Assembly: GCF_009914755.1 (NCBI RefSeq)
Contig: NC_060935.1
Source: the human T2T-CHM13v2.0 reference genome, Homo sapiens
Direction: 5' to 3' (one strand)
DNA length: 64,000 bases
A model generated the notes under the pieces. It worked only from the letters and a program-made list of their open reading frames with translations. It did no database searches and was not told the origin of the DNA. Each line of letters starts with the position of its first letter. The stretch's first letter is position 1. Shown here piece after piece: positions 1-64,000 of this stretch. The position numbers and the translations under genes are program-made.

Positions 1-36
1 TGCTGGGATTACAGGCATGAGCCACTGTGCCTGGTC
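1..36 (-). mobile_element. Alu 5' end (element extends off the window)
   Basis: TGCTGGGATTACAGGCATGAGCCACTGTGCCTGG is the reverse complement of the Alu head. Confidence 0.9.
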
Positions 37-556
37 GATAACAGTTATTATTAGGTAAGCATTGATCTTAAGGGAAATTTGTATTTTTAATCACATCAGG
101 AAATATGTACACTTAGAAATAGAACCTAATGTGTGAAACTCATGACCAGTTCAGCCTACTACACACTATGTGTGCTGGAAACAAGGATTCATGGAGTTCT
201 TCCAGCACTCAGAGACACCTAGAAGGAACCACTGCCGGGGGAGCAAGTCCACACCCTTATGTTGCACACAAGGACTTCCAAGGCCCTTTTCCTGCCAGCC
301 CCTGTCCCTTCCTCTCCTTTCTCCCAGGTGCTCCATGCTCAGCCATTGCTGTTTATATTTCATTTCTTAGGCCTCACATGAGTCACACCCTTGCACCAGG
401 GTATATGGGTTTCCCTTTCCCTCTATAGCTTTTTGTTCCTATGACATCTGACAACCCCATCTTTAGAATCCACTTCTCCTCTGTAAAGCTTTCTTGGATA
501 CTCACATATTACATCAAATCTTTACACACACGTGCATTCACATGCATAGATATCTG

Positions 557-1490
557 TTTTTTTTAAATTATACATTAAGTTCTGGGATACATGGCATAAC
601 GTGCAGGTTTGTTACATAGGTATACATGTGCCATGGTGGTTTGTTGCACCCATCAACCCGTCATCTACATTAGGTATTTCTCCTAATGTTATCCCTGCAG
701 TAGCCCCCCAACTCCTGACAGGCCCTGGTGTGTGATGTTCCCCTCTCTGTGGCCATGTGTTCTCATTGTTCAACTCCCAATTATGAGTGAGAACATGCGG
801 TGTTCGGCTTTCTGTTCTTGTGTTGGTTTGCTGAGAAAGATGGTTTCCAGCTTCATCCATGTCCCTGCAAAGGTCATGAACTCATCCTTTTTATGGCTGC
901 ATAGTATTCCATGGTGCATGTGTGCCACATTTTCTTTATCCAGTCTATTATTGATGGACATTTGGGTTGGTTCCAAATCTTTGCTATTGTGAACAGTGCC
1001 ATAGTAAACATACATGTGCATGTGTTTTTATAGTAGAATGATTTATAATCCTTTGGGTATATACCCAGTAATGCAATTGCTGGGTCAAATGGTATTTCTG
1101 GTTCTAGATCCTTGAGGAATCACCACACTGTCTTCCACAATAGTTGAACTAATTTACACTCTTACCAACAGTGTAAAAGCATTCCTCTTTCTCCGTATCC
1201 TCTCCAGTGTCTGTTGTTTCCTGACTTTTTAATGATTGCCATTCTAACTGGCGTGAGATGGTATCTCACTGTGGTTTTGATTTGCATTTCTCTAATAACC
1301 AGTGATGATGAGCCTTTTTTCGTATGTTTGTTGGCTGCATAAATGTCTTCTTTTGCGAAGTGTCTGTTCATATCCTTTGCCCACTTTTTGATTTTTTTTC
1401 TTGTAAATTTGTTTAAGTTCTTTGTAGATTCTGAATATTAGCCCTTCATCAGATGGCTAGATTGCAAAAATTTGCCAGTTCACTCTGATG
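557..1490 (-). mobile_element. 5'-truncated L1PA-type LINE-1 3' end
   Basis: L1 3'UTR and ORF2 C-terminal translations ([16 protein letters not shown]..., WMKLETIFLSK). Approximate TSD GATATC(CC)TGTTTT at about 549 and 1491. Empty site in copy B near 50480. Confidence 0.92.
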
Positions 1491-2134
1491 GATATCCCTG
1501 TTTTATCATCACTTTTTCTTCCTGTGATACAGGACACATATCATAGCATTGTGATAAGAACATATTACATGAATACTAGAAAGCATTCAACAAATCTTAG
1601 CAATCTTTACTATAATGCTTACAATTAATACCTTTCTGTTTATTGAGCACCCTAATATGCGTTTTGCCAGAAGCCTTCCAAGTTCTGTATGACTTAGTCC
1701 TCACTAGTTCCCAAGAAGGTCTGAGATTGTTCCCACTAATGAACCTGAGAATGACAAATGCTCTACCCAGTGCCCCTCAACACTGGCTCTGTTTTAGAAT
1801 TCACTGGGAAGCTGTCAAAAGCAATCAGTGTCCAGGCTCCATCCGGGGTGCACGTGTGTATTTGTGTGCAAATAGAGTCCATGCAGTCCCTGGTCTTGGA
1901 CCTCCCGCTCTTATAGGTGCAGGCATCCAGTGAACTGGGGAGGGAGTAGCTGGGACAGGAGTCCCCCATGATACTCACAGGACTCCGGACATCACCCGGC
2001 TGTTACCTTGAGGCCTTTCCCTTAGCTACTTCCATAGTCTTTAAAGCCTGGGGATTTCAAGGTGCTCACTCTAATCACATGGGGGTCACATAAGGTTAAG
2101 TTTCCTTCCTGAGCTGCTGTTAAAAGAGTGTGAA

Positions 2135-2432
2135 GGCCGGGCACGGTGGCTCACGCTTGTAATCCCAGCACTTTGGGAGGCTGAGGCAGGCAGATCACAA
2201 GGTCAAGAGACCATCCTGGCCAACATGGTGAAACCCTGTCTCTACCAAAATTACAAAAATTAGCTGGGCATGGTGGCGCACGCCTGTAGTCCCAGCTACT
2301 CAGGAGGCTGAGGCAGGAGAATTGCTTGAACCTGGGAGGCAGAGGTTGCAGTAAGCCGAGATCACCACGCACTCCAGCCTGGCGACAGAGCGAGACTCCG
2401 TCTCAACAACAACAATAACAATCACAAAAAAC
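2135..2432 (+). mobile_element. Alu (AluSc-like)
   Basis: Full Alu with GATCACAAGGTCAAGAG diagnostic region; TSD AAAAGAGTGTGAAG. Confidence 0.95.
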
Positions 2433-3677
2433 AAAAGAGTGTGAAGTGAGATCCAGCAAGACTGCTCAGGCTGGGGCAGGGAGGGAGGGTATCGAGAGTC
2501 ATTGTTTAAGGGGTACAGAGTTTCTGTTTGGGATAACGACAATGAAAATGAATATTTCAAAGGCATCATAAATGCTCCTAAGGCTGCTGAACTGTACACT
2601 TAAAAATAGCTGAAATGAACATTTTTTGCTTATTTTACCACAATACAAAAAAATACTGCAAGGGCTGCCATTGCCTGAGGGGCAGCAGGAAGATACCTGC
2701 AAAAGGGAGCTAGGCCTGTGTTTTACCCCCTGGACCTGTCAGCATTCCAAAGTCAGCACTTCTCTAGGTGTCCATGCTCTCATTGATTCACCTGCTGGAT
2801 GTCTTCTTTGTTGAAGATATTGCTAATTTTTAAGAAACTCTCATTCAAAAAGCTGAGATTGAGGTTTGCCAGGGACATAGAATTCACTCATGCAGGGTCT
2901 GTTGACTTTATCCCTTAAAGCCTCTCCCATAACCTCCAAGCTAAGTAAAGTCTCATAATTTGCCTCCTGCACAAATATTATCAATCTCTGCCTAGGCTCT
3001 TTTCCTCAAATGTCTTCTTCCTGTGATCCATCTGACACTTTATGACAAGCTCAATATTCTGAACACAAAGCTCTCATTTTGTCATAAGCTTCATTAAAGT
3101 GAACCTTCAATGAATCTCCATTTTTTTATGAAATAAAGCTCAACATTTCAATTCAGAAATCGGCATATTCAAGTCTGTATAATAATCTAAGCTTCACATT
3201 GTTAAAAAATATGTGTTTTCCTTTCTATCCTTATTCTTTCACTTTTTTTCTCTCAGCTGTTTTCTAACAGCTTAGGGGCTAGAAAAAGAGAAGAGAAAAG
3301 GAAATAAAGTTCTTAATTTACACACTATTTTGTAATTCATTCAGTTTCTCTGGGTCTGACAGATGTTTTATGTCATGGGTAAGTTTCATGAGTGCTTTAT
3401 AAAGTCCAGATTAGTAAGATCTCTCCTTCGTTTTATGGTTTAACAAGTATTCAGACAACAACAAAGAACTTTAGAGAAATTAAAACATGATAGCTGGAAT
3501 AATTAATAGAATTGAAAGAAAAAATTAAAATAGTGTCATGAAAAGCAGTATGTATGTGGTGGAAAAGATAAAGAAATAAAAAATATGAGAGAAAAGAAAA
3601 GAAGGTTGGAGGATGAATCCATTATGTCCAACTGAAAGAATTCCAGAATGACAGAGATCATGGTGGAAAGAAAGTCA

Positions 3678-3986
<309 letters not shown>

Positions 3987-4957
3987 TCAAAAAATTTCCC
4001 AGAAAAAAATACAGTATTGAAAAATCCATAGACATCCATCTGTTTTCCATACCAAAAAATATTTTGCTAACATTCTGGAACATTGTCTTTAAGAAAAGGT
4101 CTTTCTTTCCCAGAAAGAAACAGTGAGGCACATACAGTGATGGGGAATAATAATGGAACCAACACAAGAACTGGTGGATGGAGGATAAATACTAAAAAAT
4201 CAGAGGATTGTCAACCTCTAATTCTATACAAATATGAATCTGTAATCAGCCTACTCATTCAAACACAAAGATAAAATAAAGATCCTCAAACATTTTATGC
4301 CCAATAAACTTCTTCTCCAAAAGGTACTGGAGGACAGACCCCAGCAAAAACAAGTACAACAAGAAAGAGAAAGACATGGGACTCGGTAAACAGTGATGAA
4401 AATAGGAGTTAGTGGATAAATCAAGAGAACAGTAATAAAAGATTATTTGGAACATGGAAATCCTTCTGTAGAGAAAGAAGGTCTCAGGTCAATGCAGAAT
4501 CGACACCACACCAAATGGGGGAGGGTGATACATTTTGTTGAAAGGATTCATAAATTTCCTTAAGGAATTAATCAGCAAGTTGAATGGGAAGACACGATAT
4601 AGAACTGAAGAAAGTTACAATGTATATCACTGAGATGAGATCTTATTATGCAAATTAAAAACCTATAGAAATCCAAGGATATAGAAAGGAAAGCTTGTGG
4701 AAGAGGTGATGGCTGAGTTGGACCATGAAGCACCTAGAAGACGAGGATGACAGGCAGGGGAAGCAGGGCCTCCAGGTGCATGGAGCAGCCTGGGCAAAGG
4801 CATGGACATGAGGCTGACTCAACCACCTGGAGGACAAAGATGCCCACATTCCTGCTGGCACCTTGCCAGGCTGGGGCTACACTCCCTGTTTGCTGAGTAT
4901 GAGGCTCACGAATGCTACTGGTCATTCATCACAAGAGCAAATGTGTGCAGGTATTTC

Positions 4958-5180
4958 TCTAGCACTTGGCAGTACTGACATCAAAGGTAAGTAATCCTTT
5001 TTCTGTGGGATCTGTCCTTTGCATTGTAGGAGGTTCAGCAGTACCCCTGGCCTCTGCCCCCTGGGTGCTGATAGTACCCTACCACCATCCAGCTGTGACA
5101 CCCAAAACTGTCCAGACTGATGTCTTTGGGAATAGGGAGGAGATGGGAGTAGGTGTGCCCTAGTTGACAATCGCTGCTCT
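4958..5180. mobile_element. MER20 (hAT-Charlie) remnant; paralogous copy at about 53893-54123
   Basis: GCATTGTAGGAGGTTCAGCAG(T/C)ACCCCTG...GTGACA(C/A)CCAAAA core present in both duplicon copies. Confidence 0.8.
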
Positions 5181-5536
5181 ACAGTGGAAAACTTTATGTC
5201 GGTTCTCCTATGTGACTCTTGCAATGGCCCTAAGGCAGGCGTTCACAACTTTGGGATCACCACAGTTACCAGAAAAACGAATGGGGCATTGAAAAGAAAA
5301 AAAAGTCATGAACTTAATGGAGAAGATGTTAGTGTAAATATCTAATGAACCAAATCAGTTGTTACATGGGTACAGGATTAAGCTTTTCACCACACATTAT
5401 AGGGAAATGTCAAGTTAAGTAAAGTTCATAGTTTTGGTTAAGGAGCCAAGGAGAATTAGCCAGGGGCTGACACCTGACCTCGGCTCTGCTTCCTAATCCA
5501 GCTCCATCTCCCAACTCATTAGATGAATCCAGGTCA

Positions 5537-5962
<426 letters not shown>

Positions 5963-7019
5963 TCATCCAAGAAAGTACAACATTAGTGTTAGTGCCCAGG
6001 ATGTCACCCAGATGTGTGGTTAGTGTTGTGTGTAATCCCTGCCTTTACTAAAGATTCAAATGTCAATGAGTGCCTCTTTTTAGATAGACCTTGTACTAAA
6101 ACATGAGAGATATCATCAGTGAACTCTTGTAAAGCACCAAATTTTGGCCCAGAAAATAAATTACAAAATTATTGATTAAGCACTTATTGTATGATGTTGT
6201 CATACAGAAGCAGGACATGCAGAGAGGCCATGTTCTCCAGGAGCATGAACAGAGAGGACAGGTCAGCTCCAGGGGATGTCAGGTCGGAGCTGCCCACGGA
6301 GAGCCACAGGTCCCTGGGAAAGGGGAGATCCAGGGAGTTGGAGGGGCCAGCAAAGAACACAAGGTGTGAGCTGCTTTGATGTGGCTTCCAGAATGAATGA
6401 AGCGTTTCAACCCAGAGTGACTAAGGCAAGGCAGTGGAGACCACAGGGAGCAGAGTAAAATTGTTCAATTACTGTAAGGTAAAATTGCAAAGTAAACGTA
6501 AATTATTTCAATAATTTCTCAAGCAGAAAACTGCGGGTCTTGTGCAGAAATCCACACGGAGTTCCCACAGGGCAGCAGTGGGTGTCAAGGTCACCAGGAT
6601 CCACCTGAACCATGGTGTGCAGGCTTCTCAGTGTCCAGCCAAGGAGGGAAATAGTGTTGACAGCAGCTTGTGGAGGCAGAACACCTGGCTTCATATCCTG
6701 TTTCTGCCACTTCCCAGCTGTGTCCCAAAAAGTTCTATGGAATCTCTGTGTCCTTTCTCCTGTAGCTGGGGTGAAATGATCTGCCCACTTCACAGGGTGG
6801 TGATCACACATCCAGTTTGCTCAGGACAGGCCTGGTTTACATTGTTATCCTGGCATCCCACCCATTTAGGGTTCCCTTTTATTCTCCAAAGTGCCCCTCA
6901 TTTACAATCAATAGCATGGTCACCCTGCTCATAGGATAATGGCTGTGAGATTCAAAGGGGCTTACAACAGTGCCCGTCATTTAGGAACTGGTGTAGAATT
7001 GTTTTTCATTCATATTTTA

Positions 7020-7225
7020 TTGAACATTTCCTGAAAGTTGCTAAACAATGAGATCTTAAATGTTCTTATCACAAAAAAAACAAGTGTGTGAGATGATGGT
7101 GTGTTAATTAGCTTGAATTAATCATTTCAGAATGTATATATACATCAAAACATATAAACCATAAATAAATATAATTTTTATTTGTCAATTTACCTTAGTA
7201 AAGCTGGGTAAAAAATTAAAAAATG
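7020..7225 (+). mobile_element. Old L1M 3'-end fragment
   Basis: GATCTTAAATGTTCTTATCACAAAAAA...GTTAATTAGCTTGA...TTTATTTGTCAATTTACCTTAGTAAAGCTGG pattern. Confidence 0.75.
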
Positions 7226-7340
7226 TATGTAAACATGTTCAATAAATTGGAACTGGTTTCTGGGAAGATTAATATGGTAATACTAAGTAGAAGATGCTTG
7301 GGTGATAAGTTATTTGTAAATTATTTCAATAAAACTCTGA

Positions 7341-7638
<298 letters not shown>

Positions 7639-9994
7639 TCATAAAACCAAAAAACCTCTGAGGAAAGGGGAACGCTGAAAAAAAATCAAATACACATGGA
7701 TCAAAACACAGAACTTTGTTTTCAAACTTAAAAGTTTTAGCTTATATCTGAATAGTTACTCAAATATTTTAGAGAATATTATGTGGAAGCCGAGTTTCAG
7801 TAGTGTCGAACAGTCCTAGTGGTCCTTGGAGTTTACCATAAATACATTTTTTTATTATTCAAAAATAATGGCTACCAGCTGACATCTGGATAGCACCTGC
7901 TTTGTGCCAAGCACTGTTCTCAGGACTTTCCACTTTTTACTTGTGAATCACAGCAATTCTATGACTGTTCCCATTTTAAAGGGAACACACAGCATTAAGT
8001 CTCCTGTCCAATGTGGCAGTCAGCAAACGGAGGAGCTGTGATGTGAACACAAGTGGTGGTCAGGCTCCGAGTCCTCACTCACCACCCACCTGCCATCCAA
8101 CCCTTACGAGAAAGGGCTGCAGAACCTGCAGAGATGGGACCCAGCAGTGCAACACAGCGGCGCTCAGCAGAGCTGCAGCTTCTCAGGCCCTCCCTTCCCA
8201 GATCCTTCCTGGGAGTCTTGGGAATGTCCAGCTGGGATGGGACTGCCCCATGGAATAAGGGATTTTATCCTTTCCTTACTTTTCAATCATCTGACTCCTC
8301 TGGGAGTCACCTCCGGCATCTTCTGAATTTATCCATCTTTAACCTACCTCTCCCTACCCACAGCCTCCCCTCAACCTCTGAGCCAGAGGACGTTTCTCCC
8401 ACTTAAGGGAAAGCACCCTTTCCCTCCTTTGGCCTTCCAGAGCCCTTCATCCATCTCTCTCTGCACCTCTCCTTTCCCGTCCGGGCTTATAGTCTCCTGT
8501 GTGTGTCTCCCCAGGCCTCTCAGAGGTACAGAGGGTCACAGGTCTCTTCTGACAATTGAGTGAGTATGAAAAACGCACCACCGTCACGTGCATCTTGGGT
8601 GTGTGTGTAAGGGGAAGGGGGTTCTTCCTTGGTTGCTGTAGACTCCCCATGGAAGCTACAGCCTCTCCTTTCCTCAGCCCCATTTCAGAAAGGAGAGGCC
8701 AGAAAGCGTTTCTGATGCTTGCGGTCTCTTTAGAGGATTCACCCTGTTCCCTTCACTCAATCCCAACCCCGTGTCACCAGATGTATTCACCCCTACGCAG
8801 GGGGAGGTCAGTCTTTGCAAGCTTCTGACACATTTTGGGACACTGAGCTGGAATATGGGGGTGCTGGGGTGGATTGAACACTGAGCAACTCAGACTTGGA
8901 ATCCCAGCATGAGGCTCGGGCGCGAGGGAGGCGCTGGGTCTAGACGAGGCCTTGGTGACTTGAACAACAGGCATATTGCTGCCAACAAAGATGGCTCCAA
9001 GACCAGAGGCCTTTCCTGAAGTTCTGTTCTGTGTAAGAAGGTGACTGACAAGGCAGGGCCACAAGGACTGGGGCACCAGGCAGAGCCCCAATAAGTACTG
9101 GCCAAGGAGACACTCTCACATTTCATAATCAAGGTCCTTCACTACCCTTGGGAAACAAGGCCACCAGCCAGGGTCAGCTGTGTACAGTGGTAAGTAAACA
9201 ACACTTCTCCTTTCTGTCCTCCCCAAAATTAGGTTTGTTCTTGGCCACTGAGGCTCCACCTGAATGGTGGAAAGAAACATGTCGCAAGTAATCCAGAGAG
9301 AAAACAATGCATTCACAGGGAATTAACAATGGATTCATTCCTCTGGCTGTTTCATCGACTTCTTTTTTTTTCTTTTTTCTTTTTTTACCTGAGCCAACTT
9401 TGTTTTTCTTGTTCCTATGACCTTCACTGTGCCCCTAATTAAACAGGGATGGGCTTTCTATCATGTGAGGCTGTCCCGTCCTTTTCCTGATTCTATGTGG
9501 CCACGTTCCTTCCCTTCCTTACCTTGCCAGTGCCATCTGTCCTCAAGCTTCTGTACTTGCAGTTCCCTCTCCCTGGAATTCTCTTCCCCAGATGTGTCCT
9601 TGGACATCACCATCCACTCATCCAAGTCTCAGCTGAAACAGCACCTGCTCCTACAGGCTGCCTTGGGGGGCTTACAGGCCACTGCCCCTGGGCAGGCCAT
9701 CTATGACAGCATTCAGCTGTTGTGAATATTTTGTTGTTCTTTGCAGCAATGACCACTTTCTCATACCTCTGATATATCTTTAGTCTTGTTCTTTGTGTCC
9801 TTCATTAGAAAATAAGGTCCACAGGAGCAAGCACCTGGTCTAACCTGTTTCTATAACTGAATCTAGTGCAAGGCCCAGCTCACAGGAGAAGCAAAACAGT
9901 GATGCGTACAACAAGGGATCCACGCATGAATGCAACTGCCATTTATTCAGAATTATCTCATGCTTGGCTGCGTGATTAAAAATTTACAGAGCGT

Positions 9995-10672
<678 letters not shown>

Positions 10673-11064
10673 TTATACCCGTTTCACAAAGACAGAAAGG
10701 AAGCCCAGAGGGACCAGCATTGTAATTTGCCCAAAGACACAGCATGAGTACGTGTGGCCTCCAGGATCCACACCCACACCTGCCCAAATCTTATCACCTA
10801 AATCTCATCATCACCCAACCCCATTGCCACCCACTGCCTAGCACTGCCTGCCCAAGCAGTCAGTTACTCCACTCACTCACAGCATCCTCTCAGTCAGTGG
10901 ATAGAAAACCGTAAAAGGCTAACAAAGAACTAAACACAAATTAAATTATAAATATATTGTAAAATAAATTTGTAAAGTTGAATTAACTTAGTGTTGTAAT
11001 TCTTAACAAGAATAACAAGAAGCTTTCAGTAGAGGTTAGATATTAATGTTTTCCCCAAAACTTA

Positions 11065-11640
<576 letters not shown>

Positions 11641-11830
11641 CTACAATAATAACAACATTGTTGAGACCACAAGATCACGCCACTGGGTTTTGCTTTATAT
11701 TTTGGAAAACACTGTCACATCCATTTTACTAAAAGCCATGTATCATTATTGTAGTCCCCAGATTGTCAGGGATCCAAATATTACTGCCTTCTTGGTTTCT
11801 ACAAACAGAGCACAGGCTGGCTGTGTTCCC

Positions 11831-11923
11831 ATTGGTGTACACTATTGTGTCCTGGTCCCATGCCAGGTTGACACATTGCCTCATTCCTGGGAGGGACTAA
11901 GGTGCCTCCCTGGGGAATAAATA
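11831..11923 (+). promoter_or_regulatory. SCGB2A1 proximal promoter: inverted CCAAT (ATTGG 11831-11835), inverted GGGAGG...CCTCCC GA/GC-box pair (about 11889-11910), TATA-like AATAAATA (11916-11923)
   Basis: Motifs read directly, about 85-175 bp upstream of the ATG, with TATA-like spacing from the presumed start site. Confidence 0.7.
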
Positions 11924-12006
11924 GAGCAGGGCTGGGTACTCACCTCCACAGCAACTTCCTTGATCCCTGCCACGCACGACTGAACACAGACAGCAGCCGC
12001 CTCGCC

Positions 12007-12061
12007 ATGAAGCTGCTGATGGTCCTCATGCTGGCGGCCCTCCTCCTGCACTGCTATGCAG
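12007..12061 (+). CDS. SCGB2A1: SCGB2A1 coding exon 1 (signal peptide MKLLMVLMLAALLLHCYA, phase-1 donor)
   Basis: CTCGCCATG start at 12007, hydrophobic signal peptide, donor G|GTGAGT at 12061/12062. The spliced product is the 95-aa mammaglobin B/lipophilin C sequence I recognise. Confidence 0.98.
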
Positions 12062-12295
12062 GTGAGTTCTGGGCAGAGAGGGCTGCTTCTGGGCTAGGAA
12101 TTGTCACCTGGGCCCCTGTAGAAGAACTCCCAACCTCTAATCCCCAGCACAGACGAGCCCCAGTGTGAAGGGCCTGGGTGCGATAGGCCTTAGGATCCCC
12201 ATGAGTTCCTGACAATCAAGCATGCAGTGTCCTCATGGGCTGTCCCCTGCATTGGAGCTGCACACAGTGTATCATGGCACTCAGCGTCTCACCAT

Positions 12296-12308
12296 GGTCA
12301 CGGTGACC
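12296..12308. promoter_or_regulatory. Perfect palindromic estrogen response element GGTCAcggTGACC in SCGB2A1 intron 1
   Basis: Exact match to GGTCAnnnTGACC; the palindrome extends to ATGGTCAcggTGACCAT (12294-12310). Function is not shown by sequence alone. Confidence 0.75.
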
Positions 12309-12908
12309 ATAGAAACCAGGATGAGTCTCAGGATTAAATATTGAAATGAACTATTTCAGTGGGGCAAGGGAGAGATGGCATCTACACCTAGAAATCAGGA
12401 AATAATCATGGGTCTCCTTGAATGTGGAACGAAATAGGAAACCTCCCAGGACAGAAGGCCCAGGCTGCAGAGTGTGACCCAGTGTCTCTCACCCTGTGTG
12501 GCTCACTCTGTGTTCTCAGAGTTGATCTGGGTCCTTCTGGGATGCCCTTACCCTCCCAGTTGCTTCAGGCTCAAGGCAGACAGGTGAGAACTCACAACCC
12601 CTGGAGTCTCCTTCCAGCACTAAAGATTCAGTGGGAGGAAAAAGCCCCGGCTGCTGGAATCAGCGCTAATATTTCCATAGGTAGCCTGCCTTGTGCAGTT
12701 CACAAAGGTGGATTCCAAACCCTACCGTATTGGCATCCAAGGTAGGTGCAGATGTGTAGAAGGGTGACAAGCTCACAGTCAACTAACTGGAAAATCACAA
12801 AGTCCAGAGCACAACCAGCTCACATGAAGCCACGTCCTGAGCTCGTTCCTCTCCCTTACAGTGGGGGGTGACCTCAGATCCCCTCATGAACAAGCTCTAT
12901 TTCACATT

Positions 12909-12910
<2 letters not shown>

Positions 12911-12946
<36 letters not shown>

Positions 12947-13240
12947 AGACAGGGTCTTGCTCTGTCACCCAGGCTGGGACTGGGACTGGTGTGCAATGGC
13001 ACAGTCTCAGCTCACTGCAACCTCTTCCTCGAAGGCTCAAGTAATGCTCCTGCCTCAGCCTCCCGAGTAGCTGGGACTACAGGTGGACACCACTATGCCT
13101 GGCTAATTTTTAAATTTTTTGTAGAGATGAGGTCTCCCTGTGTTGTCCAGGCTGGTCTTGAACTCCTGAGCTCAAGCAATTCGCCTGCCTTGGCCTCCCT
13201 AAGTGCTGGGATTACAGGCGTGAGCCACCATACCTGGCCA
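12911..13240 (-). mobile_element. AluJ-like element in SCGB2A1 intron 1 whose tail is a (TG)16 microsatellite (12911-12942)
   Basis: The Alu body directly abuts the TG run; CACATTC on both sides. Confidence 0.9.
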
Positions 13241-13676
13241 CACATTCCCTTTTATTGCAGTAGAGTCAACAGAACTAATGGACAATGTCCTAGACCCATT
13301 CATCTGAAATCCTTGGAAACCCTACCTGATGCTGGGCATGATAACAGGGAAGCATTGCATGACTTTGAACCAAGAAAGTCCAAGCAGTGTTTGCTATGTC
13401 CCCCCAGTCAGAACACCTCATTTCTCGAGGGTCCTCTTCACCAAGAATACACAGGGTTGGGCTTCTCTGGGTTTGGAAGGTCAGAGAGAATTTGCAGAGC
13501 CTGAGTTTACACTCCCAGAATTGAGAACTCTGCATACTGCACCAAAATCTTTCTGAACCTCGGTCTGTCCCTGGAGGTACGAAGATAGCCAGCTTCCCAA
13601 TTCATCTGTAGAATGAATCACACCTCTAGTAATGGCCCATGTTCTTGTGTCTTTTTTTTTTTTTTTTTTTTTCCAG

Positions 13677-13864
13677 ATTCTGGCTGCAAACTCCTGGAGG
13701 ACATGGTTGAAAAGACCATCAATTCCGACATATCTATACCTGAATACAAAGAGCTTCTTCAAGAGTTCATAGACAGTGATGCCGCTGCAGAGGCTATGGG
13801 GAAATTCAAGCAGTGTTTCCTCAACCAGTCACATAGAACTCTGAAAAACTTTGGACTGATGATG
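13677..13864 (+). CDS. SCGB2A1: SCGB2A1 coding exon 2 (DSGCKLLEDMVEKTINSDISIPEYKELLQEFIDSDAAAEAMGKFKQCFLNQSHRTLKNFGLMM)
   Basis: T21-CCAG acceptor, 188-nt exon, ATG|GTAATT donor. In frame with exon 1 (55+188=243 nt). Uteroglobin-fold cysteines and an NQS sequon. Confidence 0.98.
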
Positions 13865-14187
13865 GTAATTTGGGTTTCTTCTTATGTACCCTTTGAAAAT
13901 CACTGATCAGAACCAGCGGGCTCTAAATTTGGCACCAAGAATGCCAAGCAACTGGTGAACAAACTTTCTTTATATATCAATTCATTAAACTTTGTCTCCA
14001 GGCTGCTTTGCCACTTCACATTGAGAATCTTTAGGGAGTGATAAATGGAAAAGGCAAAAAGGAGAAAAGAAAGCCTTAGAGATCACCCGTCTACCTCTGA
14101 CCTCACCAGTCCCTTCTCACACAGACACAGACACACATAAGCACACAAGTATAGACACACACAGACACACGGGGACAGGCATCGGCA

Positions 14188-16482
<2,295 letters not shown>

Positions 16483-16968
16483 TCCAATATTTCATAGGCC
16501 TCAAAGGTAATGGTGAAGAGTCTCAGACTGTTACAACATTTCTACCTTTTATGCCTGTGCAGCAACTCAAAACCATCACATTCTTGTATCTGAGCTGAGA
16601 TTTTTTAATAATTCTGTGTTGTAAAAGTGGTATCAGAAACAGTCCAAATGATCAGGTCTTCAACAAATAGTATATGCAGCATATTTATTGGATAAGTTAT
16701 TTCAAAGGATAGAATTTTTGGAGAAAAAAAGTATTACATGGATCACTGGTAGGGAAGAGATCCTACAACCCTGGCCCCTGTTTGGCATTATGAAGTGTCT
16801 CCTAGATAACAGAATAAATGGAGAGGGGATGCTGGCTTTGCTTCCACTGCAAATCCTCCTGAGAGTTAGCTGTTTGTGGACAAATGCAAGAAAACAAGAA
16901 GACAAGTTTTAATATTTGATTTAATAAGTGAAATTTGCAAACCTAAGTGACCTGCTTTTGTTTTCCAG

Positions 16969-17013
16969 CATACAGTGTACGACAGCATTTGGTGTAATAT
17001 GAAGAGTAATTAA
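16969..17013 (+). CDS. SCGB2A1: SCGB2A1 coding exon 3 (HTVYDSIWCNMKSN*)
   Basis: TTTTCCAG acceptor, third conserved Cys, TAA at 17011-17013, AATAAA at 17161. Confidence 0.98.
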   Translation, partial: HTVYDSIWCNMKSN

Positions 17014-17160
17014 CTTTACCCAAGGCGTTTGGCTCAGAGGGCTACAGACTATGGCCAGAACTCATCTGTTGATTGCTAGAAACCACTTTTCTTTCTTGTG
17101 TTGTCTTTTTATGTGGAAACTGCTAGACAACTGTTGAAACCTCAAATTCATTTCCATTTC

Positions 17161-17166
17161 AATAAA
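17161..17166 (+). terminator. SCGB2A1 polyadenylation signal AATAAA
   Basis: Canonical hexamer about 150 nt after the stop codon, followed by a T-rich tract. Confidence 0.9.
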
Positions 17167-19190
17167 CTAACTGCAAATCACTAAAATTCTTTCTTGTTCT
17201 TCTATAAAAAAAGAAGCTTTCCAGGCTGCACAGTCAGGCTGTAGGTTGCAGACAGAGACAAGCCTCGAAGGAGTTGAGTGAGGGTCCGAGGTTTCTGGGA
17301 AATACTTTATTTCTCATCATCTCGAGCCCAAGAGTTGGACTTCTCTCTCTCTGCAGAACAAAGTATTAGCTCTTGTTGCTTAGCTAATTTTTCTCTGAAG
17401 AGTGTTTCACTCTCCAGATCCCACTACCTCCCTAAGCCACTTTCTCTGGGGACCTCACACTCTTGGAGTCATGCTCAGAAGCCCTGATTTTACCCCAGTC
17501 CCATCCATGCTGAGCCCTGCTGGTTATGCCAGGCTCCTCTGGGTTGTCTTTGGGCCTCCCCAACGTGTGCAGGGCCCAGACCAGAGCCAGCCAGGGAGGG
17601 GAGGCCTGCAAAGCAAGGTGGATCCTGTCTGGATTTTAAATTTTGAGTTTTATTTGTCGTTCATGGATGTTGGCATTAATTTTGAACTTTTAAAATATTG
17701 CATGAAAATATTACTTACCCTGATGACTGAGTTTGCTAGCATAGCGACACCTTAAATTGTGCAACTTTTCTCAGTCCAGTCTCTGCCAGTGGGTCCATCC
17801 TCCCCTGCCCCACAGTGAGCTGCAAAGGCAATGAGGGTTGAGGGGAGTGAGTGTGCTATGCAGGGACCCAGCACAGAAGGGGATGTTTAAATGGAACCGG
17901 GGTCTCCATCGTGTCCTGTCCCCAGCACTCCTGTCACCAGGGTTAGGTTATTGCCTGTCCCTTTTCCTTCTGGGGCTATCCCCTCACCCAGGAAGACCCT
18001 GTCTATGTGTCTGGACAACTCAGCTTCACCAGGGCCGACTCTTTCATCAGGCAAGGCAAGGGCAGGGATCCAGGCCCACAATATACATAGGGGTGTATGA
18101 AAATGTTATAATTTAAAGAATAATTTCCTGAAGTGATTGTAATATTAATGAACATATACCAATGAATCTAGCCTGAATTCTATACTTCGTCTTACCAATA
18201 CAGTTGTAAAGTATGTTTAAAATGTTCTTATGAAGAAGTGGCCTATGAAGGCAATGTAATACCTGTGACCTACAAAAGCCATGCAACAGATGATAAAATA
18301 TTGCTGTTTTATTTGGACTCAGAGACCTATCCTCAAACCCTCAATCTTCTGGCCAAAGTTTAGGTCAAATAAGGATGTGATGTGTCAACTTGTAATTCAA
18401 TATGTAAATGACAAAAATCTAGTTTCTCAAGAAGAGCTGGACTATATTCTTTTTTAGAGACAGAGACCTATTCTCCTTTTTCCCTGAAAGACAATTAGGA
18501 AAAAACTCAATCAAAAACCCCAAAATAAAGAGTCAGAAAAGCCAGTTCTCATGCCTAAAGACTCCAGCACATGGGATCCCCTAGACCATCTTCCCCTGCT
18601 GAATGCTCTTAACCCTTCCCCTCAGACAGCCCTTCTGTCCCAGATCCTGCCCCAGATCCCTCCCTTGCTCACATTATTCCTCCTCCTTACAATCCAGATT
18701 CCTGGGAATCATCATCCCATGAGCCTATTTCTTCTCAGCCCATGTAGCCTATTTCTTCTCAGCCCATGTATCCTTCCCTAAAAAGACTCCAGCATTAGAA
18801 AAAACAATATAAAAAGGATATTCAAAATTTCCCATTTCCCTCCACACCTAAGGAGTCAGCCCCAACTCTCTTCCCCTTAAAAGAGGTGCCACAAGGAGAT
18901 GGAACTACTGACTTTGTAAATACTCCCTTAACCAGTTTGGAGGTCTAAAGTTTGAAGAAGAAACTTAAGCCATTGTTATATGACACTTACAGAGTGACAG
19001 ATCAGGTTGATCAGTTTTTGAGACCTCGGTTACACACTTGGGTCGAGTTAATGTCCATCCTAGACATCCTCTTTTCAGGGAAGGAAAAAAACATGATCCC
19101 TAGGGCTGCTATGGCAATTTAAAAATGTAAATATCCTCCCGGTCAAACATTCCTAATGCAGATCGAAAGTTTTCCACCCAAGACCCCCGG

Positions 19191-20182
19191 GGTAGGGAAA
19201 AGAAAGAGATCAGACTGTTACTGTGTCTATGCAGAAAGGGAAGACATAAGAAACTCCATTTTGACCTGTACCCTGAACAATTGCTTTGCCCTGAGATGCT
19301 GTTAATCTGTAATTTTCCCCAACCTTGAGCTCACAAAAACATGTGTTGTATGGAATCAAGGTTTAAGGGATCTAGGGCTGTGCAGGATGTGCCTTGTTAA
19401 CAAAATGTTTACAGGCAGTATGGTTGGTAGAAGTCATCACCATTCTCCAGTCTTGATAAACCAGGGGCACAATGCACTGTGGAAAGCCACAGGGACCTCT
19501 GTCCTGGAAAGCCAGGTATATCCAAGGTTTCTCCCCATGTGATAGTCTGAAATATGGCCTCGTGGGATGGCAAAGACCTGACTGTCCCCCAGCCCGACAC
19601 CCGGGAAGGGTCTGTTCTGAGGAGGATTAATAAAAGAGGAAAGCCTTTGCAGTTGAGATAGAGAAAGGCCACTGTCTCCTGCCCCTGGAACTGAATGTCT
19701 CAGTATAAAACCCGATTGTACATTTGTTCAATTCTGAGATAGGAGAAAAAGGGAAAAACTGCCCTGTGGCGGGAGGTGAGACATGTTGGCAGCAATGCTG
19801 CTTTATTATTCTTTACTCCACTGAGATGTTCGGGTGGAGAGAAACATAAATCTGGCCTACGTGCACATCCAGGCATAGTACCTTCCCTTGAACTTACTTG
19901 TAACACAGATTCCTTGCTCATATGTTTTCTTGCTGACCTTCTCCCCACTATCACCCTGCTCTCCTACCACATTCCTCTTGCTGAGATAGTGAAAATGGTA
20001 ATCAATAAATAATGAGGGAACTCAGAGAACGGTGCTGGTGCAGGTCCTCCGTATGCTGAGTGCCGGTCCCCTGGGCCCACTGTTCTTTCTCTATACTTTG
20101 TCTCCGTGTCTTATTTCTTTTCTCAGTCTCTCATCCCACCTACGAGAAATACCCACAGGTGTGGAGGGGTTGGCCCCCTTCA
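19191..20182 (+). mobile_element. HERV-K(HML-2) solo LTR (LTR5B/LTR5A-like) inserted in HERV-I gag
   Basis: About 990 bp, (T>G)GTAGGGAAAAGAAAGAGATCAGACTG...CCCACAGGTGTGGAGGGG..CCCCTTCA. TATAAAA 19704, AATAAA 20004. 6-bp TSD CCCCGG/GCCCGG. Confidence 0.92.
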
Positions 20183-23100
20183 GCCCGGTAAGACAATAAT
20201 AGCACAGCTCACAGGGAAAATATACAAGACCTAAGAAAAATGATAGTAAAGAAAATTAGAGAATCAGTACCCCAAACCCAAAACCTCTCTAAAACACTTG
20301 ATATACAACAAGAAAAAGATGAAGGGCCTGTGAAATTTCTAGACAGACTAAAGGATCAAATGAGACAATATACAGGCCTAAATTTAAAAGATCCCCTCGG
20401 ACAGGGAATGTTAAAACTCCACTTTGTCACTAAAAGTTGCCCAGATATTTCAGAAAGTTACAAAAATTAGAAAATTGGGAGAACCGACCTCTAAATGAAC
20501 TTCTCAGAAAAGCTCAAAAAGTGTATGTGAGAAGAGACAAAGAAAAACAAAAACAAAAGACAAAACGTATGGCATCCACTTTCCAACAGGTGGCTCCAAA
20601 CCCACATACTTCTAAAGAAAGCTTCCACGGGGCCAAAAACTATAAAAGGTTCAGATCCCCAATTAAAGGACACAAGCCTCCACCTAGAGGACTCAGGCCC
20701 TCTTCTACCAGAACCTCAAAAAATATGGGGGGACAAAGTGACAAAATCCCAAAACTGAGAGAAAAAAAAGACAGGATAGGTGCTACAAACGTGAAAGGAC
20801 AGGCCACTTCAAGAGAGAATGTCCCAAACTAAAAAAAGAGGAAAAAACCCTTCCACTCATGACTTTTGAGGAAGAATAAGGGGGGTCAGGGACTCTGTTT
20901 CTTTTACCTCAAGTCCCACCAAGAGCCCTTGATAAATTTAGAGGTGAGACCCAAACATGAGCTTATCACCTTTTCAGTCAATTCAGGGACGACTCGCTCC
21001 TCTGTTTGTTTCCCTCCATCCAACATTGCCTGCTCTTCGGAAGAACTTTTAGTCTCTGGGGTAAAAAGAAAAGGATTTAAAACAAAAATCTTAGAAAGTA
21101 CAAAAGTTAAATACCAAGATTCATTGACTAACATCCAATATTTTTTAATCCCTGAAACAAAAACTAATCTACTAAAAAGAGACTTAATGCTAAAATTAGG
21201 TATAGGTCTACAAGTTAGCCTTAAAAGAGTCCTTACTTCATTAAACCTACTCACCACTGCAGATGAAAAATATATTAACCCCTATGTCTGGTCAAGGAAA
21301 GAAAACTGAGAGAAACTCAAAATCCCTCCAATCCACATCAAACTAAAGACCCCCAGGAAAGTAGTAAAAAAAAAATACCCCATTACCCTAGAGGATAGAA
21401 TAGGGTTAAAGCCCATAATTGAAAGTCTTATCAAGGTTGGGCTTCTTGAACCCTGTATGTCCCCTTATAACACTCCAATATTGCCAAGAAATCAGACGGG
21501 TCATACCGACTGGTACAAGATCTTAGGGCCATCAATCAAATATTCCAGACTACCCATCCTGTTGTCCCCAACCCATACACCATTCTCAACAAAATTCCAT
21601 ATAGTCATCAGTGGTTTACAATAATAGATTTAAAAGATGCCTTCTGGACATGCCCCTTGGCTGAAGACAGTCGAGACATATTTACTTTCGAGTGAGAGGA
21701 TCCCCATTCAGAACAAAAACAACAGTATCAGTGGGCAGTTTTGTCTCAAGGGTTTACAGATTCCCCAAACATTTTCGGTCAAATTTTAGAACAAGTGTTG
21801 AAAAAAGTGGTTGTCCCAAAGCAAATATGCCTACTCCAGTATGTGGATAATATTCTTCATATCTGGTGAGAATATAGAGAAAATCTCTGGCTTCTTTACA
21901 CATATTCTTGACCATCTGGAGTTCAAGGGGTTATGGGTTTCAAAGGGAAAGCTTCAGTATGTAGAGGCCAAAGTTAAATATTTAGGCCACTTAATAAGTA
22001 CAGGTAAACAACGGATAGGGCCTGAACGAGTTAAAGGCATCATGTCCTTATCCTCACCTCAAACTAAACAGGAACTCAGCAATTTTTTAGGGTTAGTTGG
22101 ATATTGCGGCCTATGGATTGACTCACTAAACAGTAAACTTCTATAACAAAAAATTGTCCAGAAAAAAACCTGATCATCTCCTGTGGACGTCTGAGAAAGT
22201 CGATCAGGTTAAAGAGCTAAAAGAAAGGCTCATAACCGCCCCTGCTCTAGCCTTACCTTCCCTAGAAAAACCATTCCATCTTTTTGTTAATGTAAATAAT
22301 GAAGTAACTTTGGGAGTGCTTACCTAAAAACACAGTGGCTGCCAGCAGCCTGTAGCCTTCCTATCAAAAGTTTTAGACCCAGTTACCTGTAGATGGCCTC
22401 AATACATTCAATCTGTTACAACTACAACAATATTAGTTAAAGAAAGTAGAAAATTAACTTTTAGAAAAAAATTGACTGTAAACACACCCCACCAAGTTAA
22501 AACAATTTTAAATCAAAAAGCAGGAAGGTGACTCGCTGACTCCAGAATCTTAAAATATGAGGCCATTTTACTAAAAAAAGATGATTTAACCTTGACTACT
22601 GATAAGTCACTCAATCCGGCAGGTTTCTTGACAAAATACCCAAATCTAAAAAGAGATCACTTATGTCTAGATTTAATTGACTACCAAACAAAGGTCAGGC
22701 CAGATCTAGAAAAAACTCCTTTCACAACAGGACAACACTTATTTTTAAATGGTTCCTCCCAAGTAATTATAGGAGAAAGACATAATAGATATTCAGTAAT
22801 TGATGGAAAATCTCTTGAAGAACTAGAGTCAGAGAAGTTGCCCAACAGTTGGTCTACTCAAGCTTGTGAATTATTTACACTCAGCCAGACTTTAAAATGC
22901 TTATGAAACAAGGAAGGGACTATTTATACTGATTCTAAGTACACCTGGAGTAGCACATACATTTACAAAAATTTGAGCTGAGCAAGTTCCTATTAATAGT
23001 AAAGGCCAAAATCTTGCCCACAAAGTGCTAATCGTCCATGTTTTAAACAATCTCCAGTTGCCAAAAGAAATAGTCATTGTACATGTCCCTGGACACCAGA

Positions 23101-26048
23101 AAGACTTTTCCTTTACAAGTCAGGAAAATAACCTTACAGATAAAGTAGCCAAACAGACTGCTGTTTCACCTAAAACACCTGTCTTTCACTTAACTCCTTG
23201 TCTTTCTCCACCTGTTACAACCCCTATCTTCTCTGCTGCAGGAGAGAAAAAATTAATAAAAATAGGAGCCAAAGAAAATTCAAAAAGAAAATGGGTGTTA
23301 CAACATCAAAGAGAAATACTATCCAAACCCCTCATGAAAAATATCTTGTCTCATCTACAACAAGAGACTCGTTGGAGACCCCAAGCGATGTGTAATACAG
23401 TTCTCAGGTTTTATAAGTGTATAAGAATTTATACCCTAGCCAAACAGGTTGTGGACAGTTGCTCAATATGTAAAAAAACCTCAACAAACAAGTTATAAAA
23501 AAAAAAATCACCCCTGGTGGGGAGAGATCCAGGACTAAGACCATTCCAAGGTGTTGAAATTGACTACACTGGAATGCCCCCAGTTGGTCGCCTAAAGTAC
23601 TTATTAGTAATAGTAGATCATCTCATTCACTGGGTCAAAGCTATTTCCTTTTCAAATGCAATGGCCAATAATGTAGTTAAAACATTATTTAAAAATATAG
23701 TGCCCAGGTTCAGACTAATAAAAAACATTGACAGACAATAAAACCGATTTCACAGCACATATCATTAAAAAGCTATCCCAAGCCCTAGACATTAAATGAA
23801 AATATCATACTCCTTGACGCCCACCTTCATCAGAGAGAGTAAAAAGGATAAATCAGACCTTAAAAAACCACTTAACCAAATTGGTTCTAGAGACTCGGTG
23901 GCCATGGACAAAATATCTTCCTATTGCCTTGTTTAAAAATCTGAACTGCTCCTCGAAAAGATATAGGCTTTCATCCTTACGAAATGCTTTACGGATTGCC
24001 TTATTTAAACTGCACTACTGACATTCCTACATTTAAAACAAAAGACCAATTCTTCAAGAATTATATACTTGGTCTCTTCTCAACTTTCTCTTTTCTTAAA
24101 ACCAAAAGTCTCCTAACACAGACGCCACCCCTGGAGTTCCCAGTACATCAACATCAGGTTGGGGATCACGTCCTCATCAGAAACTTAAGAAAAGAAAAAC
24201 TTCAGCTGGCCTGGGAAGGACCTTACCTGGTGCTTCTAATCACTGAAACCACAGTCCTGACAACAGAAAAAAGATAGACCCATCTCACCCAAGTCAAGAA
24301 AACACCACCACCTCCAGAGTCATGGGCCATTATCCCAGGAGAAAACTCCCTCAAACTAAAGCAAAGAAAAGTTTAACTCTCTTCCATTTATTCTATTAAT
24401 CTTTCTTCTTTTCCCATTCTGTTACTGACCACCTTATTACCAATGTAACTAAATCAAATTCACCCCAAGTTATTACTTTTGATACTTGTTTAGTCATACC
24501 CTGTAGAGATCTCCAAAGTCAAAGACAACTCTCAGCCTCAGAAAAGTATCTCTGCCCCTTTAAAATAAGAGGATCCCCCTACCAAGACTCTTGCCCCTTA
24601 ACAAATATAGAAAAACAGATCTGCCATAGCTGAAATGATGTCCTGTGGACAACCAAATATCAAGAATAGGTCTCATTGACATCACCTCTACCAACCCTAG
24701 ATCTACTTTGAGTCACTTCTATGACATAAAAGCCAACTTAGCTGGCACAGACTTCATAGGGTCTTTGAAAATGCATTTTATTAATCCCTCATCCTCTTCA
24801 CCCCATTGCCTCTCTTCTCCTTCTAAGGCTTCTTCTAATCAGACTGCCATCTCTTCTATACCCAATAATACTAAAGTATTATACATTATATTACTATATA
24901 TGTAATATATAATAATAAACAATTATAAATAATATATAATAATAAACAATGATAATACTAAAGTATTATATATTATATTATATTACAATATAAAATATTG
25001 TAAAAGTAAATGATCTAAGATGAACTTTAACAATTAAAATAGAATATCAAGCTATAAATGCCTGGTTGAAATGGATCAAATATTCTGTCCACACGTTAAA
25101 CAAAAACAATTGTTATGCTTGTGCACACGGCCGGCCAGAGGCCCAGATTGTCCCCTTTCCACTCGGATGGTCTCCCAGTCAACCAGACATGGGTTACATG
25201 GTAGGTCTCTTCTAGAATTCTATGACTTGAGACAATAAATCATGCCAAGCTCTCTGCGATATCCCAAAGTCCAACACCCTGTGGGTCAGCCCTCAAGGGC
25301 CATCCAACTTCCATCTCCCAATGTCAATTTCACCTCGTGTCTCTCATGACAAAGGGAAAACTTGGCGTTCCTTAAAAGCTTAATGGGACACAGTGAGCTT
25401 AAGCCCTTCCAGGAGCTTCCCCATCAGTCTGCCCTCAGCCATCCTCGAGTGGATGTATGGTGGTATTCTGACGGACCCTTACTAGACACTCTGCCAGGTA
25501 ACTAGAGCGACTCTTGCGCTCTTGTCCAATTGGCTATCCCTTTTTCACCCTAACATTTCATCAGCCAGAGAAAGAAAAATCACAACGCCATAAAATAAGA
25601 GAAGCATCTTATGGATCTTTTGACTCTGAAGTTTATTTAGATGCAACTGGAGTCCCACAGGGAGTACCTGATAAATTCAAATCCCGAGACCAAATAACTA
25701 CAGGATTTAAATCATTATTACCACAGGTAACTATTAATAAAAATGTAGATTAGATAAGTTACATCTATTATAACCAACAGCAATTTATTAATTACATTAG
25801 AGATACTGTCAAAAAAAATAGCCAAACGATTAGGGCCTACTAGCAAAATGACTTGAGAAAACAAAATGGCCCTAGACATGATGTTAGCTGAAAAAGGTGG
25901 AGTTTGTGTTATGATTAAAACTCAATGTTATATCTTCATCCCAAACAATACTGGCCCTGGTGAAAACATAACAAAGGCCTTACAAGGACTTACCGCTTTA
26001 TCCAATAAACTAGCTAAAAATTCTAGAGTCAGTAACCCTTTCTCAGAA

Positions 26049-26669
26049 TGTGAAAAGTAAAAAGTTCCTCTTCAAAGTTTCCCTTTTTGTTAATAGTAAA
26101 TAATAAGTGTTAGAAATAACAGTTTCTTTTAAAAGCTAACTTTCTTCAAGCTTCCTTGCTTTTTGCTAATAACTCTTTGTTAAGCCCTATGTAGCTGTTA
26201 AATATAGTAAGGGAATAAGTACACTTTATGTCCTTGTACTTTAACTAAGTTATTTTTTCTGGCATGTATCCTGCTTAGACATGTCCCAACATGCTCAGGC
26301 ATTTCCTGGCTTACAGCCTACATCCCTTCCTTATTTGGAAATGTTATTATTCTCCTAGTTTCCCATAAACAACCTCCTTCCTTTCTTTGTTCTCCATCTC
26401 ACATTTACCTATTTAGGAAAGTTGTAAGTTTTTAGCCAATCAGAATCAGTCTACATTGTGCAGTCCAGCTCCAGCCAATGGAGATAGGACACAGCAGTAA
26501 GGAACCAATGTGTCAGGGATAAAAACCTCTGCTTTTCTTTGTTCAGGGTGCTCTCATGACAATCAGGCTTCCAAGAAGCACCCTTTCTGCAGAAATTAAA
26601 ATTGCCTTGCTGGGAAAATTCATATTCAAGTGCTATTTCCTTTGTGACACTGAAAACTGATTTCTAACA
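26049..26669 (+). mobile_element. Solo LTR (LTR10C-like) inserted in HERV-I env TM
   Basis: TG...CA termini and 4-bp TSD AGAA (26045-26048 and 26670-26673). Removing it restores the env reading PFSE*LERWFGK*KG. Confidence 0.88.
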
Positions 26670-26960
26670 AGAATGACTAGAAAGATGGTTTGGTAAATAA
26701 AAAGGAATCATGGCCTCAATTCTCACTTCTCTTTACAGTCGTAATAAGTGTACTCATTCTTGTTGGGTGTTGTGTCATACCATACATCTGTGAACTAGTA
26801 CAAAGACTTATAAAAATAACACTTACTAAAACCTCCCTTAGTTCTCCTCCACCTTATTCAGATAAGCTTTTCCTTTTAAAACATCAAGTTAAACAACAAA
26901 GCCAAGATGTGCTAAAACGGTTTAAAGAGGAAGGACTGTAAAAAATTAAAAGGGGGGAAT

Positions 26961-27455
26961 TGTAAGATACAATAAAATTCCTCCTCAAAGTTTCAGCCTG
27001 TTGACTTCCTTGTTCTTTATTCTCGAACCTAACTTTCTCGTTCTCCATGCCTCCTTGCCCCTAGTTACTGTAAACAACCTTCCCATCAGTGCTAACCAAT
27101 ACATCACATCTGTTTCCTTGGTTACTCACTCTACACCCATTCCTCCTGCCAAAACCACACATCCCACCACTTTAACTCACCTTCCCCTTCCCCCTTCCTT
27201 ATTTGAGAAAAATATTCACAAGTAGCCAATCAGGTCAGCTTAAATTGTATGGTTGGACCCTAGCCCATGGGAGAGTGACACAGAGGTAGGGACCACATGT
27301 TAAAAATAAAAGCCTCTTCCCTCCTTTGTTCAGTGGGCTCTTGGGATTGTAATTGACACAGACAGCACCCTTCTACAGAAGTAAATTGCCTTGCTGAAAA
27401 AACTTTTTCCTGAGTACTAGTTTCACTTTGTGACACTGAACATTTACTTCCAGCA
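26961..27455 (+). mobile_element. 3' LTR of the HERV-I provirus (LTR10A-like)
   Basis: TG...CA termini directly after the PPT AAAAGGGGGGAAT; CCAAT box; 3' part similar to the LTR at 26049-26669. Confidence 0.82.
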
Positions 27456-28958
27456 GTACTGTCTGGCCCCAGTGCTTCTTGGAGTCTTGGGACATTTAGC
27501 CTTTAAAAATCAAACTGCCATGGAGACTGCATTACCTGAAATTTTGGTTCACAGCCTTCCTTGGATTATCTATTGGGGCAAAGTAAAACAGGCAAGCTTG
27601 TATTGCTATCTCATGGCTAAGGTTCCAAGCTACTGAATCTTCATTTATGTGTGTGTATACATGTCCAGATGTGTTTATTTGTATGTACACTTATTGTTAC
27701 ATGTTGTGTCTACCAATTGGCTTATAAGGGCATCATAAATTAAGTAAATAAGTCTAAGTAATTTTCAAGCTCACATGACCTAAGTATGACTTTACTAAAC
27801 AAGCTAGCTTTAAAATTATTGGTGGAATAAAAATAGAAATGCCTTCAGGGTTGTCAGCATACATTCTGTCTAAATTTTATGTTTGTCTTGGCTAGATATT
27901 TTAAAATGTCAATGTTAATTCAAGCTAGGAGCTGCTTGGGGAGAGCCTGCCTCCTATTCTATTCAAAGTCTCACTGAGATAAATGCATATCTGATTGCTT
28001 CCTTTGGAAAGTCTAATCAGAAACTCAAAAGAATGCAACCATTTGTCTCACACCTGTGATCTGAAAGGCCCCAATCTCCTTCTCTGCCTCAAGTTGTCCT
28101 GCCTTTCTGGACCAAACCAATGTATTTTACCTATGTTGATTGATATCTCCTGTCTCTCTTGTTAAAAGTAAAATTTAAGTACAATGATTGGGATAAATTT
28201 TTTAGGTAAACTTTTTGTGTAAATTAAAATCTTAAAGTTATTTTTGATGCTCATTTAATATCTGGGTCTTTCCAATTAGGAAAGCGTTGTGATAGGGAAA
28301 ATATGTTTCTAAAGTTGTGGAATTATTCTTATCTATAAATGCCCATATCTGATAGTTCAGGATTTCTTGCTTTTTAGGGTTTCACTAAAGTTTTAGGTTA
28401 CTAAGGATAAACATTTTAGTTAACATGTAATTGTGTATACAAAATGTGCCCAGAAAGGGTTATGTTATTAGTGGAAAAAAGAGTAATTTTGTGCAATTCA
28501 GAAATTATCTAAAAGTTAGTTCAAATTACAGACTGAAAAGGTTATTTATGAAACAATGTAGTGAGAAATCATTAAGTAGAGGAGAAAGATGTGAAAAAAG
28601 TTTAAATAATAAAACATTCTTCAAATCCTGATAGGGAATTGGAGACATTTTGCTAATTAACATTTTCATAAGTAAAGCTCTTAGTCTTAATTAAAGTTAA
28701 ATAAAAAGTATTGCAAAAATGCATCAGCAGTTTGGCAATTCTCTTTTTGATATAGTTAAACATGAAGCTGGACTTAGTGTGGAGCCAAATTTCACATACA
28801 TGCTTGCATTGCTTCACACTATGTCTACTGTTTTGCATGGATAGTGTTGGAGTACTTATTGGCCATGTGCTAAAAGTGGATTTCTTGATTGCTCAGAATG
28901 TATGATAATATTGGTGAACTTAAGATATTGAATTGTATATCAGAAATAAAATATTCAA

Positions 28959-29332
<374 letters not shown>

Positions 29333-30058
29333 CTAGAGTAAATTAAGTAGGAAAATTTAGGGTTGGTTTCCTGTTTATTTGTTTTGGCTTCTATTTTCAT
29401 TCATTTGCTTTTTATTCTTCTCTGGTTTTGCTTGTGTCTGCATGTATATAAAACCGTGATGCTTTTTAGTTTCCAGTGGAAGGCTTTTATTTGGTTCTGT
29501 CAATAGTTATTTTGTTTCCTATGCATTTCTAGCAAGGCATCATTCATTCCATTTATCTGGAATTCCTAAGCAACCTTTTTTGGGGTGCAGGAATTACTGG
29601 AGCACACCAGCTTTTCATCCTTAAACTAACTTTTTGGATTTTAGGCTTCCTGATACTTTAAGTGTGTTGACTATACACTTACAAATAGAATTTAAGTCAT
29701 ATTTCTCTCTCTGCCTAGTTTCTCCAAAATTTGTAAACTGTCTATGAATATTTTTAATTCATGGCAATGTGTTTGTTTGCATACAGTCAAGCAGGGCTGC
29801 CAGGGCCGCTCAGGGAGAGAGAACCCAGAAACCTGGCATGCCAGCCAAAGGGTAAGAATTTCTTACCAGGCAGTCTCTGGCCTCTTTCTCTCTGTGCAAA
29901 CTGGTTAATCTCCTCTGTGAAGTTTTAAATTAGTTGGTTTAATAATAATAAAACCTTAAATTAAATATTTTGTCAGAAAAGTAGAAGGTGTAATGCCTTT
30001 TAGTTCATGTGACTTTAGCAATCTTTGAGAAATAAAGATGTTTTTCAAGATTATGGGT

Positions 30059-30403
<345 letters not shown>

Positions 30404-33400
30404 TCAAAATGTAAACATGTAGTCCAAATTATGTTCAAATATTAGGTTTGCTAAATGCTGTAAGGTCATAAACTGTTTCTTTGGCTTTTGAAAATTGTTT
30501 AACTTACCTGCTTTCCAGCTAGGTAAGGTCTGGGAACATGTGGAATTGGCCACACCCTAGCTATGCTGCAAATAGTCAAAACTTATCAGAATGTAATTTA
30601 CCAGGTTTTACCTTAAAATTCTTCATTACAACATGAAATTAAGACCACTAGAAGCAGTTTTACATGCAAGATATGTAAGTAGAATGTGTTTTTTTTTCCT
30701 TGTAAGAGGCTATAAAAGGTTTTTACATCTTTAAGATTTCTGAGTCATCATTTTGGCAAAATAAATAATTTATGGTAATCTGGAATTCCAAAATCAAACT
30801 TCAGTTTCAAAATTGTCTTTCCTAATTCCTGGCTTTCTAGATGAATCAGAGGGCCCCTGAAAACATCTTGAAAAGAGGTAAACAGGATTATTTGATGTGT
30901 TTAGGTACATGAGCCAAAATGATGTTCAATCTTCTTTGGGTTATATTTTTGTGAATAATACTAATATATATTCCTAAATTGTATGGGATTTCTAAAATTC
31001 TAATGTCTAAGTATATGCTATCAATTATAATTATGGTTATTATGTTAAGTTATTGTAAACCACAAAAATAATGAAATTTTCTTGCCAGTGTTATGTGCCT
31101 AATTTGGATAAACAACTGGTATCCAAGAGGATATAAGTCTAATGTTAACTAAGCATGGACTCATGGAGAAACAGGATGGCCATCTTGTCCTTCCTGAGTC
31201 CTTAAAGCTTTTATTATTAAAACTTCTGCATTCCATGACTCATCGTGGAAAAGATATAATGATCCCAATTGAATACATTGGTAAAGTGGCTTACAAATTA
31301 CTAAAATAATTTATAACCGATGCTTGATCCCATATTCCTGGGAAAACAATTAAAGCTTCAGGTACATTTGGTCGCCTGGTGGGCAACTTAAACATTTTAT
31401 AAAGGGATTTCATCCCATTTTAATTTTCAGTGCATGTTTTCTGGTTGTATAAAAGCTTTCCCATGCAAGAGGGATGATGTTATAACAGTAGATTATTATG
31501 CTACAGTGTATTTTCACCAGGTAAAGAAAGCTTTTTATGGTTTGAATCTCCTGGAAACGTCAGAAAAAGACTATCCTTGCCATCCACACTACAACAAAAT
31601 TTTGGGGCCTTGGGATTCGGGTTCATGGTCTCACAACTGAGAAGGGGTCCCTCCCCGCTTTTGGAACTGTGCATTCATTGGAACCCTTGAGGAAAAGCTA
31701 ACCACGGAAACTTCTCCCAAGAAGAAGATGACATCCTTGATGTGAACAGCTTTTCCCAAGTTCACAGATCGAGACTTCTACTATCATGAAACTCTTATCT
31801 TTGAATTTTTTTTCTTGCTTATGCCTCTATGAACAATAGAAATGGAAAAGGGGTCTGTTATGCACCCTTATGGGGTATACTCTTATTTGTGAAGGAGTTT
31901 GCAGCCAGCCTTATACCTGGGTAATCTTATACTTTGATAGATAAAAGGTGAACGGCCAAGGTAGGTAAGAAACTTTAATGGTACACACGTTGCCTCACAA
32001 TCATCAAAAACAAAACCTTGGTTCACTCCTCTTAACCCATATCATGGGTTGAAAGAGAACATTGCCAGGAGGCCTTCACATTTCCAGAAGGGTACCATTT
32101 GTTTGGTCCTTTTTATGTGGTTTAAAGTAAAAGAGACAATGATTAGAAATGTATCCCTCATGATAGGTTCCATAGCAAACTTTACTGTATAGGCCACACT
32201 TACACAACAGACTTTAAATTCTCTTCTGAAAGTTATGCTAAATAATAGAATTAGCTAACCAGAAAAGTACCTGTGCAGCTGCTGGCAATTTTGGCCTATG
32301 GGGAATTACATCAAATGAAGATTAGAGAAATTCAGTGGTAGGGGATTGATGAAGAAATTGTTTAGTCAAGAGAGTAAACTTTATCTAGCTCATTATTTGA
32401 TCTATTTAATTTGAGGTGGTTTGGTTTATGGAGACCTTGGGTGAGGAGCATACTGCAAACTCTTGGTATTATCCTCCCAGTAGTCTCTCTGGTGCACTGT
32501 ATTCTCTCAAAGGTTTTAAATACTTTTACTCAGCCATCTCTAGAATGTCATATGGTCTCCCTTCAACTGGAATAACAGGGGCTAAAAGAAATGTGCGACC
32601 ATGAGGACCCTGTAACCTATAAATGATGTGCTGAGACCAGAAACCCAAAATAATGGTAACTGAGAGTGGCGTTAAGCCCCTAAGTTTGTGTCACACTCTC
32701 ACCTAAGTGAGAACTTGTCCATAAAGGGGGAATTTTAAAAACAAAATTCTAGGGCGGTCATTGTTTTGGACTAAGGTCATGCACTAGGCCCCAACAAACC
32801 AAACCAAACCAAAATGGAGTTGCTTGTGCTAAGACTTTAAGGAAACACATAGATTCTAGAACAGACCAGGTTTTGTTTTTTCTCTTGCAAATCTCTATAA
32901 TGAAAATTTCTAAGAGCGGAGGTATCTGCCCCCTGAAGTTCCCATTAAATCTTTTAACCAAATTCATTTCCTCTTGCCTAGAGACCTTCAAGCTTCAGAT
33001 AATCATGCAACAAAGGTTCCAGCCAATTCCAGGTGAAGACACCGCCCCAGTGCCATCAAGAAACTACTCCACCTCCACTAGACAGAACAGGGTGAGAGTT
33101 CCATGATCCCCAAGTCAACATGAAGCAGTTACAGAAAAAAGACCATCAGTCCCTCTGCCTCCCATAAAGACTTATGGAGATCACATCCCTCACGGGGGAG
33201 ATGATGCAGAAAAATAGGTTCTGGAGGCAGAGAACATAAGGCCAATTCACACTTCAGCTATGAGAGGAAATATCCTCTCCATAGGGCGTAGGCCAACTCA
33301 ATGACTTTGTCATTTTACTTCATCCTCTCCATTTACATAGGGCTTACCCCAAGTAACCAATGGAATCCTCTAGCAGGTATTTAAACTCCCAAAAATTCTG

Positions 33401-33560
33401 TAGTGGGGCCTTTGAGCCCCTATGCTCGGGCCCACTCCCACGCTGTGGAACATACTTTCATTTTCAGTAAATCCCTTCATTCCTTGCTTGCTTTATTTGT
33501 GCGTTTTGTCCAATTCTTCATTCAAGATGCCAAGAACCTGGACACCCTCCACCATTAACA

Positions 33561-33855
33561 ATGCCTGTAATACCAGCACTTTGGGAGGCTGAGGTGAGTG
33601 GATCGTGTGAGCCCAGGAGTTCCAGACCAGCCTGGACAACATGGCAAACCCCATCTCTACAAAAAGTACAAAAATTAGCTGGGCATGGTGGTGCATGTCT
33701 GTAGTCTCAGCTACTCAGAAGGCTGAAGCAAGAGGATCACCTGAGCCAGGGAGGTTGAGGCTGCAGTGAGCTGAAATCATGCCATTGTGCTCCAGAATGG
33801 ACAATGGAGTGAGACCCTGTCTCAAAAAGAAACAAACAAATAAAAGCAAATAAAA
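33561..33855 (+). mobile_element. AluJ-like element missing its first about 18 nt, abutting the LTR end
   Basis: LTR ...TTAACA is followed immediately by ATGCCTGTAATACCAGCAC. Confidence 0.88.
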
Positions 33856-34196
33856 TAATTGAGATCATATAAACCATGTTCTGTGACCATAATTGAGTCA
33901 AATTAAAATCAAGAACAGGATAACAAGAAATCCTCCAATAACTTGGAAATTAAACATCTGACTACTAAACAATCAATGAGTCATTAAATACTTTCTGAAA
34001 TTTGTATTAAGTATCTTTGTCTAACACTGAGATGACAGGTATAGGCGGGCAAGAACAGTGGATAAGCCCTTCTCTACTCTGGCCTCCTGCTGGGATGGTT
34101 GGGGACAATGCTCTTTCACTTCCTAGAGGGCCTCTGGTTTTTTGAGAGGACCAGAAACTGTGAAGCACAGCATTAATCTCATGCTATGAGGCCTGA

Positions 34197-34644
<448 letters not shown>

Positions 34645-34734
34645 GAAGGGCCTGTCTTCTATTTCATTTTTATTCCTAGGTTTCTTTCCATCCAAAGTTA
34701 AGAGTTCATTTCCATGCTAGATCTCTGTACAACC

Positions 34735-35328
34735 CTTTAAGCTATGGGTGTCTTTATGTGTGAAATGGGGCTCTTGAAGAGAGCAGATGAATGGGTCTTT
34801 TTTTTAAATCCAACTTGCAACTCTGTGCATTTTAAGTGGGATGTTTAGACCATTTACATTCAAGGTTGATATTGATATGTGTAGCTTTGATCCTATCATG
34901 AAGTTGTTAGCTGCTTACTTTGTATTTTCTACTGTGTTGTTGTTTTATAGGGTCTGTGAGTTATGTACTGAAATAGACACATAGACCAATGCATCCCAGG
35001 AATAAAGCCATCCACCTTCAGCCATCTGATCTTTGACAAAGTCAACAAAATTAAGCAATGGGGAAAGGACTCCATAGTCAATAAATAGTGCTGGGATAGC
35101 TGTCTAGCCATATGCAGATTAAAACTGGACCCCTACATTTCACCATATACAAAAGTTAAATCAAGATGGATTACAGATTTAAATGTAATACCTCCAACTA
35201 TGATAATCCTAGAAGAAAACCTAAGACACACCATTCTGGACATCAGCCTTGGGAAATAATTTATGAATAAGTCCTCAAAGGGAGTTGCAACAAAAATAAA
35301 AATTCACAAATGGATCTTCATTAAACTG
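34735..35328. mobile_element. Old L1 fragments: inverted piece (about 34735-34969, -) joined to an ORF2 piece (about 34970-35328, +)
   Basis: CCATTTACATTCAAGGTT...ATTGATATGTGT on the minus strand and ATCTGATCTTTGACAAAG...AAACTGGACCCCTAC on the plus strand. Confidence 0.75.
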
Positions 35329-36580
35329 GGACAGCTTTGTAGGGAAACTAACTTAGAAGCCCAAATTAAGTTCAGAAACTAGAATCTAGACTCCAGCAAA
35401 ACAGACTGAAATGAACTCCAATCATATTAATATGTTTATCTTGTATTTAGTGCACACCTGCTGTGTGCAAGCATAACATTGGGTCCTTTGTTGGCTGCAG
35501 AGTTGAGTCACTGATGAAGTCCACCTCTCTGAATGAGGATTTGGTTCATAGGGATTATGGACCAGCAGATACGATGCTGCCAGTCCCTGTCTCAGAATCC
35601 ATTATTCTTTGGGTATTGAATATCCTCACCATTGTCACTGTTATCCCTGAAATTGGGTGACAGTTGCCATTTCCCACAGAAATTTAAAAAGTCTTTTTTG
35701 TGGGTGTTTTGAGGTTTTTAAAAATTGTTTGTTGTCCTTTGTTTTCACAAGTGTAAAGTTGCTCCAAATTGTGGAGAAGAATTATCATTTTCTTTTTTTC
35801 CCCTATTTCCTGTATATTTTTTTCACCCTTTTTCCTTTGCCCTCAATCTTTAGAGGAAAGTCTATCTCTGTCTTGGGCGAGGTGTTTTTGTTCCCCGATC
35901 CACTGGAGTCCCTGGCACCATCCACAGTCCCTAGCGTGGGAGGTGCTCAGGAGTTGAGGACACGAAAATTGGCCTTGGCCTGCTTTTACCGCAATCTAGG
36001 ACAGGCACTAATGCTATGTTTGCATGTGGGTAGAAGGTGAATATGCTGATGATGGTCAGAAGGAGACATCAGGACTTTGACAAACACAGGACAAGTGGTT
36101 GTTTTGTTCCTCAGTGGAGATGGGGAAAGTAGATTCTGTACCCTTCCTTGGTGAATCACTGTCAGCTGAAAAATCAGTGATTGATTCCTGATTCACAACA
36201 CCCTCCTTTATCACTGGTGAGCAAACCACAGATGCCAGACGTCCAGGAATTTCTGATGACTTCTTATTAACCAGATGCCAAACCACTCAAGATTTCTAGT
36301 CCACAATGAGCTTGTAGCACACCCCAAAAACTTCTCCTCAAATCACTGCTATGTTGTCCTAACTCACAAGATAGGTCCTGTCTGCCTCTCCAAATAGATC
36401 CAGAGATTTCACAAGAACTTCACTCCTCCCTGGAACTTAGGATCCATGGAGTATTTCCCTCATGCCTGGTTATTGTCAATCCCCTCACCACACCTACCTA
36501 CACACACACACAGAGGCTGCATCCTGCTCCATAGACGAAAGGAATGGCAGTTTCACCAACCTTAGTTTCAACCACTTGTA

Positions 36581-36658
36581 TTAGTTTGGTGCAAAAGTAA
36601 TTGCAGTTTTGCAATTACCTTTAGTGGCGAAAACTGCAATTACTTTTGTGCCAATCTA
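36581..36658. mobile_element. MADE1 (Hsmar1-derived MITE), about 80-bp palindrome with TA flanks
   Basis: TTAGTTTGGTGCAAAAGTAATTGCAGTTTT...AAAACTGCAATTACTTTTGTGCCAATCTA. Confidence 0.92.
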
Positions 36659-37237
36659 TAGTTTCTCTCCTACCCCAGAAGTCCATGTTGCTCAGTACTG
36701 AGAATGCACTGAGATCAGGTCTTCCTGTTTTCATTGTGTGTGAAGTTGCTGAAGGCTGACTGTTATTCCAGCCTACATCCTTTCTTCATTTCTTTTCATT
36801 CACACCCTCCAAAGACCTCCTCTGAGTGCCCCCCTGGTTTAGGTAACCGTTTTCCACGTTCTTGTAATTCTTGGATCACAGCTTCATCCAAGCACTGAGC
36901 TCACCTACGTAGAAGACCTTTGCAGATGTTCAGTTGCATTCAGTACAATAGTGACCAAGGGATATCTTTGTGGGTCTGCCTATCCCAGGAGCTTGAAATC
37001 TTTGGTTACAAAAAAGTGTCTTTTTAATCTTTAAATCACCAAGTCTAGCACCAGAACTGGAATAATGAGGTTTCCTTAAATTGACCGTGAGTGTAAACTG
37101 TTAACCTCAGTGTGGTGACATTTGTGTAAAATCTGGAGTCTCCTTGAACATTTGCAATATGCCACCAGTCACTAGAGGGAGGCCTTAACTTTCATAACCA
37201 GATGCAAATCTCAAAGTGACTAAAATGAAATGATAGG

Positions 37238-38473
37238 ATGGACACCCTATTCAATAAATGGTGCTGGTATGATTGGCAAGCCACCTTTAGGAGAATTAAA
37301 CTGTATCCTCATCTCTCACAAAAACCAACTCAAGAAGGATCAAGGACTTAAATCTAAGACCTGAAACTATAAAAATTCTAAAAGATAACATTGGAAAACC
37401 CCTTCTAGACATTAGCTTAGGCAAAGACTTCATGACCAAGAACCCAAAAGCAAATGCAACAAAAACAAACATAAATAGACAGGACTTAATTAAACTAATA
37501 AGCTTCTGCACAGCAAAAGAAACAACAGAGTAAATAGCCCACAGAGTAGGAGAAAATCTTCACAATCTATACATCCAACAAAGGACTATTATGCAGAATC
37601 TACCAGGAACTCAAGCAAATTAACAAGAAAAATACAAACAATCCCATCAAAAAGTGGGCTAAAGACATGAATAGACAATTCTCAAAAGAAGATATACAAA
37701 TGGACAACAAACATGAAAAAATGCTCAACATCACTAATAATCAAGGAAACACAAATCAAAACCACAATAAAATACCTCCTTACTCCCACAAAAATGGCCA
37801 TTATCAAAAAATAAAAAATAATAGATATTGGCATGGATGTGGTGAAACGAAAACACGTCTACGCTGTTGGTGGGAATGTAAGCTAGGACAACCACTATGG
37901 AAAAGAGTGTGGAGGTTCCTTAAATAACTAAGAGTAAAACTTCCAGCAATCCCACTACTTGTTATCTGCCCAGAGGAAAAGAAGACATTATATGCAAAAG
38001 ATACTTGCACACACATGTTTATAGCAGCACAATTTGTTATTGCAAAAATGTGGATCAGCCCAAATGCCCATAAGTCAATGAGTGGACAAAGAAATTGTGG
38101 TATATATATATATACACAATGGCCATAAAAAGGAATGAATTAATGGCATTTGCAGCAACCTGGATGGAACTGGAGACTATTATTCCAAGTGAAGTCACTC
38201 AGGAATGGAAGACCAAACATCTTATGCTCTCACTCATGATTGGGAGCTAAGCCATGGGGATGCAAAGGCATAAGAATGATACAATGGACATTGGGGACTT
38301 GGCAGAAAGAGTGGAAGGGGGTGAGGGATAAAAGACTACAAATTCGGTTCAGTGTATACTATTTGGATGATGGGTGCACCATTATCTCATAGATCACCAC
38401 TAAAGAACTTACTCATGTATCCAAATACCACCGGTTCCCCAAAAACCTAAGGAAATAAAAATTTTAAAAAAAA
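37238..38473 (+). mobile_element. L1PB-like 3' portion
   Basis: ORF2 C-terminal translation [12 protein letters not shown]..., L1 3'UTR and A-rich tail. Confidence 0.88.
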
Positions 38474-38474
38474 T

Positions 38475-39030
38475 TCAGAATCATTTCCTTGCCCTAAAAA
38501 ATCCTCTGTGCATTCCCTTTTTGTGCCCCCTCCTCACTAACCTCTGCCAATCACTGATCTTTGTCTCCATATGTGCTTTTCAGAATGCCATACTGTTGGA
38601 ATCCTACAGTAGGTAACCCTTTCAGATTGGCTTCTTTCACTTAGTCATATGCATTTGAGAGTCCTCTTTGTCTTTTCATGGCATAATAGCTCATTTCTTC
38701 TTGGTGGCGAATCATCTTCCACTGTGTGTACCAAAGGTTAATAATCCCTGTACCTCTTAAAGGACTTCTCAGTTGCTTCCCAGTTTTGACAATTTTCAAT
38801 CAAGCTGCTATGAGTATCTGTGTCCACATTTTTGTGTAGAAATAACATTGCAATTAATTTAGGTCAATATCAAGGAGCAAACTCACTGGAATTTATGGTG
38901 AGAATATGCTCACTTTAGTAAGAAACTGCCACGTTGTCTTCCAAATGGTTGTACCATTTTGCATTCCCACCAGTCAATGAATGAGAGTTCCTGTTGCTCA
39001 TCATCTCGCCAGCATATGGTGTTGTCAGTA
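38475..39030 (-). mobile_element. Old L1M fragment
   Basis: AGAAACTGCCA..TTGTCTTCCAAA..GTTGTACCATTTTGCATTCCCACCAG pattern. Confidence 0.75.
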
Positions 39031-39784
39031 TAGGATGTTTGCTTAAAAGGAAAAAAAATAAAGAATAAAAAAAGAAATCAACTAAATGAAGGAGCTAGTA
39101 TGAGTCATCATTAGAAGAATTCATTTGAGTCCAAAAGTGAAATGCAAGGAGGAGCTGAGATTGAAATTAATCTGTATCCAACTTCATCCCACCTCACATG
39201 TCACCATTGCCAGATGTACAACTGAGAGAAGCACTTGGTTACTTGACAACTCACACACCATCAGTGCCAGAGCCAGACCTTCAGGCTTTCAAGCTGTGCA
39301 ACTGTGGACAGGTTTCTTTTTTCTGCAAGTAAGTTGCCTCAACTATAATTTTGGAAATGTAATAGCTTATATCTTATAATTTTGTGACAAGGACGTGATT
39401 ATGATAAATTGTGTTTTGCAGGTTTGGACATACAAACCGAAAACTATTGCTACCATTTTTTGTTACCACTATTCTCATTAGCTACAGAAGATTTTGCAAC
39501 TTGCAGGACCTCCCTGTTTCTAAATAGAATGAACTCACTGTTGGTTTGGTGGCTGGATTTTCATGGAACATTCTATTCTATGAAGTTAAGTGAATGTTTG
39601 TGTGATCAATAATAAAAAGTGGTTTGTTTGCTGAATGAATGAGCCAAGAAAAAGAAAGGGCTTAGGAAAGAATGTGCTCAAGGCTCTTTTGGCCTTCTGT
39701 AAATCTTTGGCTTTACAGAAGCAGGTAGCTCAGAATTGAGGTGCTTGGAAAGTGTAATTTTGATTTCAAGCTTAGGTGATTTAA

Positions 39785-40510
39785 GTTTTTTTCATTGTGG
39801 TACGAAAATGTAAAAAGTGCCATTTTAAGCATTTCTTAGTGTGCACCTTAGTGGTATTAAGTACATTCATGAGAGAGATTTGTTGTGCAACCAATCTCTA
39901 GAAACTTTCTCTTAAAAACCTGAAACTCTCTATCACTAAATGATAACTCTCAATATCTTTTTCCTGGAAACCACTATTCTAATTTCTGTTTCTATGAATC
40001 TGGCTACTGTAAATACCATGCATAAGTGGAATCATACTATGTTTGTTTTTGTGACTGGATTATTTCATATAGCATAATGTACTCTAGTTCATCTATATAG
40101 AATTCTACAGCCTGTGTCTGAATCTTCTTCCCTTTTGAGTCTGAATAAGATTCTATTCCATGAATGCACAGATTTGCTTCATCCATTTATCTGGGGATGA
40201 ACAATGGATTGGATCCCCTTCCTGATGGATGTGAATAGTGTCCTTAAAGACATGCGTATGCAATATCTCTACAAGATCCTGATTTCAGTTTTTGTGGATG
40301 TATCCTCAAAGGAGAAATTCCTTGATCCTATGATATTTTCTATTTTAATTTGAGAGGCCCCCATACTCTTCCATGGCAGCTGCAGATTTTACATTCCCAC
40401 CAAATGTGCACAAGAATTGCTACCTCTGTACATCCTTGTTACAATATTATATTCTAATTTATTAGTTTGCTTGTTGGTCTGTTTTATAATAGCACCCTAA
40501 GGGGTATGAA
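39785..40510 (-). mobile_element. Old L1M 3' fragment
   Basis: ATAAGTGGAATCATAC...GTGACTGGATTATTTCA...TTTACATTCCCACC pattern. Confidence 0.75.
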
Positions 40511-40799
40511 AAGTCTATGTTATTTTGACCTGAGATTTGAAAACCAAAAAAATCAGTGGGGTAGCAAAATCTGAAGGTGTCTCACCTCTCACACCCATTC
40601 TGCTGTCATAAGCCATAGAGGAAAGTGGAAGCTCCCCTCCATTTGGCCCATCCTGTTCTCCAGCCACAAACCCATCCCTGTTTTACCATGTGCACCTGTC
40701 TGTTTCAGGTTCATCTGGCTATCTGGTGTCCCTCACAAGCCACTTGGTTTATACATTGTCGATTTCTCTCATGTTGTTCCCTGGGCTTCTTCCACACTT

Positions 40800-40830
<31 letters not shown>

Positions 40831-41054
40831 GTATGTGTGCATTTGCATGTATGTGTGTGTCTGTGTGCATGTGTGTATGTGTGTGTGTTTGTGTGTGTCT
40901 GTGTGTGTATGTGTGTATGTTTTGTGTGTGTCTGTGTGTGTATGTGTGGCTGTGTGTATGTGTATCTGTGTGTGTGTATTTGTGTGTATGTGTGTGTCTG
41001 TGTGTATGTGTGCCTATGTGTGTGTCTGTGTGTGTGTGTGTTGTGTGTGGGTGT

Positions 41055-41085
<31 letters not shown>
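40800..41085. repeat. About 285-bp imperfect (TG)n tract
   Basis: Read directly. Confidence 0.97.
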
Positions 41086-41088
<3 letters not shown>

Positions 41089-42339
41089 CAAATCCGATGT
41101 GTCCCTGAGCGGCACTCAGATATGCTCCTTTATATTCCCAGCAACACGTCTCAGTGCCTTCACCCAGAACGTTCCATGCCTCCCCCTGTTTCCCTGGAGC
41201 ACTCTGCTCATGGCTGGGGAAGGGCAGAGGAGTTGTCCCCATGGGCTGCTTTGCTGCTGGGACCCTGGGAACTCAGAAGCTCTGAACCTCCTAATTAGAA
41301 GAGAAACTAAACAGGAGCTCCTATTAGTCAATATAGAGCTTGGTGAGTTGATATTAAATTTCCCTGAAATTGTTTTAGAAGTCTTGGCTTCCACTAGAAG
41401 ATTAGGAGTTGGAGTGGTTGATGCGGCAAAATCCTCGTTTCACTGTTCTCTCTAGGGATGTGGAAAACCGATGAGTTTCTTTCACAGTCACCACCACACT
41501 ACTCATCTTTCACCCTCAACTGCCCACAGGGAAGCCTGGCACCATGAGCATTCTTTTACACTGAACATGAATGTCACCCATTTAGCAGTTTGTTGATTCA
41601 TAATTTTATGATGTATTTGTTAAAAGATTGTTTGCTGATCTTCTTCTCCATGCCAGCCGCTGTGCTGAGCCAAGATGAGCAAAAGCAGATACTGGCCCTG
41701 TGATTATGGAGCTAACAGTCCAGGAAAACTTGTATCCATGAACTGATTACACATTTGTAAAATAACAGCCTTGGAATTGCTGCAAATGAGAGGTGCATGG
41801 TTCCAGCAGTGTCTGTAAAGGGCAACACTGACCAAAGCATCGGGGTCAGGCAACAATGCCCGTGGGTGGAAAGAATGAACTGAAATATTGCATGAACTAG
41901 GTAAGGAGGAGGGACCCATTAAAAATATCAATGATGAAAACTAAAAAACCCTGTGCAGGTGTTAAGGGCAATAGGAATGATAAAAGTACAAGCAAACAGT
42001 CCTCTCTCAGAGATACACATTCTCCCCGGTGGACCATAGAGCTGACAAGGTGAATGCCAAGCCTGTGCCAGGACAAGCTCTGGTCCACAGTTAGGATGAA
42101 TGCCTCACAGACCTGTCTGCTGTGAAAGACGTCTCAGTCCTGAAGCCCAAGTCCATGGGTCTGTAGACTCAGAGATCATGAACTGGATTTCTTTTTCCAT
42201 TTATGTCAGAGAGAAATGGTGTATCTAGGTGTCCATGTAGTTCTGAAAGTAGGTGATTTAGTGGATTTTGGCTGTGCTCTAAACTAGGAACTACTGGCAA
42301 ACCATGACATATATGACAAGTGGGACAAGATAATGGGAG

Positions 42340-42580
42340 TTAGAATTTATTGAGAACTACTATGTACCAGAACTTAGTTAACTTTAAACACACACACCCC
42401 CATGAACACACTCATTTGATCATCTATGAACCCAATGATGTAGGCACAATTACTAGCCTACTTTGACAAATAGGAAAACTGAGGTTACATAAGCTGAATA
42501 ATTTTCTTAAGGTCCAAGAGCCCACAAATGAGGCTGTATCTGTGAGCCTTGTATCTGTGAGCCTCACCACTGGCCCTCCC
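42340..42580 (-). mobile_element. MIR (other MIR remnants at about 7865-8080, 10660-10790, 45880-46040)
   Basis: TTTATTGAG...TACTATGTACCAG...GAAAACTGAGG core. Confidence 0.7.
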
Positions 42581-42744
42581 ACTCCTTGGTGGTGGCGGAA
42601 GAGCTGGCTCAGGGATTTCCTCATGATCCTGTGTGATGGAAGTGACAGCCACTGTTGCCCTCAGCTGGGGCTCAAACAAACCTGCCAAGTTGTCTCTGAT
42701 GACACAGCCCATAAGGTCCCCTCTTTACATACATGTCTTTCTGT

Positions 42745-42910
42745 GTGGTTTTCAGCCCTCCTGCCCATCAGAAACACCAGAGCAGTTTAAACAGTGTAGG
42801 AATCAGGGAGTCAACCCAACGCTACTGAATCAAAATCCCCAGAGAGAGAAACCTGGGGAGTCAGTATATTTTAAAAGCTCCAAGTGATTCGATTGCGCAG
42901 CTGCGAATGG
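42745..42910. mobile_element. MER5-type hAT remnant (others at about 1768-1845 and 50761-50835)
   Basis: CTACTGAATCAAAATC...TATTTTAAAAGCTCCAAGTGATTC.ATTGCGCAGC. Confidence 0.6.
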
Positions 42911-42971
42911 AAAGCTCGGGCCTAGGCTGTGAATCCTCTCAAAAGTAAGTTCATTTAAGAGAGAAATTTCT

Positions 42972-44456
<1,485 letters not shown>

Positions 44457-45457
44457 AGAGAGAAATTTCTAGTGATTGATTTCCTGCTCACACCACACAA
44501 AGGCATCACAGCAGGAGGGCAGGAGGGTGTGTATTGCTTTGTCTGGGTGCTTCCTTCCCTTTCTATTAAAAATGGGATTGGCTCAGGCAGCACAGCTAGA
44601 TTTGAAGTGGAAAACTTGAGCCTAGAGGTTGGGGGGAAGTGACCACTCACCCTGATCATCTGTCTCTTCTTTTCCATCTTCTTCCCCTCCTGGAGCCCCA
44701 GAGCAAAGAACTCTCAGTACCTGTCCGATGCATGATTGGCTCTGGACACTCCAAAAGCTACTTGGAAAAAGTTAGGCTATGTAATCATCAGGTCAACCCA
44801 TCAACATGTGGGTGGCTACACATCACAGAAAGCTTGCTCCTCGTAGAGAGAAAATGTGAGTCTTGGCCATATTTATAGCTGCACTCATAAACAAGACTCA
44901 GGTTTGGGAGTAAGACAGGCTAGAGAACAGGTGCAGCAGTTGCTTTTCCCCAGGAAATCCTCCAAAGGTAAGATGCATTGAACTAGGTTTTAGGTACCTA
45001 TGCAGTGAACATGGTGGTGATGGGAGGGGCTGAGGGGAATAGGTCTTGTTTAGACTTGCTCAATGTGCAACTGAAACAAGCCTACTGGTTGTCAGACATG
45101 CAGGGGGATCAAAGCAGGGTTTCCTTATGTCCCTGCTCCCCCATAACCAGAACACAGCCTTCCAGCTTCCTGTGCCTTCCAAAGTCAGAATTTACCTGTG
45201 CCCTTGAACTGATACAAAGAAAAAAAATAATCAGCAAAACTCAGAAGGAAACAGAATCCCAGGAATATTTCCAGAGGTGCCTGAACATTCACGTGGAACA
45301 CAGAGCAGAGTTCCTGCAGGGCTACCCTCCTGTGCTCTGCCCCAGTCAGAGTGCAGGGAGGCGTGGGGAGGTGACACAGATGGATGGCAACAGCCCTGGG
45401 AAGGAGAGGTGGGCTGGGAGCCAGGCCTCATGACCAGTACCAGCTAGACTCCCTAGG

Positions 45458-45465
45458 TACAAATA
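45458..45465 (+). promoter_or_regulatory. Non-canonical TATA-like TACAAATA box of SCGB1D2
   Basis: About 95 bp upstream of the ATG, positionally equivalent to AATAAATA of SCGB2A1. Confidence 0.55.
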
Positions 45466-45556
45466 GCCCTGGGCTCTGCAGCTCCACAGGCTCCTGGGGT
45501 GGAGTCCAAATCACTCATTGTTTGTGAAAGCTGAGCTCACAGCAAAACAAGCCACC

Positions 45557-45611
45557 ATGAAGCTGTCGGTGTGTCTCCTGCTGGTCACGCTGGCCCTCTG
45601 CTGCTACCAGG
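45557..45611 (+). CDS. SCGB1D2: SCGB1D2 coding exon 1 (signal peptide MKLSVCLLLVTLALCCYQ)
   Basis: GCCACCATG Kozak context, 55-nt coding exon, G|GTGAGT donor. Confidence 0.97.
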
Positions 45612-46053
45612 GTGAGTACATCAGTCATGAGTCTAGCTCCAGCCCCTGGGAAGCACCCTCTTCCAAGCACGAGGTCACCTATTCAGGCTGGGGTTAGGAT
45701 CTGCACAAAACCAAAATTCCAAACCTTTTTCTGTGCTTGTTGAACAAGCCCCTCATCAAGTTCAGAGCTATTTCTTCTACTCCCCAGCACCTACGAAGTT
45801 TTATTGAAAATCAGTGCAGGCAAATATTAGGAATTCTTCTGCCTGAGCTTCACTCCTGGGTGGGATCTGTGTCAGATGATGTAATGTGAGGTCTGGGGTG
45901 AATCTGGGATCCGCCACTTCCCAGCCCTTTGACCTTGGGCACAATGCTCACCCTCCCTGAGCCTCCTCCTATCACTGGTAGTTAGCGCTTCTGCCAGGAG
46001 AGGCTATGAGAATGGAGTAAGAAAGATTAATACTGTCAAAAGAGTCTAGCTGT

Positions 46054-46333
46054 GGGCTAAGCATGGCGGCTCATGCCTGTAATCCTAGCACTTTGGAAGG
46101 TCAAGGAGAGTGAATTGCTTGAGCTCAGGAGTTTGAGTCCAGCCTAGGCAACGTGGCGAAACTCCAGCTTTACCAAAAGAAATATGAAAAATCAGCTGGA
46201 CGTGGTGACATGCACCAGTAGTCTCAGCTACTTAGGGGGCTGAGATGGGGATATCGCTTGAGCCCAGGAGGTAGAGGCTGCAGTGAGCCATGATTGAGCT
46301 ACTGAATTCCAGCCTGGGTGACAAAGGGAAAAA
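46054..46333 (+). mobile_element. AluJ-like in SCGB1D2 intron 1
   Basis: Approximate TSD AAAAGAGT(C/T)T(A/G)GCTGT. Confidence 0.9.
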
Positions 46334-46537
46334 AAAGAGTTTGGCTGTTGATATGAAGTGCTTTCCTTTATTGTGAGAGCTTGAGGAAGTCACACCTGAA
46401 GGGTCTGGCATTGTCATCAGCACAACAAATGTATGTGAACATACAACCCAGGGGATCCTGTCTGGTCTAACGTCAGGGAGCCAAAGAGAAAAATCGACTT
46501 TCCTAACATCAACTATATTTTTATTCTTTTGCTGCAG

Positions 46538-46725
46538 CCAATGCCGAGTTCTGCCCAGCTCTTGTTTCTGAGCTGTTAGACTTCTTCTTCATTAGTGAAC
46601 CTCTGTTCAAGTTAAGTCTTGCCAAATTTGATGCCCCTCCGGAAGCTGTTGCAGCCAAGTTAGGAGTGAAGAGATGCACGGATCAGATGTCCCTTCAGAA
46701 ACGAAGCCTCATTGCGGAAGTCCTG
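46538..46725 (+). CDS. SCGB1D2: SCGB1D2 coding exon 2 (ANAEFCPALVSELLDFFFISEPLFKLSLAKFDAPPEAVAAKLGVKRCTDQMSLQKRSLIAEVL)
   Basis: TTTTGCTGCAG acceptor, 188 nt, CTG|GTAAC donor. Matches the lipophilin B sequence I recognise. Confidence 0.97.
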
Positions 46726-47918
46726 GTAACTTCTTTCTCCTTTATTTGTTAAGGCTTCTGGTCAGCTGCACAGTATGAAGTGAGGTCAGCTTGCTGCTCT
46801 GTTGGGGACACAGGTGGTGGGGCAGCTGCCTTGCTGGTCACCTCTTGAGAAGGTCACCTGGGGCCACAGGGTGGGTGCCACCATTTCACCTGCAGAATTC
46901 AACTCAGCTGCACACAGCCTCCTGCATGTTCCTCCTTCTCATGTCACCTGCCTGGATGCCATGTCCCCAGAGTGTGCTGAGGACATGGGGAGTGAGCCTG
47001 GGCCCAGGCAGAAATGGTAAAGGGCCAAGCATGACCGCCTCGCTGCTGGGAGCTTTCCTGAGACCAAACTGCCCTCATGTAATGGACACAGTCACTGTGG
47101 AATGTCCTGGGGAGCATGGGAGCCTTGAACAGGGAGAGGAAGGCAGGGAGGGACATAGAGCAGGGGCTCCTGCAGATGTAGCACTGGCAGGCTGGACTTC
47201 TCTGCAGCTTCTGCAGAGCCAGGAAGGAGCCCCTCCCAGCTCCTGAGACCCCATACTCCCCTCCACACCCACGACACTCTCCTGACCATGGCCAGTCGTC
47301 CAAGACCCTAGCTAGTCTACCTCCTGCAGTGCCATGGAAGCGGGATGTTCTCACTCTGTCTTTCTCAAGAAATCAGAGGTTTTCCAGGGGCCTCTCTGCC
47401 TGGCTGCCTCTGAGTTGCTGTCCTGAGGTTTAGCTGCAAATGCTCATGGAAGCTGCAGGCTCGGGACTGAGAGGTGCTCGGGCCCTGAGGCAGAATTCCC
47501 ACATGGGGAGGCTGGAGTCTCCTGGAAGCCAAGCTTCCCAGAAGCCCTCTCAGCCCTGACCAGCCTCTCAGTCCTGGGTCCCTCACTGCAGGAACCAGGA
47601 GACTCCAAGCCCTGGGACAGCCCAGGCAATAACCTCTTGCTGCTCTCTCCAACCCTCGTCACTTGCTTCCATGAGGATCCTGGGCCTCATTCCCGGATCA
47701 CCCCAGGGCTATTGGCCTGGCAAGAAAAGGCTGCTCCATCACCGGCATGGGTGCTGTGAGGCCACCAGGTCTAGGCCTCAGTTTCCCAAACTGAGTTGTT
47801 GCCTCTGCCCTTCCAATTGCCTTTGGGGGCAGAATCCCACTGGCCTCTTGGATGTGAGCCTGTCACCTCCAGCAGCAGCATGACTGACCCCACCTTCTTT
47901 TTTCTTTTCCTATTTTAG

Positions 47919-47948
47919 GTGAAAATATTGAAGAAATGTAGTGTGTGA
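47919..47948 (+). CDS. SCGB1D2: SCGB1D2 coding exon 3 (VKILKKCSV*)
   Basis: Polypyrimidine tract plus TTTTAG acceptor, TGA at 47946-47948. Total length 90 aa. Confidence 0.97.
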   Translation: MKILKKCSV

Positions 47949-48037
47949 CATGTAAAAACTTTCATCCTGGTTTCCACTGTCTTTCAATGACACCCTGATC
48001 TTCACTGCAGAATGTAAAGGTTTCAACGTCTTGCTTT

Positions 48038-48043
48038 AATAAA
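48038..48043 (+). terminator. SCGB1D2 polyadenylation signal AATAAA
   Basis: Canonical hexamer 90 nt after TGA. Confidence 0.9.
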
Positions 48044-48809
48044 TCACTTGCTCTCCACGTCTCCACTGGTCTTGTTATAATCCTGCAGTCTCGAGCCTTG
48101 AGTACAGGGTGGTTTCCATAGTGGAGTGGCCTTTTGCTGTGGGTGATAATTAACTCCAGAGAACCAGCATCCTGTTACTAATGGGGCCTGAGTCCAGGTG
48201 TCACAGAGGAGAATATTTGGTAGGAATTATCCTGCATTCCTTACAGATTTCCCATCTTGCAGCCGTGAATAAAAACCATGGTAACAAGGACACAGGAATT
48301 GAAATGTTCCACTGGTCTTACACTGAGAGAACCCCCAGCCTGAATGGGTATCCAGGCCGAGGGTTCCCACCTATCAGTGACTTTACTCTGATGTCCCCTC
48401 AGACCCACAGTCAGCCTGCTTGGTGCTCTCTCTGCACTATGCTTTCTGTCCTCCGTCATGTCCAGTATACTTCATTTTCCACTTATCACAATTTGGGGTC
48501 CTCTTTAGGTTTCAACCTGGAGTTCACATTGTTTTACTCCCCACGCTCAGAGCACTCCTCAGCGTCTGCATCACTCACCAGCACCTGAGGTGAATGCTTC
48601 CTTCCTCAAGCTCTCCCAAGAGCTCCAGAGACCAGCACCCCCTGACAACTGGACAGCTCCCAGTGCGCACTCCACAGTCATTTCAGGAGCAGGATGTAAA
48701 ACTGAGCACAGGGTCTGCCCCCAGCCTGCTCTCCCTTCCATGAGCCCATCCAGGCTAAGGCACCCACCCAGCAAGCACCCTGACCAGGACACAGAGAGAC
48801 ACCACAGTT

Positions 48810-49570
<761 letters not shown>

Positions 49571-51323
49571 AGGCAGCCAATGACAGCTCCCCTCCCTCCT
49601 GACTCCTAACAGTGCACTATGTTCTATTCCCTCCATTGCCCCAGAATCACCTTTACGAGTTCCTTCTTTCCCATCACACAGTCATATCACAGTCTGGTCT
49701 ATGTCCTCCCCAGCTCTGACCAAATTCTTCTACATTGTCTTGCAGCCTCTATGAACTCTTCTTACTATACATCCTCCTCATTCATGCCAGGGTAAGTCTC
49801 CTAAATTTAAAATGTGATCCTATTCTCTTTTCAACAACTCTAAATGACCAGAGGGCACTGGTTCTCAAGGCTTTCAAGTAAGGGAAATTATTTTTTTACC
49901 CCAAGCCCATCTTTTTATGATAATAGTCACCATTACACAATTGGCAGGAGAGTAGATAACAGTTGTTATTAATTAAACATTGCTTTTAAAAGAAATTTGT
50001 ATTTTAATCACACCAGAAATTATGTACACTTAAAAATAGAACCAAGATATATCAAACTTACTATCAGCAGGCATAGCGTGCTGTTGTGTGTGGCAGATAC
50101 AAGGATTTATGGAGCTCTCACATCACTGGGAGAAAACCAGAGAGGAACCACTGCTGGAGGAGCGAGTCCACACCCTTGTGTTGCACACAAGGACCTTCAA
50201 GACCTGCTTCTGGGAGCCTTTGTCTCCTCCTCTCCTCTTCCCTGGGGCACTCTGTGCTCAGCCATACTTGTTTATATCTCATTTTTTGGGCCTCATGTGA
50301 GTCACACCCCTGCATAAGTGCATAGGGGTCTCCCTTTCCCTGTATAGCCATCTCTCACGATGACATCTGACAATCTCATCTATAGAATCCACTTCATATG
50401 CCTCCTCCTCTGTGAAGCCCTCTCAGATATCCACACCTTATATTTTATCTTTATACACATGTGCACCCACATGCCTAGACATTCCTCTTTTATTATCAGT
50501 TTACCTTTCTGTTATATAGGATGCATATCACAGCATTGTTGTGAGAACATATTAAATACATTAATACTATAAAGCACTCAACAAATTATAACAATCATTA
50601 TTATAATGCTTACAACTACTAGAAGTTTCTAGTCATTGATCATCCTGATATGCATTTTGTTGGAAGAATTCCAAGTTCTCTCTCACTTCATCATCACTAG
50701 TGCCCAAGAAGGTCCAAGATTGTTCCCACTAATGAACATGAGAATGACGAATGCCCTACCCAGTGGTCCTCAACCCTGGTTCTGTTTTGGAATCCACTGG
50801 GAAGCTGTCAAAATCAAGTGATGCCCAGGCTCCATCTAGTGTATATGTGTCTATCTCTGTGCAAGTAGAGCTCCTGCAGTCCCTGTTCTTGTGCCTTCAG
50901 CTCTATGGGTGCAGTCATCCAGTGACCTGGGGAGGCAATATCTGGGACAAGAGTCCCTTGTGATACTCACAGGACTCCCAGCATCACCAGGGCTGTGACC
51001 TGGAGGCCTTTTCCTTAGCTACTTTCATCGCTTTTAAAGATTGGAGATTGCAAAGTGCTCACTCTTTTCACCATTATACAGCTAATCACATAGGGATCAT
51101 CTGTGGTAAGGTTTTCCTTCCTGAGTTGCTATTAAAAGAGTGTGACGTGAAATTCAGTAAGACTGCACAGGCTGGGGCAGGGAGGGAGGGCATTAGGAGT
51201 CATTATTTAAGGGCTATTGAGTTCCTGATTGGGATGATAATAATTTTCTGGGAAGGAATATTGTGAAACGTTGTGAATGCCTTTAAGGCCACTGAATTAT
51301 ACACTTAAAGATGGTTTGAAAAG

Positions 51324-51650
<327 letters not shown>

Positions 51651-52068
51651 CTAAGGGTTGCTGCTGTCTGGGAGGCAGCAGGAAGATACCTGTGAAGGGG
51701 AGCTGGGCCTGTATTTTACCTCTGGACACACCCCCCCCAAGACCTGTCGGCATCCCACAGTCAGCACTTCTCTCCAAGTCCATGCTCTCATTGATTCACT
51801 TCCTGGATTGCTTCTTTGATGGAGGTATCACAATTTCTAAGAAAATCTAATCCAGAAACCTGAGATTGAGGTTTACCAAGGATGTAGGATTCACCCATGC
51901 AGGGTCTCCAGACTTTTACCCCTTAAGGCTGTCTCCCATGACCATTGAACTAAGTAGAGTCTCATAATTTCCCCCCTGGACAAATATTATCAATCTCTGC
52001 CTAGGCTCTTTTTCTCAAATATCTTGTCCCTATGATCCATCTGGCATTTTATGATAAGCCCAATATTC

Positions 52069-52380
<312 letters not shown>

Positions 52381-55007
52381 TAAAGTATATCTTCAATGGA
52401 TCTCAATTTTCTTTTAATGAAATAAAGCTCAATATCTCAATTCATAAATTAGAATATTCAAGTTTTTGTAATAATCACAACCTCACATTGTTTAAGAATA
52501 CATGTTGTTTTCTTTCTTTCTTTATACTTCCATCTATTCTCTCCCAATGAACTAACCATGGTTTCTGACAGAGTTAGAATCTAGGAAAAGAGGAAAGAGA
52601 AGGAAATCAGAAAGCTCTGAATTAACTTGCCCTTTTTTGTGATTGGTTCAGGCTCTCTGGGTCTGTCAGATGCTTTGTGTCCTGGACAGTTCCATGAGTG
52701 CTTCTGAAAGCCCACACTACCTAGGTAATTTTCTAGAATAAAAAGATTGAAAAATCTATAGAAATCCACTGATTTCCCATACCAAAACAATTTTGATCAT
52801 ATTTTGGAACATCATCTTAAATAAAAGCCCCCCACTTTTTTTTTGGAAGAAACAGCTAGACACTTACAAGAATGGAGAATAATAATGGAACCAACACAAG
52901 AACAGGAAGGCAGAGCAGTAACACTCAGAATTCAGAGTATTTCAACCTGTAATTCTACACAGATGTGAATCTACATCCAGGCTACAATTATTCAAGCATG
53001 AAGACAAAATAAAGATATTTTCAGGCATGCAAATCTGCAAACATTTTATCACCAATGAACTTCTTTTCAGAAAGTTATTGTAGGATATGCTCCACCAAAA
53101 AGAAGTAGAACAAGAAAGGCAAAGATGTGGGATTGGATACACAGGGATTATAATAGGAGTTACTGGATACATCAACAGAACAGCGAGAAAAGATTATTGA
53201 GAACACGGAAATACCCCCACAGGAAAACAAGCTGAAAGTGAGAATGGGACTGGGAGGTCTGCAGAGGAAGGGCAAGGAATAATCACTTTTAATAAAACAC
53301 TTTTTTGCATTATATTCCTTTTCAAAACATGCATCTATATCAACTTTTTAAAAATTAAAACTGTAAAAAAAAAAGGATGTTGGAAAACAAATAAAAAGGA
53401 AAGGGAGCATAGAAGAAAAGGGGCAAAAAAGTGGGCAGAGAGGAGATAATTTGGCAAAAAGAAGTTAAGAAGATGCAAATGGCCTCAGGTCAAAGCAGAA
53501 TCTACACCACACTGTACCATGGAGGAAGATAGTATATTTTGTTGAAAGAATTAATGAATTTCCTTAAAGAATTAATTAGCAAGTTGAATGGGAAGACAGG
53601 ATGTAGAACTAAAGAAAGACACAATGTATATCACTGAGATGAGATCTTACTACACAAATTAAAAGCCTGCAGACATTCAAGGAAATATCAAGGAAGGCTT
53701 GCAGAAGAGGTGATGGCTGAGTTGGACCATGAAGCACCGAGAAGATGAGGATGGCAAGCAGAGGAAGCAGGGCCTCCAGATGCATGGAGCAGCCTGGGCA
53801 AAGGCATGGACAGAAGGCTGAGCCAGCCCCCTGGAGGACAAAGATGACCACACTCCTTTTGGCATCTTGAAGGCTCACAGATATTTCTCTAGCACAGGGT
53901 TTCTCAATCTTAGCAGTAGTGACATAGAGGGCAAGTAATCCTTTCTTGTGGGATCTGTCTTGTGCATTGTAGGAGGTTCAGCAGCACCCCTGTTCTCTGC
54001 CCACTTGATGCCAATAGTATCTGGGCTGCCATACAGCTGTGACAACCAAAAACATCTCCAGACTAATGTCTTCAGGGATGGGGAAAGTTGGGAGTAGATG
54101 TGTCCTAGTTGAAAGTCACTGCTTTGGAGTGGGAAACCTTGTCAGTTCTGCTATACAACTATACTAATACTTCTAATGATCAGACTTTCACAAAGTTGGA
54201 ATTACTACAGGTACAAGAAAATAGGGACATTGAAAATAAAACAAATACCAACTTGATGATGAAAATGTTAGTGCAGATATTTGAAGAACCAAATCAGCAG
54301 TCATACATGTACAGGATTAACTTTTAACCACATACTATAGGGAAATGTCAGGTTGAGTAAAGTTCAGGGTTTGGTGAGGGAGCCAAGGAGAATTAGCCAG
54401 GGGCTGACACCTGATTCTGGCTCTGCTTCCAAATTCAGCTCCTGGTCCAAACTCATTAGATAAATCCAAGTCATATGCTGTTATGGTAACAGTCACTTTT
54501 GGGGAAAAAGGACACTGAGGTGGCCTAGGCACTGGTGGTACAGTCTCCAACTACCTCTTCTTTTAGCTGATTTCTTCCCACCCTGATCCCAAAGTCCTCA
54601 CCCAAGAAAGAACATCATTGGTGTTAGTGTCCAGAATGTGACTGTGATGTGTGGTTAGTGTTGCATCTGATTCCTGCCTTTACTAAAGATTCAAGTGTAG
54701 ATGAGCACCTATTTCTAAATACACCTTATAACATAACATGTAATATCATCAGTGAACTCTTGCAAACAGCAAATTCTGCTCTGAAAAATAATTAAAAATT
54801 GTTCATTAGGCCCATACCATATGATGTTGCCATGCAAAGAGAGGATGTGCACAGGACTTGCTCTCAAGAAGCATGAACAGAAAGGAGGAGTTAACATCAG
54901 GGATCTGGAGATGTCAGAAGGGAGCTGCCCACAGAGAGCCACAGGGTCCTGTGAAGGAGGAGATCCCTGGAGATGCAGGGATCAGCAAAGAACACAAGAC
55001 CTGCGTG

Positions 55008-57587
55008 TGTAGAGAGCCAAAGGTCCATGGATCATGACCAACTCAGCATTCCACTGGAGGCTATATGATCAAACAGCAAACTGTTTATCATGAATGCAGG
55101 ATGTGGGCAAACTTGTGACTGCACCTGCCACCAGAAGGTTTGCTGAGGGCAATCACTCCGTGGCACCATGCTCCTTGATGTTACCTACTGGGACATCTAG
55201 AGCCTACTGTTTGAAGAATGCAGTCTTGCAAGCCTGCTGTAAATCAAGCTGCTGACCAACAACCACACCCCCCTTCTCGCTATCTCTTTTACCTAATAAA
55301 TACGATGGGCTGTAAAAGCTTAGGGCCCTTGTTCACTAGAAGCAAGGAGCCCCCTGACCCCTTCTTCCAAATATACTCTCCTGTCTTTATCTTTATTCCT
55401 GTGTTCATCCCCCTTTGTTCAGTCCAACAGGGACTGGGGCTGTGTCAAGTGGCGCCTGAACAGGGACTTCGAGGACATGAACAAAAAAGGTCTGCTGGAG
55501 CAGAGGAACTGAAGTTGACAAGACAAACAGGGACCCTGGGATGAGTCTGCCAGCAGTGGATATAAGGCCAGTGCCCTAAAGAGGTACTGGGAGTGAAACA
55601 AGGTCAGTGCTCTAAAGAAGTACTGGGAATGGGAAGTTTTCTGAATCAGGGTAACATGGGACAGAATTTGTCTATTGAAGAAAAATATTATGTGCAGTTT
55701 CTTAAAGTTCTGTTGAGACAGTTTGGAGCTCAGGTTAATTCGCAGACACTAAGTTTCTGCAGGAAGTTATTATGCATAATCCATGGTTTTCACAGGCAGG
55801 CACTCTTGATGTGGAAAATTGGGACAGAGCAGAAGGATTAAAACAGGCTCATCAAAAAGGTCTTAAAGTTGATTCTTCTGTTTTCTCCACTTGGAGTTTG
55901 GTCCATACTCTCCTTCTGCCATTATCTCCTTCTTATTCTGCTGGACAGCAGGTGTCATGTTTTAAGTCTAAAAATCTGAAAGAATCTTTGAAAATAAAAA
56001 ACAGGAGAGGGAGGATAAAAATTGGCCTATACCACCCCTCCAATAGCAGAAACATCTGTACCGCCTCCTTCAGTAGCAGAAATAGAGACCCCAATACAAA
56101 GAATGTTATACTCTGCTGCCATAGCTAGAGAGCCCTTAGGACCTTGTGTTTTTCCTATTTCCATAAGTCATGATCCAAATAATCCACTGCAGTGTACTCA
56201 TGAACACATCCCCCATCTAGAGTTTAAGTTGTTGAAGGAATTAAAAACTAATGTAGTTAATAATGGGATACAGAGCCCATTCACTTTAGGATTGCTAGAA
56301 TCTGTATTTGGTGCTATGCGCTTTCTAACCTTTGATGTAAAACACTTGGCTTGAACTTGTTTGTCTGTTAGTGCATATCTGACATGAAATTTAAATTGGC
56401 AAGAAATGTTTGCAGACCAGGCTAGACAGAACTGTGCTGCTGGACACGGAGACATTACAGAGAATATGCTCTTAGGTAATGGTCCTTATTCAGACCTGGA
56501 ACATCAAATGGCACTCCCAGACCCTGCTTATCAGCAGTGTGCACAGGCCACTAAATGTGCCTTGGCCACAATTCCTGAAGACGGAGTCCCAGTACAATCC
56601 TTTCTACATATCATGAAAGGGTCACAGGAGCCCAATGCACAATTTCTTTCAAGATTACAAGCAGTAGTGAAGCGTCAAACTCCTCATACCACTGCTGCAG
56701 AAATGCTAACCTTATCTTTAGCTTTTGAGAATTCAAATGCGGATTGTAAATGTGCACTGGCACCTGTGAGGTGTACAAAAAACTTGGGAAATTTTCTCAG
56801 AGCTTGTCAGGATGTAGGAACTGAGCTTCATCACTCTGCAATTTTAGCTCAAGCAATGGCTAATTTAGTAATTGACAATTCTGAAAGGAGCCAAGGATTA
56901 AGCCCAAAAGTAGGAAAATGTTATAATTGTGGAAAAACTGGACATTTTAAAAAGGAATGCTGCCAGATCTCAGGACATAAAGGGTCTTATAATGCAGTTC
57001 CCCCACCAGTGGAAAAAACTCCAGGACTCTGTCCTTGCTGTAACAAAGAAAATCATTGGGCTAATGAATGCCGCTCAAAATTTCATCAAAATGGCACCCC
57101 CCCATCAGGAAATGAGAAAGGGATCCGGACCCGGGCACCTCAAACAATGAGGGCATTCCCAGTTCAGACCACAACCCTGTCTCAGGGATGGGTCCCAGGA
57201 GAAGCATTGATTCCCTCACTCCAGGAACACCAGGAAATGCAGGATTAGATCTCCCAGTCAGAAAAAAAATTACATTAGACAAACCTATCAAAGTTCCACT
57301 GGCATTTGGGGACATTTACCAGCAGGATACATGGGACTAATTTTAGGCAAAAGCTGCCTTAACTTGCAAGACTGCATCCTTCAAACAGTAGGCTCTAGAT
57401 GTCAAAGTAGATAACATCAAGGAGCATGGCACCAGGGAGTGATTGCCCTCAGCAAACCTTCTGGTGGCAGGTGCAGTAGCGAGTTTGCCCACATCCTGCA
57501 TTCATGATAAACAGTTTGCTGTTTGATCATATAGCCTCCAGTGGAATGCTGAGTTGGTCACAACCCACAGGCCTTCAGCTCTCTACA
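55008..57587 (+). mobile_element. HERV-K(HML-6)/HERVK3 element: 5' LTR3 (55008-55447), PBS-Lys3, gag, start of dUTPase/pro, then an inverted partial LTR (57363-57587)
   Basis: TG..CA LTR with AATAAA; PBS TGGCGCCTGAACAGGGAC (55450-55467); MGQNLS gag start at 55656; two CCHC knuckles; dUTPase motifs AGLDL and GLILGKS; TSD TGCGTG/TGTGTG. Confidence 0.9.
55656..57248 (+). pseudogene. HML-6 gag pseudogene (frameshifted MA/CA; 280-codon open CA C-terminus and NC at 56406-57248)
   Basis: MHR-like IMKGSQEPNAQFLSRL; zinc knuckles CYNCGKTGHFKKEC and CPCCNKENHWANEC; upstream stops and frameshifts. Confidence 0.88.
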
Positions 57588-57737
57588 TGTGTGGTCCTTG
57601 ATGTGCTTTCAGGAATGAATGAAGTGGTTCAATCCAGAGTGACTGAGTCAAGGGCAGTGGAAGAGGGGTGTCCACAGGGAGCAAAGATCCCAAGCAAAAA
57701 ACTATGGGGCTTGTTCAGAAATAAATCCTGAGTTCAC

Positions 57738-58022
<285 letters not shown>

Positions 58023-58674
58023 TCACATAGGGCAGCAGCGTCATGGACACCAGCACCCACCTGAGCTATGATGCATGGGTCCCTCAGGGTCCAGCTAAGG
58101 AGTGAAATAATATTGAGAGAAGCCTGTGGAGCCACAACACCTGACTTCATATCCTGGTTCTGCCTCTTCCTGGTTGTGTCCCATGAAGTTCTATGGAATC
58201 TCTGTGTCCTGTCTCCTGAAGCTGAGGTTGAATGATCTGCCACCTTACAGCATGGTGACCACAAATTCATTTGCTCAGGACAGTCCTGGTTTACATCGTT
58301 GTCCTGGCTTCCCACCCATTTAGGTTTCCCTCTCATTCGCAAAAGTGTCCCTCATTTACAATCAATATTACGGTCATCTGGATCATAGGATGGTGGTTGT
58401 GGGATTAAAAGAGGCTTACAACAGTACCTGCCATTTAGTAATTAATATAGATTTTTTATTCATATCTTATTTAACATTTTCATGAACATTGCTAAGAAAT
58501 TAGATCTCAAATGTTATGACACACAAGTCTTCCTCTTATAATTCTTCAGCCCTCCAAAGCTTGGGATTGTAGGCCATTCATCTGTGTTACTCTTATATTT
58601 ATAAAATTAGTCACATCAGTTTTGTGCTACATATGATTTTCTTCTGGAGCTGCTGTTAAAGAGAGTGAGGTGAC

Positions 58675-58960
58675 ACCTGGGCCCAGTGGCTCATGCATGT
58701 AATCCCAGCACTTTGGGAGGCCAAGGCGGAAGAATCACTGGAGGCCAGGAGGTTGAGACCAGCCTGGTCAACACGGTGAAACCCTGTCTCTACAAAAAAT
58801 ACAAAAATTATCTGGGCATGTTGACACACACTTGTAATCCCAGCTACTCAGGAGACTGAAACAAGAGAATGGCTTGAACTCGGGAGGCAGAGTTTGCAGC
58901 AGTGAGCCAAGATCGTGTGGCTACACTCCCACCTGAACTCTGCCTCCAAAAAAAAAAAAA
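58675..58960 (+). mobile_element. Alu (older AluS/J-type) in copy C
   Basis: GAATCACTGGAGGCCAGGAGGTTGAGACCAGCCTGG pattern. Confidence 0.9.
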
Positions 58961-60328
58961 GTGCGAAGTGAAATCAAGCCAGATTCTACAGTCTGCAGCT
59001 CTATAGTCAGGGGCAGTCTGAGTGGTAGTAAGAAAGTAAGAAAGTGATAGAAAGCTGGGCAGGTCTGTATTTTAATCCTCATTGGACATATTCTCCCAGA
59101 ACCATTAACACCGCAAAGACAATACATCTCTTGCTATCAACTTTCTGCTTGATTCACATTCTATATAGCTTCTTTGTTGAAAATATCAACTATTTTTAAC
59201 AAACTCTGGCTTAAAATAAAAAGAAAACAGAGCTTTACCAGGTACAAAAGATTTACTTATGCTCAGTCTCTTGATTCTATTGCTTGCAGCCTCTCCCACA
59301 CCTGTTGGCTCATGTAGGGTCTCAAAATGTTTTTTTTTTCTTTGCAAAGCTTTACTTATCTCTACCTAGGCTTTCTTGTTGAAATCACTTTTGCTTATTA
59401 TGTACCTAACACTCTAGGACAAAATCAATGTTGTGAAAACAAAACTATGTCTTTCTCATAGGCTTATTTAAAGTAAACCTTTCTACAAAATATTGCTCAG
59501 GGTCTCAATTCAGAAATTAAAATATGCAGACCTGTGCGTTAATCAAAACTTCACAGTGACTCAAAATTAAGCCTCTCTTTTCTCCTCTCCTTGACACTTC
59601 TACTGATTCTTCCCATGGAACCTACCCATGGTGTATGTCACTTCACCGTTGGGGTGTAGAAAGAGGCAACACAAAGATATGAAAGTTCTCAATTAATCCA
59701 AATGCTTTTGTGATTAGTCTAGGTTCTCTAGGCATTATGATGATTCATCTCCTAGAACACAGTCACATGTCTCACAAAGTCCACACTACTAAGATCTCTC
59801 ATTTTCCTGATGTTTTAAAAATGACTGAAAAAGCAACAGAGTTTCAGCAAAGTAAAAGTATCATTGGATGAAAAATGTATAAAATAATGAAAGACCAAAT
59901 TAAAACAGTATAACAAATAGTATATATGTGGAGGATAAATTAAAGAAAAAAACTATGAATGTAAGATGAAGAATGTTGAAGAATTAATTCACAATGTCCA
60001 ATTACAAAATTCCACCATGAGAAAGAGAGAAAATGGTGGGAACCATAATATCGAAGAAAGAACACACAAAATCATTCCAAAATAAAGGATACAGAATTAA
60101 ATTAAGAAGGCCCTCATTCTCCACTCCAAAAACAATCAAGGTGAAATTTTGGAACATTATTTTCAAAAAAGGATCTTTTCTCTAGAAGAAACACATACCA
60201 AGCTGTGGAATAAAAAATGGCATCAACACAAGAAACTTAACTGTAAAGGAGAAATACATATTTGTAGAATTTTCTGCTTATAATTCTATAATCAGTCAAC
60301 TTTCATTTAAGCTTGAAGATAGAATTAA

Positions 60329-60657
<329 letters not shown>

Positions 60658-60799
60658 TCCCAAGCTTTGTTTTACAATGGCTTTTTTTTTTTTTTTTTTT
60701 TTTTTTTCAGAAAGATAATGAAAGATATCCTGAAGAAAGGATGAGTAGGAGAGAGAGACAGGGATGAAATCAGTGTTGAGGATTTCACATAGCAATAAG

Positions 60800-62598
60800 T
60801 GGTGTTAGAAATACATCTAACCAATGAGGTTAAGAATCGCTACAAGAAGAAGTATAATACACTGATGAAAGAAATTATAGATGACACAGACAAATGGAAA
60901 AGTATCCCATGCTCGTGGACTGGAAAAATCAACATCATTAAAATGTCTATACTGCTCAAAGCAATCTACAGATTAAACACTATTCCTACCAAATTACCAA
61001 CATTATTCTTCACAGAATTAGAAAAAAACTATTCTAAACCACATGTAGAACCAAAAAACAACCTGAATAACCAAAGCAATTGTATACAAAAAGAACAAAT
61101 TCAGAGACATCACATTACTGGATTCCAAACTATACTACAAGGCTATAGTAACCAAAAACAGCATGCCACTGGTTTAAAAAAAAAAAAAAGACACATAGAC
61201 AAATGGAACAGAAGACAGAACCCTGAAATAAAGCTTCACATCTACCACCAACTGATCTTTGATAAAGTTAACAAAAATAAACAACAGGGAAGTGATATTT
61301 TATTCAATAAATGATATCGGAAAAACTGGCTAATCATAGGGAGAAGAGTAAAACTGGACCCCTACCACTTATCATATAAAAATTTAACATCAAATGGATT
61401 AAAGACTTACATGTAGACCTCCAACAAAAATTCTGGAAGAAAACCTAGGAATTACTCTTTTGGAACTACTCCATCTGAAAACCAGCGAGACACCTTCCCT
61501 GCCAGTCACCACTCATGGTCCTAAAAGAAATTAAGACTAAGTCCTCAAAGGCAAATGCAGCAAAACAAAAAATTGACAAGTGGGACTTAATTCAACTAAA
61601 CTTCTGCCCAGCAAATGAAACAGTCAACAGAGTAAATAGACAACCTACAGAAAGGGATAAATGATCTGCAAATTATGCATCTGACAAAGGACTAATGACC
61701 AGATTCTATAAGCAATGTAAACAAATCAATTTTAAAAAACCCACAAATAACCCTAGTAAAAAGTGAGCAAAGGACGTGAAAAGACACTTCTCAAAAGAAA
61801 CCATACAAGGGACCAAAAAAACATATGAAAAAATGCTCAACATCGCTAATTATCAGAGAGATGCAAATCAAAACCACAATAAGATAGCATCTCACACCAA
61901 TCAGAATGGCTGTTATTAAAAAGTGAAAAATGATGAATGCTGTCAAGGCTGCGGAGAAAAGGAACACATACATTATTGGTGGGAAGGTATATTAGCTCAG
62001 TCCCTATGGAAAGCAGTTTGGAGAGATCTCAAAGAACCAATAATACAATTATATTTGACCCAGCAATCTCATTACTGGGTATATACTCAAATGAAAATAA
62101 ATTATTCTACCAAACAGACACCTGCACTCATATGTTCGTTGTAGCACTATTCATAGTAGCAAAGACATGGAATCAACCCAGGTGTCCAGTAATGGTGGAT
62201 TTCATTAAGACAATGTGGTATGTACATACCATGGAATACTAAGCAGTCATAAAAAAGAGAAAAATCATGTCCTTTGCAGCAACATGGATGCAACTGGAGG
62301 CCATTCTCCTAAGTGAACCAATGCAGAAACAAAAAACTAAATACCCAAATACCATGTGTTCTCAATTATAAGTGAGAACTAAACGTTAGGTGCACATGGA
62401 CACAAACATGGAAAAACAGACACTCGGGACTCCAAAAGGGGGAGGTGGGGAGGAAGAAGAGGTTGAAAGACTACCTATCAGGTACTATGTGCACAATTTG
62501 GGGGACAGGATCTTTAGAAGCCCAAACATCAGCATCAGAAAATATACTCATGCAACAACGCTGCACATGTACCTTTGAGTCAAAAAAAAAAAGAAAAA
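60800..62598 (+). mobile_element. 5'-truncated older L1PA (ORF2 3' portion plus 3'UTR)
   Basis: WKSIPCSWTGKINIIKMSILLKAIYRLN ORF2 motif; 3'UTR and A tail. Confidence 0.9.
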
Positions 62599-62657
62599 GT
62601 GTAAGAGCTGTCTGCATCTGATGATGAACAGAGAACTGCATTAAAAATTAATTAGAT

Positions 62658-62946
62658 CTGCCAGGCATGGTAGCTCACGCCTGTAATCCCATCACTTTGG
62701 GAGGCTGAGGCAGGCAGATCACTTGAGGCCTGCAGTTTGAGACCAGGCTGGCCAAGATGGTAAAATCCCATCTCTACTAAAAATACAAAAAATTAGCTAG
62801 CATGGTGGTGGGCACCTGTAGTCCCAGCTACTTGGGAGTCTGAGGCAGGAGAATCTCTTGAAGCCAGGAAGGAGAGGTTGCAGTGAGCTGATATTGCACT
62901 GCACTCCAGCCTGGGTGATAGAGCAAGACTCTGTCTCAAAAAAAAA
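62658..62946 (+). mobile_element. Alu
   Basis: TSD AAAAATTAATTAGA. Confidence 0.93.
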
Positions 62947-63505
62947 TTAATTAGACCTATGAAGGTAAATACCAGGAGAAACAGTGAACCAAGTTCAAGG
63001 TAAGTATGGACTATATTGTGAGAATGGAAAGGAACAGAGAACTACTGTTTTTAATTAGAATCTATTTAACACAATTATATTTTTTACTCGAAGCACCTAT
63101 ATCATTTTAAAAATTAGAAGTATGAAAAAATAAGTAGAAGACAAATGAAAGGTGAGGAGATACAGAAGGAACACTGGGAAAAAGTGGTTGGTGAAAACAT
63201 TGAGTGGAAAGAGCCTATGATGCTGAATATTATCTCAGATCAACCCAGAACCCCACCAAAGTCTTAGGAGGTATATATTTTATTAAAAGAAATAATGGAT
63301 TTCCTTAAAGAATTAATTACATGAAGAACAACAAGACATAGACAGAGTACTGATGAGAGACATGAAGTATATCACTAAGAATAAGATTTCCTCACAAAAA
63401 TTAAAGGCCTGCAGAAATTCAAAGAAAAGCAGTATCTTTCTGAGCTGTGCATGTTTCAGTAAGGAAGGCTTCTTGGAGGAGGTGATGGTTGAGTAGCATT
63501 AGAAT

Positions 63506-64000
63506 TGTTAGGGAAGCAGGAGGCTGGGAGAGCCAGAATGACACTATTTTAAAATCAACTCCATCTGAAAACCAGCGAGACACCTTCCCTGCCAGTCACC
63601 ACCCATAGTCCTAAATTGTTTATAGCTAAGGAAGCAGTTTGGTCATGCCTGCAAAGACAAACTCCAACAACATCAGAAAGTCCAGATGTCCCAATACCTA
63701 TAACAATATTTGCTTTCAAGATAATTATGGTTCTGCTTTGATGTACTCACACACGAAAATGTCAAGGACAGTTTCCTTTAAATCAATAGAACAATACTTT
63801 TTGTCATGCTGTCTGCTAACTCCCATGTAGTCACAGCTTAGTTTAGTCTTTACATAGACAAGACCCCAATATAAGAAAAAGTTAAAACAAAGATGGTGCA
63901 TTTCTCCAGCTGCTTTCTGAGAATGCCTTACCAAGGCATTCTGAGAATTCCTTAGTAATGGATTCGTTCTAAGAAACTCGCTTCTTTTATTCCGCTCTGT
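63506..64000 (+). mobile_element. LTR (family uncertain, LTR47/MER72-like), runs off the window
   Basis: Begins TGTTAGGGAAGCAGGAG and interrupts duplicon copy C; LTR-like composition. Confidence 0.6.

What the first reader, a model, noticed from the sequence alone, without database searches (positions are those of the whole stretch)
55002..57593. HML-6 provirus with two U3 ends: inverted LTR joined at an 8-bp palindrome and bounded by a 6-bp TSD
Seen: instead of pol-env-3'LTR, the element switches inside the dUTPase/pro frame (..GLILGKSCLNLQ) to the reverse complement of the first 225 bp of its own 5' LTR (57363-57587 vs 55008-55232; about 18 differences by my count, many of them CpG-type). 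The junction is exactly CTTGCAAG, a self-complementary 8-mer that reads in frame in pro (57363-57370) and also occurs in U3 (55225-55232). The element starts TGTAGAGAG and ends CTCTCTACA. It is flanked by TGCGTG/TGTGTG (one CpG-type change), and duplicon copy A shows the empty site near 6365. Known: betaretrovirus-like integrases typically make 6-bp TSDs. Inference: a fold-back strand switch during reverse transcription produced a cDNA with terminal inverted U3 ends, which integrase inserted normally. The result has DNA-transposon-like architecture, convergent U3 enhancers, and a 225-bp dsRNA stem if read through.
Basis: partly seen in the sequence, partly recalled or inferred. Interest (0 to 1): 0.85.

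Follow-up and report, generated by a model that had tools for sequence, protein, structure and literature searches.

The report
Ancient provirus with two U3 ends
A roughly 20-30-million-year-old truncated endogenous retrovirus ends in a backwards copy of the start of its own first LTR yet has a normal target-site duplication, so it went in as one malformed viral DNA; this rare structure has at least one published relative.

Summary
A 225-nt inverted repeat, 92% complementary with 18 differences, joins LTR nt 1-225 (55008-55232) to 57363-57587. The junction is CTTGCAAG. All 7 other pro copies examined carry this 8-mer and then continue as normal dUTPase/pro. The element runs TGTAGAGAG…CTCTCTACA between TGCGTG and TGTGTG. 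LTR3 solo LTRs here make 6-bp duplications (15 of 22 usable loci). The paralogous duplicon shows an uninterrupted empty site. No pol, env or 3' LTR remnant lies in the window.

The arms are each other's closest relatives (ML support 88/70). Their 8% divergence lies within the range of ordinary HML-6 LTR pairs. Best reading: one integrase-mediated insertion of an aberrant viral DNA with U3 termini at both ends, made by an inverted template switch before integration.

The structure is not unprecedented. The published HML-2 locus HERV-K124 proved here to have the same design: inverted LTR nt 1-78 at its 3' end and a perfect 6-bp duplication. It also carries an exact repeat of the gag-plus-inverted-U3 unit, which favours repeated switching during reverse transcription. 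Hughes and Coffin (2002, not readable here) titled a related element "resembles a DNA transposon".

Verdict: real, well explained, and a new member of a known rare kind.

The parts
55002..55007 (.). Left copy of the 6-bp target-site duplication (TGCGTG)
   Evidence: It matches 57588-57593 at 5 of 6 positions; the mismatch is C/T in a CpG.
55008..55447 (+). Complete 5' LTR (440 bp, TGTAGAG...GTGTCA), LTR3-type
   Evidence: It is 82-89% identical to 39 other genomic copies. AATAAA lies at 55295-55300. The U3/R boundary was not mapped here.
55008..55232 (+). Left arm of the inverted repeat (LTR nt 1-225, U3 by position)
   Evidence: 225 nt, 92%; 18 differences.
55225..55232 (.). U3 copy of the palindromic 8-mer CTTGCAAG
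   Evidence: The same 8-mer is present at this place in 12 of 30 other LTR3 copies.
55450..55467 (+). Primer-binding site TGGCGCCTGAACAGGGAC, two bases after the LTR
   Evidence: Read. The assignment to a lysine tRNA is recalled and was not tested.
55656..57248 (+). gag, broken by stops and frameshifts into several frames
   Evidence: ORFs. Pfam hits: Gag_p10 (E 5.3e-10), Gag_p24 in two pieces (9.6e-09, 3.1e-10), Gag_p24_C (1.2e-15), zf-CCHC_5 (1.1e-12) and zf-CCHC (9.3e-06).
57116..57370 (+). Start of pro (dUTPase domain), in two frames, cut off at the junction
   Evidence: …GLILGKSCLNLQ. Weak dUTPase hits, E 0.028-0.068. The homologous ORF in L045 is dUTPase at E 5.9e-21.
57363..57370 (.). 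Junction: CTTGCAAG shared by pro and inverted U3 (8-bp microhomology)
   Evidence: 7 of 7 other pro copies carry it and then continue as pro. In one search only the window matches the whole 131-nt junction probe, among 40 scored of 134 candidates.
57363..57587 (-). Right arm: reverse complement of LTR nt 1-225, ending exactly at LTR nt 1 (…CTCTCTACA)
57588..57593 (.). Right copy of the target-site duplication (TGTGTG)
6363..6376 (.). Empty site in the paralogous duplicon
   Evidence: flank matches end at 6363 and resume at 6376; alignment shows a single GTGTG-type site.

Best explanation
This is a fossil of a single, otherwise normal, integrase-mediated insertion of a malformed betaretroviral (HERV-K HML-6 type) DNA that carried a U3 terminus at both ends. 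Before integration, a growing DNA strand left its template at CTTGCAAG and resumed on a template of the same sense. This joined LTR nt 225-1, in reverse, to the dUTPase part of pro. Everything from mid-pro to the 3' LTR was never included.

The most likely form of the switch is that nascent plus-strand DNA, started at the polypurine tract, had copied U3 nt 1-225. It then annealed through the self-complementary 8-mer to plus-sense pro sequence and copied it leftwards. The resulting duplex had two identical U3 attachment ends. The intasome processed both ends and joined them to the target 6 bp apart.

Shown: the architecture, the exact termini, the duplication, the empty site and the microhomology. 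Inferred: the timing before integration, and the strand and template of the switch. Since insertion the element has decayed as neutral DNA for roughly 19-33 million years. No present function is indicated.
For: 1. Both ends are exact LTR nt 1 termini (TG…CA) next to a 5-of-6 hexamer repeat.
2. A 6-bp duplication is the rule for this family. Of 30 LTR3 loci examined, 22 had a clear 5' end. Of those, 10 show 6/6 and 5 show 5/6 directly after a terminal CA. Five of the others are proviral LTRs whose partner flank was not in the locus. One other (L032) has 5/6 after TA and one candidate (L036) is doubtful.
3. The paralogous duplicon is colinear across the site with one copy of the hexamer-like sequence, so no host DNA was lost or rearranged.
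4. HML-6 homology in the 64-kb window is confined to 55008-57368 (+) and 57363-57587 (-). There are no pol, env or 3' LTR pieces.
5. The arms are nearest to each other: 8.0% against 8.5-17.9% to 30 other copies. They are sisters in an ML tree, with ultrafast bootstrap 88, SH-aLRT 70, and 90% of 200 bootstrap trees.
6. The 8.0% lies inside the 5'/3' LTR divergence of ordinary HML-6 proviruses over the same segment: 2.7-10.3% in 5 of 6, with one outlier at 21.5%.
7. The 8-bp microhomology is real: 7 of 7 other pro copies have the 8-mer and then continue as pro.
8. An independent locus, HERV-K124 (HML-2), has the same design. Inverted LTR nt 1-78 lies at the 3' end, 100% complementary. It runs TGTGGGG…CCCCACA between perfect GTTCTT repeats.
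9. K124 also has an exact 284-bp repeat of [206 bp gag + 78 bp inverted U3] whose right edge coincides with the viral terminus. Its homology at the switch point lies on the U3 side: 15/20 against 11/20. Repeated switching between the same two templates fits reverse transcription better than end joining.
10. Recombinant MMTV integrase performs concerted integration of two identical viral ends in vitro, and the same paper's Discussion lists MMTV among 6-bp viruses (PMC3790719, passages).
Against: No orthologous primate locus could be examined, so a post-integration origin is excluded only by parsimony.

Arm sisterhood is only moderately supported. Just 3 variants are shared by both arms and rare elsewhere, and some unrelated pairs share as many or more.

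The paralog is only 77-80% identical, so the empty site is resolved to within a few bases.

Nothing in this locus tells a reverse-transcriptase switch from host-mediated joining. The directional evidence comes from K124, a different HERV-K clade, and the flanks of the window's own 8-mer are uninformative.

That the 8-mer is a palindrome is not required by the model. It is the only palindrome among 23 inverted 8-mer matches in this element and among 63 in L045, and this remains unexplained.

Completing a fully double-stranded molecule with two U3 ends needs further strand transfers that are assumed, not shown.
Confidence: 0.65

Rival explanations
1. Two separate viral DNA molecules each gave one U3 end to a single concerted integration. 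The two free tails were then trimmed and joined by host microhomology-mediated end joining at CTTGCAAG.
For: It gives the same termini, duplication and empty site. An 8-bp microhomology is typical of end joining. An HTLV-1c study treats 4-10 bp microhomologies as ambiguous between reverse-transcriptase switching and end joining (PMC13427564, passages).
Against: It needs two DNAs in one intasome and loss of most of one molecule, leaving only 225 nt. It does not explain K124's exact repeat of the gag-plus-inverted-U3 unit ending at the viral terminus. End joining has no reason to pick the palindrome either.
Confidence: 0.15
2. Integrase inserted only the U3 end of a truncated viral DNA. A host polymerase then extended the free 3' end on the other strand of the viral DNA, making the inverted arm, and the second end was joined secondarily.
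For: The Discussion of PMC5041404 (read in full) describes exactly such events. The free viral 3' end primes on host DNA or on either strand of viral DNA, usually with a short homology.
Against: That route joins the second end by homology to nearby host DNA and produces deletions or duplications of flanking DNA. Here the flank is colinear with the paralog and the duplication has the family's exact 6-bp length. Copying beyond LTR nt 1 into the joined left flank would give the reverse complement of the left flank. The observed right flank is instead the direct continuation of the target.
Confidence: 0.07
3. A normal provirus integrated and was rearranged later. The segment between the pro and 3'-LTR copies of the palindrome was inverted, and everything from inverted LTR nt 1 to the end of U5 was then deleted.
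For: Because the 8-mer is a palindrome, such an inversion would create exactly the observed pro/inverted-U3 junction (my reasoning). Post-integration inverted duplications do occur at LTR3 loci: L012 has 254-nt arms at 94%.
Against: The deletion would need both breakpoints exact to the base, at LTR nt 1 and at the U5/host boundary. Eight base pairs is very short for recombination. No remnant of the missing 5-6 kb lies in the window. In the real post-integration case, L012, the inverted copy runs through the LTR end into the flank, unlike here. K124 shows the same exact termini independently.
Confidence: 0.06
4. Two independent insertions in opposite orientation, later fused by a deletion.
For: Many LTR3 copies are about equally distant from either arm: 8.5-9% against 8.0% between the arms.
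Against: The outer flanks form one 5-of-6 hexamer repeat. The paralog shows no host DNA missing between them. The arms group together in the tree.
Confidence: 0.02
5. Assembly artefact (fold-back chimera).
For: None found. No second human assembly could be checked for this locus.
Against: The arms differ at 18 of 225 positions in CpG-decay patterns, whereas a chimeric fold-back would be identical. The analogous K124 has the same length in hg19 as published (968+1171+78+206+78) and in this assembly (L048 7165-9665).
Confidence: 0.01

Closest known systems
HERV-K124 (HML-2, 4q32.1; Shin et al. 2013, PMC3625200; also listed without comment on structure in Subramanian et al. 2011, PMC3228705)
   Same: It has a complete 5' LTR, part of gag, and then a truncated inverted copy of the start of the same LTR. 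It ends exactly at LTR nt 1 and has a 6-bp target-site duplication. The paper describes the 3' and internal LTRs as 'truncated and inverted' and calls the mechanism 'not clearly resolved' (passages).
   Different: It belongs to a different clade (HML-2) and is young, with arms 100% identical. Its arm is 78 nt, not 225. Its junction is in gag, with imperfect homology rather than an exact 8-bp palindrome. Its unit [206 bp gag + inverted arm] is present twice. The duplication and the exact terminus were worked out here. I did not see them stated in the passages I read, and the paper's Table S3 was not opened.
[quoted passage not shown]
   Different: It could not be read because it is not held. 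I cannot say which locus it covers, what structure it reports, or whether it proposes the same mechanism.
Complex LTR retrotransposon insertions made by template switching (Sabot and Schulman 2007, PMC1950507)
   Same: It uses the same logic: flanking duplications of family-typical length plus similar outer LTRs show that an aberrant reverse-transcription product was integrated as one unit (abstract and passages).
   Different: Those are three-LTR elements with all LTRs in direct orientation, in plants. The word 'inverted' does not occur in the text.
Defective HIV-1 and HTLV-1 proviruses with inversions or asymmetric LTRs
   Same: Inversions occur in about 1-3% of sequenced proviruses: 1.9% in HTLV-1c and 2 of 78 in HIV-1. 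Asymmetric LTRs occur in 26 of 88 HIV-1 proviruses and are attributed to template switching.
   Different: [quoted passage not shown] One study discards reads with reverse-complement regions (PMC12657518). A two-U3-end provirus would therefore not be seen, and none is described in the passages I read.
Terminal-inverted-repeat DNA transposons and DIRS retrotransposons
   Same: Inverted terminal repeats are bounded by a target-site duplication. Retroviral integrases and DDE transposases use related chemistry (established knowledge, recalled).
   Different: There is no transposase or tyrosine recombinase here, only decayed gag and a pro fragment. There is a single copy in the genome and no sign of later mobility. 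The resemblance is one of form, produced by a replication accident.

Membership tests
HERV-K (HML-6) / LTR3 provirus | LTR with TG…CA ends followed by a primer-binding site | tested here: met
   5' LTR 55008-55447 (TGTAGAG…GTGTCA) and PBS 55450-55467. The tRNA type is recalled, not tested.
HERV-K (HML-6) / LTR3 provirus | Betaretrovirus-type gag and a dUTPase-bearing pro | tested here: met
   Gag_p10, Gag_p24, Gag_p24_C and two zinc knuckles. dUTPase is weak in the window and clear in the homologous L045 ORF.
HERV-K (HML-6) / LTR3 provirus | Sequence membership in the family named HML-6/LTR3 | tested here: inconclusive
The element is 82-89% identical to many genomic copies. No tool here names repeat families. 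That hit lies about 16 kb from the hg38 position of the named locus HML6_3p21.31c (PMC8275748). No liftover was done.
HERV-K (HML-6) / LTR3 provirus | Two LTRs in direct orientation | tested here: not met
   The only second LTR piece is nt 1-225 on the opposite strand. Of 9 sampled HML-6 proviruses, 6 have direct pairs, 3 have no second LTR in the fetched stretch, and 0 are inverted.
HERV-K (HML-6) / LTR3 provirus | 6-bp target-site duplication | tested here: met
   TGCGTG/TGTGTG. Family rule: 15 of 22 usable LTR3 loci have 5 or more of 6 matches after a terminal CA.
Two-U3-end aberrant provirus (HERV-K124 type) | Starts at LTR nt 1 and ends at the reverse complement of LTR nt 1 | tested here: met
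   TGTAGAGAG…CTCTCTACA. K124: TGTGGGG…CCCCACA.
Two-U3-end aberrant provirus (HERV-K124 type) | One insertion event: family-length duplication and an undisturbed target site | tested here: met
   using a paralog at 77-80% identity. Orthologous empty sites in other primates could not be tested with these tools.
Two-U3-end aberrant provirus (HERV-K124 type) | Arms identical at the time of insertion | tested here: inconclusive
   8.0% divergence lies within the range of normal LTR pairs. The arms are sisters at 88/70 support, but only 3 rare variants are shared. K124's arms are 100% identical.
Two-U3-end aberrant provirus (HERV-K124 type) | Internal-to-inverted-U3 junction with homology between donor and acceptor | tested here: met
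   Exact 8 bp here. Imperfect 15/20 on the U3 side in K124.
Terminal-inverted-repeat DNA transposon | Encodes, or is mobilised by, a transposase and is present as a family of copies | tested here: not met
   Only gag and pro remnants are present. The junction is unique in the genome among 40 scored of 134 candidates.

The most novel reading that the evidence does not exclude
With K124, this locus defines a recurrent, mechanistically specific class of 'two-U3-end' proviruses. They arise when nascent plus-strand strong-stop DNA leaves U3 early and primes on plus-sense gag/pro sequence. HERV-K intasomes then integrate two U3 ends in vivo with a normal duplication. That would be natural germ-line evidence that a U5 end is dispensable for concerted retroviral integration. 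It would also be a one-step route from a retrovirus to an element with terminal inverted repeats. Current LTR-primed assays of HIV or HTLV reservoirs cannot detect this class.
Probability: 0.45. Interest if true: 0.55.

Novelty: new member of a known kind. Interest (0 to 1): 0.4.

Why it matters
It is a clean natural record that a betaretroviral integrase accepted two U3 ends and made a normal 6-bp duplication, which is otherwise known mainly from test-tube reactions with two identical ends.

Together with K124, it suggests that inverted template switches between U3 and gag/pro recur across HERV-K clades separated by tens of millions of years.

Practically, such loci are mis-read by annotation as 'provirus lacking a 3' LTR plus an unrelated solo-LTR fragment'. 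They cannot be dated or typed as normal LTR pairs without recognising the inversion.

Primer-based provirus sequencing would also miss them (PMC9278108).

The 225-nt inverted repeat could form double-stranded RNA in read-through transcripts. Inverted LTR pairs are among host sources of Z-RNA that activate ZBP1 (PMC12711578, passages). Nothing here shows that this locus is transcribed.

Tried and rejected
Tools and papers that were unavailable:
- The HML-6 group paper (Pisano et al. 2019, PMC6675890) was not held. Hughes and Coffin 2002 was not held either. Whether either lists this locus is therefore unknown.
- A search for 'HML-6' plus '11q12.3' found 6 papers and listed 5, none about this element by title or abstract start. 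The '11q12.3' of the HML-2 literature is a different provirus.

Steps that failed or were replaced:
The survey therefore rests on 9 loci plus the chromosome-12 provirus.
- A first, crude extraction of duplications extrapolated the LTR 3' ends wrongly. It was replaced by a search for the left hexamer after a terminal CA.
- Pfam gave nothing for the 53-aa pro piece at E 0.01 or below. A laxer scan and a homologue settled it.

Analyses that gave weak or null results:
- Distances alone do not separate the arms from the closest other copies (8.0% against 8.5-9%). The count of rare shared variants is not exceptional.
- Homology beyond the window's 8-mer gave no direction for the switch.
- K124 did not appear among 150 scored Gag_p10 hits. 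It was found by offsetting coordinates from the neighbouring 4q32.3 provirus.

Models considered and rejected:
- An intramolecular hairpin with one duplex end, because a single joined 3' end should leave no duplication.
- Autointegration, because it places a U5 or U3 terminus, not LTR nt 225, against internal sequence.
- A head-to-head dimer at the palindrome followed by a deletion. This is possible but needs two rare steps.

No genome-wide survey for further members was possible, because searches score only the best 40-150 candidates.

Full report
**What is there**

The region 55002-57593 holds a truncated endogenous retrovirus.
- A complete 440-bp LTR (55008-47, TGTAGAG…GTGTCA) is followed two bases later by a primer-binding site (55450-67).
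- Next comes a decayed gag starting at ATG 55656. Pfam recognises Gag_p10, Gag_p24 (two pieces in different frames), Gag_p24_C and two zinc knuckles.
- The first part of pro follows. Its frame reads …GYMGLILGKSCLNLQ.
- The homologous open frame in another copy (L045) is a clear dUTPase domain (E 5.9e-21). The window's own cut-off pieces reach only E 0.028-0.068.
- At 57363 the sequence becomes the reverse complement of LTR nt 1-225. The repeat finder reports arms 55008-55232 and 57363-57587, 225 nt, 92% complementary.
- I count 18 differences, 14 of them transitions. Nine lie in CpG-decay patterns, including four places where one arm reads CA and the other TG.

**The junction**

The 8-mer CTTGCAAG is shared by pro (57363-70) and the LTR (55225-32).
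- In all 7 other pro copies fetched (L002-L008) the same 8-mer stands at this place, and normal pro sequence follows. The window alone continues with inverted LTR.
- A 131-nt probe across the junction matches the genome end to end only at this locus. Another 29 matches stop at the 8-mer on the pro side and 10 start at it on the LTR side. This covers 40 scored of 134 candidates.
- The 8-mer is present in the LTR of 12 of 30 other copies.

**One insertion, with both ends made by integrase**

- The element begins at LTR nt 1 and ends at the reverse complement of LTR nt 1. It lies between TGCGTG and TGTGTG.
- I tested the family's duplication length directly. Of 30 LTR3 loci, 22 had a recognisable 5' end. 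Ten of these show an exact hexamer repeat right after a terminal CA, and five show 5 of 6.
- Of the remaining seven, five are LTRs of proviruses whose other flank was not in the locus. One has 5/6 after TA, and one candidate is doubtful.
- The window contains an older paralogous copy of the surrounding DNA at 77-80% identity. Homology runs up to 6363 and resumes at 6376. The paralog carries one GTGTG-type site where this locus has the element between two hexamers. No host DNA was lost, inverted or duplicated beyond the hexamer.
- Two natural HML-6 proviruses used as probes find nothing else of the virus in the 64-kb window: no pol, env or 3' LTR.

**Were the arms one sequence at insertion?**

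- The arms are each other's nearest relatives, but only just: 8.0% against 8.5-17.9% for 30 other copies.
- A maximum-likelihood tree puts them together, with ultrafast bootstrap 88, SH-aLRT 70, and 90% of 200 bootstrap trees.
- Only three variants are shared by both arms and rare elsewhere, which is not exceptional among pairs.
- The 8.0% fits ordinary HML-6 proviruses. Their 5'/3' LTR pairs differ by 2.7-10.3% over the same segment in 5 of 6 cases, with one at 21.5%.
- With substitution rates of 0.13-0.23% per million years (recalled from the HERV literature), a Kimura distance of 0.086 gives about 19-33 million years.
- The divergence also rules out a fold-back assembly artefact, which would give identical arms.

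**How unusual is it?**

Among 9 other HML-6 proviruses sampled, 6 have two LTRs in direct orientation. Three show no second LTR in the fetched stretch, and none has an inverted one. The chromosome-12 provirus also has direct LTRs.

A contrast case turned up by chance. At L012 an LTR3 copy is part of a 254-nt, 94% inverted duplication that runs through the LTR's 3' end into the flank. That is what a rearrangement after integration looks like. The element under study is instead bounded exactly at viral termini.

**A published relative**

Shin et al. 2013 (PMC3625200; passages read) describe HERV-K124, an HML-2 locus at 4q32.1.
- It has a 968-bp 5' LTR, 1171 bp of internal sequence, and two 78-bp LTR pieces that are 'truncated and inverted'.
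- They call its origin 'not clearly resolved'. [quoted passage not shown] That paper is not held, so I know only its title and this citing sentence.

I located K124 in this genome (L048) and examined it.
- LTR nt 1-78 has two inverted copies, both 100% complementary.
- The element runs TGTGGGG…CCCCACA between perfect GTTCTT repeats. It therefore has the same architecture: two U3 termini and a 6-bp duplication.
- It contains an exact 284-bp repeat of [206 bp gag + 78 bp inverted LTR] with 0 differences.
- The internal inverted terminus is followed by TT. This is the complement of the AA that precedes TGTGGGG at the polypurine-tract boundary of a natural HML-2 provirus (L052). It is also the first two bases of the gag segment that restarts there (L049 and L050), so the two readings cannot be separated.
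- At the gag-to-LTR switch there is no exact microhomology. Instead there is imperfect homology on the LTR side: 15 of 20 against 11 of 20 on the gag side.

**Mechanism**

The robust conclusion is that an intasome joined two U3 ends to the target six bases apart. I put this at about 0.88.
- In vitro, MMTV integrase carries out concerted integration of two identical viral ends. The same paper's Discussion groups MMTV with the 6-bp viruses (PMC3790719, passages).

How the second U3 end became attached to pro is inferred.
- I favour a template switch during reverse transcription. K124 shows the same two templates used twice in succession, with the repeat ending at the viral terminus. Its homology also lies where it would if the strand that switched had just copied U3.
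- This suggests that nascent plus-strand DNA, started at the polypurine tract, left U3 early (nt 225 here, nt 78 in K124). It then primed on plus-sense gag/pro sequence, such as the second packaged RNA or displaced plus-strand DNA.
- Further strand transfers are needed to finish a duplex with two U3 ends, and these are assumed.
- A simple intramolecular hairpin is unlikely. It offers one duplex end and should leave no duplication.

**Rivals**

- Two viral DNAs each contributed a U3 end, and host end joining followed at the 8-bp homology (0.15).
- One-ended integration was followed by host-polymerase copying of viral DNA, as described by the Hughes laboratory (PMC5041404, Discussion read). That route produces flank deletions or duplications, which are absent here (0.07).
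- A normal provirus was inverted and then deleted after integration. The palindrome would allow the inversion, but the deletion would need two base-exact breakpoints (0.06).
- Two independent insertions (0.02).
- Misassembly (0.01).

**Unexplained**

The junction 8-mer is the only palindrome among 23 inverted 8-mer matches between the LTR and gag-pro in this element. It is also the only one among 63 in provirus L045. The model does not need a palindrome, and K124's junction is not one. This may be chance at a few per cent.

**Consequences today**

None are shown.
- The two arms would pair strongly as RNA (-405.7 kcal/mol against a mean of -89.7 for 20 shuffles).
- The left arm lies upstream of the LTR's AATAAA (55295-55300), so only read-through transcripts from upstream could contain both arms.
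- Inverted LTR pairs are documented sources of Z-RNA (PMC12711578, passages). That makes the idea testable, not demonstrated.

**Comparison and novelty**

- The logic 'family-length duplication plus matching outer LTRs means an aberrant reverse-transcription product integrated as a unit' is in print for direct-LTR complexes in cereals (PMC1950507).
- Inversions and asymmetric LTRs are known in HIV-1 and HTLV-1 proviruses. However, those assays cannot see a provirus lacking U5, or they discard reverse-complement reads.
- An inverted-LTR HERV-K element has been in the literature since 2002 and K124 since 2013.
- I found no description of this HML-6 locus. That rests on 10 full-text searches, and the two most relevant papers were unreadable.
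- It is therefore a new, older member, from another clade, of a known rare kind.
The only check was that a pro-probe hit lies about 16 kb from the hg38 position of the named HML6_3p21.31c.

Noticed in passing
L048 (G000:C4:164002000-164011900) 7159-9671: The published HML-2 locus HERV-K124 has a perfect 6-bp duplication (GTTCTT) around an element with two U3 termini. It also has an exact 284-bp repeat of [206 bp gag + 78 bp inverted LTR]. The internal inverted terminus is followed by TT, matching the dinucleotide next to U3 at the polypurine tract of a natural provirus.
   Followed up: yes
L012 (G000:C11:59656695-59660121) 1163-1416 and 1865-2118: An LTR3 copy whose first bases are replaced by AT-rich repeats sits inside a 254-nt, 94% inverted duplication. 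The duplication spans the LTR's 3' end and about 190 nt of flank. This is a rearrangement after integration and serves as a contrast to the finding.
   Followed up: partly
L047 (G000:C8:46859950-46869850) 1408-1798 and 8821-9213: This HML-6 provirus has 5' and 3' LTRs that differ by 21.5%, far more than the other five pairs (2.7-10.3%). This suggests LTRs of different origin, through recombination or a mosaic.
   Followed up: no
window 55559-55630: Two tandem 36-nt copies (83% alike) lie in the leader between the primer-binding site and gag.
   Followed up: no
LTR3 loci L010-L038 and the alignment: LTR3 copies fall into two 5'-end types, TGTAGAGAGC and TGTTGGGAGC. The U3 8-mer is CTTGCAAG in 12 of 30 copies and a C(A/G)TGCA-type or TGTGCA-type variant in most others, which points to subfamilies.
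   Followed up: no
G000:C11:62370857-62371096 (-), about 120 kb beyond the window; and G000:C11:62039430-62039833 (-), about 150 kb before it: A Gag_p10 hit (86.9 bits) is probably the HML-2 provirus that the literature calls 11q12.3. A further LTR3 copy lies upstream. Both are separate from the element studied.
   Followed up: no
L045 (G000:C5:72053008-72062900) about 1267-1600: This HML-6 provirus carries an Alu-like insertion in gag. The stretch matches about 25 Alu copies in the window.
   Followed up: no
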